Shown here: positions 1 through 64,000 of the stretch, in pieces
Numbering within the stretch: position 1 is the first letter of the stretch
Layout: each line of letters begins with the position of its first letter
NCBI RefSeq assembly: GCF_056712565.1
Contig: NZ_CM160072.1
Strand: one strand, 5' to 3'
DNA length: 64,000 nucleotides
The notes under the pieces: generated by a model
Database searches by the model: none
What the model was told of the DNA's origin: nothing
Seen by the model: only the letters and a program-made list of their open reading frames with translations
Position numbers and translations under genes: made by a program

Positions 1-1125
<1,125 letters not shown>

Positions 1126-1170
1126 TCAACAGCGGAGATCTTTTAAGGATCTCCGCGCGACTAATAGAAT

Positions 1171-1200
1171 GCCTGATGCGCTACGCTTATCAGGCCTACA
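1171..1200. repeat. REP (repetitive extragenic palindromic) element
   Basis: GCCTGATGCGCTACGCTTATCAGGCCTACA consensus-like palindrome between srlD and gutM; a 9-bp-stem hairpin at 1132-1156 precedes it. Confidence 0.8.
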
Positions 1201-1230
1201 GGACTTCCGCCACTACATTACGGAGAAGTT

Positions 1231-1590
1231 ATGGTATCCGCACTCATCACCGTCGCCGTTATCGCCTGGTGTGCGCAACTGGCCTTAGGCGGTTGGCAAA
1301 TTTCTCGTTTTAACCGTGCCTTCGACACGCTATGCCAGCAAGGGAGGGTTGGCGTGGGCCGTTCCAGCGGGCGCTTTAAACCGCGGGTCGTGGTCGCTAT
1401 TGCGCTGGACGATCAGCAGCGCATCGTCGACACCTTGTTTATGAAAGGACTGACCGTCTTCGCCCGACCGCAAAAAATTCCCGCAATTACCGGCATGCAT
1501 GTGGGTGATTTACAGCCCGATGTGATCTTTCCCCATGATCCACTATCACAGAATGCTCTATCATTGGCGCTTAAACTGAAACGTGGATAA
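1231..1590 (+). CDS. gutM: Glucitol operon activator
   Basis: 119-aa ORF with N-terminal hydrophobic segment, matches recalled GutM length and sequence; position between srlD and srlR. Confidence 0.9.
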   Translation: MVSALITVAVIAWCAQLALGGWQISRFNRAFDTLCQQGRVGVGRSSGRFKPRVVVAIALDDQQRIVDTLFMKGLTVFARPQKIPAITGMHVGDLQPDVIFPHDPLSQNALSLALKLKRG

Positions 1591-1656
1591 TTTCGTTGTG
1601 AATGTTACTAGCTTGCGAAGTTATCATTTTGAAACCTAAATCAGGTAATCACGCCC

Positions 1657-2430
1657 ATGAAACCTCGTCAGCGTCAGGCCGCCATTCTGGAGTATCTACA
1701 AAAGCAGGGTAAATGCTCGGTTGAAGAATTGGCGCAATACTTTGACACCACAGGCACAACCATTCGCAAAGATCTGGTCATTCTGGAACATGCCGGAACC
1801 GTCATTCGTACTTATGGCGGCGTGGTGTTGAACAAAGAGGAATCCGATCCGCCTATCGATCATAAAACGCTTATCAACACCCACAAAAAAGAGCTGATTG
1901 CAGAAGCTGCCGTTGGTTTTATTCATGATGGCGACTCAATAATTCTTGATGCTGGCAGTACCGTGTTGCAGATGGTGCCCCTGCTCTCGCGCTTTAATAA
2001 CATCACGGTGATGACCAACAGCCTGCACATCGTCAATGCGCTATCCGAACTGGATAACGAACAAACTATACTGATGCCAGGCGGAACATTTCGCAAAAAA
2101 TCGGCCTCATTTCACGGGCAACTGGCAGAGAATGCCTTCGAGCATTTCACCTTCGATAAATTGTTTATGGGCACCGACGGCATCGATCTCAATGCGGGCG
2201 TAACCACCTTTAACGAGGTCTATACCGTCAGTAAGGCGATGTGTAATGCCGCGCGCGAAGTGATTTTGATGGCTGACTCATCGAAGTTTGGTCGTAAAAG
2301 CCCCAACGTGGTTTGTAGTCTTGAAAGCGTCGATAAGCTGATTACCGACGCAGGTATCGATCCAGCGTTTCGTCAGGCGCTGGAAGAAAAAGGGATCGAC
2401 GTGATCATAACCGGAGAGAGCAATGAGTGA
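1657..2430 (+). CDS. srlR: DeoR-family glucitol operon repressor
   Basis: 257-aa ORF with N-terminal DeoR-type HTH and C-terminal sugar-phosphate sensor domain; matches recalled SrlR. Confidence 0.92.
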
Positions 2431-3388
2431 AGCACTACTGAACGCGGGACGTCAGACGTTAATGCTGGAGTTGCAGGAAGCAAGCCATTTACCGGAACGT
2501 CTGGGCGATGATTTCGTTCGCGCCGCCAATATCATCCTGCACTGCGAAGGCAAAGTGGTGGTTTCGGGAATTGGCAAATCGGGCCACATTGGTAAGAAAA
2601 TCGCCGCAACGCTTGCCAGCACCGGCACACCGGCTTTTTTTGTCCATCCGGCAGAAGCACTGCACGGCGATCTGGGGATGATTGAAAGCCGCGATGTGAT
2701 GCTGTTTATCTCTTATTCCGGTGGCGCGAAGGAACTGGATCTCATTATTCCGCGTCTGGAAGACAAATCTATCGCGCTGCTGGCAATGACCGGAAAACCG
2801 ACGTCACCGCTGGGCCTGGCGGCGAAAGCGGTGCTGGATATCTCCGTAGAGCGCGAAGCCTGCCCGATGCACCTTGCGCCGACCTCCAGCACCGTGAATA
2901 CCCTGATGATGGGCGACGCGCTGGCGATGGCGGTCATGCAGGCGCGCGGATTTAATGAAGAAGATTTTGCCCGCTCCCACCCAGCCGGGGCACTGGGCGC
3001 TCGCTTGCTGAACAAAGTGCATCATCTTATGCGTCGTGACGATGCCATCCCGCAGGTGGCGTTAACCGCCAGCGTGATGGACGCAATGCTGGAACTTAGC
3101 CGCACCGGTTTAGGTCTGGTGGCAGTGTGCGATGATCAACGACTGGTGAAAGGCGTCTTTACCGACGGTGATTTACGTCGCTGGCTGGTTGGCGGCGGCG
3201 CACTCACCACGCCAGTCAATGAAGCGATGACGGTCGGCGGCACCACGTTGCAATCGCAAAGCCGTGCCATCGACGCCAAAGAAATCCTGATGAAACGCAA
3301 AATCACCGCCGCACCGGTAGTGGATGAAAACGGCAAACTCACCGGCGCAATTAACCTGCAGGATTTCTATCAGGCCGGGATTATTTAA
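2423..3388 (+). CDS. gutQ: D-arabinose 5-phosphate isomerase (SIS domain plus CBS pair)
   Basis: 321-aa ORF overlapping the srlR stop by 8 nt; SIS-domain motif ([14 protein letters not shown]) and C-terminal CBS region; matches recalled GutQ. Confidence 0.92.
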
Positions 3389-4899
3389 TCCTTCAGCCCC
3401 AGACGTTTCGCCAGCCGATGCAGGTTGGCGACGTCGGTTTCCAGCATCCGCGCACAGGCGGCCCAGTTGTGATGATTTTGCGCCAGTGCCTGACGAATGG
3501 TTTCACGCTGGAACGCTTCTGTCGCTTCACGCAGGTTTTGCTTAACAACGGGCACCGCCGCCGCTTCTGGCGGCGGCAACGTCACCTCAGGAAAAGCAAA
3601 ATGTTGCGCCTCAAGAATCACTTCATCGCCGCTGCGGGTGGCTCTCGACAATACTACCGCCCGATGAATAGCATGTTCCAGTTCGCGCACGTTTCCCGGA
3701 AAATTGTAGTGTTGCAGTAAATTTCGCGCTCCGGCACTTAATACCACGCGGGAGAGCCCCAGCCGCAAACGACACTGCTCGCAGAAATACCCCGCCAGCA
3801 GAATGACATCATCGCCCCGCTCACGCAGCGGCGGCACTGAAAGTGGAAACACGCTCAGGCGGTGGAACAAGTCAGCGCGAAATCGCCCTGCCAGTACCTC
3901 TTCGCGTAAGTCACGGTTAGTCGCCGCCAGCACGCGCACATCGACCCGCAAACTGCGGTCATCGCCAACGCGTTGAATATCGCCATACTGCAACACCCTC
4001 AGCAGCTTGGCCTGCAATGCCAACGACAACTCGCCGATCTCATCGAGAAACAGCGTGCCGTTATCCGCCATTTCAAACTTCCCGCTGCGGTTACTGATAG
4101 CACCAGTAAACGCCCCTTTCACATGCCCGAACAACTCACTTTCCGCCACACTTTCCGGCAGTGCGGCACAGTTGAGATAGACCAGCGGATTCACCGCCCG
4201 TGGCGAGGCTTCATGAATCGCTTTCGCCACCAGCTCCTTACCGGTTCCCGTCTCACCGCTAATTAAAACGTTGAGATCGGATGCCGCCACAATCTCAATC
4301 TCTTTTTTCAATTGCGTCATGCCAGGGGACAAACCAATCATCTGCGTCTGTTTCACCGCTTCAAACGGCGCGGCATCGCCTGGCAGCATATTCTGGCTTT
4401 CCAGTTGTTCAATCAGCAATGCATTGCTTAACGCTCCCGCCGCCAGTGCGGCAATCAGCCGTAGCTCTTCGTCGCTGAAAACATCGAACTGATCGGGCTG
4501 CATCCCGTCGAGCGTCAAGGCACCGATCAGGTTTTGCCCGGCAAACAACGGCAAACCAACGCAGGCGTGAACCTTCAGACTCTCCTGCCCTGGAATCAAA
4601 CCGTCATAAGGATCGGGCAATTCGCTGTCTGCGGGAAAGCGCACCACATCACCCGCGCGGGCAATCGCTTCCAGCCGTGGATGACCTTCCAGCGCAAAGC
4701 GTCTACCGAGTACATCCTTCGCCAGCCCGTCGATGGCAAGCGGAATAAACTGCCGCGAGTCGTAACGTAGCAACGCAGACGCATCGCACTCCAGCACCTG
4801 ACGCAGCGTGGTGATCAGGCGCTGAAAACGATCCTGATGACCAATCCCACGCTGCAATTCGATGGCGATATTCGCCAGCACATCAACGGAAAAACTCAT
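3385..4899 (-). CDS. norR: Sigma54-dependent nitric-oxide-responsive transcriptional activator (GAF-AAA+-HTH)
   Basis: 504-aa ORF with sigma54-interaction AAA+ motifs ([14 protein letters not shown]) and C-terminal HTH; divergent from norVW. Confidence 0.93.
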
Positions 4900-4911
4900 C
4901 TTTGCCTCACT

Positions 4912-4967
4912 GTCAATTTGACTATAGATATTGTCATATCGACCATTTTATTGATAGTCATTTTGAC
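4912..4967. promoter_or_regulatory. Three NorR enhancer sites (GT-N7-AC) in the norR-norV intergenic region
   Basis: GTCAATTTGAC (4912-4922), GTCATATCGAC (4933-4943), GTCATTTTGAC (4957-4967): three inverted-repeat GT-N7-AC motifs, the established NorR binding architecture. Confidence 0.85.
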
Positions 4968-5022
4968 TACTCATTAATGAGCACAATTTTATTTATAGAG
5001 TAAAAACAATTAGATAAAAAAC

Positions 5023-5038
5023 TGGCACGCAATCTGCA
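5023..5038 (+). promoter_or_regulatory. Sigma54 (-24/-12) promoter of norVW
   Basis: TGGCACGCAATCTGCA: GG and GC elements at canonical spacing, ~48 nt upstream of the norV ATG and downstream of the NorR sites. Confidence 0.85.
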
Positions 5039-5085
5039 ATTAGCAAGACATCTTTTTAGAACACGCTGAATAAATTGAGGTTGCT

Positions 5086-6525
5086 ATGTCTATTGTGGTG
5101 AAAAATAACATTCATTGGGTTGGTCAACGTGACTGGGAAGTGCGTGATTTTCACGGTACAGAATATAAAACGCTGCGCGGCAGCAGCTACAACAGCTACC
5201 TCATCCGCGAAGAAAAAAACGTGCTGATCGACACCGTCGACCATAAATTCAGCCGCGAATTTGTGCAGAACCTGCGTAATGAAATCGATCTGGCGGATAT
5301 CGATTACATCGTAATTAACCATGCTGAAGAGGACCACGCCGGGGCGCTGACCGAACTGATGGCACAAATTCCCGATACGCCGATCTACTGTACTGCCAAC
5401 GCTATCGACTCGATAAATGGTCATCACCATCATCCGGAGTGGAATTTTAATGTAGTGAAAACTGGCGACACGCTGGATATCGGCAACGGCAAACAACTCA
5501 TTTTTGTCGAAACGCCAATGCTGCACTGGCCGGACAGCATGATGACTTACCTGACAGGCGACGCGGTGCTGTTCAGTAACGATGCTTTCGGTCAGCACTA
5601 CTGCGACGAGCATCTGTTCAACGATGAAGTGGATCAGACTGAGCTTTTCGAGCAGTGCCAGCGTTACTACGCCAATATCCTGACGCCGTTCAGCCGCCTG
5701 GTAACGCCGAAAATTACCGAGATCCTGGGCTTTAACTTGCCAGTCGATATGATAGCGACCTCTCACGGCGTGGTATGGCGCGATAACCCGACGCAAATTG
5801 TCGAGCTGTACCTGAAATGGGCGGCGGATTATCAGGAAGACAGAATCACCATTGTCTACGACACCATGTCGAATAACACCCGCATGATGGCTGACGCTAT
5901 CGCCCAGGGGATTGCGGAAACCGACCCACGCGTGGCGGTGAAAATTTTCAACGTCGCCCGAAGCGATAAAAACGAAATCCTGACCAATGTCTTCCGCTCA
6001 AAAGGCGTACTGGTCGGCACTTCTACGATGAATAATGTGATGATGCCGAAAATCGCCGGGCTGGTGGAGGAGATGACCGGATTACGCTTCCGTAACAAAC
6101 GCGCCAGCGCTTTCGGCTCTCACGGCTGGAGCGGCGGTGCGGTGGATCGTCTTTCCACGCGCCTGCAGGATGCGGGTTTCGAAATGTCGCTTAGCCTGAA
6201 AGCCAAATGGCGACCAGACCAGGACGCTCTGGAGTTATGTCGTGAACACGGTCGCGAAATCGCCCGTCAGTGGGCGCTCGCGCCGCTGCCACAGAGCACG
6301 GTGAATACGGTGGTTGAAGAAGAAACCTCTGCCGCCACGACGGCTGACCTCGGCCCACGGATGCAATGCAGCGTCTGCCAGTGGATTTACGATCCGGCAA
6401 AAGGCGAGCCAATGCAGGACGTTGCGCCAGGAACGCCGTGGAGTGAAGTCCCGGATAACTTCCTGTGCCCGGAATGCTCTCTCGGCAAAGACGTCTTTGA
6501 CGAACTGGCATCGGAGGCAAAATGA
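5086..6525 (+). CDS. norV: Anaerobic nitric oxide reductase flavorubredoxin
   Basis: 479-aa ORF with metallo-beta-lactamase-like di-iron domain, flavodoxin domain and C-terminal rubredoxin Cys pairs (CSVC...CPEC); matches recalled NorV. Confidence 0.94.
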
Positions 6526-7655
6526 GCAACGGCATTGTGATCATTGGTTCGGGCTTCGCCGCCCGCCAACTGGTGAAAAATATTCGCAAACAGGACGCCA
6601 GTATTCCATTAACCCTGATTGCCGCCGACAGCATGGATGAGTACAACAAACCTGACCTCAGCCATGTTATCAGTCAGGGGCAACGTGCCGACGACCTTAC
6701 CCGCCAGACGGCAGGTGAATTTGCCGAGCAGTTTAATCTGCGCCTGTTTCCGCACACCTGGGTAACGGATATCGATGCCGAAGCCCATGTGGTGAAAAGT
6801 CAGAATAATCAGTGGCAATACGACAAGTTAGTGCTGGCAACCGGTGCCAGCGCCTTTGTCCCGCCAGTGCCCGGGCGTGAGTTAATGCTGACGTTAAATA
6901 GTCAGCAAGAGTATCGCGCCTGTGAAACGCAACTGCGGGATGCCCGACGCGTGTTGATTGTCGGCGGTGGTTTGATTGGTAGTGAACTGGCGATGGATTT
7001 TTGTCGGGCAGGCAAAGCGGTCACGCTAATCGACAACGCTGCCAGTATTCTGGCGTCGTTAATGCCACCGGAAGTCAGCAGCCGCTTGCAGCATCGGTTG
7101 ACGGAGATGGGCGTTCATCTGCTGTTGAAATCTCAGTTGCAGGGACTAGAAAAAACAGATTCTGGCATTCTGGCAACGCTGGACCGCCAGCGCTGCATCG
7201 AAGTGGATGCGGTAATTGCCGCCACCGGACTGCGCCCGGAAACCGCCCTGGCACGACGCGCCGGGCTGACGATTAATCGCGGCGTTTGCGTCGATAGTTA
7301 TCTGCAAACCAGTAATGCCGATATTTATGCGCTGGGCGATTGCGCGGAAATTAACGGTCAGGTATTGCCGTTCCTCCAGCCGATTCAACTTAGCGCGATG
7401 GTGCTGGCAAAAAATCTTCTCGGCAATAACACGCCGCTGAAACTCCCGGCGATGCTGGTGAAAATCAAAACGCCGGAATTACCGCTGCATCTGGCAGGCG
7501 AAACCCAGCGTCAGGATTTACGCTGGCAAATTAATACCGAACGCCAGGGAATGGTGGCGCGCGGCGTTGACGATGCTGACCAGCTTCGCGCCTTTGTGGT
7601 CAGTGAGGATCGGATGAAAGAGGCATTTGGATTGTTGAAAACGTTGTCGATGTAG
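6522..7655 (+). CDS. norW: NADH:flavorubredoxin reductase
   Basis: 377-aa ORF overlapping the norV stop by 4 nt; FAD/NAD-binding GxGxxG motifs ([16 protein letters not shown]). Confidence 0.93.
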
Positions 7656-7674
7656 GCGAGCTACAGTGCCCCAA

Positions 7675-7855
7675 ATGTCGGATGCGGCGCTGACGCGTCT
7701 TATCCGACCTACAGGGAACGCATGTGTTGATCACATAATACGTTTATGTCGCATCCTGCACTGTCCCAAAATGTCGGATGCGACGCTGGCGCGTCTTATC
7801 CGACCTGCGGGGATGAATATGTAGGCCGGATAAGGCGTTCACGCCGCATCCGGCA
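7675..7855. repeat. BIME: cluster of three REP elements between convergent norW and hypF
   Basis: Three copies of the ATGTCGGATGCG...CGTCTTATCCGACCT / GCCGGATAAGGCG REP-type palindrome at ~7675-7713, 7771-7810 and 7820-7855. Confidence 0.85.
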
Positions 7856-7878
7856 ATGGTGTCCAAATGCAGCACGTT

Positions 7879-10131
7879 TTATCCGTTCTGGACTTCCCCT
7901 GCCAACCAACGCGCCGCAACAATAACCCCCTGCCCCAGAGACAACCCGCCATCGCCCGCAGGTAAACTTTGTGGGAAGAGCAACGTAAAATCAGCAAGAT
8001 AATGCGCCAGACGTGCACGCAGCAAACAGTTATGAATAACTCCGCCGCTAAATACCAGCGTAGTGATACCCCGCATCGTGGCCTGCTCACGCATCAACGC
8101 GGCAAAACCCTGCGCCAGCGCATCATGAAACGCCCACGCGCGTTGATTAACCGGAGCCTGCCAGCTCAGCCACTGCTGCCAGAAAGTGGCGAGATCCAGT
8201 TGATTGTCCACCAGCGGCATCGTCACCGGATGCGTCACGCCGTGGCACGAAGCCGCCAGCGCCTCCAGCGCACAAGCCGCTTCACCTTCATAACTTAACG
8301 TGGCTGGCGCACAGCCCAGCGCCGCCGCTACGGCATCGAACAAACGTCCACACGACGATGCCAGCGGCGCGTTAATTCCACGCTCAATAGCCCGCGCCAG
8401 CACGCTCCAGTTTTGCTGTTGCACACTTGCCGTTTCAGAGTAATTCTGCCACTCCGGCACAAAGCGCAGGCACTGCGCCAGCAGGTTTCGCCACGGCTGC
8501 TTCGCAGCCAAATCGCCCCCCGGAAGCGCCACTGCGGGCAAGCCGCCCAGGTGCTGGCATTCGCGATAGTTCACCCGCAAGCACTCGCCGCCCCACAAAG
8601 CGCCGTTCTCCCCCATACCAATACCGTCGAGCGTCAACGCAATGACATCTCCGCCATCCAGAGGCCAGAGGTGTTCTGCCAGACACGCCGCTGCGTGGGC
8701 ATGATGATGCAGCACCGTTTGCGTCGGCAGATTCATCTCACGCGCCCACTGGCTGGAGACATAGCCCGGATGCGCGTCATGCACAACGTATTGCGGAGTG
8801 AAATCGTAGATGTTTTGCATCAGGCGTAACGCTTCGCGCCACTGCATCTGGATGCCATCGTCACTTAAATCGCCCAGATGCTGACTCAACACCGCTTGTT
8901 CGCCGCGCACCAGGCAGAAGGTATTTTTCAGATCCGCGCCGAGACACAGCACAGGCGGAACATTTTTAAAGCCCGGAGGCAAAGCCAGCGCATCCGGCAC
9001 ATACCCCCGCGAACGGCGCAGCATTTCGCCGCTTTCGCGCACCACCGAATCATCCATCCGCTGCACGATGTCGCGGTTATGTATCAAGAATCCGTCGGCA
9101 ATGCCCTGCAAATCCGCCAGCGCCTGTTCGTTGCTGATAGCCGGTGGTTTACCGCTCAGGTTGCCGGAGGTCATCACCAGCGGGCATTGCAGTTCCTGTA
9201 ACAGCAAATGCTGGAGCGGGTTCGCAGGCAACATTACCCCGACTTCGTTAAGGTCAGGGGCGATATCATCACAAAGCTCAGGTACATATTTTTTATCCAC
9301 CAGCACAATCGGCGCGGCGGGCGTGGTAAGCAACTGGCGCGCAGCGTCTGGTAAACCGTCAGCCACTGGCAACATGACCGCCAGCGGTTTCGCCGGGCGA
9401 TGTTTGCGCGCCCGAAGTGTCGCCACCGCGTTACTGTTACGTGCATCGCAGGCAAGATGAAATCCGCCAATCCCTTTGATGGCGACAATGTTGCCCATTT
9501 TTAACTGTGCGATAGCTGCCTGTAATGCCGCCTCTTGTTCTGCATGTTCACCATGACTTACCCATTCAAGATGGGGGCCACACTCCGGGCAGGCCACCGG
9601 CTGGGCGTGGAAGCGACGATCGAGCGGGTCACAGTACTCTTTGTCACAAGCCGGACACAGCGGAAACGCCGCCATCACGGTAAACGGGCGGTCGTAAGGC
9701 ATGGCGCGAATAATGGTGAAACGCGGACCACAGTGAGTACAGTTGATAAACGGATAACGCCAGCGTCGTTCGCCTGGGGTATTCATTTCGGCAAGACAAG
9801 CAGGGCAAGTCGCGGCATCGGGAACAATTTGCGTATTCATGACGCCACCCGCGCTCTGGCGGATGGTGAACTCAGTGGGCAGTTGTGACCAGATAAACGG
9901 CTCACGCTCGACGCTATCAATACGCGCCAGTGGCGGGCAGTGCTGATGCAATTGAACAAGAAACGTTTCCGGATCTTCCAGCAGCCGGACTTCTACGCCA
10001 TCGCCGTCATTACAGACATCGCCGTGAAGATTTAATTGCTGTGCCAGTTGCCAGACAAACGGACGAAAACCGACGCCCTGCACTTTGCCACGAATACGCA
10101 GTTGGACACCGCAAGATGTGTTTTTTGCCAT
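7879..10131 (-). CDS. hypF: [NiFe]-hydrogenase maturation carbamoyltransferase HypF
   Basis: ORF track gives 774 aa from an upstream start; recalled HypF begins [22 protein letters not shown] (750 aa), placing the start at 10131. Acylphosphatase domain, zinc-finger Cys pairs and YrdC/Kae1-like regions present. Confidence 0.9.
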
Positions 10132-10283
10132 TGAGTTATTCCCGCCATCATGAATTGCGTAACCCGCCCAGCCGGACACGACAGCGTCGCATCCGGCAGT
10201 CACAGGTCGGCGATACTGCCCGCTTCGTATTCTACGAATATTTCCGGGAATTCCTTTGATACCAGAACAGTTCTGTAAGATTT

Positions 10284-10811
10284 TTAGAACATCAGCGCCG
10301 TGCGGCGGCGTTTTTCTGCGCTCAGTTGTTCAAGTTTATTACGATCGACACAAATCAGCGCATGGGTCGGGCAAGCCGCCATACACGCCGGGCCGTCTTC
10401 ACGATGGTTGCACAGGTCGCATTTATTGGCTTCGGCTTTGTCAGCCCGTACATTCAGCCCTGCGCCGCTGTTGCGAATCACCGGACGCACCACCACTTCC
10501 ATCGCACCATACGGGCAAGCCACAACGCAGGTTTTGCAACCAATACAACGTTCCTGCATGACATGAACAAACCCTTTATCACGGCTGATAGCACCATTCG
10601 GGCAGACGTTAGCGCACGGTGCATCTTCACACTGACGGCAAACTGTCGCCGTGGAAATGTTCACACCTTTAATGACATGGATACGCGGTAAAAATGTTTC
10701 CGGGGTCAGCGATGCACAGTCCTGATTTTCCTGATGAGAAACCACGCACGCTACTTCACAGGTACGGCAACCAATACATTTACTCGCGTCAGCAATGATG
10801 AAACGGTTCAT
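10284..10811 (-). CDS. hydN: Formate-dependent electron-transport ferredoxin-type protein (4Fe-4S)
   Basis: Multiple CxxCxxCxxxCP clusters; recalled HydN begins [12 protein letters not shown] (175 aa), so start set at 10811 rather than the ORF-track 10826. Confidence 0.9.
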
Positions 10812-10916
10812 CAAATTCTCCAGCAATAACAGTTAATGCGCCGATACATTCACAAATCATGCCAGTTTTTAATTTACTGTTATTTAAGGAAATTAAATTC
10901 TGTACTACAGGAAAAA

Positions 10917-10947
10917 CGATGTCATCGACACTAGTGACGATGACATG
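10917..10947 (-). promoter_or_regulatory. Candidate FhlA-type upstream activating sequence for hydN-hypF
   Basis: Inverted repeat CGATGTCATCGACACTAGTGACGATGACATG ~110 bp upstream of hydN, resembling the TGTCGACA-type UAS in the hyc-hyp intergenic region; a weak -24/-12-like element (TGGCATGATTTGTGA) lies at ~10850-10866. Confidence 0.55.
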
Positions 10948-10959
10948 TGATGGCAATGT

Positions 10960-11970
10960 TTATCGCGAAAGAGCAATGAGTGAGCCGCGGCGGATTAGTT
11001 TTCCGCTGAAGGTTTTCGGCGGTGAGAAATCCCCGCCATCGAGCATAAAAATCAGCCGTCCAATAATTTCCTGAATCATCTCAGTCACCGGAATTTTTAC
11101 GCTGGAGAGCGCCGGAACGATGTAGGGGGCAATAGCGATATCATCGAATCCGATAACTGACACCTGCTCTGGCACCGCTACGCCGCGCTCGTGTAACGCT
11201 TTGATCGCACCTATCGCCATATCGTCGTTACTGGCAACTAACGCGCTAAATTTAGCCCCACGTTCGAGCAACGTTTCTACCCCTTCGGCACCGCTGGCGG
11301 GCGTCCATTTACCGTTAGCGATAAGTTTTTCATTGAACGCAATACCATGCTGCGCCAGCGCGTCTTTATATCCGGCAAGACGTTCAATGCTGGTGGGGGA
11401 ATCCATCGAGCCGGTAAGGAAAGCAATCTCCTGATGTCCGGCGGTTATCAACTCTGCCACGGCGTTAAAGCTGGTCTGTTTATGATCGCACCAGACGCTA
11501 TGGCTGCTGTTTTTGCGCAGGCGGCGATTAAGCACCATTATCGGCTGACTGTGTGCGTCAATGATGTCATCAATCTCATCCACGCTTAAAAAGCGCGGGT
11601 AAATCATGATGGCGTCGCAGCGCAAATCCAGCAGATACTGAATCGCCTGGCGCTCTTCTTCGGCGCTATGTTTACCATCTGCCAATAGCAACTGTCGCCC
11701 TTTCTCTTCCGCCATTCGCGCGGCATGAAACAGTAATTCACTAAAATAAATGCCATGGTAAAGCGTGTTGGTCACGACCAGCCCCAGCGTCTGAGTACTC
11801 TTCGCCGACAGATTGCGCGCCAGCAAGTTTGGACGGTAACCGCTCTCTTCTACCGCCTGAAACACGCGATCTTTAGTCTCCTGGCTGACGTAGCCATTAC
11901 CTGAAAGCACGCGGGAAACGGTCGCTTTTGAAACCCCGGCGCGCTTCGCCACTTCCAGCATCGTCGTCAT
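10960..11970 (-). CDS. ascG: LacI-family repressor of the cryptic asc operon
   Basis: N-terminal LacI-type HTH (MLEVAKRAGVSKATVSRVL) plus periplasmic-binding-protein-like domain; start placed at MTTMLEV (336 aa); divergent from ascFB. Confidence 0.88.
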   Translation of the reverse strand: MTTMLEVAKRAGVSKATVSRVLSGNGYVSQETKDRVFQAVEESGYRPNLLARNLSAKSTQTLGLVVTNTLYHGIYFSELLFHAARMAEEKGRQLLLADGKHSAEEERQAIQYLLDLRCDAIMIYPRFLSVDEIDDIIDAHSQPIMVLNRRLRKNSSHSVWCDHKQTSFNAVAELITAGHQEIAFLTGSMDSPTSIERLAGYKDALAQHGIAFNEKLIANGKWTPASGAEGVETLLERGAKFSALVASNDDMAIGAIKALHERGVAVPEQVSVIGFDDIAIAPYIVPALSSVKIPVTEMIQEIIGRLIFMLDGGDFSPPKTFSGKLIRRGSLIALSR

Positions 11971-12057
11971 CATTTTCATCCCTTTACACGCAATCAACGC
12001 AGTGTACTGCACCGTTTGCCGATTGTCCTTGCGCAATCGGCGGGAAAAATATTCAGG

Positions 12058-12144
12058 TGACCGGTTTCACAAATATAAAAAATGAACAATTAACTCTCTT
12101 GCTTATTGCATGTTAACTATTCATGATTTTGTGAAACCGGTTTC
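12058..12144. promoter_or_regulatory. Pair of palindromic LacI-family operators in the ascG-ascF divergent region
   Basis: TGACCGGTTTCA (12058-12069) and TGAAACCGGTTTC (12132-12144): near-perfect palindromes centred on CCGG, typical GalR/LacI-family operators. Confidence 0.75.
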
Positions 12145-12229
12145 CCAATTCCGTTTCAGCATCGGCATTTTTCCGTCACGTCGACTGATAACAACTACAT
12201 CTACCCTACTGATAACAGGATAAAATCCG

Positions 12230-15120
<2,891 letters not shown>

Positions 15121-15128
15121 GTAACCGT

Positions 15129-15192
15129 GCCGGATGCGGCGTGAACGCCTTATCCGGCCTACAAGGCCCGATAAGCGTTGCGCATCGGGCAA
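15129..15192. repeat. REP element pair downstream of ascB
   Basis: GCCGGATGCGGCGTGAACGCCTTATCCGGCCTACA followed by GGCCCGATAAGCGTTGCGCATCGGGCAA; REP-type palindromes. Confidence 0.8.
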
Positions 15193-15217
15193 TCTTGGGT
15201 TTGGCATCAGTCAAAAA

Positions 15218-15637
15218 TCAAAGAAACCATTCCGGCTTAACGCCAAATCGGGCTGAAAGTGCCTTAATGTGGGATATCGTCAGGGAACGTTGTCCAGATA
15301 AAATCTGACTGACCAGGGATTTAGAGCCGATTTCGTTCTTCAAATCCGCATAGGTCAGATTATGTTGATCAATCAGCGTACGAAGTAACGCCACGCCAAC
15401 CGGCATTGCTGCAACGGCTTTGTCGAACTCTGCAAACTTTTCGTTATTGTTTTCATATTCTGCAATGCGGCTCGCCAGAAAGTCGATAAGTGGATTGGTA
15501 TCATCTTCTTCAATCAAATATTCGACCAGTTCCAGTGCTTCACGATAATCATCTTCTGAGTCACTGCCTCCCAGAAAGGGGACTGCATTGACCAGTTCTC
15601 TTGTTGCTTTAACAGCGCGTGCAGCATTAGCAGTCAT
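15218..15637 (-). CDS. HigA-family antitoxin-like protein with C-terminal XRE-type HTH
   Basis: 139-aa ORF; C-terminal HTH (EIGSKSLVSQILSGQRSLTISHIKALSARFGV) and acidic helical N-domain resemble recalled E. coli HigA (YgjM) at roughly half identity by eye. Lies in a segment between ascB and hycI that I do not recall in K-12. Confidence 0.75.
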   Translation of the reverse strand: MTANAARAVKATRELVNAVPFLGGSDSEDDYREALELVEYLIEEDDTNPLIDFLASRIAEYENNNEKFAEFDKAVAAMPVGVALLRTLIDQHNLTYADLKNEIGSKSLVSQILSGQRSLTISHIKALSARFGVKPEWFL

Positions 15638-15662
15638 TCTTTGTTCTCTCTGTAGTATCGTG

Positions 15663-15848
15663 TCAGACGCTCACTTTTCTAAAATGCCATGTTTGCTCGG
15701 CATCATAAGGCATGGTCAGGAGAGGTTTCAGCACCCGCTTTTGCGCATATTCGCCGTCACTCATTGGCAGATATTCGGTAAAGCTGGTGGCCTGTGCAGG
15801 CAGCACTAAGCTCAATAAAAAAGCGCACATCCCTGTTCTGATGTTCAA
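15663..15848 (-). CDS. Hypothetical small protein with Sec-type signal peptide, co-oriented just upstream of the HigA-like gene
   Basis: 61 codons from TTG (55 from an internal ATG at 15830); predicted signal peptide with AQA cleavage motif; stop lies 25 nt before the HigA-like ATG. No similarity to HigB/RelE recognised. Coding status uncertain. Confidence 0.3.
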   Translation of the reverse strand: MNIRTGMCAFLLSLVLPAQATSFTEYLPMSDGEYAQKRVLKPLLTMPYDAEQTWHFRKVSV

Positions 15849-15872
15849 TTCCCTGAATTCCCTGATGGAGAA

Positions 15873-16343
15873 TTATTCTTCTTCCACCGCTAACTGCGCG
15901 AAGCCGCCATTCCCTTCCCAGCCTTCCAGTCGTTGATAAACGGTTTCTACCGCATCTTTAATCGGCTGGGTCATCGGGTAGTAAAAGCCGACGATATCCG
16001 GCTGGATGCCGAGAAAAATCACTTCGCCAATATCTTCTTTCAACTGGTCGATAAGATAGTTCAGCGGCATGTTATGGGTAGTCATCATAAACATCTCGGC
16101 GATGTCAGCCGGGTCGATGATGCGGATCTCGCCAGGGTTTAGCCCCATATCCGTGGCGTCGACAATAAGCAGCCGTGTCGGGCGCAGTTCGCGGATAGCG
16201 ACAATGTCGTTTTCCGGTGCGCTACCGCCGTCAATCACTACCCAGTTACCTTTCGGCGCGGCAGCGCACTTTTCCGCCAGTAGCGGGCCTGCGCCATCAT
16301 CACCCATCATGCTATTGCCAACACAGAGTAAAACGTCAGTCAC
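15873..16343 (-). CDS. hycI: Hydrogenase 3 maturation endopeptidase
   Basis: 156-aa ORF matching recalled HycI; last gene of the hyc operon. Confidence 0.92.
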   Translation of the reverse strand: MTDVLLCVGNSMMGDDGAGPLLAEKCAAAPKGNWVVIDGGSAPENDIVAIRELRPTRLLIVDATDMGLNPGEIRIIDPADIAEMFMMTTHNMPLNYLIDQLKEDIGEVIFLGIQPDIVGFYYPMTQPIKDAVETVYQRLEGWEGNGGFAQLAVEEE

Positions 16344-16746
16344 GCAGTCTCCTCACCATCAAATAGATGGCGTTTTCCTGATGAATATCATGCAGCATAC
16401 TTAACAGCATTGTACTCCATTCCTTCTGCTGCGAAGTTTGCGCTGCCCGGGCTTTATCGAATGCGTTGGCCAGCATCGGCACATGGTTAATGTCGATGAC
16501 GATCTCACCATATTTCGGCACGCCTTCCATTTTGCGGCGGGCTTCGCTGCCCGCCTCCAGAGTGGCAATCCATGCCAGATAGTCATCCCACGGGCAGGTA
16601 AGCGCCGCTTCCAGGCAATCGATAACCCCAAGGTGGTGACCAATCGCCAGGCTGTAATAGACCACCTGCTGCGCCTCGGCGGGCGTAGCATCGTTCTCAT
16701 CAATGAATTTACGGCTCAGTTGACTGAACACCACCTTTTCACTCAT
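16336..16746 (-). CDS. hycH: Formate hydrogenlyase maturation protein
   Basis: 136-aa ORF, length and sequence match recalled HycH; overlaps hycI start. Confidence 0.9.
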
Positions 16747-17510
16747 CGGATACGCGCCTCTTCAACAACATGATTCAGATGGCTGACAATCTCGTTCAGA
16801 CGCGGATCGTTTTCCGCTTCCAGCCAGCGTGCAACCTGTTCTTCGCCCTGCCCTAATTGCGTCAGGAAATCATCGGCAATCTGGCGACCGTAACGATAAC
16901 CCGCCAGGCGGCGTGCTTCGCGATCCACTTTCACGCGCAGCGGCTGCACCATATCGCCATGCAGAATCTCCGCCGGTTGTTCATCCTGCTCACCCGGCCC
17001 ACGGGCGTGGATTTTCTGCTCCAGCAGGCCGAGCGCCATCGCAAAGCCGTACAGCGTGGCGGCAGGCGTTGGCGGGCAGCCAGGGATATAAACATCCACT
17101 GGAACGATTTTATCCGTACCGCCCCACACGCAGTAGAGATCGTGGAAGATCCCGCCACTGTTACCGCAGGCACCGTAGGAGATACAGATTTTCGGGTCCG
17201 GCGCGGACTGCCACGCACGCAGCGCAGGGGATCGCATTGCACGGGTGACCGCGCCGGTAAACAGTAAAATATCCGCATGACGCGGTGACGGAACGACTTT
17301 AATGCCGAAGCGTTCTGCATCGAACAGCGGCGAAAGCGTGGCGAAAATTTCGATTTCGCAACCGTTACAGCCGCCGCAGTCCACGCGATAAACGTAGGCA
17401 GAACGTTTGATTTTTTTCAGTAACGACGCCTTCATGCTGGCGATGGATTCATCCACCGTCATCGGGACCGGAATGCCGTTGGCGTCACGGGGGCCTAATA
17501 AATTGCTCAT
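16743..17510 (-). CDS. hycG: Hydrogenase 3 small subunit (NuoB-like)
   Basis: 255-aa ORF with Fe-S cluster Cys ligands (CGGCNGC...GCPP). Confidence 0.92.
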
Positions 17511-18052
17511 CAGATGGCCTCTTTCATATGGCGAGTCAGTTCAATACGGTCGGACGGCACCAGGCATTTCTGGCGCTTACATTCCGGGCAAGTCTCAAAG
17601 CTTTCGCGGTGGTTTTCCGCGCGGCTGTCACCGTTGTGCTTAAGCAGCGCAATGGCGTAGTCGATCTCTTTCTGGACGGCGAAAGGACGATTGCAGACGC
17701 GGCAGTTGCACAGCGCGAAGCGGGACTGTTGCAGGAAATCTTCTTTCTTCCACACCGCCAGTTCGTACTCTTGCGACAGTTTGATCGCCGCTGTCGGGCA
17801 GACTTCTTCGCAGCGCCCACAGAAGATGCAGCGCCCAAGGTCAAACTGCCACGCCAGCTCACCAGTGGCGAGGTCGGTTTCAACCGTTAAGGCGTTTGAC
17901 GGGCAGGCATTGACGCAAGCCGCACAGCCAATGCACTGCTGCGGGTTCTGCTCTGGCTTACCACGGAAGTTTTTATCAACCGCAATCGGCTCCAGCGGAT
18001 AAGACGAAGTCGCCGTGCCGGTTTTGATGACTTTTTTGATAAAGGTAAACAT
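17510..18052 (-). CDS. hycF: Formate hydrogenlyase 2x[4Fe-4S] subunit
   Basis: 180-aa ORF with two CxxCxxCxxxCP motifs. Confidence 0.92.
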
Positions 18053-18061
18053 GGCGATTCC

Positions 18062-19771
18062 TTATTTCAGCGGCGAGTTTTTACGCTCAATGCTGTAGCG
18101 CTCAAGTTCTTTGTACGGCACCACTTTGCTCTTCTTCTTACGTACATCGACCACGGTCATGCGGTCGGTACAGGAGTAGCAAGGGTCCAGGCTACCGATA
18201 ATCAGCGGCGCATCGGAAACGGTGTTGCCGCGCAGCATATAACGCAGGGTCGGCCAGTTCGCGTAGGTCGCCGCACGGCAGCGCCAGCGGTACAGCTTCT
18301 GGTTGTCGCCGGTCATGCTCCAGTGGATATCGTCGCCGCGCGGCGCTTCGGCAAAGCCCAGCGCGAAACGGTGCGGAATGTAGGTAAAGCCTTCCACCAT
18401 CAGCGGGCCGCCCGGCAGGTTATCCAGACCGTAATCGATCATATTCAGCGCGGTATAGACTTCGTTGATACGCACTTTCAGACGGGAAATAACGTCGCAG
18501 CCCTGCTCGCTGTGGACTTCCATTGGCAGCAGGCCATAACCAACAAACGGGTGATCGGCACGGGTATCACGGGCGTGACCGCTGGCACGAACCATCGGGC
18601 CAACGTTACTGAAGTCGCGAGCGATTTCCGGGTCCAGACGACCAATGCCGACGGTGCGTTGTTCCATGTTCGGTGTGCTCAGCAGCACATCCACCAGCTC
18701 CTGCACTTCACGACGCATCTGTTGTGCCAGCTGGCGGGTCTGGATCATGTCGTCTTTCAGCAGATCGCGACGAATCCCGCCGATCAGGTTCAGGCCGTAG
18801 GTTTTACGTGCACCGGTAAGGATCTCTGCCATTTTCATGGAGGTTTCACGCACGCGGAAGAACTGCATAAAGCCGGAGTCGAAGCCGGTAAAGTGACAGG
18901 CCAGGCCGAGATTGAGCAGATGCGAGTGCAGGCGTTCTACCTCCAGCAGAATGGCGCGGATCATCTGCGCGCGTTCTGGCACCTGAATACCCATCGCGTT
19001 TTCCACCGACGTGGTATAGGCGGTGCTGTGAGCAAAGCCGCAGATCCCGCACACACGGTCAGAGAGGAAGGTCACTTCGTTGTAACCCATACGGGTTTCC
19101 GCCAGTTTTTCCATGCCGCGATGGACGTAGAACAGGCGGTAGTCGGCGTCGATAATGTTTTCACCATCGACGAACAGACGGAAGTGACCCGGTTCGTCAG
19201 AAGTGACGTGCAGTGGACCAATCGGCACGACGTTGTTTTTCTTGTCGCCCAGTTCGTTGATGAACTCGTAGGTTTCAGCATCGGTAGTCGGTGCCGGACG
19301 CTGACGATAATCCATGCTGTCTTTACGCAGAGGATAAAGTTCATCCGGCCAGTCATCCGGCAGCACCAGACGACGTTCATCCGGCAGACCAACCGGAATC
19401 AAACCGTACATATCGCGCACTTCACGCTCGCCCCACACCGCCGCCGGAACGCGCGGCGTCACGGAAGGATACTCCGGTTTGTTGGCGTCAACTTCGACGC
19501 GAACCGTTACCCAACACTTGGTGCCCTTCTCCATCGACAGCACGTAATAAACGGCGTAATGACCATTCAGTTTGCGTTCGTCGTTACCAAACAGCACCGA
19601 CAGCCAACCCCCTTGTTTGTAGTAGAGAAACTCCACCACTTCCGGCAGGTAGTTCACCTTCACGGTGACGGTTAGCTGATCTTTGGTCTGCCAGGCGTGG
19701 TCCAGCACGACGCCCGGAAATGCCTCATTCAGGGCGGCGAGATAATGTTGACCTAATTTTTCTTCAGACAT
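18062..19771 (-). CDS. hycE: Hydrogenase 3 large [NiFe] subunit
   Basis: Start set at MSEEKLGQHYL (569 aa) rather than the ORF-track 576 aa; NuoC/NuoD-like fusion with C-terminal Ni-binding Cys motif before the HycI cleavage site. Confidence 0.92.
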   Translation of the reverse strand: MSEEKLGQHYLAALNEAFPGVVLDHAWQTKDQLTVTVKVNYLPEVVEFLYYKQGGWLSVLFGNDERKLNGHYAVYYVLSMEKGTKCWVTVRVEVDANKPEYPSVTPRVPAAVWGEREVRDMYGLIPVGLPDERRLVLPDDWPDELYPLRKDSMDYRQRPAPTTDAETYEFINELGDKKNNVVPIGPLHVTSDEPGHFRLFVDGENIIDADYRLFYVHRGMEKLAETRMGYNEVTFLSDRVCGICGFAHSTAYTTSVENAMGIQVPERAQMIRAILLEVERLHSHLLNLGLACHFTGFDSGFMQFFRVRETSMKMAEILTGARKTYGLNLIGGIRRDLLKDDMIQTRQLAQQMRREVQELVDVLLSTPNMEQRTVGIGRLDPEIARDFSNVGPMVRASGHARDTRADHPFVGYGLLPMEVHSEQGCDVISRLKVRINEVYTALNMIDYGLDNLPGGPLMVEGFTYIPHRFALGFAEAPRGDDIHWSMTGDNQKLYRWRCRAATYANWPTLRYMLRGNTVSDAPLIIGSLDPCYSCTDRMTVVDVRKKKSKVVPYKELERYSIERKNSPLK

Positions 19772-19788
19772 GCTCAAACTCTCTTTAA

Positions 19789-20712
19789 TCACGCCGCCAG
19801 CAAGGAGACGAACGCTAAAAATGCAAAGCCAAAACCAGCCCAGGTAATGCGTGGAGTAATATCAAGACGCAAACGGGCCATGCTGTTTTCGAACAGCGCG
19901 ATAACCAGTACGCCGACCACCAGTTTGACGATGGCAATCACCAGCGCCAGCAGCAGCCCACCGACGGTGAAGGTTTCCATTTGTCCCCACGGAATAAACA
20001 CCCCGACGAACATCTGCAACACCACCAGCTGTTTCAGGCTGATGCCCCATTTCATGACGCCAAAGCCGCTGCCGCTATACTCAGAGAGCGGACCTTCCTG
20101 CAACTCCTGCTCGGCTTCCGCCAGGTCGAACGGCAGTTTGCCCATTTCGATAAAAGTGGCGAACGCACAGGCACAAAGCGCCAGCACCAGCGGGATGCTC
20201 TGGCTCAGTGGCCAGTGATAAACGGTGTCGGTGATGTTGCTGATGTTGGTGGAACCGGCAGCCTGTGCGGCGACCCACAGACCAAGCAGCAGCATCGGTT
20301 CAACCAACACGCCAAGCATCGCTTCACGGCTCGCGCCGATAGCGGTAAACGGGCTACCAGTATCCAGACCAGAAATGGCAAAGAAGAAACGCGCGATGGA
20401 GAAGAGATACAGTAAGGTGATCAAATCGCCCAGTGGCGGCAGCGGAGAGCCGACGGTCACCACCGGCAGCGCAGTGGCGATAGTCAGCATGACGCCCACC
20501 ATCACATACGGCGTCAGGCGGAACACCCAGCCGGAGGCATCCGGGCCAACGCTCTGGCGGCCCAGCAGTTTGATAATGTCGCGATACTCCTGCAACACAC
20601 CCGGCCCACGACGGTTATGCAGACGGGCGCGCGCTACGCGGGTAATACCGGAGAGCAGCGGCGCAACGGCAAATAGCACCAGCGCCTGAATTAACGGATA
20701 TAAAACACTCAT
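19789..20712 (-). CDS. hycD: Formate hydrogenlyase membrane subunit (NuoH-like)
   Basis: 307-aa polytopic membrane ORF matching recalled HycD. Confidence 0.92.
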   Translation of the reverse strand: MSVLYPLIQALVLFAVAPLLSGITRVARARLHNRRGPGVLQEYRDIIKLLGRQSVGPDASGWVFRLTPYVMVGVMLTIATALPVVTVGSPLPPLGDLITLLYLFSIARFFFAISGLDTGSPFTAIGASREAMLGVLVEPMLLLGLWVAAQAAGSTNISNITDTVYHWPLSQSIPLVLALCACAFATFIEMGKLPFDLAEAEQELQEGPLSEYSGSGFGVMKWGISLKQLVVLQMFVGVFIPWGQMETFTVGGLLLALVIAIVKLVVGVLVIALFENSMARLRLDITPRITWAGFGFAFLAFVSLLAA

Positions 20713-20714
20713 TC

Positions 20715-22541
20715 TCAGGCTCCTCGTGAAACAATAATCACCACCAGCACCGCCAGTTCAACCAGCGCCATCCGGCGGAACAGCAACGCACTCCCCTCGC
20801 ACTGCCAGCCCGGCACCAGAGACACCGGATTCAGCCATTTGCGTAGTTTCAGCACCGGCGCAAACGCCTGTTTCACCGGCATGGCAAAACCGTGAGCGGT
20901 AATCACCATTGATTTTTCATGATCGTAGCCGCACACCCAGGCCGCACCGCGGGAACGCGACGGCAAACGATCGCCTTTGCAAATCGCCATAATGATGAAT
21001 GGCAGCAGCGGGCAGGCAATCAGCAGCAACGTGATCATTGGTTGAGAAACGGTGGTGTTAGCAGGCTCCAGCGGCAGAGGTACAGCAGCAGAGAGCATCG
21101 GCAGTAGCCACGGCGCAGCAACACCGCCAATTACGCAGCAAATCGCCAGTGCCACTACGCTTACGCTCATCAGGAGCGGCGCACAGGTGGCGTTTTCGGC
21201 CTCTTTGGTACGCGGCGCGCCGAGGAAAGTAACGCCATAAACTTTCGCCATACACATCACCGCCAGCGCACCGGTAATTGCCAGCCCCACGGCGAGCAGC
21301 GGCCCGAGAAGACGGGCAACAAACGCGCCACTATTGCTCAGTTTGAAGAAGGATTGATAGATAACCCATTCCCCGGCAAAACCGTTCAGCGGCGGCAGCG
21401 CAGCCATTGCCATCAGCCCGACTAACATGGCGATGGAGATAACCGGCATTTTCTTGCCAATACCACCGAGTTTTTCGATATCGCGATGACCGGTACGGAA
21501 CCAGACGCTCCCCGCACCAAGGAACAGTACGCTCTTGAACAGGCTATGGTTAAGCAGATGGTACAGACCACCAACCAGACCAAGGGCAATCAGCGCCGGT
21601 TGTTCGAGCGCGATACCCGTTACGCCAGCGCCCAGCCCCAGCAGGATAATGCCGATATTCTCCAGGGTGTGGTAAGCCAGCAGACGTTGGATATTATGTT
21701 CCATCAACGCATACAGACCGCCGACGAATGCGGTGATCATACCGAGCACCAGCAGCGCGATCCCCCACCACAGCGGTGCATTACCGCCCAGTAGTGACAG
21801 AGTTAAAATGCCCAGCAGGCCAATTTTCATGACTACCGTGGAAAACAGCGCGGCAGCTGGCGCAGAGGCGTTGGCATGTGCCTGTGGCACCCAGCCGTGC
21901 AGCGGAATAATCCCGGCCAGCAGGCCAAAGCCAATCACACCGAGCAGCCAGATATCGGAACCGAGCGGCAGCTGTTGCATACGCATATCCAGCAGGCGCA
22001 GATCCAGCGTGCCGTAACGCTGCCACAGCAGCCAGCAGGCAATCGCCAGCAGCAGAGTGCCAAGACGCCCCAGCGCAAACCACAGTTTGCCCTCTTTGCT
22101 GTTGCTGGTGAGGAACACCGCACACAGGGCCATGATTTCGGCCATTACCACGAACATGCCGAGGTTGCTGGCGATGACGGCACAGACGGCGGCAGCCATC
22201 AACATATTGATCTGCAAGCCGTTGCATTTCACCTGCGCGTGGCGATGCCAGTCAATGTTGTAGAGGCTGACAAACAGACCGCATAGGCCGAGTGTAATCA
22301 GCCAAATCGCGTTAAGCGGAGAGATTTGCACATCGTAGCTTACCAGCGACAGCGCACCGCTCACGCCAACCGTGCCAGTCAGCACAGTGAAGCCCGCGGC
22401 TGCCGTATACAGGCTACCCACCGCGCCGCCAATTCCGGCTATCCAGCCACTTAGCGCTTTTTGAAAAGAAAAGAGAAATGCCAGAACAGCGACGGCGACA
22501 AACCACGCCACGCCGCTATTGATCAGGGAAATTGCGCTCAT
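20715..22541 (-). CDS. hycC: Formate hydrogenlyase membrane subunit (NuoL/antiporter-like)
   Basis: 608-aa polytopic membrane ORF. Confidence 0.92.
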   Translation of the reverse strand: MSAISLINSGVAWFVAVAVLAFLFSFQKALSGWIAGIGGAVGSLYTAAAGFTVLTGTVGVSGALSLVSYDVQISPLNAIWLITLGLCGLFVSLYNIDWHRHAQVKCNGLQINMLMAAAVCAVIASNLGMFVVMAEIMALCAVFLTSNSKEGKLWFALGRLGTLLLAIACWLLWQRYGTLDLRLLDMRMQQLPLGSDIWLLGVIGFGLLAGIIPLHGWVPQAHANASAPAAALFSTVVMKIGLLGILTLSLLGGNAPLWWGIALLVLGMITAFVGGLYALMEHNIQRLLAYHTLENIGIILLGLGAGVTGIALEQPALIALGLVGGLYHLLNHSLFKSVLFLGAGSVWFRTGHRDIEKLGGIGKKMPVISIAMLVGLMAMAALPPLNGFAGEWVIYQSFFKLSNSGAFVARLLGPLLAVGLAITGALAVMCMAKVYGVTFLGAPRTKEAENATCAPLLMSVSVVALAICCVIGGVAAPWLLPMLSAAVPLPLEPANTTVSQPMITLLLIACPLLPFIIMAICKGDRLPSRSRGAAWVCGYDHEKSMVITAHGFAMPVKQAFAPVLKLRKWLNPVSLVPGWQCEGSALLFRRMALVELAVLVVIIVSRGA

Positions 22542-23149
22542 TTAGCCTCTCCACTTTGAGCCTGCTGAAACAAGGTGAGATCGCCAAAGTCCGTGTTAAA
22601 AGTCAGCTCACGCTTACGTTTGCTGACGCGGGCGATATCGGTGTTATCCACCAGATGCAGGGCTTTAGTCGGGCACATCCGCACGCAGGCCGGACCTTGT
22701 TCATCAAAGCTACAAAGGTCACATTTGACGGCGATCGCGCGAATACCTGGCACCCAGTCAAGCAATGTGCTGACACGCGCCGGAGCAGGCGGTGCCGGTG
22801 GCGCTTTCGGGGTATTGGCGTTTGCCGGAATATCCAGCGGACGGCTGCCGGAAAATTCAATTGCGCCAAACGGGCAGGCGATGCCACACAGTTTGCAGCT
22901 TACGCACAAGCTTTCATTCAGCTGCACGGCACCATCAACACGAGTGATGGCGTTAACCGGGCAGACCGTTGCGCAGGGTGCATCTTCACAGTGGTGACAG
23001 AGCTGCGGCGCAGATTCTTTTTCATTTAGCATCACTCTCAGGCGCGGCATTGATTGCAGGCCGTGCTGGCGATGCGTCTCTGAACAGGTAGCCTCACAAG
23101 TGTGGCAGCCGATACAGAGCGTGGAGTCAGCAATTACAAAACGATTCAC
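22538..23149 (-). CDS. hycB: Formate hydrogenlyase Fe-S subunit
   Basis: 203-aa ORF with four ferredoxin-type Cys clusters. Confidence 0.92.
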   Translation of the reverse strand: MNRFVIADSTLCIGCHTCEATCSETHRQHGLQSMPRLRVMLNEKESAPQLCHHCEDAPCATVCPVNAITRVDGAVQLNESLCVSCKLCGIACPFGAIEFSGSRPLDIPANANTPKAPPAPPAPARVSTLLDWVPGIRAIAVKCDLCSFDEQGPACVRMCPTKALHLVDNTDIARVSKRKRELTFNTDFGDLTLFQQAQSGEAK

Positions 23150-23273
23150 CAGGCATTCCTCAGGTGATTGTCATTTTTGACGAAAACATGCCGATGAAAT
23201 GTCATTTTCGACACTCATCGACACGCCCATCCCCAAACAGGCGTAACGCCTGCAAAACGGGCAAAGCCTCAGC

Positions 23274-23735
23274 TCATGCTGCCGGGCTTTGTCCCTTTAC
23301 CAGTTGGCTTAAATTCACCGGCACATTGTTTTCAATGGCGGTGTATAAGCTGTCGTAAACGCCAGCGATTTTTTCGAGATAGTGTTCCAGAACCTGTTCG
23401 CGATCGCGGATGTTGACCTTGCCATCAATCATGCCGTCAATGCTCAGTTGCGCCTGCGCAATCCGCTGTTTGTCTTCACCCTCTTTCGTTTCGACGTAAT
23501 ACTCGATGGTGTGGCTGTTAAAGCCATCCGCCAGGGTGACGTAAATGCGAAAATGTTCAAAAAGGACGAAACAGAGTTCTTTGTCCGGCGCGCAGCTCAT
23601 GGCGTGATGCAGGCGCGCTTTCGATAACGTGATCCCCTGAACCAGCGAATTGCAGTAGATGTGCCACTGGTCCTGTAGGCGACGATGCCGCTGTGCGATG
23701 TAATCGGCTTTCTCGCTTATTTCCCAAATAGTCAT
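23274..23735 (-). CDS. hycA: Formate hydrogenlyase regulatory protein
   Basis: 153-aa ORF matching recalled HycA; first gene of the hyc operon, divergent from hypA. Confidence 0.9.
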   Translation of the reverse strand: MTIWEISEKADYIAQRHRRLQDQWHIYCNSLVQGITLSKARLHHAMSCAPDKELCFVLFEHFRIYVTLADGFNSHTIEYYVETKEGEDKQRIAQAQLSIDGMIDGKVNIRDREQVLEHYLEKIAGVYDSLYTAIENNVPVNLSQLVKGQSPAA

Positions 23736-23770
23736 TGTCAGGTTACCCGTTTAACAGAGATGCCAGCTTT

Positions 23771-23787
23771 AAGCATTTTCTGTGCCA
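23771..23787 (-). promoter_or_regulatory. Sigma54 promoter of the hyc operon
   Basis: Minus-strand TGGCACAGAAAATGCT (-24 GG / -12 GC) ~35 nt upstream of the hycA ATG. Confidence 0.75.
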
Positions 23788-23834
23788 ACTTTTAATTTAT
23801 TGTTATTAAAGCGATTTTTAAGCTAAAGATGAAT

Positions 23835-23874
23835 TTCGTCGCCGTGTCGACGTGTCATTTCGACATCATCGACA
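23835..23874. promoter_or_regulatory. FhlA upstream activating sequences shared by the divergent hyc and hyp promoters
   Basis: TTTCGTCGCCGTGTCGACGTGTCATTTCGACATCATCGACA: repeated TGTCGACA / TCGACA motifs midway between the two sigma54 promoters. Confidence 0.75.
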
Positions 23875-23900
23875 TTATTTACCGCAGGGATAATCAACAC

Positions 23901-23917
23901 TGGCACAATTATTGCTT
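23901..23917 (+). promoter_or_regulatory. Sigma54 promoter of the hyp operon
   Basis: TGGCACAATTATTGCT ~30 nt upstream of the hypA ATG. Confidence 0.8.
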
Positions 23918-23946
23918 GTAGCTGGCAATAGTTAATGGGAGGCGAT

Positions 23947-24297
23947 ATGCACGAAATAACCCTCTGCCAACGGGCACTGGAATTGATCGAACAGCAGGCC
24001 GCAAAACACGGCGCAAAACGCGTAACTGGGGTCTGGCTCAAAATTGGCGCATTTTCTTGTGTCGAAACCAGCTCTCTTGCCTTTTGTTTTGATCTGGTTT
24101 GCCGCGGCAGCGTGGCGGAAGGTTGTAAACTGCACCTCGAAGAACAAGAGGCCGAATGCTGGTGTGAAACATGCCAACAGTATGTGACGCTACTGACCCA
24201 GCGCGTCCGCCGCTGTCCACAGTGTCATGGTGACATGCTACAGATTGTGGCAGACGACGGTTTACAGATTCGGCGGATAGAAATAGACCAGGAGTGA
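23947..24297 (+). CDS. hypA: Hydrogenase nickel-incorporation protein HypA
   Basis: Start at MHEITLCQRA (116 aa); C-terminal zinc-binding CxxC...CxxC. Confidence 0.92.
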   Translation: MHEITLCQRALELIEQQAAKHGAKRVTGVWLKIGAFSCVETSSLAFCFDLVCRGSVAEGCKLHLEEQEAECWCETCQQYVTLLTQRVRRCPQCHGDMLQIVADDGLQIRRIEIDQE

Positions 24298-24300
24298 GCG

Positions 24301-25173
24301 ATGTGTACAACATGCGGTTGCGGTGAAGGCAACCTGTATATCGAGGGTGATGAACATAACCCTCATTCCGCGTTTCGTAGCGCGCCATTTGCCCCGGCGG
24401 CACGCCCGAAGATGAAAATCACCGGCATTAAAGCGCCTGAATTTACCCCCAGCCAGACTGAAGAAGGCGACCTGCATTACGGTCATGGCGAAGCGGGCAC
24501 TCACGCGCCGGGCATGAGCCAGCGTCGGATGCTGGAAGTCGAAATTGACGTGCTGGACAAAAATAACCGTCTGGCTGAACGCAACCGCGCGCACTTTGCT
24601 GCCCGCAAGCAACTGGTGCTCAACCTGGTTTCCAGCCCTGGTTCCGGTAAAACCACCCTGCTGACGGAAACCTTAATGCGCCTGAAAGACAGCGTTCCGT
24701 GCGCAGTTATTGAAGGCGACCAGCAAACCGTGAACGATGCCGCGCGCATTCGTGCTACCGGCACGCCAGCGATTCAGGTGAACACCGGTAAAGGCTGCCA
24801 TCTTGACGCACAGATGATTGCCGACGCCGCGCCGCGCCTGCCACTGGACGATAACGGTATTCTGTTTATCGAAAACGTCGGCAACCTCGTGTGCCCGGCC
24901 AGCTTCGATCTCGGTGAAAAACACAAAGTGGCGGTGCTTTCCGTTACCGAAGGTGAAGACAAACCGCTGAAATATCCGCATATGTTTGCCGCCGCCTCGC
25001 TGATGCTGCTCAACAAAGTTGACCTGCTGCCGTATCTCAACTTTGACGTTGAGAAGTGCATCGCCTGCGCCCGTGAAGTCAATCCAGAAATTGAAATCAT
25101 CCTTATTTCCGCCACCAGCGGCGAAGGGATGGACCAGTGGCTGAACTGGCTGGAGACACAGCGATGTGCATAG
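24301..25173 (+). CDS. hypB: Hydrogenase nickel-incorporation GTPase HypB
   Basis: 290-aa ORF; N-terminal Cys/His-rich metal-binding region and P-loop GSGKTT. Confidence 0.93.
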
Positions 25174-25436
25174 GCGTTCCCGGCCAGATCCGCACTATTG
25201 ACGGCAACCAGGCGAAAGTCGACGTCTGCGGCATTCAGCGCGATGTCGATTTAACGTTAGTCGGCAGCTGCGATGAAAACGGTCAGCCACGCGTGGGCCA
25301 GTGGGTACTGGTTCACGTTGGCTTTGCCATGAGCGTAATTAATGAAGCCGAAGCACGCGACACTCTCGACGCCTTACAAAACATGTTTGACGTTGAGCCA
25401 GATGTCGGCGCGCTGTTGTATGGCGAGGAAAAATAA
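25164..25436 (+). CDS. hypC: Hydrogenase maturation chaperone HypC
   Basis: Start at MCIGVPGQI (90 aa), the conserved HypC N-terminus; the ORF-track start is upstream. Confidence 0.9.
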
Positions 25437-26557
25437 TGCGTTTTGTTGATGAATATCGCGCGCCGGAACAGGTAATGCAGTTAATTGAGCATCTGCGCGA
25501 ACGTGCTTCACATCTCTCTTACACCGCCGAACGCCCTCTGCGGATTATGGAAGTGTGTGGCGGTCATACCCACGCCATTTTTAAATTCGGCCTCGACCAG
25601 TTGCTACCGGAAAACGTTGAGTTTATCCACGGTCCGGGTTGCCCGGTGTGCGTACTGCCAATGGGTAGAATCGACACCTGCGTGGAGATTGCCAGCCATC
25701 CGGAAGTCATCTTCTGTACCTTTGGCGATGCCATGCGCGTACCAGGGAAACAGGGGTCGCTGTTGCAGGCAAAAGCACGCGGTGCCGATGTGCGCATCGT
25801 TTACTCGCCAATGGATGCGTTAAAACTGGCGCAGGAGAATCCAACCCGCAAAGTGGTGTTCTTCGGCTTAGGTTTTGAAACCACCATGCCGACCACCGCC
25901 ATCACGTTGCAACAGGCAAAAGCCCGCGATGTGCAGAATTTTTACTTCTTCTGCCAGCACATTACGCTCATCCCAACACTGCGCAGTTTACTTGAAGAGC
26001 CGGATAACGGTATCGACGCGTTTCTTGCGCCCGGTCACGTTAGTATGGTTATCGGCACTGATGCCTATAATTTTATCGCCAGCGATTTTCATCGTCCGCT
26101 GGTGGTCGCTGGTTTCGAACCCCTTGATCTACTTCAAGGCGTGGTGATGCTGGTGGAGCAGAAAATAGCGGCCCATAGCAAGGTAGAGAATCAGTATCGT
26201 CGGGTGGTGCCGGATGCCGGTAACCTGCTGGCGCAACAGGCAATTGCTGATGTGTTCTGTGTCAACGGCGACAGCGAATGGCGCGGCTTAGGCGTGATTG
26301 AATCTTCTGGCGTGCACCTGACGCCGGATTATCAACGATTCGATGCCGAAGCACATTTCCGCCCGGCACCGCAGCAGGTCTGCGATGACCCGCGTGCGCG
26401 TTGTGGTGAAGTATTAACGGGCAAATGTAAGCCGCATCAATGCCCGCTGTTTGGTAACACCTGTAATCCTCAAACCGCGTTTGGTGCGCTGATGGTTTCC
26501 TCCGAAGGAGCGTGCGCCGCGTGGTATCAGTATCGTCAGCAGGAGAGTGAAGCGTGA
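25436..26557 (+). CDS. hypD: Hydrogenase maturation factor HypD
   Basis: 373-aa ORF with conserved CGxH and CPVC motifs. Confidence 0.93.
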   Translation: MRFVDEYRAPEQVMQLIEHLRERASHLSYTAERPLRIMEVCGGHTHAIFKFGLDQLLPENVEFIHGPGCPVCVLPMGRIDTCVEIASHPEVIFCTFGDAMRVPGKQGSLLQAKARGADVRIVYSPMDALKLAQENPTRKVVFFGLGFETTMPTTAITLQQAKARDVQNFYFFCQHITLIPTLRSLLEEPDNGIDAFLAPGHVSMVIGTDAYNFIASDFHRPLVVAGFEPLDLLQGVVMLVEQKIAAHSKVENQYRRVVPDAGNLLAQQAIADVFCVNGDSEWRGLGVIESSGVHLTPDYQRFDAEAHFRPAPQQVCDDPRARCGEVLTGKCKPHQCPLFGNTCNPQTAFGALMVSSEGACAAWYQYRQQESEA

Positions 26558-27564
26558 ATAATATCCAACTCGCCCACGGTAGCGGCGGCCAGGCGATGCA
26601 GCAATTAATCAACAGCCTGTTTATGGAAGCCTTTGCCAACCCGTGGCTGGCAGAGCAGGAAGATCAGGCCCGTCTTGATCTGGCGCAGCTGGTAGCGGAA
26701 GGCGACCGTCTGGCGTTCTCCACCGACAGTTACGTCATTGACCCGCTGTTCTTTCCTGGCGGTAATATCGGCAAGCTGGCGATTTGCGGCACCGCCAATG
26801 ACGTTGCGGTCAGTGGCGCTATTCCGCGCTATCTCTCCTGTGGCTTTATCCTCGAAGAAGGATTGCCGATGGAGACACTGAAAGCCGTAGTGACCAGCAT
26901 GGCAGAAACCGCCCGCGCGGCAGGCATTGCCATCGTCACTGGCGATACTAAAGTGGTGCAGCGCGGCGCGGCAGATAAACTGTTTATCAACACCGCTGGC
27001 ATGGGCGCAATTCCGGCGAATATTCACTGGGGCGCACAGACGCTAACCGCAGGCGATGTATTGCTGGTTAGCGGTACACTCGGGGACCACGGGGCGACTA
27101 TCCTTAACCTGCGTGAGCAGCTGGGGCTGGACGGCGAACTGGTCAGCGACTGCGCGGTACTAACGCCGCTTATTCAGACGCTGCGTGACATTCCCGGCGT
27201 GAAAGCGCTGCGTGATGCCACCCGTGGTGGTGTAAACGCGGTGGTTCATGAGTTCGCGGCAGCCTGCGGTTGTGGTATTGAACTTTCAGAAGCGGCACTG
27301 CCAGTTAAACCTGCTGTGCGCGGCGTTTGCGAACTGCTGGGACTGGACGCCCTTAACTTTGCCAACGAAGGCAAACTGGTGATCGCCGTTGAACGCAACG
27401 CAGCAGAGCAAGTGCTGGCGGCGTTACATTCCCATCCATTGGGAAAAGATGCGGCGCTGATTGGCGAAGTAGTAGAACGTAAAGGTGTTCGTCTTGCCGG
27501 TCTGTATGGCGTGAAACGAACCCTCGATCTACCGCACGCCGAACCGCTTCCGCGTATATGCTAA
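26554..27564 (+). CDS. hypE: Hydrogenase maturation carbamoyl dehydratase HypE
   Basis: 336-aa ORF; PurM-like fold with C-terminal Cys; overlaps hypD stop. Confidence 0.92.
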   Translation: MNNIQLAHGSGGQAMQQLINSLFMEAFANPWLAEQEDQARLDLAQLVAEGDRLAFSTDSYVIDPLFFPGGNIGKLAICGTANDVAVSGAIPRYLSCGFILEEGLPMETLKAVVTSMAETARAAGIAIVTGDTKVVQRGAADKLFINTAGMGAIPANIHWGAQTLTAGDVLLVSGTLGDHGATILNLREQLGLDGELVSDCAVLTPLIQTLRDIPGVKALRDATRGGVNAVVHEFAAACGCGIELSEAALPVKPAVRGVCELLGLDALNFANEGKLVIAVERNAAEQVLAALHSHPLGKDAALIGEVVERKGVRLAGLYGVKRTLDLPHAEPLPRIC

Positions 27565-27637
27565 TAAAATTCTAAATCTCCTATAGTTAGTCAATGACCT
27601 TTTGCACCGCTTTGCGGTGCTTTCCTGGAAGAACAAA

Positions 27638-29716
27638 ATGTCATATACACCGATGAGTGATCTCGGACAGCAAGGGTTGTTCGACATCACTCGGACACTA
27701 TTGCAGCAGCCCGATCTGGCCTCGCTGTGTGAGGCTCTTTCGCAACTGGTAAAGCGTTCTGCGCTCGCCGACAACGCGGCGATTGTGTTGTGGCAAGCGC
27801 AGACTCAACGTGCGTCTTATTACGCATCGCGTGAAAAAGACACCCCCATTAAATATGAAGACGAAACTGTTCTGGCACACGGTCCGGTACGCAGCATTTT
27901 GTCGCGCCCTGATACGCTGCATTGCAGTTACGAAGAATTTTGTGAAACCTGGCCGCAGCTGGCCACAGGTGGGCTATACCCCAAATTTGGTCACTATTGC
28001 CTGATGCCACTGGCGGCGGAAGGGCATATTTTTGGTGGCTGTGAATTTATTCGTTATGACGATCGCCCCTGGAGCGAAAAAGAGTTCAATCGTCTGCAAA
28101 CATTTACGCAGATCGTTTCTGTCGTCACCGAACAAATCCAGAGCCGCGTCGTTAACAATGTCGACTATGAGTTGTTATGCCGGGAACGCGATAACTTCCG
28201 CATCCTGGTCGCCATCACTAACGCGGTGCTTTCCCGCCTGGATATGGACGAACTGGTCAGCGAAGTCGCCAAAGAAATCCATTACTATTTCGACATTGAC
28301 GATATCAGCATCGTCTTACGCAGCCACCGTAAAAACAAACTCAACATCTACTCCACTCACTATCTTGATAAACAGCATCCCGCTCACGAACAGAGCGAAG
28401 TCGATGAAGCCGGACCCCTCACCGAACGCGTCTTCAAAAGTAAAGAGATGCTGTTGATTAATCTCCACGAGCGGGACGATTTAGCCCCCTATGAACGCAT
28501 GTTGTTCAACACCTGGGGCAACCAGATTCAAACCTTGTGCCTGTTACCGCTGATGTCTGGCGACACTATGCTGGGCGTGCTGAAACTGGCGCAATGCGAA
28601 GAGAAAGTCTTTACCACTACCAATCTGAATTTACTGCGCCAGATTGCCGAACGTGTGGCAATCGCTGTCGATAACGCCCTCGCCTATCAGGAAATTCATC
28701 GTCTGAAAGAACGGCTGGTTGATGAAAACCTCGCCCTGACCGAGCAGCTCAACAATGTTGATAGTGAATTTGGCGAGATTATTGGCCGCAGCGAAGCCAT
28801 GTACAGCGTACTTAAACAAGTGGAAATGGTGGCGCAAAGTGACAGTACCGTTCTGATCCTCGGTGAAACTGGTACAGGTAAAGAGCTGATTGCCCGCGCG
28901 ATCCATAATCTCAGTGGGCGTAATAATCGCCGCATGGTCAAAATGAACTGCGCGGCGATGCCTGCCGGATTGCTGGAAAGCGATCTATTTGGTCATGAGC
29001 GTGGGGCTTTTACCGGTGCCAGCGCTCAGCGCATTGGTCGTTTTGAACTGGCGGATAAAAGCTCACTATTCCTCGATGAAGTGGGCGATATGCCGCTGGA
29101 GTTACAGCCGAAGTTGCTGCGTGTATTACAGGAACAGGAGTTTGAACGTCTCGGCAGCAACAAAATCATTCAGACGGACGTACGTTTAATTGCCGCGACT
29201 AACCGCGATCTGAAAAAAATGGTCGCCGACCGAGAGTTCCGTAGCGATCTCTATTACCGCCTGAACGTATTCCCGATCCACCTGCCGCCACTACGCGAGC
29301 GTCCGGAAGATATTCCGCTGCTGGCGAAAGCCTTTACCTTCAAAATTGCCCGTCGTCTGGGGCGCAATATCGACAGCATTCCTGCCGAGACGCTGCGCAT
29401 CCTGAGCAACATGGAATGGCCGGGCAACGTGCGTGAGCTGGAAAACGTCATCGAGCGCGCGGTATTGCTAACACGCGGCAACGTGCTGCAGCTGTCATTG
29501 CCAGATATTGCTTTACCAGAACCTGAAACGCCGCCTGCCGCAACGGTTGTCGCCCAGGAGGGCGAAGATGAATATCAGTTGATTGTTCGCGTGCTGAAAG
29601 AAACAAACGGCGTGGTTGCCGGGCCTAAAGGCGCTGCGCAACTTCTGGGGCTGAAACGCACGACTCTGCTGTCACGAATGAAGCGACTGGGAATTGATAA
29701 ATCGGCATTGATTTAA
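27638..29716 (+). CDS. fhlA: Formate hydrogenlyase transcriptional activator (sigma54-dependent, GAF-AAA+-HTH)
   Basis: Start at MSYTPMSDLGQQ (692 aa) rather than the ORF-track 704 aa; AAA+ sigma54-interaction motifs ([14 protein letters not shown]). Confidence 0.92.
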   Translation: MSYTPMSDLGQQGLFDITRTLLQQPDLASLCEALSQLVKRSALADNAAIVLWQAQTQRASYYASREKDTPIKYEDETVLAHGPVRSILSRPDTLHCSYEEFCETWPQLATGGLYPKFGHYCLMPLAAEGHIFGGCEFIRYDDRPWSEKEFNRLQTFTQIVSVVTEQIQSRVVNNVDYELLCRERDNFRILVAITNAVLSRLDMDELVSEVAKEIHYYFDIDDISIVLRSHRKNKLNIYSTHYLDKQHPAHEQSEVDEAGPLTERVFKSKEMLLINLHERDDLAPYERMLFNTWGNQIQTLCLLPLMSGDTMLGVLKLAQCEEKVFTTTNLNLLRQIAERVAIAVDNALAYQEIHRLKERLVDENLALTEQLNNVDSEFGEIIGRSEAMYSVLKQVEMVAQSDSTVLILGETGTGKELIARAIHNLSGRNNRRMVKMNCAAMPAGLLESDLFGHERGAFTGASAQRIGRFELADKSSLFLDEVGDMPLELQPKLLRVLQEQEFERLGSNKIIQTDVRLIAATNRDLKKMVADREFRSDLYYRLNVFPIHLPPLRERPEDIPLLAKAFTFKIARRLGRNIDSIPAETLRILSNMEWPGNVRELENVIERAVLLTRGNVLQLSLPDIALPEPETPPAATVVAQEGEDEYQLIVRVLKETNGVVAGPKGAAQLLGLKRTTLLSRMKRLGIDKSALI

Positions 29717-29760
29717 CAGATGTGGTTATACTCGATCAACATTCAATGAAAGGAGGCAGT

Positions 29761-30189
29761 ATGGCAGTTTCAGCAAGAAATCAATTAACCGGAACAGTTA
29801 GCGCAGTAGCAATGGGCGCGGTGAATGATGAAGTAGAACTGACGCTGGCAGGTGGTGCAAAGCTGGTGGCAATTGTGACTCACAGCAGCCAGCAAGCGCT
29901 GGGTCTGGCGAAAGGGAAAGAAGCGATTGCCCTGATTAAAGCCCCGTGGGTCACGCTGGCAACGGAAGACTGTGGACTGAAATTCTCTGCTCGCAACCAG
30001 TTTGCTGGCAGCGTGTCGACAATCACCGAAGGCGCAGTGAACGCCACTGTCCATATCAAAACGGATGCGGGTTTTGAAATTGTGGCAGTGGTAACAAATG
30101 AAAGTCAGGATGAAATGAAACTCACCACTGGCTCGCGCGTTATTGCATTGATCAAAGCATCAGCCATCCTGATTGCCACCAAAGCGTAA
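29761..30189 (+). CDS. Two-domain Mop/TOBE molbindin-like protein (putative molybdate/tungstate-binding)
   Basis: Start at MAVSARNQLTG, 8 nt downstream of an AAGGAGG Shine-Dalgarno; two tandem ~70-aa repeats each beginning SARNQ(L/F)(T/A)G(T/S)V, characteristic of TOBE/Mop domains. Not recalled between fhlA and ygbA in K-12. Confidence 0.7.
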   Translation: MAVSARNQLTGTVSAVAMGAVNDEVELTLAGGAKLVAIVTHSSQQALGLAKGKEAIALIKAPWVTLATEDCGLKFSARNQFAGSVSTITEGAVNATVHIKTDAGFEIVAVVTNESQDEMKLTTGSRVIALIKASAILIATKA

Positions 30190-30227
30190 GCGCCGTATTT
30201 GCCGGAGAGTATGGCTCTCCGGCAGAT

Positions 30228-30572
30228 TTATTTCTTTGGACGATATTTTTCTGGCAACTCCGGCACCGGACGCTTGTCATCGATGAGATGACGCACGGTT
30301 AAGATCGGATGACGCCACAGCATTCTCGGCCCAACCCAACGCATAATCTGTTTCATCTCTTCACGCTTTGCAGGCTGGTAACAGTGCACCGGACACTGCT
30401 TACAGGCTGGTTTCTCTTCGCCGAACACACATTTATCCAGCCGCTTTTGCGCGTAAGCAAACAACGCCTCGTAATGCTCCGGCTCTGCTGACGCCTGCGG
30501 GCATTTCGCTTGATAAAGATCGATCATTTTTTTAATCGTCAGTTTTTCACGAGAGATACGCTTGCCGGACAT
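30228..30572 (-). CDS. ygbA: Nitrosative-stress-induced Cys-rich protein YgbA
   Basis: 114-aa ORF with CxxC-rich core (CKQCPVHC) matching recalled YgbA. Confidence 0.85.
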   Translation of the reverse strand: MSGKRISREKLTIKKMIDLYQAKCPQASAEPEHYEALFAYAQKRLDKCVFGEEKPACKQCPVHCYQPAKREEMKQIMRWVGPRMLWRHPILTVRHLIDDKRPVPELPEKYRPKK

Positions 30573-30588
30573 GCTGCCTCCATACTCT

Positions 30589-30612
30589 TAAGGTGCATTT
30601 ATATTACAACTT
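30589..30612 (-). promoter_or_regulatory. Candidate NsrR operator overlapping the ygbA promoter
   Basis: AAGGTGCATTTATATTACAACTT: AT-rich imperfect inverted repeat resembling the NsrR consensus (AAnATGCATTT-n-AAATGCATnTT), ~20-40 nt upstream of the ygbA ATG. Confidence 0.5.
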
Positions 30613-30857
30613 AATTTTAAAGGGGACTATGTCTCTGAAGGAGGAGGTTTCTTCAACCGACGAATTTGGCGATCTTGTTTCATCGTCATCACGCAAAAGC
30701 TGCAAAGCAGCATTTTTCGCGGAACCGACATCAAGAACTCACCTTTCGCGTCTTCCCCTGAAATGATTAACTCCGGTATCATGTGCGCCTTATGTGATTA
30801 CAACGAAAATAAAAACCATCACACTACATTTAACATCAGGGAGCCGGACTTAACCCC

Positions 30858-33419
30858 ATGAGTACAATAGAAAATTTCGACGCCCATACGCCCATGATGC
30901 AGCAGTATCTCAAGCTGAAAGCCCAGCATCCCGAGATCCTGCTGTTTTACCGGATGGGCGACTTTTATGAACTGTTTTATGACGACGCAAAACGGGCATC
31001 GCAACTGCTGGATATTTCACTGACCAAACGCGGTGCTTCAGCGGGAGAGCCAATCCCGATGGCGGGGATTCCCTACCATGCGGTGGAAAACTACCTCGCC
31101 AAACTGGTGAATCAGGGCGAATCCGTCGCTATTTGTGAACAGATTGGCGATCCGGCGACCAGCAAAGGGCCGGTTGAGCGCAAAGTTGTCCGTATCGTTA
31201 CGCCGGGCACCATCAGCGATGAAGCGCTGTTGCAGGAACGTCAGGACAACCTGCTGGCGGCTATCTGGCAGGACAGTAAAGGTTTCGGCTACGCAACGCT
31301 GGATATCAGTTCCGGTCGTTTTCGCCTGAGCGAACCGGCAGACCGCGAAACGATGGCGGCAGAACTGCAACGTACGAATCCAGCGGAATTACTGTATGCG
31401 GAAGATTTCGCCGAGATGTCGCTGATTGAAGGTCGCCGCGGCCTGCGTCGTCGCCCGCTGTGGGAGTTTGAAATCGACACCGCTCGCCAGCAATTGAACC
31501 TGCAATTTGGCACCCGAGATCTGGTCGGTTTTGGTGTGGAGAACGCACCACGCGGACTTTGTGCTGCCGGTTGTCTGTTGCAGTATGCGAAAGATACCCA
31601 ACGCACGACCCTGCCGCATATTCGTTCTATCACTATGGAACGTCAGCAGGACAGCATCATTATGGATGCCGCGACGCGTCGTAACCTGGAAATTACTCAG
31701 AACCTGGCCGGCGGTGCGGAAAATACGCTGGCTTCAGTGCTCGACTGCACTGTAACGCCGATGGGCAGCCGTATGCTGAAACGCTGGCTGCATATGCCAG
31801 TGCGCGATACCCGCGTGTTGCTTGAGCGCCAGCAAACTATTGGCGCATTGCAGGATTTCACCGCTGAGCTACAGCCGGTACTGCGTCAGGTCGGCGACCT
31901 GGAACGTATTCTGGCGCGTCTGGCGTTGCGTACCGCTCGCCCGCGCGATCTGGCCCGTATGCGTCATGCCTTCCAGCAACTGCCGGAGTTGCGTGCGCAG
32001 TTAGAAAATGTCGATAGTGCACCGGTACAAGCGCTGCGTGAGAAGATGGGCGAGTTTGCCGAACTGCGCGACCTGCTGGAGCGAGCAATCATCGACACGC
32101 CGCCGGTGCTGGTACGCGATGGTGGTGTTATTGCGACTGGTTATAACGAAGAACTGGATGAATGGCGTGCGCTGGCCGACGGCGCGACCGATTATCTGGA
32201 ACGTCTGGAAGTCCGCGAGCGTGAACGTACCGGCCTGGACACGTTAAAAGTTGGCTTTAATGCTGTGCACGGCTACTACATTCAAATCAGCCGTGGGCAA
32301 AGCCATCTGGCACCAATCAACTACATGCGCCGCCAGACGCTGAAAAACGCCGAGCGTTACATTATTCCGGAGCTGAAAGAGTACGAAGATAAAGTTCTCA
32401 CCTCAAAAGGCAAAGCGCTGGCACTGGAAAAACAGCTTTATGAAGAGCTGTTCGACCTGTTGCTGCCGCATCTGGAAGCGTTGCAACAGAGCGCGAGCGC
32501 GCTGGCAGAACTTGATGTGCTGGTTAACCTGGCGGAGCGGGCCTATACCCTGAACTACACCTGCCCGACCTTTATTGATAAACCTGGCATTCGTATTACC
32601 GAAGGTCGCCATCCAGTGGTTGAACAGGTACTGAACGAACCGTTTATCGCTAACCCGCTAAACCTGTCGCCACAGCGCCGCATGTTGATCATCACCGGTC
32701 CGAACATGGGGGGTAAAAGTACCTATATGCGCCAGACCGCGTTGATTGCGCTGATGGCGTATATCGGCAGTTACGTCCCGGCGCAAAAGGTCGAGATTGG
32801 GCCGATCGATCGCATCTTTACCCGCGTAGGTGCCGCGGATGATCTGGCTTCCGGACGTTCAACCTTTATGGTGGAGATGACCGAAACCGCTAATATTCTG
32901 CATAACGCCACCGAATACAGTCTGGTGTTGATGGACGAGATTGGGCGCGGAACGTCCACTTACGATGGCCTGTCGCTGGCATGGGCGTGTGCGGAAAATC
33001 TGGCAAATAAGATCAAAGCGTTGACGCTGTTTGCTACCCACTATTTCGAGCTGACCCAGTTACCGGAGAAAATGGAAGGCGTCGCCAACGTGCATCTCGA
33101 TGCACTGGAGCACGGCGACACCATTGCCTTTATGCATAGCGTGCAGGATGGCGCAGCGAGCAAAAGCTACGGCCTGGCGGTTGCAGCTCTGGCGGGTGTG
33201 CCAAAAGAGGTTATTAAGCGCGCACGGCAAAAACTGCGTGAGCTGGAAAGCATTTCGCCGAACGCCGCTGCTACGCAAGTGGATGGTACACAAATGTCTT
33301 TGCTGTCCGTACCGGAAGAAACTTCGCCTGCGGTCGAGGCATTGGAAAACCTCGACCCGGATTCACTGACTCCGCGTCAGGCGCTGGAATGGATTTATCG
33401 CTTGAAGAGTCTGGTGTAA
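30858..33419 (+). CDS. mutS: DNA mismatch repair protein MutS
   Basis: 853-aa ORF; mismatch-binding N-terminus, Walker [11 protein letters not shown]-terminal dimerisation region. Confidence 0.96.
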
Positions 33420-33524
33420 TAATAATTCCCGATAGTCTTTTGCTATCGGGAATATTAACAACAACTGACGAATCAAATAAAAATACCCTGTATAATAGGA
33501 AAGCTTATTTTACAGGGTAAAACC

Positions 33525-34181
33525 ATGCCATCTACACGCTACCAAAAAATCAACGCCCATCACTATCGCCATATATGGACCGTTGGTGATATTCATGGTG
33601 ACTATCAATTATTACAATCCCGCTTACATCAACTCTCTTTTTGCCCTGAAACCGACTTACTTATTTCGGTAGGCGATAACATCGATCGTGGGCCCGAGAG
33701 TCTTAACGTGCTGCGCCTGTTAAACCAGCCCTGGTTTATCTCCGTCAAAGGCAACCACGAAGCGATGGCGCTTGATGCATTCGAAACTGGCGATGGAAAT
33801 ATGTGGCTTGCCAGCGGTGGTGACTGGTTTTTCGATTTAAATGATTCAGAGCAACAAGAGGCAATAGATCTGTTGCTGAAATTCCATCACCTTCCACATA
33901 TTATTGAAATCACTAACGACACCATAAAATATGTCATCGCACATGCAGATTATCCGGGGAAGGAGTATCAGTTTGGCAAAGAAATAGCGGAGAACGAATT
34001 ACTCTGGCCTGTTGATCGTGTGCAGAAATCACTTAATAGCGAATTACAAAAAATAAACGGTGCCGACTTCTTTATATTTGGTCATATGATGTTTGATAAC
34101 ATTCAGACGTTCGCTAACCAGATTTATATAGATACCGGATCGCCGAAAAGCGGGCGGCTGTCATTTTATAAAATAAAGTAG
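33525..34181 (+). CDS. pphB: Serine/threonine protein phosphatase 2
   Basis: 218-aa ORF with calcineurin-like phosphoesterase motifs (GDIHG, GDNIDRG, GNHE). Confidence 0.92.
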   Translation: MPSTRYQKINAHHYRHIWTVGDIHGDYQLLQSRLHQLSFCPETDLLISVGDNIDRGPESLNVLRLLNQPWFISVKGNHEAMALDAFETGDGNMWLASGGDWFFDLNDSEQQEAIDLLLKFHHLPHIIEITNDTIKYVIAHADYPGKEYQFGKEIAENELLWPVDRVQKSLNSELQKINGADFFIFGHMMFDNIQTFANQIYIDTGSPKSGRLSFYKIK

Positions 34182-34182
34182 T

Positions 34183-34208
34183 CTCATGCTTCTTCTGTGA
34201 AGCATGAG
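34183..34208. terminator. Stem-loop between convergent pphB and ygbI (candidate bidirectional terminator)
   Basis: CTCATGCTTC-TTCTGT-GAAGCATGAG: perfect 10-bp stem, 6-nt loop; T-rich flank on the minus strand. Confidence 0.6.
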
Positions 34209-34231
34209 TAACCCGGCGTTATTGCAGGTCA

Positions 34232-34999
34232 TTATTCATTTTTCGCTACCAGCAAAGAGAGATCCAGCTTCGCCAGCGCGCGGCTGGCACTCTCCGGCAG
34301 ACCGTCGTCAGTAATGATCTGATCAAACTCGCTTAATGGTAACGCCAGCCATGTCGCCACCTGTCCATATTTCGTCGCATCACAGACCAAAACTCGCTGG
34401 CGGCTGGCACTGGCAATCGCCCTTTTCACCGTGACTTTATCTTCTGCTGGCGTAGAGATCCCCCGCACACTCCATGACGATGCAGAAATAAAAGCCTGAT
34501 CAATCATCAGGCTACGCAGCATGGTCGCAGCGGCTTCCCCAACACAGGAACGGTTTTCCCGACACACTGCGCCGCCAGTGTGAATAATTGTGCAATTACT
34601 GTTGTCGAGCAAGTAGTCCGCAATAACGAAGTCGTTAGTAACCACTGTGAGTGGCTCCATGTGAATCAGATGCTGTGCAATCGCTAACGTGGTCGTTCCT
34701 GCATCCAGATAGATACAACGTCCCGGCTGAACAAGACTTGCCGCCAGCTTGCCAATAGCCGCTTTTTGCGTCATTGCCAGCGCAGTTTTTACCTGATGAG
34801 AAGGTTCATGCGCCACGCGTCCCGGAGACTGGACGCCTCCGGACACCAGCACAACGGCTCCCTGCTGCTCCAGTTTTTGTAAATCCCGACGAATGGTCAT
34901 ATGTGACACATTCATTCTGTCCGTTAGTTCAGCAATACTGACAATGCCTTTTTCAGCTACCATCTCAAGGATGATTTGGCGACGCTCTACGGGTATCAA
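34232..34999 (-). CDS. ygbI: DeoR-family transcriptional regulator
   Basis: DeoR HTH plus sugar-binding domain. Start assigned to a TTG 6 nt downstream of AAGGAG (255 aa); the ORF-track start is an in-frame ATG 10 codons upstream. Confidence 0.85.
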   Translation of the reverse strand: MIPVERRQIILEMVAEKGIVSIAELTDRMNVSHMTIRRDLQKLEQQGAVVLVSGGVQSPGRVAHEPSHQVKTALAMTQKAAIGKLAASLVQPGRCIYLDAGTTTLAIAQHLIHMEPLTVVTNDFVIADYLLDNSNCTIIHTGGAVCRENRSCVGEAAATMLRSLMIDQAFISASSWSVRGISTPAEDKVTVKRAIASASRQRVLVCDATKYGQVATWLALPLSEFDQIITDDGLPESASRALAKLDLSLLVAKNE

Positions 35000-35194
35000 C
35001 TTTTGCTCCTTCCTTTGTCCTGCGGACATTCTACGCTATTTGCCTGCGAAACGTGCGCGGCGCAACTAACGCTTAGTTCACATAAAATAACACGCAATGT
35101 TAACTTTTGTGAATCAGCTCACCATATCGTTATCTTTCCGCGCTTATATTCACAACATCAAACAAAATATCACTTAAATTAACAAGGAGAGCAG

Positions 35195-36103
35195 ATGAAA
35201 ACGGGATCGGAGTTTCATGTCGGTATCGTTGGCTTAGGGTCAATGGGAATGGGAGCAGCACTGTCATGTGTCCGCGCAGGTCTTTCTACCTGGGGCGCAG
35301 ACCTGAACAGCAATGCCTGCGCTACGTTGAAAGAGGCTGGTGCTTGCGGAGTTTCTGATAACGCCGCGACGTTTGCCGAAAAACTGGACGCTCTGCTGGT
35401 GCTGGTGGTCAATGCGACCCAGGTTAAACAGGTGCTGTTTGGTGAAAAAGGCGTTGCACAACATCTGAAACCCGGTACGGCAGTAATGGTTTCTTCCACT
35501 ATCGCCAGTGCTGATGCGCAAGAAATTGCTACCGCTCTGGCTGGATTCGGTCTGGAAATGCTGGATGCGCCGGTTTCTGGTGGTGCGGTAAAAGCCGCTA
35601 ACGGTGAAATGACTGTCATGGCCTCCGGTAGCGATATTGCCTTTGAACGACTGGCACCCGTGCTGGAAGCCGTTGCCGGAAAAGTTTATCGCATCGGTGC
35701 AGAACCGGGACTGGGTTCGACCGTAAAAATTATCCACCAGTTGTTAGCGGGCGTACATATTGCTGCCGGAGCCGAAGCGATGGCGCTTGCAGCCCGTGCG
35801 GGGATCCCGCTGGATGTGATGTATGACGTCGTGACCAATGCCGCCGGAAATTCATGGATGTTCGAAAACCGGATGCGTCATGTGGTGGATGGCGATTACA
35901 CCCCGCATTCAGCCGTCGATATTTTTGTTAAGGATCTTGGTCTGGTTGCCGATACCGCCAAAGCCCTGCACTTCCCGCTGCCGTTGGCCTCAACAGCATT
36001 GAATATGTTCACCAGCGCCAGTAACGCGGGTTACGGGAAAGAAGACGATAGCGCAGTTATCAAGATTTTCTCAGGCATCACTCTACCGGGAGCGAAATCA
36101 TGA
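35195..36103 (+). CDS. ygbJ: 3-hydroxyisobutyrate-dehydrogenase-family oxidoreductase (L-threonate dehydrogenase type)
   Basis: 302-aa ORF; N-terminal NAD-binding motif VGLGSMGMG. Confidence 0.9.
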   Translation: MKTGSEFHVGIVGLGSMGMGAALSCVRAGLSTWGADLNSNACATLKEAGACGVSDNAATFAEKLDALLVLVVNATQVKQVLFGEKGVAQHLKPGTAVMVSSTIASADAQEIATALAGFGLEMLDAPVSGGAVKAANGEMTVMASGSDIAFERLAPVLEAVAGKVYRIGAEPGLGSTVKIIHQLLAGVHIAAGAEAMALAARAGIPLDVMYDVVTNAAGNSWMFENRMRHVVDGDYTPHSAVDIFVKDLGLVADTAKALHFPLPLASTALNMFTSASNAGYGKEDDSAVIKIFSGITLPGAKS

Positions 36104-48823: not shown

Positions 48824-49147
48824 TTAACCCAGTAGCCACATAAACAGCGCACCAAACATAATGCCAACCGTCGCCAGAGTGAAAACAATACTGTAGCGTA
48901 GCTTTCCGTCCATCAATGAATGCAGTGCAATCCCCACCACTACAGCGACGGGCATCAGCGCCAGAAAGAAAGGCCAGGTGTAGATAAAAAAGAGCAGCGT
49001 GTTAGAGCCATAAATCAACATCGGAATTGCCAACGCGCACAGCCACGATAAAAAACCAACCACAGCGCCAGGCAGCGACCATGTGGTGTCTTCAACCTCA
49101 GTAAGGCTGTCGTTATTTGTTAATGTAATGTTGTGGCTGTTACGCAT
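48824..49147 (-). CDS. ygbE: Inner-membrane protein YgbE
   Basis: 107-aa hydrophobic ORF matching recalled YgbE. Confidence 0.85.
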   Translation of the reverse strand: MRNSHNITLTNNDSLTEVEDTTWSLPGAVVGFLSWLCALAIPMLIYGSNTLLFFIYTWPFFLALMPVAVVVGIALHSLMDGKLRYSIVFTLATVGIMFGALFMWLLG

Positions 49148-49196
49148 ATCTGATCCTGTTACTTTGACGAACCGGGCATGAAAACCCGGTGGTGTC

Positions 49197-49802
49197 TCAG
49201 GATCTGATAATATCGTTCTGTCTCAACAGATCTAATAATTGCTGTACCAAATTTGTTACTAATTGTTCACCATTGAGATGAATTTCTGCCGATTCAGGCG
49301 CTTCGTAAACGGAATCTATTCCCGTAAAGTTGCGCAGTTCACCGGCACGCGCTTTCTTATATAAACCTTTTGGATCGCGGGCTTCGCAAATCGCCAGCGG
49401 CGTATCGACAAACACTTCGATAAAGCGCCCTTCTCCTACGCGTTCGCGAACCATCTGGCGTTCGGCGCGGTGTGGCGAGATAAATGCGGTCAGCACCACC
49501 AGTCCGGCTTCAACCATCAAATTCGCCACTTCACCGACGCGACGGATATTCTCTTTACGGTCGGCATCGCTAAAACCGAGATCGCTGCATAATCCGTGGC
49601 GAACGTTGTCGCCATCCAGCAGATACGTACTGACGCCAAGTTTATGTAACGCCTCCTCCAGCGCCCCCGCGACGGTTGATTTACCGGAACCAGAGAGGCC
49701 GGTAAACCACAGCACAACACCACGATGACCGTGGTGCTGTTCGCGTTGTTGCGGAGTTACTGGGTGGCTATGCCAGACGACGTTTTCGTCATGCAGAGCC
49801 AT
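49197..49802 (-). CDS. cysC: Adenylyl-sulfate (APS) kinase
   Basis: 201-aa ORF; P-loop GLSGSGKST. Confidence 0.95.
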
Positions 49803-51229
49803 TATTTATCTCCCAGTAAATCGCGCGCACCCCAATGCGGGAAATGGCGGCGAACCAGGGCATTCAATTCCAGTTCGAATGCACTGAATTCAGATGGCGC
49901 AGCAGTTGCCTGGCTAACTGGTTCGTGCACCATACCGGCACCTACGGTCACATTACTCAGGCGATCGATAAAAATCAGCCCACCGGTAACCGGGTTTTGC
50001 TGATAACGATCTAACACCAGTGGCTCGTCAAAGGTGAGATCTACCAGGCCGATGCCGTTCAGCGGCAGGTTTTCAACTTCGCGTTGGGTAAGGTTATTGA
50101 TATCAACCTGATAATGAATGCCATCAACACGAGCACGCGTCTTCTTACCGGCAATTTTGATGTCGTAACTCTGGCCCGGGGAAAGCGGCTGTTCCGCCAT
50201 CCATACCACATCCACCGACGCGCTCTGCACAGCCGGTAACGCTTCGTCTGCCGCCAGCAGCAGATCGCCACGGCTGATGTCGATCTCATCCGTCAGCACC
50301 AGGGTGATCGCTTCTCCGGCAAAGGCTTCTTCGCGATCGCCATCAAAGGTCACGATCCGCGCGACGTTTGATTCCACACCAGAGGGCAGCACTTTGACAC
50401 GTTGCCCGACTTCCACACGACCGGATGCCAGCGTTCCGGCGTAGCCACGAAAATCGAGATTCGGACGGTTAACGTACTGCACCGGGAAGCGCATTGGCTG
50501 AGCATCCACCACTCGCTGGATCTCCACGGTTTCCAGCACTTCTAGCAGTGTCGGACCGCTGTACCACGGCATACTTTCACTTTGCGAAGCCACGTTGTCG
50601 CCTTCCAGTGCGGAGAGCGGCACAAAGCGGATATCCAGATTACCCGGCAGCTGCCCGGCAAAAGTCAGATAATCTTCACGAATACGGGTGAACGTCTCTT
50701 CACTGTAATCCACCAGATCCATTTTGTTGATCGCCACGACCAGATGTTTGATCCCCAACAGTGTGGAGATAAAACTGTGACGACGGGTTTGATCGAGCAC
50801 GCCTTTACGGGCATCGATCAGTAAGATCGCCAGTTCACATGTCGATGCGCCAGTCGCCATATTGCGGGTGTACTGCTCGTGCCCTGGGGTGTCGGCGATA
50901 ATAAATTTACGCTTCTCGGTAGAGAAATAGCGGTAGGCCACATCAATAGTGATGCCCTGTTCGCGCTCAGCTTGCAGGCCGTCCACCAGCAGTGCCAGAT
51001 CCAGCTTTTCGCCCTGGGTGCCGTGACGCTTACTGTCGTTATGCAGCGATGAGAGCTGATCTTCGTAGATTTGGCGGGTATCGTGCAGCAGGCGACCAAT
51101 CAGGGTACTTTTGCCGTCATCGACGCTACCACAGGTCAGAAAACGCAGCAGGCTTTTATGTTGTTGCGCAATCATCCAGGCTTCGACGCCGCCTTCATTG
51201 GCGATTTGTTGTGCAAGTGCGGTGTTCAT
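49802..51229 (-). CDS. cysN: Sulfate adenylyltransferase subunit 1 (GTPase)
   Basis: 475-aa ORF with EF-Tu-like GTPase motifs ([18 protein letters not shown]). Confidence 0.95.
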
Positions 51230-51230
51230 C

Positions 51231-52139
51231 TTAAAAATACCCCTGACGTTTTTTCAGCTCCATAGACCCCGCCTGGTCGCGGTCAATTACGCGGCCCTGA
51301 CGTTCACTGGTGGTGGAAACCAGCATCTCTTCGATGATCTCCGGCAGTGTTTGCGCATTTGACTCCACCGCGCCGGTCAGCGGCCAACAGCCCAGTGTGC
51401 GGAAACGCACCATCCGTTTTTTAATCACTTCGCCCGATTGCAGGTTGATACGGTTGTCATCAATCATCATCAGCATACCGTCGCGTTCCAGAACCGGACG
51501 TTCCGCAGCGAGATACAGCGGAACAATGTCGATATTTTCCAGCCAGATGTATTGCCAGATATCCTGCTCGGTCCAGTTTGAGAGCGGGAAGACGCGGATG
51601 CTTTCGCCTTTGTTAATTTGCCCGTTGTAGTTGTGCCACAGCTCCGGGCGCTGATTTTTCGGATCCCAGCGATGGAAGCGGTCACGGAAAGAGTAGATTC
51701 GCTCTTTAGCGCGGGATTTCTCTTCGTCACGGCGCGCACCACCGAAGGCGGCATCAAAACCGTATTTGTTCAGCGCCTGTTTCAGGCCTTCAGTTTTCAT
51801 AATATCGGTATGTTTCGCGCTGCCGTGTACGAATGGATTAATCCCCATCGCCACGCCTTCCGGGTTTTTATGCACCAGCAGCTCGCAGCCGTAGGCTTTC
51901 GCCGTACGATCGCGGAACTCATACATCTCGCGGAATTTCCAGCCGGTATCGACATGCAGCAACGGGAAAGGCAGCGTACCTGGATAAAACGCCTTGCGCG
52001 CCAGATGCAGCATGACGCTGGAATCTTTACCGATAGAGTAGAGCATCACCGGATTTGAGAATTCTGCAGCCACCTCGCGAATAATGTGGATGCTTTCCGC
52101 CTCCAGTTGCCGCAGGTGGGTAAGTCGTTTTTGATCCAT
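51231..52139 (-). CDS. cysD: Sulfate adenylyltransferase subunit 2
   Basis: 302-aa ORF; PAPS-reductase-like fold. Confidence 0.95.
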
Positions 52140-52390
52140 AACCGTTCCTTTGCAATACCGCTATTTTCTTGCCATCAGATGTTTCGACTATAGGGAGCGT
52201 AAGAGAACGAATGAAATTACCAATTAGAATGAGTAGTTCCTTAACGGAATAACGATTTGGCAAAGCTAATATCAAAAAGTGCTTAAGGCACCGGATTTCG
52301 GGCGTTTAGGAAGATTTGAAATTGTTTTAGCGCAGCAGCAGTTTCATACTATGGCGGTAAAAAAATTTGCATGGTATTTAAGGACTCACT

Positions 52391-53428
52391 ATGTTTTCCG
52401 CATTGCGCCACCGTACCGCTGCCCTGGCGCTCGGCGTATGCTTTATTCTCCCCGTACACGCCTCGTCACCTAAACCTGGCGATTTTGCTAATACCCAGGC
52501 ACGACATATTGCTACTTTCTTTCCGGGACGCATGACCGGAACTCCTGCAGAAATGTTATCTGCCGATTATATTCGCCAACAGTTTCAGCAAATGGGTTAT
52601 CGCAGTGATGTTCGGACATTTAATAGTCGGTATATTTATACCGCCCGCGATAATCGCAAGAGCTGGCATAACGTGACGGGAAGTACGGTGATTGCCGCTC
52701 ATGAAGGCAAAGCGCCGCAGCAGATCATCATTATGGCGCATCTGGATACTTACGCCCCGCTGAGCGATGCTGACGCCGATGCCAATCTCGGCGGGCTAAC
52801 GTTACAAGGAATGGATGATAACGCCGCAGGTTTAGGTGTCATGCTGGAACTGGCTGAACACCTGAAAAATACGCCTACCGAGTATGGTATTCGATTTGTG
52901 GCGACCAGCGGCGAAGAGGAAGGAAAATTAGGCGCTGAGAATTTACTCAAGCGGATGAGTGACACCGAAAAGAAAAATACGCTGCTGGTGATTAATCTCG
53001 ATAACTTAATTGTTGGCGATAAGCTGTATTTCAACAGTGGCGTAAACACACCTGAAGCAGTAAGGAAATTAACGCGCGACCGGGCGCTGGCAATTGCCCG
53101 CAGCCATGGAATTGCCGCCACCACAAATCCAGGTTTGAATAAAAACTATCCGAAAGGCACCGGGTGTTGTAATGACGCAGAAATATTCGACAAAGCCGGT
53201 ATTGCTGTACTTTCGGTGGAAGCGACTAACTGGAATCTTGGCAATAAGGATGGTTATCAGCAACGCGCAAAAACAGCCGCATTCCCTGCGGGAAATAGCT
53301 GGCATGACGTAAGACTGGATAATCAACAGCATATTGATAAGGCACTTCCTGGAAGAATAGAACGTCGCTGCCGTGATGTTATGCGGATAATGCTACCGTT
53401 GGTGAAGGAGCTGGCGAAGGCATCTTAA
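52391..53428 (+). CDS. iap: Alkaline phosphatase isozyme conversion aminopeptidase
   Basis: 345-aa ORF with signal peptide and M28-type peptidase motifs. Confidence 0.93.
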   Translation: MFSALRHRTAALALGVCFILPVHASSPKPGDFANTQARHIATFFPGRMTGTPAEMLSADYIRQQFQQMGYRSDVRTFNSRYIYTARDNRKSWHNVTGSTVIAAHEGKAPQQIIIMAHLDTYAPLSDADADANLGGLTLQGMDDNAAGLGVMLELAEHLKNTPTEYGIRFVATSGEEEGKLGAENLLKRMSDTEKKNTLLVINLDNLIVGDKLYFNSGVNTPEAVRKLTRDRALAIARSHGIAATTNPGLNKNYPKGTGCCNDAEIFDKAGIAVLSVEATNWNLGNKDGYQQRAKTAAFPAGNSWHDVRLDNQQHIDKALPGRIERRCRDVMRIMLPLVKELAKAS

Positions 53429-53527
53429 TGGGTTTGAAATGATTACTCCCTTGCCTGCAGGAAATCAATGCCACCAGAAACAGAGTATAAAAAAGGGTGC
53501 AGGAGACCAAACCATCACAATTCAGTA

Positions 53528-53546
53528 CGCGGGGTTTTACCCCGCG
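53528..53546. terminator. GC-rich stem-loop at the 3' end of the hok-like gene
   Basis: CGCGGGG-TTTTA-CCCCGCG (7-bp GC stem) 6 nt beyond the hok-like stop on the minus strand and ~100 nt downstream of iap on the plus strand; no U-tract in either orientation. Confidence 0.55.
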
Positions 53547-53552
53547 TGGTGG

Positions 53553-53705
53553 CTACTTCTTCGATTCGTAAGCGAGAACTGCCTTAAACTCCATACCACG
53601 TTCTCTGATACTCAACTCACACAACGAGTCGCCTACCATCAACGTGAATCCCAGTACTGTACAACACAGTACGATGATTGCCACAAGGGCATATTTTGTC
53701 AGCAT
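53553..53705 (-). CDS. Hok/Gef-family type I toxin (HokE-like small membrane peptide)
   Basis: 50-codon [53 protein letters not shown]: hydrophobic N-terminal helix, conserved Cys in SLCEL, C-terminal AYE motif; GGAGG Shine-Dalgarno 7 nt upstream; GC-rich hairpin just 3' of the stop. Close by eye to recalled chromosomal HokE. Confidence 0.8.
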
Positions 53706-53912
53706 GTCTTGCCTCCCTGCAAAGAAGAGACTAACATCCGAATTGCTTAGGTTCGAACGTAGGCCTCAGGTTGATAGAAATATCGCCTGGGGCTTTTGTC
53801 CATCTGGAACCTCGCGAATGCTTAACGCCAGACAGCCTCAAGCACCCAATGCCATTCTATACCTGTTAATTCTCCCTGCGACGTTCTCGTTTAAATGCCG
53901 GAATGCTGCTCG

Positions 53913-53953
53913 CAAAATAAAAACGCCCCCATCATTTCTGACAGAGGCGTTTA
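53913..53953 (-). terminator. Candidate rho-independent terminator of cysJIH
   Basis: Minus strand AAACGCC...GGCGTTT stem followed by TTTATTTT, 17 nt downstream of the cysH stop. Confidence 0.6.
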
Positions 53954-53969
53954 ATTTATCCGGCAATAT

Positions 53970-54704
53970 TTACCCTTCGTGTAATCCACATTCCCTTTTT
54001 AAGCCAAAGAAACGCGTTTCTTCTTCCGCCATGCCGGGTTCCCATTTACGGGTTGTATGGGTATCGCCCACCGATAAATATCCTTCATCCCATAATGGGT
54101 GATATTTCAGGCCATGTTTTTGCAGGTACTGATAAATAGTTCGGTTATCCCAGTCGATAATCGGCAGCACTTTAAATACGCCACGCTGAATTGCCAGCAC
54201 CGGTAAATTGGCGCGGCTGCCGGATTGTTCACGGCGCAGGCCAGCAAACCAGGTTTGCACATTCAGTTCTTTCAGCGCCCGGTTCATCGGTTCGACTTTG
54301 TTGATGTCATTGTACTTTTCAATGCCTTCAACGCCCTGCTCCCACAGTTTGCCGTAGCGTGCTTCCTGCCAGGCGGCGCTTTCGGTAGCACGGTACACTT
54401 TCAGGTTGAGCTTGAGTTTATCCGTTAACTCGTCAATAAAGCGGTAGGTTTCCGGGAACAGATAGCCGGTATCGGTGAGGATCACTGGAATATCCGGGCG
54501 AATCTGATTCACCAGATGCAGACTCACCGCCGCCTGAATGCCAAAGCTGGAAGAAAGTACATATTCACCGGGCAGATTATCCAGCGCCCAGGCTACGCGG
54601 CCTTCAGCGTCCAGTTTTTCCAGTTGGGCGTTAGTTTCCGCCAGCGCCAGAATCCGGTCTACCTTTGGCAGTTCGTTCAGGGCGTTTAGATCGAGTTTGG
54701 ACAT
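53970..54704 (-). CDS. cysH: Phosphoadenosine phosphosulfate (PAPS) reductase
   Basis: Start at [12 protein letters not shown] (244 aa); the ORF track extends 51 codons upstream. C-terminal catalytic ECGLH motif. Confidence 0.94.
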
Positions 54705-54724
54705 AAGTTCCTCACTGTTTGCCT

Positions 54725-54761
54725 TGCCTGATGCAACGCTTACACATCTTATCAGGCCTAC
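54725..54761. repeat. REP element between cysI and cysH
   Basis: GCCTGATGCAACGCTTACACATCTTATCAGGCCTACA in the 73-bp cysI-cysH spacer. Confidence 0.8.
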
Positions 54762-54777
54762 AAGACCGGGCTGATGG

Positions 54778-56490
54778 TTAATCCCACAAATCGCGCGCCG
54801 GATCGAGCACCGGGCGAATGATGCCCGCACGCACCGTAAAGTCGCCGAAGCCTTCACCCACTTCGCGCTCTTTCGCCCAGCGCCCTATCAGTTCATCAAG
54901 CGACGCCAGGATTTCCGGCTCGGTGATGTTTTCTTTATACATCCGTGGGATACGTGTCCCAATGCGGTTGCCGCCAAGATGCAGGTTGTAGCGACCCGGC
55001 GCTTTCCCCACCAGACCCACTTCCGCCAGCATCGCGCGACCACAACCGTTCGGGCAGCCTGTTACACGCATCACGATATGCTCATCGCTGACACCATGTT
55101 TCGCCATTAAATTATCGATGTTGTCGATAAAAGACGGCAGGAAACGCTCCGCTTCCGCCATCGCCAGCGGGCAAGTCGGGAATGACACGCAGGCCATTGA
55201 GTTTTCACGCTGCGGCGTGACGGCATTCATTAACCCGCTTTCTTTGGCGATCTTCTCGATCTTCGCTTTCTCGCTTTCCGGCACGCCGGCGATGATCAGA
55301 TTCTGGTTCGCCGTAATGCGGAAATCACCTTTGTGGATCTTCGCGATCTCCAGCAAGCCGGTTTTCAGCGGACGTCCCGGATAATCAAGAATGCGACCAT
55401 TTTCGATAAACAGCGTCAGGTGCCAGTTATCATCAATGCCCTTAACCCAGCCAATACGATCGCCGCGTCCGGTAAACTCATACGGGCGAATCGGCTCGAA
55501 TTTGATCCCCGCGCGACGTTCGACTTCCGCTTTAAATGTCTCAACCCCCACCCGCTCCAGCGTGTATTTGGTTTTGGCATTTTTACGATCGGTACGATTA
55601 CCCCAGTCGCGCTGAGTCGTCACAACGGCTTCCGCTACCGCCAGCGTATGTTCCAGCGGTAAATAACCAAACTCACTCGCCGTGCGGGCGTAGGTTTTCT
55701 TGTTGCCGTGTTCAATGGAAAGCCCACCGCCCACCAGCAGGTTAAAGCCCACCAGCTTGCCGTTTTCGGCGATCGCCACGAAGTTCATGTCGTTGGCGTG
55801 CAGATCGATATCGTTCTGCGGCGGGATCACTACCGTGGTTTTGAACTTACGCGGCAGGTAGGTCTGACCAAGGATCGGCTCTTCATCAGTAGTGGCGACT
55901 TTTTCCTGATCGAGCCAGATCTCCGCATACGCGCGGGTACGAGGCAGCAGATGTTCAGAAATTTTCTTCGCCCATTCATATGCTTCCGCGTGCAGCTGCG
56001 ACTCGTAAGGGTTCGAGGTGCAGAGTACGTTACGGTTCATGTCGTTGGCGGTCGCCAGCGCATCAAGACCGACCGAGTGCAGCATCTGGTGCACCGGTTT
56101 GACGTTCTTTTTCAGAATGCCGTGGAACTGAAACGTCTGGCGGTTGGTCAGGCGAATGCTGCCATAGATGGTGTTTTCACCGGCAAATTTGTCGATCGCC
56201 TGCCACTGTTTAGTGGTAATCACCCCACCCGGCAGACGACAGCGAAGCAGCATCGCGTGACGTGGTTCCAGCTTCTGTTCAGCACGTTCGGCGCGGATGT
56301 CGCGGTCATCCTGCTGATACATGCCGTGGAAGCGGATCAGCAGGAAGTTATCACCCTTAAAGCCGCCGGTCAGACCGTCGTTTAAATCTTCCGCAATGGT
56401 GCCGCGCAGGTAGTTGCTTTCAAGCTTCATGCGCTCGGCGTCTGTCAGTTTTCCTTCGACCACTAAAGGTCCTGGATGTTTTTCGCTCAT
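54778..56490 (-). CDS. cysI: Sulfite reductase hemoprotein beta subunit
   Basis: 570-aa ORF with siroheme/4Fe-4S Cys motifs ([17 protein letters not shown]). Confidence 0.95.
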
Positions 56491-58289
56491 TAGTAGACAT
56501 CTCGCTGATAACGGCGCTCTACGCGCAGCTCACTTAAAAATTCATCCGCCGCTTCGGTGTCCATGCCACCAAATTCGGCAATCACTTCCAGAAGTGCCTG
56601 CTCAACGTCTTTCGCCATGCGATTAGCGTCGCCGCAGACATAAATGTGGGCACCGTCATTGATCCAGCGCCACAGCTCTGCGCCCTGTTCGCGCAGTTTG
56701 TCTTGTACGTAAATTTTTTCTTTTTGATCGCGCGACCAGGCGAGATCGATGCGCGTCAGCACGCCTTCTTTGACGTAACGCTGCCATTCCACCTGGTAGA
56801 GGAAATCTTCCGTAAAGTGTGGGTTGCCAAAGAATAGCCAGTTTTTACCCGGCGCTTCGTCGGCAGCACGCTGCTGCATAAAGGCACGGAACGGCGCGAT
56901 GCCGGTGCCAGGGCCAATCATGATCACCGGGGTTTCCGGATTGGTTGGCAGGCGGAAGTTGTCGTTATGTTCGATAAAGACGCGGACTTCACCCTCTTCT
57001 TCCACACGATCCGCGAGGAAGCTGGAGGCACCACCGGCACGGGCGCGGCCTTCCACGTCGTAACGCACCACACCAACGGTAACGTGCACTTCGTTCTCGA
57101 CTTCCGCCTGCGAGGAGGCGATGGAATACAGGCGCGGGGTCAGCGGGCGCAGCAGATTAATCAGCGCTTCGGCATCCAGTTGCGCCGGAGAGAAACGCAC
57201 CATGTCGACAATCGGCGTCGTCGCGGCGTAATGCTGTAACTTCGCTTTATCGCCCACCAGCGGCAGCAGCGTTTCGCTGCGGGTAAGCGTGGCATAGTTC
57301 TCAACAATGTTGGCGGTGTTGACGGTCAGTTCGAAGTGCCACTGTAGCGCTTCGTTCAGAGGCAACGTTTTGCCCTCGACGGTGACAGGTTCATCGCCTT
57401 TCAGCCACAGCAGTTCGACAAGTTCTTTCACCAGTGCCGGATCGTTCTGATACCAGACGCCCAACGCGTCACCCGGCTGGTAACGCAGGCCAGAGTCACC
57501 TAAGTCAATTTCAATGTGACGAACGTCTTTTTCAGAGTTACGCCCGGTAATTTTCTGGTTAACCGAAAGGCTGGCCGCCAGCGGCGCGTCTTTGCTATAC
57601 GGGCTGGTGTGGATTTCATTTACCGTGCCAGTAGCGACGGATTGCGAAGGTGCCGCGACAGGCGCACGCGATTTAAGCGCATCAACCACGCGGGCGCGCC
57701 ACTCGCTGGCAGCAGCCTGGTATTCAACGTCGGCATCGACACGGTCGAGCAGGCGTTCACCGCCCAGTTCCGCCAGCTTACTGTCAAAATCTTTCCCGGA
57801 CTGGCAGAAAAATTCATAAGAGCTATCGCCGAGGCTAAACACGGCAAACGCGGTGTTTTCCAGCTTTGGCGCTTTTTTGGAGAACAGGAACTTATGCAGC
57901 GCGACGGCTTCTTCCGGCGGTTCCCCTTCCCCTTGCGTTGACGTCACCACGATAAGCAGTTTTTCGCTGGCGATTTGTTTGAATTTATAGTCACCCGCGT
58001 TCACCAGCTTAACGTTCAGTTTTGCCGCTAATAAATCATCGCGTAATGCTTCAGCAACCCGGCGCGCATTGCCGGTTTGCGAGGCGGAGATAATAGTTAT
58101 ACCCGGCATTTCTGCGGCGGGCGCTGGCGTCGCTGCAAGCGCAGCAGGCTGCTGGTTGAGCACGCCCCAGAAATAGCCAGAAACCCAGGCAAGCTGGGTA
58201 GGAGTTAAATCGGTCGTGGCCGCCTGAAGGCGTGCCAGTTGCTCCGGGTTCAACGGAAGCAACGCGGAAGGTGGGACCTGTGTCGTCAT
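56490..58289 (-). CDS. cysJ: Sulfite reductase flavoprotein alpha subunit
   Basis: 599-aa ORF; flavodoxin-like FMN domain plus FAD/NADPH reductase domain. Confidence 0.95.
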
Positions 58290-58604
58290 GCGTCGTTATG
58301 TTCCAGTAAGCAAAGCTGTTTCTGCGCCCTGTCAGCGCCCATAAAACAGAAGAGAAGGTAAGGTTAACGGGGTGAACGGTGTGGATTAAAGACGGGATAG
58401 CGATAACTAATAACCAAATCGACTAACCTGTTTTAGCAATAGTCTTTAACAACAAAATAGATTAACCAACCCAATGAAAAACAAATGAATATTGCCCATC
58501 AATAAGATAAATCAGCGATTTTGCGCAACAAAGTCGTTTTAGATAATGCGAAAAAACAGCCTTTCCGGTACTCTACGGCGGTTTTATCGTCATGTAGAGA
58601 AATT

Positions 58605-58970
58605 ATGATGTCCACCACGTTATTTAAAGATTTCACCTTCGAAGCCGCTCACCGCTTGCCGCACGTCCCACAAGGGCATAAATGTGGTCGCCTGCACGGG
58701 CATTCCTTTATGGTGCGACTGGAAATTACCGGGGAAGTCGATCCGCATACGGGCTGGATTATCGATTTCGCTGAACTGAAAGCGGCGTTTAAACCAACTT
58801 ATGAGCGCCTCGATCACCATTATCTCAATGATATTCCTGGTCTGGAAAACCCAACCAGCGAAGTTTTAGCAAAATGGATTTGGGATCAGGTTAAACCCGT
58901 TGTGCCGCTGTTAAGTGCGGTGATGGTAAAAGAAACCTGCACCGCAGGTTGTATCTATCGCGGCGAATGA
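58605..58970 (+). CDS. queD: 6-carboxy-5,6,7,8-tetrahydropterin synthase
   Basis: Start at [18 protein letters not shown] (121 aa); conserved CGRLHGHS motif; divergent from cysJ. Confidence 0.92.
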
Positions 58971-59047
58971 TAAGAGTGTGTCGGCGGTCAATTTCCCTTA
59001 AGTAACGCTATGTTAGGGTGTTGTGTTCTGGATATCTGGGGCATGAC

Positions 59048-60319
59048 ATGGAAGACGACTGCGACATTATTATTATTGGTGCCGGTATTGCTGGCACCGC
59101 TTGCGCGTTACGCTGCGCGCGAGCGGGTTTATCCGTTCTGTTACTGGAACGAGCGGAGATTCCCGGCAGCAAAAATCTTTCCGGCGGGCGGCTATACACC
59201 CATGCGCTCGCGGAACTCCTCCCGCAATTTCACCTGACCGCGCCCCTTGAACGACGCATCACTCACGAAAGTCTTTCTCTGTTAACGCCAGATGGCGCAA
59301 CGACGTTTTCCAGCTTACAGCCCGGCGGTGAATCCTGGAGTGTATTACGTGCACGATTCGATCCGTGGCTGGTTGCCGAAGCCGAAAAAGAAGGTGTCGA
59401 ATGCATCCCCGGTGCGACGGTAGATGCACTGTATGAAGAAAACGGCAGGGTGTGTGGTGTCATTTGTGGTGACGATATTCTTCGCGCCCGTTATGTGGTG
59501 CTGGCAGAAGGTGCCAACAGCGTCCTCGCGGAACGCCACGGGTTAGTGACTCGTCCTGCTGGCGAAGCGATGGCATTGGGGATCAAAGAAGTGCTGACGC
59601 TGGAACCATCCGCTATTGAAGAACGTTTTCATCTGGAGAATAACGAAGGCGCAGCGTTGTTGTTCAGCGGCGGGATCTGTGATGACTTACCCGGCGGCGC
59701 ATTTCTTTATACTAATCAACAAACGCTCTCGTTAGGGATTGTTTGCCCGCTCTCCTCCCTTACGCAAAGTCGTGTTCCGGCAAGCGAGCTGCTGGCTCGC
59801 TTTAAAACGCATCCGGCAGTGCGCCCGCTTATCAAAAACACGGAATCACTGGAGTATGGTGCGCATCTGGTGCCAGAAGGTGGCCTGCGCAGTATGCCGG
59901 TGCAATACGCCGGTAACGGCTGGCTGCTGGTGGGCGATGCGTTGCGCAGTTGCGTCAATACCGGAATTTCCGTGCGCGGTATGGATATGGCGCTAACTGG
60001 CGCGCAGGCGGCGGCACAAACGCTGATAAGCGCCTGCCAGCACCGCGAGCCGCAAAATCTGTTTCCGCTTTATCATCACAACGTAGAGCGCAGCCTGCTG
60101 TGGGATGTTCTACAGCGTTATCAGCATGTTCCGGCGCTTTTGCAACGCCCTGGCTGGTATCGGGTGTGGTCTGGGTTAATGCAGGATATTTCCCGTGATT
60201 TATGGGATCAGGGGAATACACCTGTTCCACCGCTGCGCCAGTTGCTCTGGCGTCATTTACGTCGTCACGGCTTGTGGCATCTGACGGGCGATGTTATCAA
60301 GAGTCTGCGATGTCTGTAG
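59048..60319 (+). CDS. ygcN: FAD-dependent oxidoreductase (FixC-like)
   Basis: Start at ATG MEDDCDIIIIGAGIAG (423 aa); the ORF-track start is a GTG 10 codons upstream. Confidence 0.9.
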   Translation: MEDDCDIIIIGAGIAGTACALRCARAGLSVLLLERAEIPGSKNLSGGRLYTHALAELLPQFHLTAPLERRITHESLSLLTPDGATTFSSLQPGGESWSVLRARFDPWLVAEAEKEGVECIPGATVDALYEENGRVCGVICGDDILRARYVVLAEGANSVLAERHGLVTRPAGEAMALGIKEVLTLEPSAIEERFHLENNEGAALLFSGGICDDLPGGAFLYTNQQTLSLGIVCPLSSLTQSRVPASELLARFKTHPAVRPLIKNTESLEYGAHLVPEGGLRSMPVQYAGNGWLLVGDALRSCVNTGISVRGMDMALTGAQAAAQTLISACQHREPQNLFPLYHHNVERSLLWDVLQRYQHVPALLQRPGWYRVWSGLMQDISRDLWDQGNTPVPPLRQLLWRHLRRHGLWHLTGDVIKSLRCL

Positions 60320-60570
60320 CCCGTAATCTCTGGCGCGCTGCCGATGCGCCGCACATTGTTCCAGCTGACTCCGTTGAGCGCCAGACGGCACAACGGTTGA
60401 TTAACGCCTGTCCAGCAGGTCTTTTTTCGCTCACACCTGAAGGTGGCTTACGTGTTGATTATCACGGCTGCCTGGAGTGTGGCACCTGCCGTTTGCTGTG
60501 CGACGAATCAACACTACAACAGTGGCGCTATCCGCCTTCCGGATTCGGCATCACCTACCGCTTTGGATAA
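60310..60570 (+). CDS. ygcO: Ferredoxin-like protein (FixX-like)
   Basis: Start at MSVARNLW (86 aa), overlapping the ygcN end; Cys cluster CLECGTC. Confidence 0.85.
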   Translation: MSVARNLWRAADAPHIVPADSVERQTAQRLINACPAGLFSLTPEGGLRVDYHGCLECGTCRLLCDESTLQQWRYPPSGFGITYRFG

Positions 60571-60586
60571 ATAATAAGGATAATTT

Positions 60587-61162
60587 ATGCCCCTCTTACA
60601 CCTGCTCCGCCAGAATCCGGTGATTGCTGCCGTTAAAGATAATGCCAGCCTGCAACTGGCAATCGACTCTGAATGCCAGTTTATTTCCGTGTTGTACGGC
60701 AATATCTGCACCATTAGTAATATCGTTAAAAAGATTAAGAACGCCGGGAAATATGCTTTTATTCATGTTGATTTGCTGGAAGGCGCGTCAAATAAAGAAG
60801 TGGTGATTCAGTTTTTGAAACTGGTAACCGAGGCGGACGGAATTATCAGTACCAAAGCCTCAATGCTGAAAGCAGCAAGAGCGGAAGGTTTTTTCTGTAT
60901 TCATCGACTGTTTATTGTTGATTCGATTTCGTTTCACAACATTGATAAGCAAGTTGCGCAATCGAATCCGGATTGTATTGAGATCCTGCCAGGCTGCATG
61001 CCTAAAGTGCTGGGCTGGGTGACGGAGAAAATCCGCCAACCGCTGATTGCTGGCGGGCTGGTGTGCGATGAAGAAGATGCGCGTAATGCGATTAACGCGG
61101 GTGTTGTGGCGCTTTCCACCACGAATACTGGGGTCTGGACGTTAGCGAAAAAATTGCTTTGA
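60587..61162 (+). CDS. ygcP: GlpP-like glycerol-3-phosphate-responsive antiterminator family protein
   Basis: 191-aa ORF matching recalled YgcP. Confidence 0.88.
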   Translation: MPLLHLLRQNPVIAAVKDNASLQLAIDSECQFISVLYGNICTISNIVKKIKNAGKYAFIHVDLLEGASNKEVVIQFLKLVTEADGIISTKASMLKAARAEGFFCIHRLFIVDSISFHNIDKQVAQSNPDCIEILPGCMPKVLGWVTEKIRQPLIAGGLVCDEEDARNAINAGVVALSTTNTGVWTLAKKLL

Positions 61163-61196
61163 CGGGATAATCGTAACAAGTTGAATTTGGTGTGAT

Positions 61197-61266
61197 TTGT
61201 AGGCTGCACGCCACATCCGACATTCAGCGCCTGATGCGACGCTTGACGCGTCTTATCAGGCCTACA
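61197..61266. repeat. REP elements between convergent ygcP and ygcQ
   Basis: TGTAGGCTGCACGCCACATCCGACAT and GCCTGATGCGACGCTTGACGCGTCTTATCAGGCCTACA. Confidence 0.8.
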
Positions 61267-61309
61267 AGTCCCCAGCCCAGAACCATCGGCAGGATCATCC
61301 GGCAGCACG

Positions 61310-62170
61310 TTATTGGCAATCTGCGTGAATGTTTGTCACCAGTGCCTCCAGCACCACTTTCCAGTCATCAACCACGCCAACATCTGCCTGTGAAAATACC
61401 GCTGCACTGGCGTCATGATTAATCGCCACCACAAACTTGCTATTGCGTACGCCCGCCATTAACGCTGCTGCGCCGGAAGCGCCAACAACAATACACACCT
61501 CAGGTGCCAGCAGATGTCCGGAAATACCAATCACTTTTTCGGCATCAACGCCACCGTTCATCACTCGTGCCCGACTGTAGCCCACTTCGGCTCCCATCTT
61601 TTCTGCCAGCATAGCGATTTCCTGGTTATCTGCCTCTCCGCCCTGCCCCACCACCAGCACCCGTCTGGCCTCAGCTAATGGGTCACGGGTAACATTTTTC
61701 AGGTTTTCGACGCTGATAAGCCAGTCTGGAAGCGCGCCGGGAACAATGTTCAGTTGCTGCATCCCAGAGGGCAACGTGGCGTTTTTATCTGCTCCCGCCT
61801 GACGTGCCAGCGAAAGGCATAGCGGGCGTTTTTCTGTTTGCAGCGTCGCCGTCAACGCATTTCCCCAGTGGGATTTGCGCACGCTTACGGTTGGAATATC
61901 TAACGAAGTCACCTGGCAGATGCTTGCACCATGTAAACGCCAGGCCAGCCGGGTCGACAGTTCATCGCCAAACGCGCCCGGAGGAAAAAGGACAACCTCC
62001 GCAGGCGTTCGTTGCCACTGTTCCACCAGCGCATCCAGCACCTGTTCCGCAACCATCGGCTGTGGTTCTATTTGCCAATGCGTTAGTGTGCTGCCGCTGA
62101 AATCCTGCGCCGCCAGCCAGCCCGCCATTGCGGCATGTTCCTGATTTATTGTCACAATTGCGATATTCAT
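61310..62170 (-). CDS. ygcQ: Electron transfer flavoprotein alpha-subunit-like protein (FixB-like)
   Basis: Start at MNIAIVTINQ (286 aa); the ORF track extends 11 codons upstream. Confidence 0.88.
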   Translation of the reverse strand: MNIAIVTINQEHAAMAGWLAAQDFSGSTLTHWQIEPQPMVAEQVLDALVEQWQRTPAEVVLFPPGAFGDELSTRLAWRLHGASICQVTSLDIPTVSVRKSHWGNALTATLQTEKRPLCLSLARQAGADKNATLPSGMQQLNIVPGALPDWLISVENLKNVTRDPLAEARRVLVVGQGGEADNQEIAMLAEKMGAEVGYSRARVMNGGVDAEKVIGISGHLLAPEVCIVVGASGAAALMAGVRNSKFVVAINHDASAAVFSQADVGVVDDWKVVLEALVTNIHADCQ

Positions 62171-62946
62171 GGCTGCATCCTTTGGCGTAAATAGTCCTGC
62201 CATAGCTTTTGCGCTTTTTCTGCAACCGTTTGCCCATCAATCAGCGCCGCTCTGCGTCGTTGCTCTGGCCTTGCCAGTTGCAGGCACTGTATCGCTGGCG
62301 CTTCCGCGGCAACAGTTTCGCGGGTAATCTCCGCTTTCCCCGCCGCCATTCGCTGGCGCATTCCCGGTACTGGCAAGGCCACTTCACCACACTGACGCAC
62401 GGCAATCACCGCAGGCAAGCGAACCCGGCAACAGCGCACCCCATGTTCAGTACGCTGTTCGAGGGTGATAAACGGTGCGTCGAGAGTAAAGCGCTCCACC
62501 TGGGTGAAGCAGGGCCAGACCAGCATTTCCGCCAGCAAAAATGGCGTTTGCCCATTCTGCCCTTCGCTGCTTTGGCAGCCAGTAATTATCAGATCCAGCG
62601 GATTCTGGTACTGCCATTCGGCAATATGGAGAGCGACAAATTCCGGCGCAAAGCGCAGATCTGCCGCCGTCTCCAGCAATACAGCTTCCTCAAACCCAAG
62701 TGCCATGAGATAGCGCAGCCAGTGCAACGCCCGTTCATCCCCCATGCTCAACGCGGTTAAAGACATCGGCGTACCGTTTTTTCTCTGCGCCAACAGCAGC
62801 GCGGCGGCAGCCTGTTCATCGGCACCGAGTAAACTTCGCAGAAGCGAAACATCCGGTCCGATATTACCCTGAGCCGCCGCCAGCCACTCTTTTTCCGCCA
62901 GCATCCCGGCATCCGGTTCGGCTTTAAACGCTAACAGTATGTTCAT
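62167..62946 (-). CDS. ygcR: Electron transfer flavoprotein beta-subunit-like protein (FixA-like)
   Basis: Start at MNILLAFKAEPD (259 aa); overlaps ygcQ start. Confidence 0.88.
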   Translation of the reverse strand: MNILLAFKAEPDAGMLAEKEWLAAAQGNIGPDVSLLRSLLGADEQAAAALLLAQRKNGTPMSLTALSMGDERALHWLRYLMALGFEEAVLLETAADLRFAPEFVALHIAEWQYQNPLDLIITGCQSSEGQNGQTPFLLAEMLVWPCFTQVERFTLDAPFITLEQRTEHGVRCCRVRLPAVIAVRQCGEVALPVPGMRQRMAAGKAEITRETVAAEAPAIQCLQLARPEQRRRAALIDGQTVAEKAQKLWQDYLRQRMQP

Positions 62947-64000
62947 TCGCACCTCCTGCATTTCCCGCCGCCACCAGCGGGAGTGCTTTGGTTTCTGGTG
63001 CCCATAGCCAGGTCACAACAAAACCAACCAACAACACTGCCGCCAGGAGCAATAAGGTGGCTTGCATTCCCCACTGTGCCAGCACCCACGGCAGCAGGCC
63101 AGTACTTACCGCCGCCCCCAACCGACTCATGGCGGTGGCAAAACCGACGCCCAGCGAGCGAATGTCAGTAGGAAAACTTTCCGCAGGCAAAATGCCCACC
63201 AGATTACTGACTGCCGAAATGGTGGTGCTGAAGAGAACAAAAAGCAGCAGCGTTAATGAACTGCCGGAAGGCAAACAGGCCATTACTACCAGCGTTGCCG
63301 TTAGCAGCAAAAAACTTCCCAGTAAAAATCTGCGATGCGCTAACAAGTGGGTCAACACTAACCCTAATAACGCGCCAACAATTAACAACGCATTAAGCAT
63401 CAGGCTGGCAGTCAGCGCATCTTCCAGACCAATAGTTTGGGCGATGGTCGGCAGCCAGGTATAAATCACAAACCATGGGATTACGAGGCAGACAAAGAAG
63501 ACGCTGTTAAACGCCGTGCGCCGCCAGTAGCGCGAAGAGAACAAGGTTTTGATGTGTTTATGGGTCGCCGTTGCCACTTCATCGCCCAGTAAAACATGGG
63601 GACCAAAGTAGCGATGCACGATAGCGTGAGCTTCTGCAAAACGCCCCTGGCGCAGTAGCCAGCGTGGCGATTCTGGCGTTCCCCAGCGTAATAACGTAAT
63701 CAACAACGCGGGCAGAGCTGCCGATGCCAGCAGCCAGCGCCAGGCCTCCGGGCTTTCGCTAATAAAGTGATGTCCGGCAATACTTGCCAACACATAGCCT
63801 ACGGTCCACACCACGCTGAACGCGCCCAGCAAAACACCGCGATGGCGGCGCGGAGAAAATTCAGCCAGCAAAGTGTGACCTACTGAGTAATCGCCTCCCA
63901 GACCAATGCCGATCAAAATGCGCAATCCAATAAGATGCTCTGGCGTGGTGGCAAAAAATTGCAAGAACGAAGCGAGCGTAATCAGCATAAAACTGAAGGT
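62924..64000 (-). CDS. ygcS: MFS sugar-porter-family transporter, 3' portion (N-terminus beyond window end)
   Basis: Open frame continues to the window edge; polytopic membrane sequence with MFS signature (GLGGDYSVG); recalled YgcS is ~445 aa. Confidence 0.85.
   Translation of the reverse strand, partial: TFSFMLITLASFLQFFATTPEHLIGLRILIGIGLGGDYSVGHTLLAEFSPRRHRGVLLGAFSVVWTVGYVLASIAGHHFISESPEAWRWLLASAALPALLITLLRWGTPESPRWLLRQGRFAEAHAIVHRYFGPHVLLGDEVATATHKHIKTLFSSRYWRRTAFNSVFFVCLVIPWFVIYTWLPTIAQTIGLEDALTASLMLNALLIVGALLGLVLTHLLAHRRFLLGSFLLLTATLVVMACLPSGSSLTLLLFVLFSTTISAVSNLVGILPAESFPTDIRSLGVGFATAMSRLGAAVSTGLLPWVLAQWGMQATLLLLAAVLLVGFVVTWLWAPETKALPLVAAGNAGGANEHTVSV

Follow-up and report, generated by a model that had tools for sequence, protein, structure and literature searches.

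A probable sokX antisense RNA gene facing the hokX leader between iap and cysH in a phylogroup B2-type Escherichia coli chromosome

In the hok/sok (parB) system of plasmid R1, Sok is an RNA antisense to the hok leader, with the promoter TTGCGC-N17-TATCCT. R1 Sok is 64 nt long and has an 11-nt tail and a stable stem-loop (PMC1635323). Its duplex with the hok mRNA covers both the Shine-Dalgarno sequence and the AUG of mok, a leader frame of 70 codons that overlaps hok. Mutations in the R1 Sok promoter abolish Sok on northern blots, translation of mok is needed only up to the hok start, and the full-length hok mRNA is closed on itself by pairing between its tac and fbi elements (PMC9841398). The same study found that chromosomal Soks give no cross-protection against R1 hok.

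A chromosomal hokX/sokX locus between cysH and iap is known in E. coli B, in the AIEC strain NRG857c and in UPEC (PMC7232551, PMC12736100). The first of these studies describes an intact hok in the cysH–iap intergenic region of NRG857c, a B2 strain, and recognizes it as a homolog of E. coli B hokX. The second reports hok together with sokX beside cysH in 90% of uropathogenic strains, the rest having sokX alone, like K-12. In K-12 MG1655 the ncRNA gene sokX (b4701) is annotated at 2887353-2887411 on the plus strand, adjoining cysH. K-12 SokX was seen by RNA-seq under every condition, with no differential expression (bioRxiv 10.1101/2024.06.20.599902), and Ribo-seq data contain reads from it as a structured-RNA contaminant (PMC7580957). 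For chromosomal Sok RNAs the ends are mostly predicted by bioinformatics, and Mok frames are hard to call (bioRxiv 10.1101/2025.08.07.668861). We set PMC4145685 aside, since it concerns hokE and not the sokX locus.

The window analyzed here, a 64-kb stretch of DNA (64,000 nucleotides), is an E. coli phylogroup B2-type chromosome. The gap between iap (52391-53428, plus strand) and cysH (minus strand, from 53970) measures 541 bp (53429-53969) and is 100% identical in Nissle 1917, ATCC 11775, NU14 and others. In B2 genomes the RefSeq annotation places a Hok/Gef family CDS alone in this gap, and sokX is absent from it. The plus-strand elements that we assign to sokX are:

53709-53714, plus strand: –35 box TTGCCT of the sokX promoter, read from the sequence; identical in K-12 sokX
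53732-53737, plus strand: –10 box TAACAT of the sokX promoter, after a 17-nt spacer; identical in K-12 sokX
53745-53762, plus strand: single-stranded 5′ tail of SokX, GCUUAGGUUCGAACGUAG, the target-recognition segment; start taken from the K-12 annotation
53763-53793, plus strand: SokX stem-loop of 13 bp with one bulged U, a GAAA loop and a GCCUC/GGGGC base that includes a U-G pair
53794-53803, plus strand: U-rich 3′ tail of SokX, UUUUGUCCAU, an atypical intrinsic terminator; the annotated K-12 3′ end maps to 53803

Pairwise alignment maps K-12 sokX to 53745-53803 on the plus strand of the window, a length of 59 nt. Within the RNA 55 of the 59 bases are identical, the differences falling at 53746, 53749, 53760 and 53761, and the promoter is identical at all 29 positions (–35 box, spacer and –10 box). 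Synteny with cysH and this near-identity, promoter included, place the feature in the sokX ortholog group (b4701). The original prediction was made from the sequence alone. The promoter that it read as TTGCCT-N17-TAACAT at 53709-53737, antisense to the hok leader, is present exactly as claimed, and its plus-strand RNA of ~60 nt starting near 53745 coincides with the mapped K-12 gene, down to the same G at the 5′ end. We consider it very likely that the plus-strand feature is sokX and that it encodes the antisense antitoxin RNA of a chromosomal type I toxin–antitoxin locus, hokX/sokX, at iap–cysH. As such it is already known: it is the sokX gene of the known hokX/sokX locus.

The K-12 and window genes are alike in their position beside cysH and identical in promoter, hairpin and U tract. 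They differ in that K-12 has lost the hok CDS, whereas the window has a full hokX with its mRNA elements, and in four substitutions, all in the 5′ tail. Similarity between K-12 and the window ends at the hok ATG, and the cas3 flank follows from there on. It follows that in K-12 hok was replaced by the cas3 flank while sokX was retained, which makes K-12 SokX an orphan. This state is common: at a sok-side query coverage of at least 80% we found sokX in 5292 of 5426 complete E. coli genomes, and the full hok-plus-sok segment in 4144, so that by these two queries ~21% of E. coli genomes have sokX without hok. As to the flanks, CRISPR-Cas I-E is absent from the iap–cysH interval of this B2-type window, where iap is the direct neighbour of hokX; O157:H7, W and LR14 have cas3 ~190 bp past the hok stop codon.

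Elsewhere in the window (positions 1-50000), the only large difference from Nissle 1917 is an asc islet at 10966-15668, an indel that led us to reject collinearity of the window with Nissle 1917. The islet carries genes for a LacI-type regulator, a PTS EIIBC and a family-1 glycosidase (ascG/ascF/ascB-like), together with an HTH_3 gene (15218-15637, minus strand). The HTH_3 gene matches the gene beside the Nissle higB toxin. Since only ~29 bp of higB were matched, it appears to be an orphan antitoxin gene.

Like R1 Sok, SokX combines a single-stranded tail, one hairpin with a GCCUC/GGGGC base and a U/C-rich 3′ end in ~60 nt, and in both RNAs the tail is complementary to the loop of the target hairpin. 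The predicted RNA thus has the layout of the family: ~55-65 nt, a single-stranded 5′ tail, one stable stem-loop and a U-rich end. The region 53744-53800 folds with –23.2 kcal/mol (z = –4.0). The stem-loop by itself has a ΔG of –18.3 kcal/mol, versus –11.1 for its reverse complement. The SokX tail is 18 nt long, versus 11 nt in R1 Sok, and the two tail sequences are unrelated; its first 13 nt are unpaired in the MFE fold.

UUUUGU follows the hairpin directly (53794-53799), and a U/C-rich tract lies 3′ of the hairpin in all sok paralogs. The earlier reading of the sequence saw no clean intrinsic terminator within ~80 nt, which is wrong in substance: the hairpin at 53763-53793 with its UUUUGU begins 19 nt past the predicted start. 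Our terminator scan did not list the bulged SokX terminator either. The sok terminators have been described as atypical, and a terminator-based sRNA finder failed on sokA, sokC, sokE and sokX (PMC3326304). The bulge in the stem and the short, interrupted U tract explain why both the scan and that finder missed it.

The tail is the hypervariable segment across sok paralogs. Among five E. coli lineages (B2, O157:H7, W, LR14 and K-12), substitutions in the Sok region are confined to 53738-53762, and the promoter hexamers, the spacer, the hairpin and the U tract are invariant. Across the ~170 bp of the hok/sok control region, all substitutions among these lineages fall within the same 25 bp, which comprise the Sok tail, the target loop and the 5′ arm. 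Such clustering suggests relaxed or diversifying selection on the recognition segment. We also observed that the Sok tail (53745-53764, plus strand) is an imperfect palindrome, GCTTAGGTTCGAA / TTCGAACGTAGGC, centred on TTCGAA, which could form a small alternative hairpin on either strand.

The minus strand carries the toxin gene and its mRNA elements:

53553-53705, minus strand: hokX toxin CDS of 50 aa; Pfam HOK_GEF, 39.1 bits against a cutoff of 22
53690-53847, minus strand: 5′ leader of the hokX mRNA, with a putative TSS at G53847 and a tac-like 5′ end; Rfam RF01794
53760-53752/53742-53734, minus strand: stem of the Sok target hairpin in the hokX leader, with the loop CCUAAGCAA at 53751-53743; Rfam consensus structure
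53488-53507, minus strand: fbi-like 3′ element GUCUCCUGCACCC (53507-53495) and then U6; pairs with the mRNA 5′ end GGGUGCUUGAGGC (53847-53835)
53854-53859, minus strand: putative hok promoter –10 box TAGAAT, 7 nt before G53847; proposed from sequence
53882-53877, minus strand: weak candidate hok –35 box GTCGCA; proposed from sequence

HokX is 78% identical to K-12 HokE, and distant lineages carry a Hok protein identical to that of the window (WP_000956458.1). A hokX RNA of 360 nt ending after U6 at 53488 shows 5′–3′ closure in its MFE fold (–133.2 kcal/mol, z = –3.95), which matches the tac/fbi closure of full-length R1 hok mRNA (PMC9841398). Judged by these elements, the toxin side of the locus looks intact. 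Directly downstream of cysH, and ~40 bp upstream of the putative hokX promoter, we noted a strong intrinsic terminator (53921-53952, minus strand; a 14-bp stem and then a T run), which probably insulates hokX from cysJIH read-through.

SokX can pair without a mismatch to nt 45-103 of the hokX mRNA leader. It is thus antisense to the leader of a Hok-family toxin mRNA, as defined by the HOK_GEF ORF and the RF01794 leader. Nucleotides 1-7 of the tail are complementary to CCUAAGC in the loop of the target hairpin, and the remainder of the tail pairs with the 5′ arm of the target stem. Within the loop, CUAA fits the YUNR U-turn motif, so that the loop is a candidate U-turn.

The Rfam assignment of the leader needs some care. 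In a search at the gathering threshold RF01794, which Rfam names ‘sok antitoxin (CssrC)’, matches 53847-53690 on the minus strand over its full length (112 bits, E = 1.2e-24), and the plus-strand candidate RNA gave no match to this model. The model also hits the hok-sense strand at K-12 sokB, sokC, sokE and sokX and at an R1-type plasmid locus, opposite every annotated sok gene. Since its 157 nt begin with the 5′ end of the hok mRNA and reach the hok start, RF01794 describes the hok leader and not the ~60-nt antisense RNA. The covariance search proposed as a check on the antisense RNA is therefore misleading: the strong match identifies a hok/sok locus, but it lies on the hok-sense strand and says nothing on the antisense transcript. 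We rejected it as evidence for that RNA, the strand inversion at five reference loci being a property of the model. For the same reason we did not use the EHEC RNA-seq entry ‘sok_15/sokX’ as a measure of SokX: its reads were counted over the 152-nt Rfam interval, which has hok sense. Rfam-based pipelines thus give ‘sok’ the wrong strand and length, an error already present in at least one transcriptome paper.

What we observed directly is the orthology with K-12 sokX, a promoter at a conserved position, a hairpin conserved in a strand-specific way and complementarity to the hokX leader. Together with the R1 paradigm these observations outline how the locus would work. SokX would be transcribed constitutively by sigma-70 from TTGCCT-N17-TAACAT, starting at ~G53745, and the U tract would end transcription near 53799-53803, giving a product of ~55-59 nt; by the same analogy these would be the exact ends, and the RNA would act as an antitoxin. 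As in R1 hok/sok, the SokX tail would first contact the loop CCUAAGCAA of the hairpin in the 3′-processed, refolded hokX mRNA, and the duplex would then extend over leader nt 45-103. There it would occlude ribosome entry at a 12-codon leader ORF. If the hok Shine-Dalgarno sequence opens only when ribosomes translate this ORF as far as the hok start, as coupling of the R1 type would imply, it would stay closed under SokX. RNase III would cut the SokX–hokX duplex, and no Hok would be made while SokX is replenished. The ORF in question is:

53699-53737, minus strand: 12-codon mok-like leader ORF, with AUG at 53737-53735 and UGA at 53701-53699 overlapping the hok AUG (AUGCUGA)

This is the only AUG-started ORF reading into the hok start. 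Its stop codon is UAA in O157 and LR14, a change that is synonymous in hok. The AUG is supplied by AUGUUA, the complement of the sokX –10 box, and the position that holds the AUG of mokB, mokC and R1 mok reads UCG in the window. We rejected another upstream AUG, at –98 and inside the duplex, as a mok start, since its frame is closed by a UAA in the target-hairpin loop. The Sok duplex of R1, hokB, hokC and nearly all phage loci contains the leader AUG, which precedes hok by 49-58 nt. Loci of the hokX and hokE types lack this canonical AUG, and their sole AUG is the complement of the Sok –10 box (TAACAT/TACCAT), 6-8 nt outside the duplex.

The RNA had been expected to cover the start region of the small upstream ORF. 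This turned out not to be so: SokX ends 7-8 nt upstream of AUG 53737-53735. The duplex covers neither a mok Shine-Dalgarno sequence nor a mok start codon, and K-12 hokE and one further locus (L010) are arranged likewise. Since the duplex ends short of the leader AUG, covering of the mok start in the R1 style is not literally realized. The hokX ORF also differs from the long, overlapping mok of R1 in stopping at the hok AUG after 12 codons. The closest paralog is SokE/hokE of K-12, which has the same –35 box (TTGCCT) and the –10 box TACCAT, and shares the relocated AUG from the –10 complement, the upper stem GAUA/UAUC, the GAAA loop and the missing canonical mok AUG. The two differ in their tails and in reading frame: the upstream AUG of hokE is in frame and yields a 12-codon N-terminal extension, whereas that of hokX is out of frame and its ORF stops at +4.

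Both kinds of frame are found more widely. In many plasmid and phage loci, an R1-type plasmid included, the leader AUG lies exactly 57 nt before the hok AUG; being in frame, it would extend Hok at its N terminus to ~70 aa. Other plasmid and phage loci have it 58 nt before hok and out of frame (classical mok), so that both classes coexist.

The position of the leader AUG bears directly on an alternative in which SokX represses hokX without any mok-type coupling, either through RNase III cleavage and decay or through an inactive leader fold only, the 12-codon ORF being an accidental by-product of the –10 box. The AUG does lie outside the duplex and has no recognizable Shine-Dalgarno sequence. 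The base that creates it also improves the –10 box, which reads TAACCT in most loci and TAACAT here. Moreover, the hokE AUG is in frame with hok, so the frame of the ORF is not conserved. On the other hand, a duplex end 7-8 nt from an AUG is within the footprint of the 30S ribosome, and the stop overlapping the hok AUG is maintained across lineages, as either UGA or UAA. In addition, mok of R1 need not be translated beyond the hok start (PMC9841398), so that a 12-codon ORF with its stop at this point would suffice mechanistically. On balance, we regard repression without coupling as rather unlikely.

The proposed coupling through the leader ORF can be taken one step further. We tentatively suggest that the hokX/hokE subfamily may represent a variant control geometry, with the –10-complement AUG as the real coupling start and with Sok acting by flanking occlusion and RNase III cleavage; we hold this to be possible rather than probable. 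If true, a single 6-bp element would be both the –10 box of the antitoxin and the start codon of the toxin leader, and the ORF that it opens would be a 12-codon terminate-and-reinitiate frame in hokX and an in-frame N-terminal extension in hokE.

A separate matter is whether the locus does anything in the cell. Chromosomal hokA, hokB and hokC are reported, in work cited in bioRxiv 10.1101/2025.08.07.668861, to be unable to mediate post-segregational killing or rifampicin activation, so physiological activity of hokX/sokX is unproven. SokX could accordingly be transcribed from a non-functional relic, in which hokX is not effectively expressed or SokX acts on other targets in trans. The ~21% of E. 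coli genomes with sokX but no hok fit such a view, as does the continued expression of the orphan K-12 SokX (bioRxiv 10.1101/2024.06.20.599902), and SokX overexpression has no listed phenotype in a biofilm and motility screen. Against a relic, all hok regulatory elements are present and conserved in the window, namely an intact 50-aa Hok, the leader ORF, tac/fbi closure and the target hairpin, and distant lineages retain the identical Hok WP_000956458.1. Moreover, 42 of 45 tested Hok homologs were toxic, chromosomal ones included (bioRxiv 10.1101/2025.08.07.668861). We therefore judge the relic reading distinctly unlikely, and return to sokX as the antitoxin gene of an intact pair and to the evidence that its RNA exists.

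Taken alone, the sokX hexamers are unremarkable. They match the consensus at 8 of 12 positions, four of six in each box, and a consensus promoter scan under a 9-of-12 rule did not list them. Sites of equal or better consensus quality number 186 in the 64-kb window, or 1.45 per kb per strand. The hexamers are thus at chance level, and the reality of the promoter rests on other evidence. We compared the locus with K-12 sokB, sokC, sokE and sokX, one R1-type plasmid locus and 80 phage/prophage hok loci, which yielded 39 unique Sok-side sequences. A –35 box reading TTGCCx or TTGACC occupies the same aligned position in 39/39 unique loci. All 39 also have A at position 2 and T at position 6 of the –10 box (xANNNT), with a spacer of 17-18 nt; the –10 variants include TAACCT, TAATCT, TAACAT, TACCAT, TAAGAT and, in R1, TATCCT. 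A predicted sigma-70 promoter therefore stands at the homologous position, as in R1, with its –35 box abutting the complement of the hok Shine-Dalgarno sequence. This conservation has to be read with some caution. The –35 box overlaps the complement of the hok Shine-Dalgarno GGGAGG (53717-53712, minus strand), and the –10 box that of the leader-ORF AUG. Because both hexamers overlap hok-strand elements, their conservation is not independent proof of promoter function.

Further evidence comes from the hairpin. Since the two RNAs of a cis-antisense pair are complementary by construction, only G-U pairs can tell the strands apart. Sequence homology would trivially give a Sok-sense covariance model its plus-strand match, so we took the strand-neutral comparison of G-U pairs with A-C mismatches as the more informative test. 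In all 36 unique sequences (~12 distinct hairpin types) the Sok-strand hairpin had a lower folding energy than its reverse complement, the means being –23.2 versus –14.2 kcal/mol. The MFE stems of these sequences contain 123 G-U pairs on the Sok strand versus 4 on the hok strand. Covariation points the same way. We aligned 11 distinct hairpin types with MAFFT, which is strand-neutral, and RNAalifold recovered the basal stem, in which 4 of its 10 pairs change on both sides. Counted over this alignment, 90.8% of the 109 cells hold a pair, 30 of them G-U. The covariation score was 0.393, compared with 0.244 ± 0.032 for shuffled alignments, none of 500 shuffles scoring as high; slid controls scored 0.05-0.18. 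These comparisons support selection of the hairpin on the plus strand and hence a real plus-strand RNA. Together with K-12 sokX orthology and family-wide promoter conservation, they support the original prediction of a sigma-70 promoter firing an RNA antisense to the hok leader.

It is against this evidence that the last alternative must be set, in which there is no antisense RNA, the hexamers arose by chance and the conservation reflects minus-strand constraints on the hok leader (Shine-Dalgarno, leader ORF, tac/ucb and target hairpins). This reading can draw on the 8/12 match, which the scan left unlisted and whose like occurs 1.45 times per kb per strand, on the overlap of both hexamers with functional hok-strand elements and on the sole Rfam match being on the minus strand. 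Yet each G-U pair of the hairpin corresponds to an A-C mismatch in the hok-strand RNA (G-U counts of 123 versus 4, with 36/36 favouring the plus strand), SokX is annotated in K-12 and seen by RNA-seq, the homologous R1 promoter is experimentally proven, and K-12 keeps promoter and RNA segment after loss of the hok CDS. The G-U asymmetry and the retained orphan sokX make pure hok-strand constraint very unlikely and leave this reading with next to no probability.

The value of identifying the plus-strand gene as sokX lies chiefly in its correct annotation, with little beyond that. Nonetheless, the intact hokX/sokX pair of this B2 strain is a usable natural system for the question of chromosomal hok activity, and the same pair offers a system for studying how Sok works when the start of the leader ORF lies outside the duplex.

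Follow-up and report, generated by a model that had tools for sequence, protein, structure and literature searches.

Overall, we consider it probable that the ygc locus of Escherichia coli is a CRP-dependent catabolic locus antiterminated by YgcP, in which electrons from the oxidase YgcU pass via YgcQR and YgcNO to quinone. The most likely role of YgcP is to turn on two neighbouring operons by preventing termination at the hairpins in their leaders. The window, which is the whole stretch of 64,000 nucleotides that was analysed, holds ygcNOPQR(S), one half of this locus of approximately 11 kb. The conserved core of the system consists of ygcP, ygcU, ygcW, yqcE and ygcE, and only ygcP among these lies inside the window.

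Organization of the ygc locus

Gene order and coordinates were taken from the RefSeq annotation of an identical E. coli record and converted to window positions. Together with the Pfam assignments, they bear out the gene content, order and coordinates that a first-pass annotation had given for positions 58605-62946. The features are as follows.

58608..58970, + strand: queD, 6-carboxytetrahydropterin synthase (RefSeq annotation; synteny in loci L002-L030)
58987..59014, + strand: candidate ygcNOP promoter read from the sequence (GTCAAT and TATGTT, 16 nt apart), in the queD-ygcN gap of 77 bp
59048..60319, + strand: ygcN, FixC/EtfC-like FAD-dependent ETF:quinone oxidoreductase
60310..60570, + strand: ygcO, FixX-like ferredoxin, with a 10-nt overlap with the ygcN stop
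60587..61162, + strand: ygcP, GlpP family (PF04309), putative RNA-binding antiterminator, last gene of ygcNOP
61179..61262, no strand: REP/BIME-like repeat between the convergent genes ygcP and ygcQ (Rfam naRNA4 scores 39 bits, short of its gathering score, 59.5)
61310..62170, - strand: ygcQ, ETF alpha/FixB-like, last gene of the ygcW-ygcU-ygcS-ygcR-ygcQ operon
62167..62946, - strand: ygcR, ETF beta/FixA-like, overlapping ygcQ and ygcS (RefSeq annotation)
62924..64000, - strand: ygcS, MFS transporter of the sugar-porter type, cut by the window end (full end at window-equivalent 64333)
66689-66764 (window-equivalent; L001 21190-21265), - strand: ygcW leader element, beyond the window end
66885-66958 (window-equivalent; L001 21386-21459), divergent from ygcW: yqcE leader element, beyond the window end

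The locus runs from ygcNOP through ygcW-ygcU-ygcS-ygcR-ygcQ to yqcE-ygcE. Past the window end, the annotation continues with ygcU and ygcW, which lie further upstream on the same strand as ygcS, and then with yqcE and ygcE, up to queE. From Escherichia through Buttiauxella, the entire cluster sits between queD and queE (loci L002-L030); queD is the left boundary of the system and is outside the system proper. The REP/BIME-like repeat is not system-specific and probably ends both converging operons.

The core products are a KduD-like SDR (YgcW), an FAD oxidase (YgcU), an MFS transporter (YqcE) and an FGGY kinase (YgcE). The first-pass annotation had treated ygcNOPQR as the module; its ETF/Fix set is real but is an accessory part of the system. 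YgcS matches Pfam Sugar_tr (E = 1e-51), and several clusters also carry BCCT transporters, which fit poorly with a simple sugar or polyol substrate.

YgcP belongs to the GlpP family but is not a GlpP orthologue

YgcP matches Pfam PF04309 (G3P_antiterm) over the full profile length (E = 1.4e-62), and its structural homologues are PDB 3KTS, the GlpP of Listeria monocytogenes (E = 1e-27), and 1VKF. Residues K55, D62, GIIS 85-88, R107, DS 112-113 and GL 157-158 are invariant across the YgcP and GlpP subfamilies. The initial description of YgcP as GlpP-like holds at the level of the family, but YgcP is 55-74% identical to homologues from the same cluster, from Vibrio to Clostridium, and only 27-29% identical to genuine GlpP. 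Moreover, Listeria grandensis and L. booriae encode both a YgcP-type protein and GlpP. The low identity and this coexistence rule out orthology with GlpP; therefore, the database name "glycerol-3-phosphate responsive" is unverified for YgcP.

Control of glpFK, glpD and glpTQ by YgcP was considered and rejected, the genes associated with it being ygcW/U/S/R/Q and yqcE/ygcE. In E. coli, the glycerol genes are under the GlpR repressor.

Leader RNAs of ygcW and yqcE

The suggestion of substrate-specific control at the RNA level, made in the first-pass annotation, is backed by leader RNA elements of ygcW and yqcE. These lie approximately 3 kb past the window, where the divergent promoters of ygcW and yqcE are situated, and not upstream of ygcN, where a terminator/antiterminator had been proposed for searching: a simple scan found none there, and the element preceded ygcN in 0 of 40 loci. 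The locus survey likewise found none upstream of ygcP, ygcE, ygcS, ygcR or queD. With filters off, the best covariance model match in window positions 56000-64000 scored 7 bits.

Both leaders are approximately 75 nt long. Each transcript opens with the conserved hairpin AGUUACY-AGAGA-N3-4-GAGAAA-RGUAACU, which overlaps a strong intrinsic terminator. The two terminators have a 19-bp stem with U9 and an 11+5-bp stem with U8; the fold energies are -31 kcal/mol (z = -6.7) and -21 kcal/mol (z = -4.4). Alternatively, the 5′ arm of the terminator can pair with the initial 6-7 nt of the RNA, giving a weak hairpin with tandem GAGA in its loop; in the nascent leaders, this predicted antiterminator hairpin forms at just -6.7 and -1.4 kcal/mol.

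In an alignment of 65 sequences, the terminator is 90.6% paired. The antiterminator stem, which is short and near-invariant in sequence, reaches 90.5% pairing, and 3 of its 7 pairs show compensatory changes. Because of the near-invariance, this covariation comes largely from a handful of changes, namely those between the ygcW and yqcE types and those that set Listeria/Bacillus apart from all others, and part of it is common to the terminator, whose 3′ arm repeats the sequence of the antiterminator 5′ arm. None of 500 shuffles reached this covariation, and slid controls were at most 55% paired.

The element precedes ygcW in 52 of 58 loci and yqcE in 49 of 55, and upstream of ygcU it occurs only in loci where this gene heads its operon. 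It recurs in Enterobacterales, Vibrio, Listeria, Bacillus and Clostridium, always upstream of core genes (those for YgcW, YgcU, YqcE and YgcE). In loci outside the training set, the covariance model scored 68 and 57 bits in Vibrio hannami, and in Clostridium sediminicola 63 and 57 bits, with every match upstream of SDR, FGGY or FAD-oxidase genes. Additionally, 69 of the 79 assessable pattern matches in metagenomes lay directly upstream of ygcW, ygcU or yqcE homologues.

Comparison with known antitermination systems

The closest parallel is the GlpP system of Bacillus subtilis (the glpD, glpFK and glpTQ leaders), in which, as proposed for YgcP, a PF04309 regulator acts on operons whose 5′ UTR contains an intrinsic terminator. 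That of glpD reads GGUC-CUGAGAUGAGGAGA-GACC, followed by the terminator (PMC9604022 supplement). Like the ygc leaders, it places tandem GAGA motifs 3-4 nt apart in a short alternative hairpin that overlaps the 5′ arm of the terminator, and the glpF and glpD leaders of Priestia megaterium have the same design. On the glpD leader of P. megaterium, the ygc covariance model reached only 19.8 bits, so the likeness is one of design and not of close sequence. In both systems a kinase (GlpK or YgcE) can supply a phosphorylated inducer, and catabolite control is added on top, by CcpA in B. subtilis and by CRP in ygc. However, the stem of the ygc hairpin differs from that of the GlpP targets and is a near-invariant AGUUACY/RGUAACU, and the host is Gram-negative. 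Instead of glpFK, glpD and glpTQ, the ygc locus has an SDR gene together with genes for an FAD-linked oxidase, an FGGY kinase, transporters and ETF.

The RAT antitermination of the BglG/SacY type follows the same logic, in that a protein-stabilized short hairpin in the 5′ leader excludes the overlapping 5′ arm of the terminator. Its proteins are unrelated to YgcP (PRD/CAT domains versus PF04309), the RNA motif differs, and YgcP is without control by PTS phosphorylation.

In published Term-seq data for K-12 in LB, RNAs end at both leader terminators with Rho-independent 3′ ends (PMC7815308). For ygcW, 40,640 reads end 38 nt before the gene, with a Rho score of 0.50 and an intrinsic terminator score of 15.8; for yqcE, 1,557 reads end 36 nt before the gene, and the two scores are 0.61 and 11.4, respectively. 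The abundance of the ygcW leader RNA in these data is what would be expected of a stable small RNA. One could therefore read the leader hairpins as constitutive attenuators, or as the source of a stable small RNA derived from the 5′ UTR, in either case unconnected with YgcP, which would then be a pathway enzyme and not an RNA-binding protein. The PF04309 fold is of the TIM-barrel type, and its proteins have a conserved GG(L/I) and S/T-rich motif that is typical of phosphate-binding enzymes. We regard this reading as unlikely. Compensatory changes in the alternative stem would be purposeless in a plain attenuator, and the layout of a tandem-GAGA loop plus terminator is common to the B. subtilis glpD leader, which is antiterminated by GlpP. 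Moreover, the element is confined to loci that encode a YgcP-type protein, with one copy per catabolic transcription unit, in two phyla.

Mutually exclusive terminator and antiterminator folds in conserved 5′ leaders are also the generic architecture of transcriptional riboswitches. The leaders might then bind a metabolite, or respond to another RNA-binding factor, so that the inducer would be sensed without YgcP. This is very improbable in our opinion, because outside the terminator there is a single 6-7-bp hairpin with a loop of approximately 15 nt, too simple for a known ligand pocket, and because, on its own, the antiterminator falls 15-25 kcal/mol short of the terminator in stability. Furthermore, the element co-occurs strictly with a GlpP-family gene, and no Rfam 15 family reaches its gathering score on it; the best, rliE, scores 26 bits against 90 and aligns only the terminator. 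Antitermination by YgcP remains the reading that we prefer.

Promoters and CRP

A CRP site between the ygcW and yqcE leaders, flanked by the divergent promoters of the two catabolic operons, has high affinity, with a measured Kd of 1.7 nM (PMC12871828), and yqcE-ygcE is listed among the Crp-activated units (PMC8085971). As read from the sequence, each promoter has an extended -10 box 21 nt past a CRP(-like) site, a spacing that would fit class II geometry; the transcription starts of ygcW and yqcE were inferred from this geometry. In the queD-ygcN gap, sequence reading, a terminator scan and the covariance model found no CRP site, terminator or YgcP-type RNA element. A -10-like box (TATGTT, TATAAT or TATACT) lies at the equivalent place in other genera.

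The ETF/Fix module and its proposed electron donor

The Fix-like ETF/ETF:quinone oxidoreductase module recognized in the first-pass annotation is complete, with ETF alpha, ETF beta, FixC-like and FixX-like proteins all present, and YgcO and YgcR fall under the curated family cut-offs. YgcN carries Pfam DAO and ETFQO_UQ-bd, a ubiquinone-binding domain; it scores 380 bits, under the cut-off, against the NCBIfam FixC-type subfamily models. Its best solved homologue is FixC of Thermotoga maritima EtfABCX (7KOE_C), which matches over the full length (E = 5e-56). YgcO matches NCBIfam FixX at 83 bits, under the cut-off, and Pfam Fer4_9 weakly; its translation has the cysteine pattern CP...CxxCxxCxxxC. 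YgcQ (286 aa) matches Pfam ETF_alpha and, weakly at its N terminus (27.7 bits), ETF, as well as solved ETF alpha chains including LctC (E = 1e-21 to 1e-23), and YgcR matches Pfam ETF (E = 1.6e-14).

YgcR, YgcQ, YgcN and YgcO, the last as the FixX-like 4Fe-4S protein, form the same four-protein set as FixABCX/EtfABCX, of which E. coli has the paralogues fixABCX and ydiQRST. Unlike the single fixABCX unit, the ygc genes are divided over two convergent operons; they evolve fast and accompany an FAD-linked oxidase and not an acyl-CoA dehydrogenase or nitrogenase. This oxidase, YgcU, belongs to the same FAD_binding_4/FAD-oxidase_C family as LctD of the Ldh-EtfAB complex (E = 4e-22). The nearest known systems in this respect are the LctBCD lactate dehydrogenase/ETF complex of Acetobacterium woodii and the ETF-dependent D-2-hydroxyacid dehydrogenases. 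Its closest solved relative is alkyl-DHAP synthase (E = 2e-40, FAD domain only). The ygcU gene adjoins etfBA in several phyla, with etfB-etfA directly after ygcU in Bacillus, Vibrio, Clostridium and many metagenomic contigs, including those from the gut. In contrast to LctBCD, a transporter gene separates ygcU from the ETF genes in E. coli, and some Firmicutes carry a second, more Lct-like oxidase/ETF set beside YgcU. No ETF or FixCX genes were found within 10 kb of the cluster in Serratia (L042-44), Pantoea/Erwinia or Listeria, so the ETF route cannot be obligatory.

This absence raises the question of whether the locus is decaying or cryptic in E. coli, with its ETF/Fix genes nearing loss and without a current physiological role there. 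The ygcN, ygcO, ygcQ and ygcR genes evolve 5-15 times faster than the core genes (dN/dS 0.07-0.35 over the four, with 0.07-0.17 for ygcN, 0.12-0.35 for ygcQ and 0.13-0.27 for ygcR, compared with 0.01-0.04 for ygcP and about 0.01-0.03 across ygcP/U/W). Termination at the leaders is tight in LB, and a Rho-dependent 3′ end lies within ygcN at approximately position 59142 (PMC7815308). A full-text search with the gene names and the GlpP family found no paper defining a substrate or regulation, in agreement with the first-pass view that the cluster is functionally uncharacterized, and the literature searched held no growth phenotype for ygc genes. Nevertheless, we think decay improbable. All the ygc genes tested are under purifying selection, every dN/dS being well below 1; the core genes are among the most constrained of the neighbourhood, and the reading frames are intact in the studied strain. 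The region, as the claim of conservation in E. coli had implied, was matched in 5425 of 5426 complete genomes, with at least 80% of the 6.5-kb query covered in 5091, and the affinity of the CRP site also speaks against decay.

A putative mechanism and its implications

Under the YgcP-dependent model that we favour, YgcP would be made from the separate ygcNOP unit, which lacks a terminator. It would bind the leader hairpin while carrying a phosphorylated intermediate, most probably the one made by YgcE, and so block the terminator, allowing RNA polymerase to read into both catabolic operons. The substrate would be taken up via YqcE/YgcS, or BCCT carriers in some lineages, phosphorylated by the FGGY kinase YgcE, processed by the KduD-like SDR YgcW and oxidized by the FAD-linked oxidase YgcU. 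From YgcU, electrons would flow first to the ETF YgcQR and next to YgcNO, the FixC/FixX-like ETF:quinone oxidoreductase, which would deliver them to the quinone pool. As for the putative substrate, a small polyol or ketol that gives a phosphorylated intermediate is suggested by the homologies, in that the kinase is LsrK/GlpK-like, the sensor resembles GlpP and the flavoenzyme is alkyl-DHAP-synthase/GlcD-like.

We speculate, more tentatively, that ygc may represent an undescribed pathway shared horizontally among Firmicutes, Vibrio and Enterobacterales, with a non-glycerol substrate and a flavoenzyme-ETF-quinone route for the key oxidation, and that YgcP may define a second ligand/RNA class of GlpP-type antiterminators. 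Within this pathway, the BCCT carriers and the triad of GlpK/LsrK-like kinase, GlpP-like sensor and alkyl-DHAP-synthase-like flavoenzyme could possibly indicate a substituted glycerol, or else a polyol that is zwitterionic or carries a quaternary ammonium group. If the proposal is true, YgcP would be the first GlpP-type antiterminator operating in a Gram-negative bacterium.

Gene organization and constraint

The region at 57500-64000 of the window is 100% identical to several complete genomes (e.g., ATCC 11775 and ZJ3920). Among 5426 complete E. coli genomes, 5425 carry a match, and the match covers at least 80% of the query in 5091 of these, in agreement with the earlier statement that the cluster is conserved in E. 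coli. Genes were placed according to the RefSeq annotation of an identical E. coli record, L001 (window coordinate = L001 coordinate + 45499).

Genes at the end of the window (RefSeq annotation)
58608-58970 (+) queD
59048-60319 (+) ygcN
60310-60570 (+) ygcO
60587-61162 (+) ygcP
61310-62170 (-) ygcQ
62167-62946 (-) ygcR
from 62924, cut at the window end (-) ygcS

Past the window end, the same annotation places the first genes of the minus-strand operon, ygcW (SDR) and then ygcU (FAD-linked oxidase), and a divergent operon of yqcE (MFS) and ygcE (FGGY kinase), with queE next. The first-pass annotation had described a Fix-like electron-transfer-flavoprotein (ETF) module with a GlpP-family gene; this gene content and these families were all confirmed by Pfam, NCBIfam and PDB comparison.

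The whole set is under purifying selection, and the ETF module is far less constrained: dN/dS is 0.01-0.04 for ygcP, ygcU and ygcW and 0.07-0.35 for ygcN, ygcO, ygcQ and ygcR. The latter four (59048-60570 and 61310-62946) diverge much faster than their neighbors, within Escherichia too, where their products are 87-95% identical compared with 98-100% for YgcP and YgcU. This weaker constraint fits an accessory status of the module. Base composition did not clearly indicate recent transfer.

Several other features of the region were recorded. The convergent ygcP/ygcQ gap carries a REP/BIME-like repeat at 61179-61262, with a weak match to Rfam naRNA4 (39 bits, gathering score 59.5). A G+C-rich hairpin lies straight after the ygcU stop codon (L001 18793-18814, minus strand, equivalent to window 64292-64313) and is kept in many genera; it may be an intercistronic attenuator or stabilizer. 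In E. coli, it falls within the annotated 5′ end of ygcS, whose Pfam transporter match begins only at residue 53; the true start of ygcS may thus lie downstream of the annotated one. Elsewhere, a Hok/Gef toxin gene lies between iap and cysH (L001 6892-9205, equivalent to window 52391-54704), and no CRISPR-Cas genes are annotated in this interval in this strain. In K-12, the interval carries a type I-E CRISPR-Cas system.

Leader RNAs of ygcW and yqcE

The earlier suggestion of RNA-level control proved right in kind and wrong in place. The queD-ygcN gap is 77 bp and possibly contains a weak promoter; a simple scan found no terminator or antiterminator in it. A covariance model of the leader element described below had no match anywhere in the 64-kb window with default filters, and its top score at 56000-64000 with filters off was only 7 bits. 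Published Term-seq data for K-12 include a Rho-dependent RNA 3′ end (Rho score 3.67) at coordinate 2892741 (PMC7815308). This lies within ~90 nt of the beginning of ygcN, at approximately 59142 of the window, and suggests frequent early termination of ygcNOP transcripts in LB.

Instead, the elements lie in the 318-bp ygcW/yqcE intergenic region (L001 21166-21483), where both leaders hold very strong intrinsic terminators and resemble each other.

Leader elements
ygcW: CC-AGUUACC-AGAGAUAAUGAGAAA-GGUAACU-UCCC...; terminator with a 19-bp stem and U9, ending 35 nt before the ATG
yqcE: GC-AAUUACU-AGAGACCUGAGAAA-AGUAAUC-CACC...; terminator with an 11+5-bp stem and U8

In an alternative fold, the first 6-7 nt of the leader pair with the beginning of the terminator 5′ arm, forming a hairpin with a ~15-nt loop that contains two GAGA motifs, the second of which, GAGA(AA), is the terminator base. 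This antiterminator hairpin is the predicted minimum-energy fold (-6.7 kcal/mol for ygcW and -1.4 kcal/mol for yqcE) before the terminator 3′ arm is made. The terminators are far stronger (-31 and -21 kcal/mol, respectively) and should therefore win if left alone. Indeed, published Term-seq data show that both are used in vivo: in K-12 grown in LB, RNA 3′ ends map 38 nt before the ygcW ATG (40,640 reads, Rho score 0.50, intrinsic terminator score 15.8) and 36 nt before the yqcE ATG (1,557 reads, Rho score 0.61, intrinsic terminator score 11.4), neither being Rho-dependent, and the table notes no regulatory element at either site (PMC7815308). The leaders match no Rfam family; for rliE (26 bits), the terminator part alone aligns, and we regard this as a chance match. 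We also rejected a MITE or mobile repeat as the origin of the two inverted copies, because they are orthologously distinct across genera and are single and gene-oriented in Firmicutes.

A high-affinity CRP site between ygcW and yqcE, predicted earlier by PhyloScan, was measured by Footprint-seq (Kd 1.7 nM; PMC12871828), and yqcE-ygcE is listed among Crp-activated genes (PMC8085971). The measured site corresponds to the 16-mer TGTGATTACGATCACA at the ygcW promoter, and we predicted a second, CRP-like 16-mer, CGTGATTACTCTCACA, at the yqcE promoter. Extended -10 boxes precede the ygcW leader (TGcTAAAAA) and the yqcE leader (TGtTATTTC). At both promoters the -10 hexamer begins 21 nt past the 16-mer, a spacing that, judged from sequence, fits class II geometry; transcription would start at or just ahead of the AGUUAC arm. 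In Listeria, Bacillus and Clostridium, a TATACT/TATAAT box lies 6-7 nt ahead of the AGUUAC-type arm. These box positions suggest that the RNA begins with the element itself.

Distribution and covariation of the element

A genome scan with YgcP yielded 64 loci, onto which the cluster proteins were mapped. A conserved core of ygcP, ygcU, ygcW, yqcE and ygcE is present across Enterobacterales. Listeria sensu lato, Bacillus sp. DNRA2 and Thalassobacillus share this set except that their transporter varies, with a BCCT carrier replacing the MFS protein in Thalassobacillus. The ETF genes ygcQR and the fixCX-like ygcNO occur in only part of the core-bearing lineages and are absent within 10 kb of the cluster in Serratia (loci L042-44), Pantoea/Erwinia and Listeria.

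The element was shown to co-occur strictly with YgcP-type loci. It precedes ygcW in 52 of 58 loci and yqcE in 49 of 55, stands upstream of ygcU solely where ygcU is the first operon gene, and was found at no locus upstream of ygcN, ygcP, ygcE, ygcS, ygcR or queD. An exact-pattern scan of metagenomes gave 85 occurrences at 80 loci: 69 lie directly ahead of ygcW, ygcU or yqcE homologues, six are at contig edges, and of the other 10, all but one are without a T-run and look like chance matches in coding sequence. The covariance model detected two elements each (57-68 bits) in Vibrio hannami and Clostridium sediminicola, whose loci are independent of its training set, and these stand ahead of SDR, FGGY or FAD-oxidase genes.

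Covariation was tested on a 65-sequence alignment. Pairing reaches 90.6% in the terminator, where seven pairs show compensatory changes. For the antiterminator stem the figure is 90.5%, and three of its seven pairs have changed in a compensatory way (G-C/A-U in 15 sequences, A-U/G-C in 4, U-A/C-G in 14), although few evolutionary events underlie these changes and the 5′ arm necessarily resembles the terminator 3′ arm. None of 500 shuffles reached the observed covariation, and slid controls were at most 55% paired.

Some loci depart from the common arrangement. Serratia microhaemolytica (L045) has a solitary ygcP homologue, 70% identical, with neither a leader element nor any further cluster gene in ~10 kb on each side. 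In Serratia L042 (4338-8804) and Pantoea L049 (4461-8837), the ygcS homologue is apart from ygcWU and linked with formaldehyde-activating-enzyme-like, aldo-keto reductase and aldehyde dehydrogenase genes, and a LysR-type gene adjoins ygcP.

Comparison with genuine GlpP systems

The glpD 5′ UTR of B. subtilis places foreign promoters under the control of GlpP and glycerol; its sequence, ...ACGGUC-CUGAGAUGAGGAGA-GACCACAGC..., leads into a terminator with the 3′ arm ...GUGGUCUC-U5 (PMC9604022). This leader has a short GGUC/GACC stem, a GAGA-N4-GAGA loop and a second GAGA at the terminator base. Both leaders of the Priestia megaterium glpP-glpF-glpK-glpD locus, UGGUU-GGAGAAUCGGAGA-GACCA and GUGAC-GGAGAAUAGGAGAUC-CAC, have the glpD-type layout. 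Because they share this layout, the ygc leaders have a GlpP-target design. They differ in having their own, nearly invariant stem, AGUUACY/RGUAACU, and the ygc covariance model scored only 19.8 bits on the P. megaterium glpD leader. Analogous leaders also accompany more distant YgcP paralogues, those of Lachnoclostridium and Faecalibacterium. The Listeria glpP loci (L066 and L068) offered no leader to compare, because glpP there adjoins mutSL rather than the glp genes.

YgcP shares 55-74% identity with the cluster-linked homologues of Leminorella, Pantoea, Vibrio, Clostridium, Listeria and Bacillus but only 27-29% with genuine GlpP, and L. grandensis and L. booriae encode both types. YgcP therefore constitutes a separate subfamily, and both its RNA and its ligand specificities may be unlike those of GlpP. 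The database name "glycerol-3-phosphate responsive" is thus an extrapolation.

Putative mechanism and electron path

Overall, we propose that a separate, terminator-less ygcNOP unit would supply YgcP, which, loaded with a phosphorylated intermediate, would bind the GAGA hairpin and stop the terminator from forming. By analogy with GlpK and glycerol-3-phosphate, the FGGY kinase YgcE would be the source of the ligand, and CRP-cAMP would impose catabolite control. Alternatively, the leaders might be plain attenuators or yield a stable small RNA, with YgcP being an enzyme; they might form a protein-independent riboswitch; or the locus might be decaying and cryptic. However, none of these explains the GlpP-like RNA design, the covariation of the alternative stem and the strict linkage to a PF04309 (GlpP-family) gene in combination. 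We favor YgcP-dependent antitermination of the ygcW and yqcE operons and consider it reasonably probable.

We hold a related proposal with less confidence, namely that YgcU would oxidize a pathway intermediate and pass electrons through YgcQR and YgcNO to quinone. In support of this path, etfB-etfA come directly after ygcU in Bacillus, Vibrio, Clostridium and many metagenomic contigs of Firmicute type. LctD of the Ldh-EtfAB complex is a homologue of YgcU, and YgcN has a match in T. maritima EtfABCX, namely its menaquinone-reducing FixC. Some Firmicutes have a second, Lct-like oxidase/ETF set. Our literature search returned nothing usable on ETF group classification.

Protein relatives offered hints of the substrate. 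YgcE is closest to LsrK (E = 1e-29) and next to glycerol kinases; YgcW to KduD/2-deoxy-D-gluconate 3-dehydrogenase (E = 7e-58; NCBIfam KduD 348 bits, cut-off 369); and YgcU to alkyl-DHAP synthase (E = 2e-40, FAD domain only) and also to GlcD/LctD. NCBIfam and PDB relatives were sub-threshold (KduD, XylB/LsrK, GlcD/alkyl-DHAP synthase), and no substrate could be named from them. The clusters of Bacillus sp. DNRA2, Thalassobacillus, Vibrio hannami and metagenomic Firmicute contigs include genes for BCCT-family (betaine/carnitine/choline-type) carriers (L057 14695-16305; L059 4375-5946; L069 9715-11286; metagenomic L096, L112 and L125), and these proteins score under the cut-off of every specific NCBIfam model. 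We speculate that the substrate might be a small polyol or ketol, or a substituted glycerol, possibly zwitterionic; our confidence in any particular compound is very low.

Prior reports and biological meaning

A full-text search, including the GlpP family, found no defined substrate, pathway or regulator for the ygc/yqc genes, and the description of the cluster as functionally uncharacterized holds within that literature. ygcR was reported as a "death gene" whose deletion affects mazEF-linked death after DNA damage, without a mechanism, and its product was described as function-unknown (PMC2646832). In EHEC, deletion of ygcU left D-serine signaling and repression unaffected. The "ygcO" of a PTS-Ntr review is a misspelling of ycgO, another gene, and mentions of the GlpP family in Acetobacterium woodii and Pseudoclostridium thermosuccinogenes concern ordinary glycerol loci.

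Ten neighboring genes of E. coli, functionally uncharacterized so far, can thus be interpreted as a single regulated system. Its testable parts are two leader RNAs, a candidate RNA-binding protein, a CRP site and the electron path proposed above. We would place it in the GlpP-type antitermination class, as a distinct subfamily in a Gram-negative host, with a different pathway under its control and coupling to a Fix-like ETF chain. It introduces no new principle and offers a cheap and concrete experimental way into these ten conserved genes. YgcP-dependent read-through of the leaders would offer a direct screen for the inducer and substrate and would make a long-standing annotation gap open to experiment. 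The proposed system would also link YgcU, as partner dehydrogenase, with one of the three E. coli ETF systems of Fix-like type. GlpP-type antitermination, so far studied for Gram-positive glycerol genes, would gain a second specificity class and would be extended to Proteobacteria.
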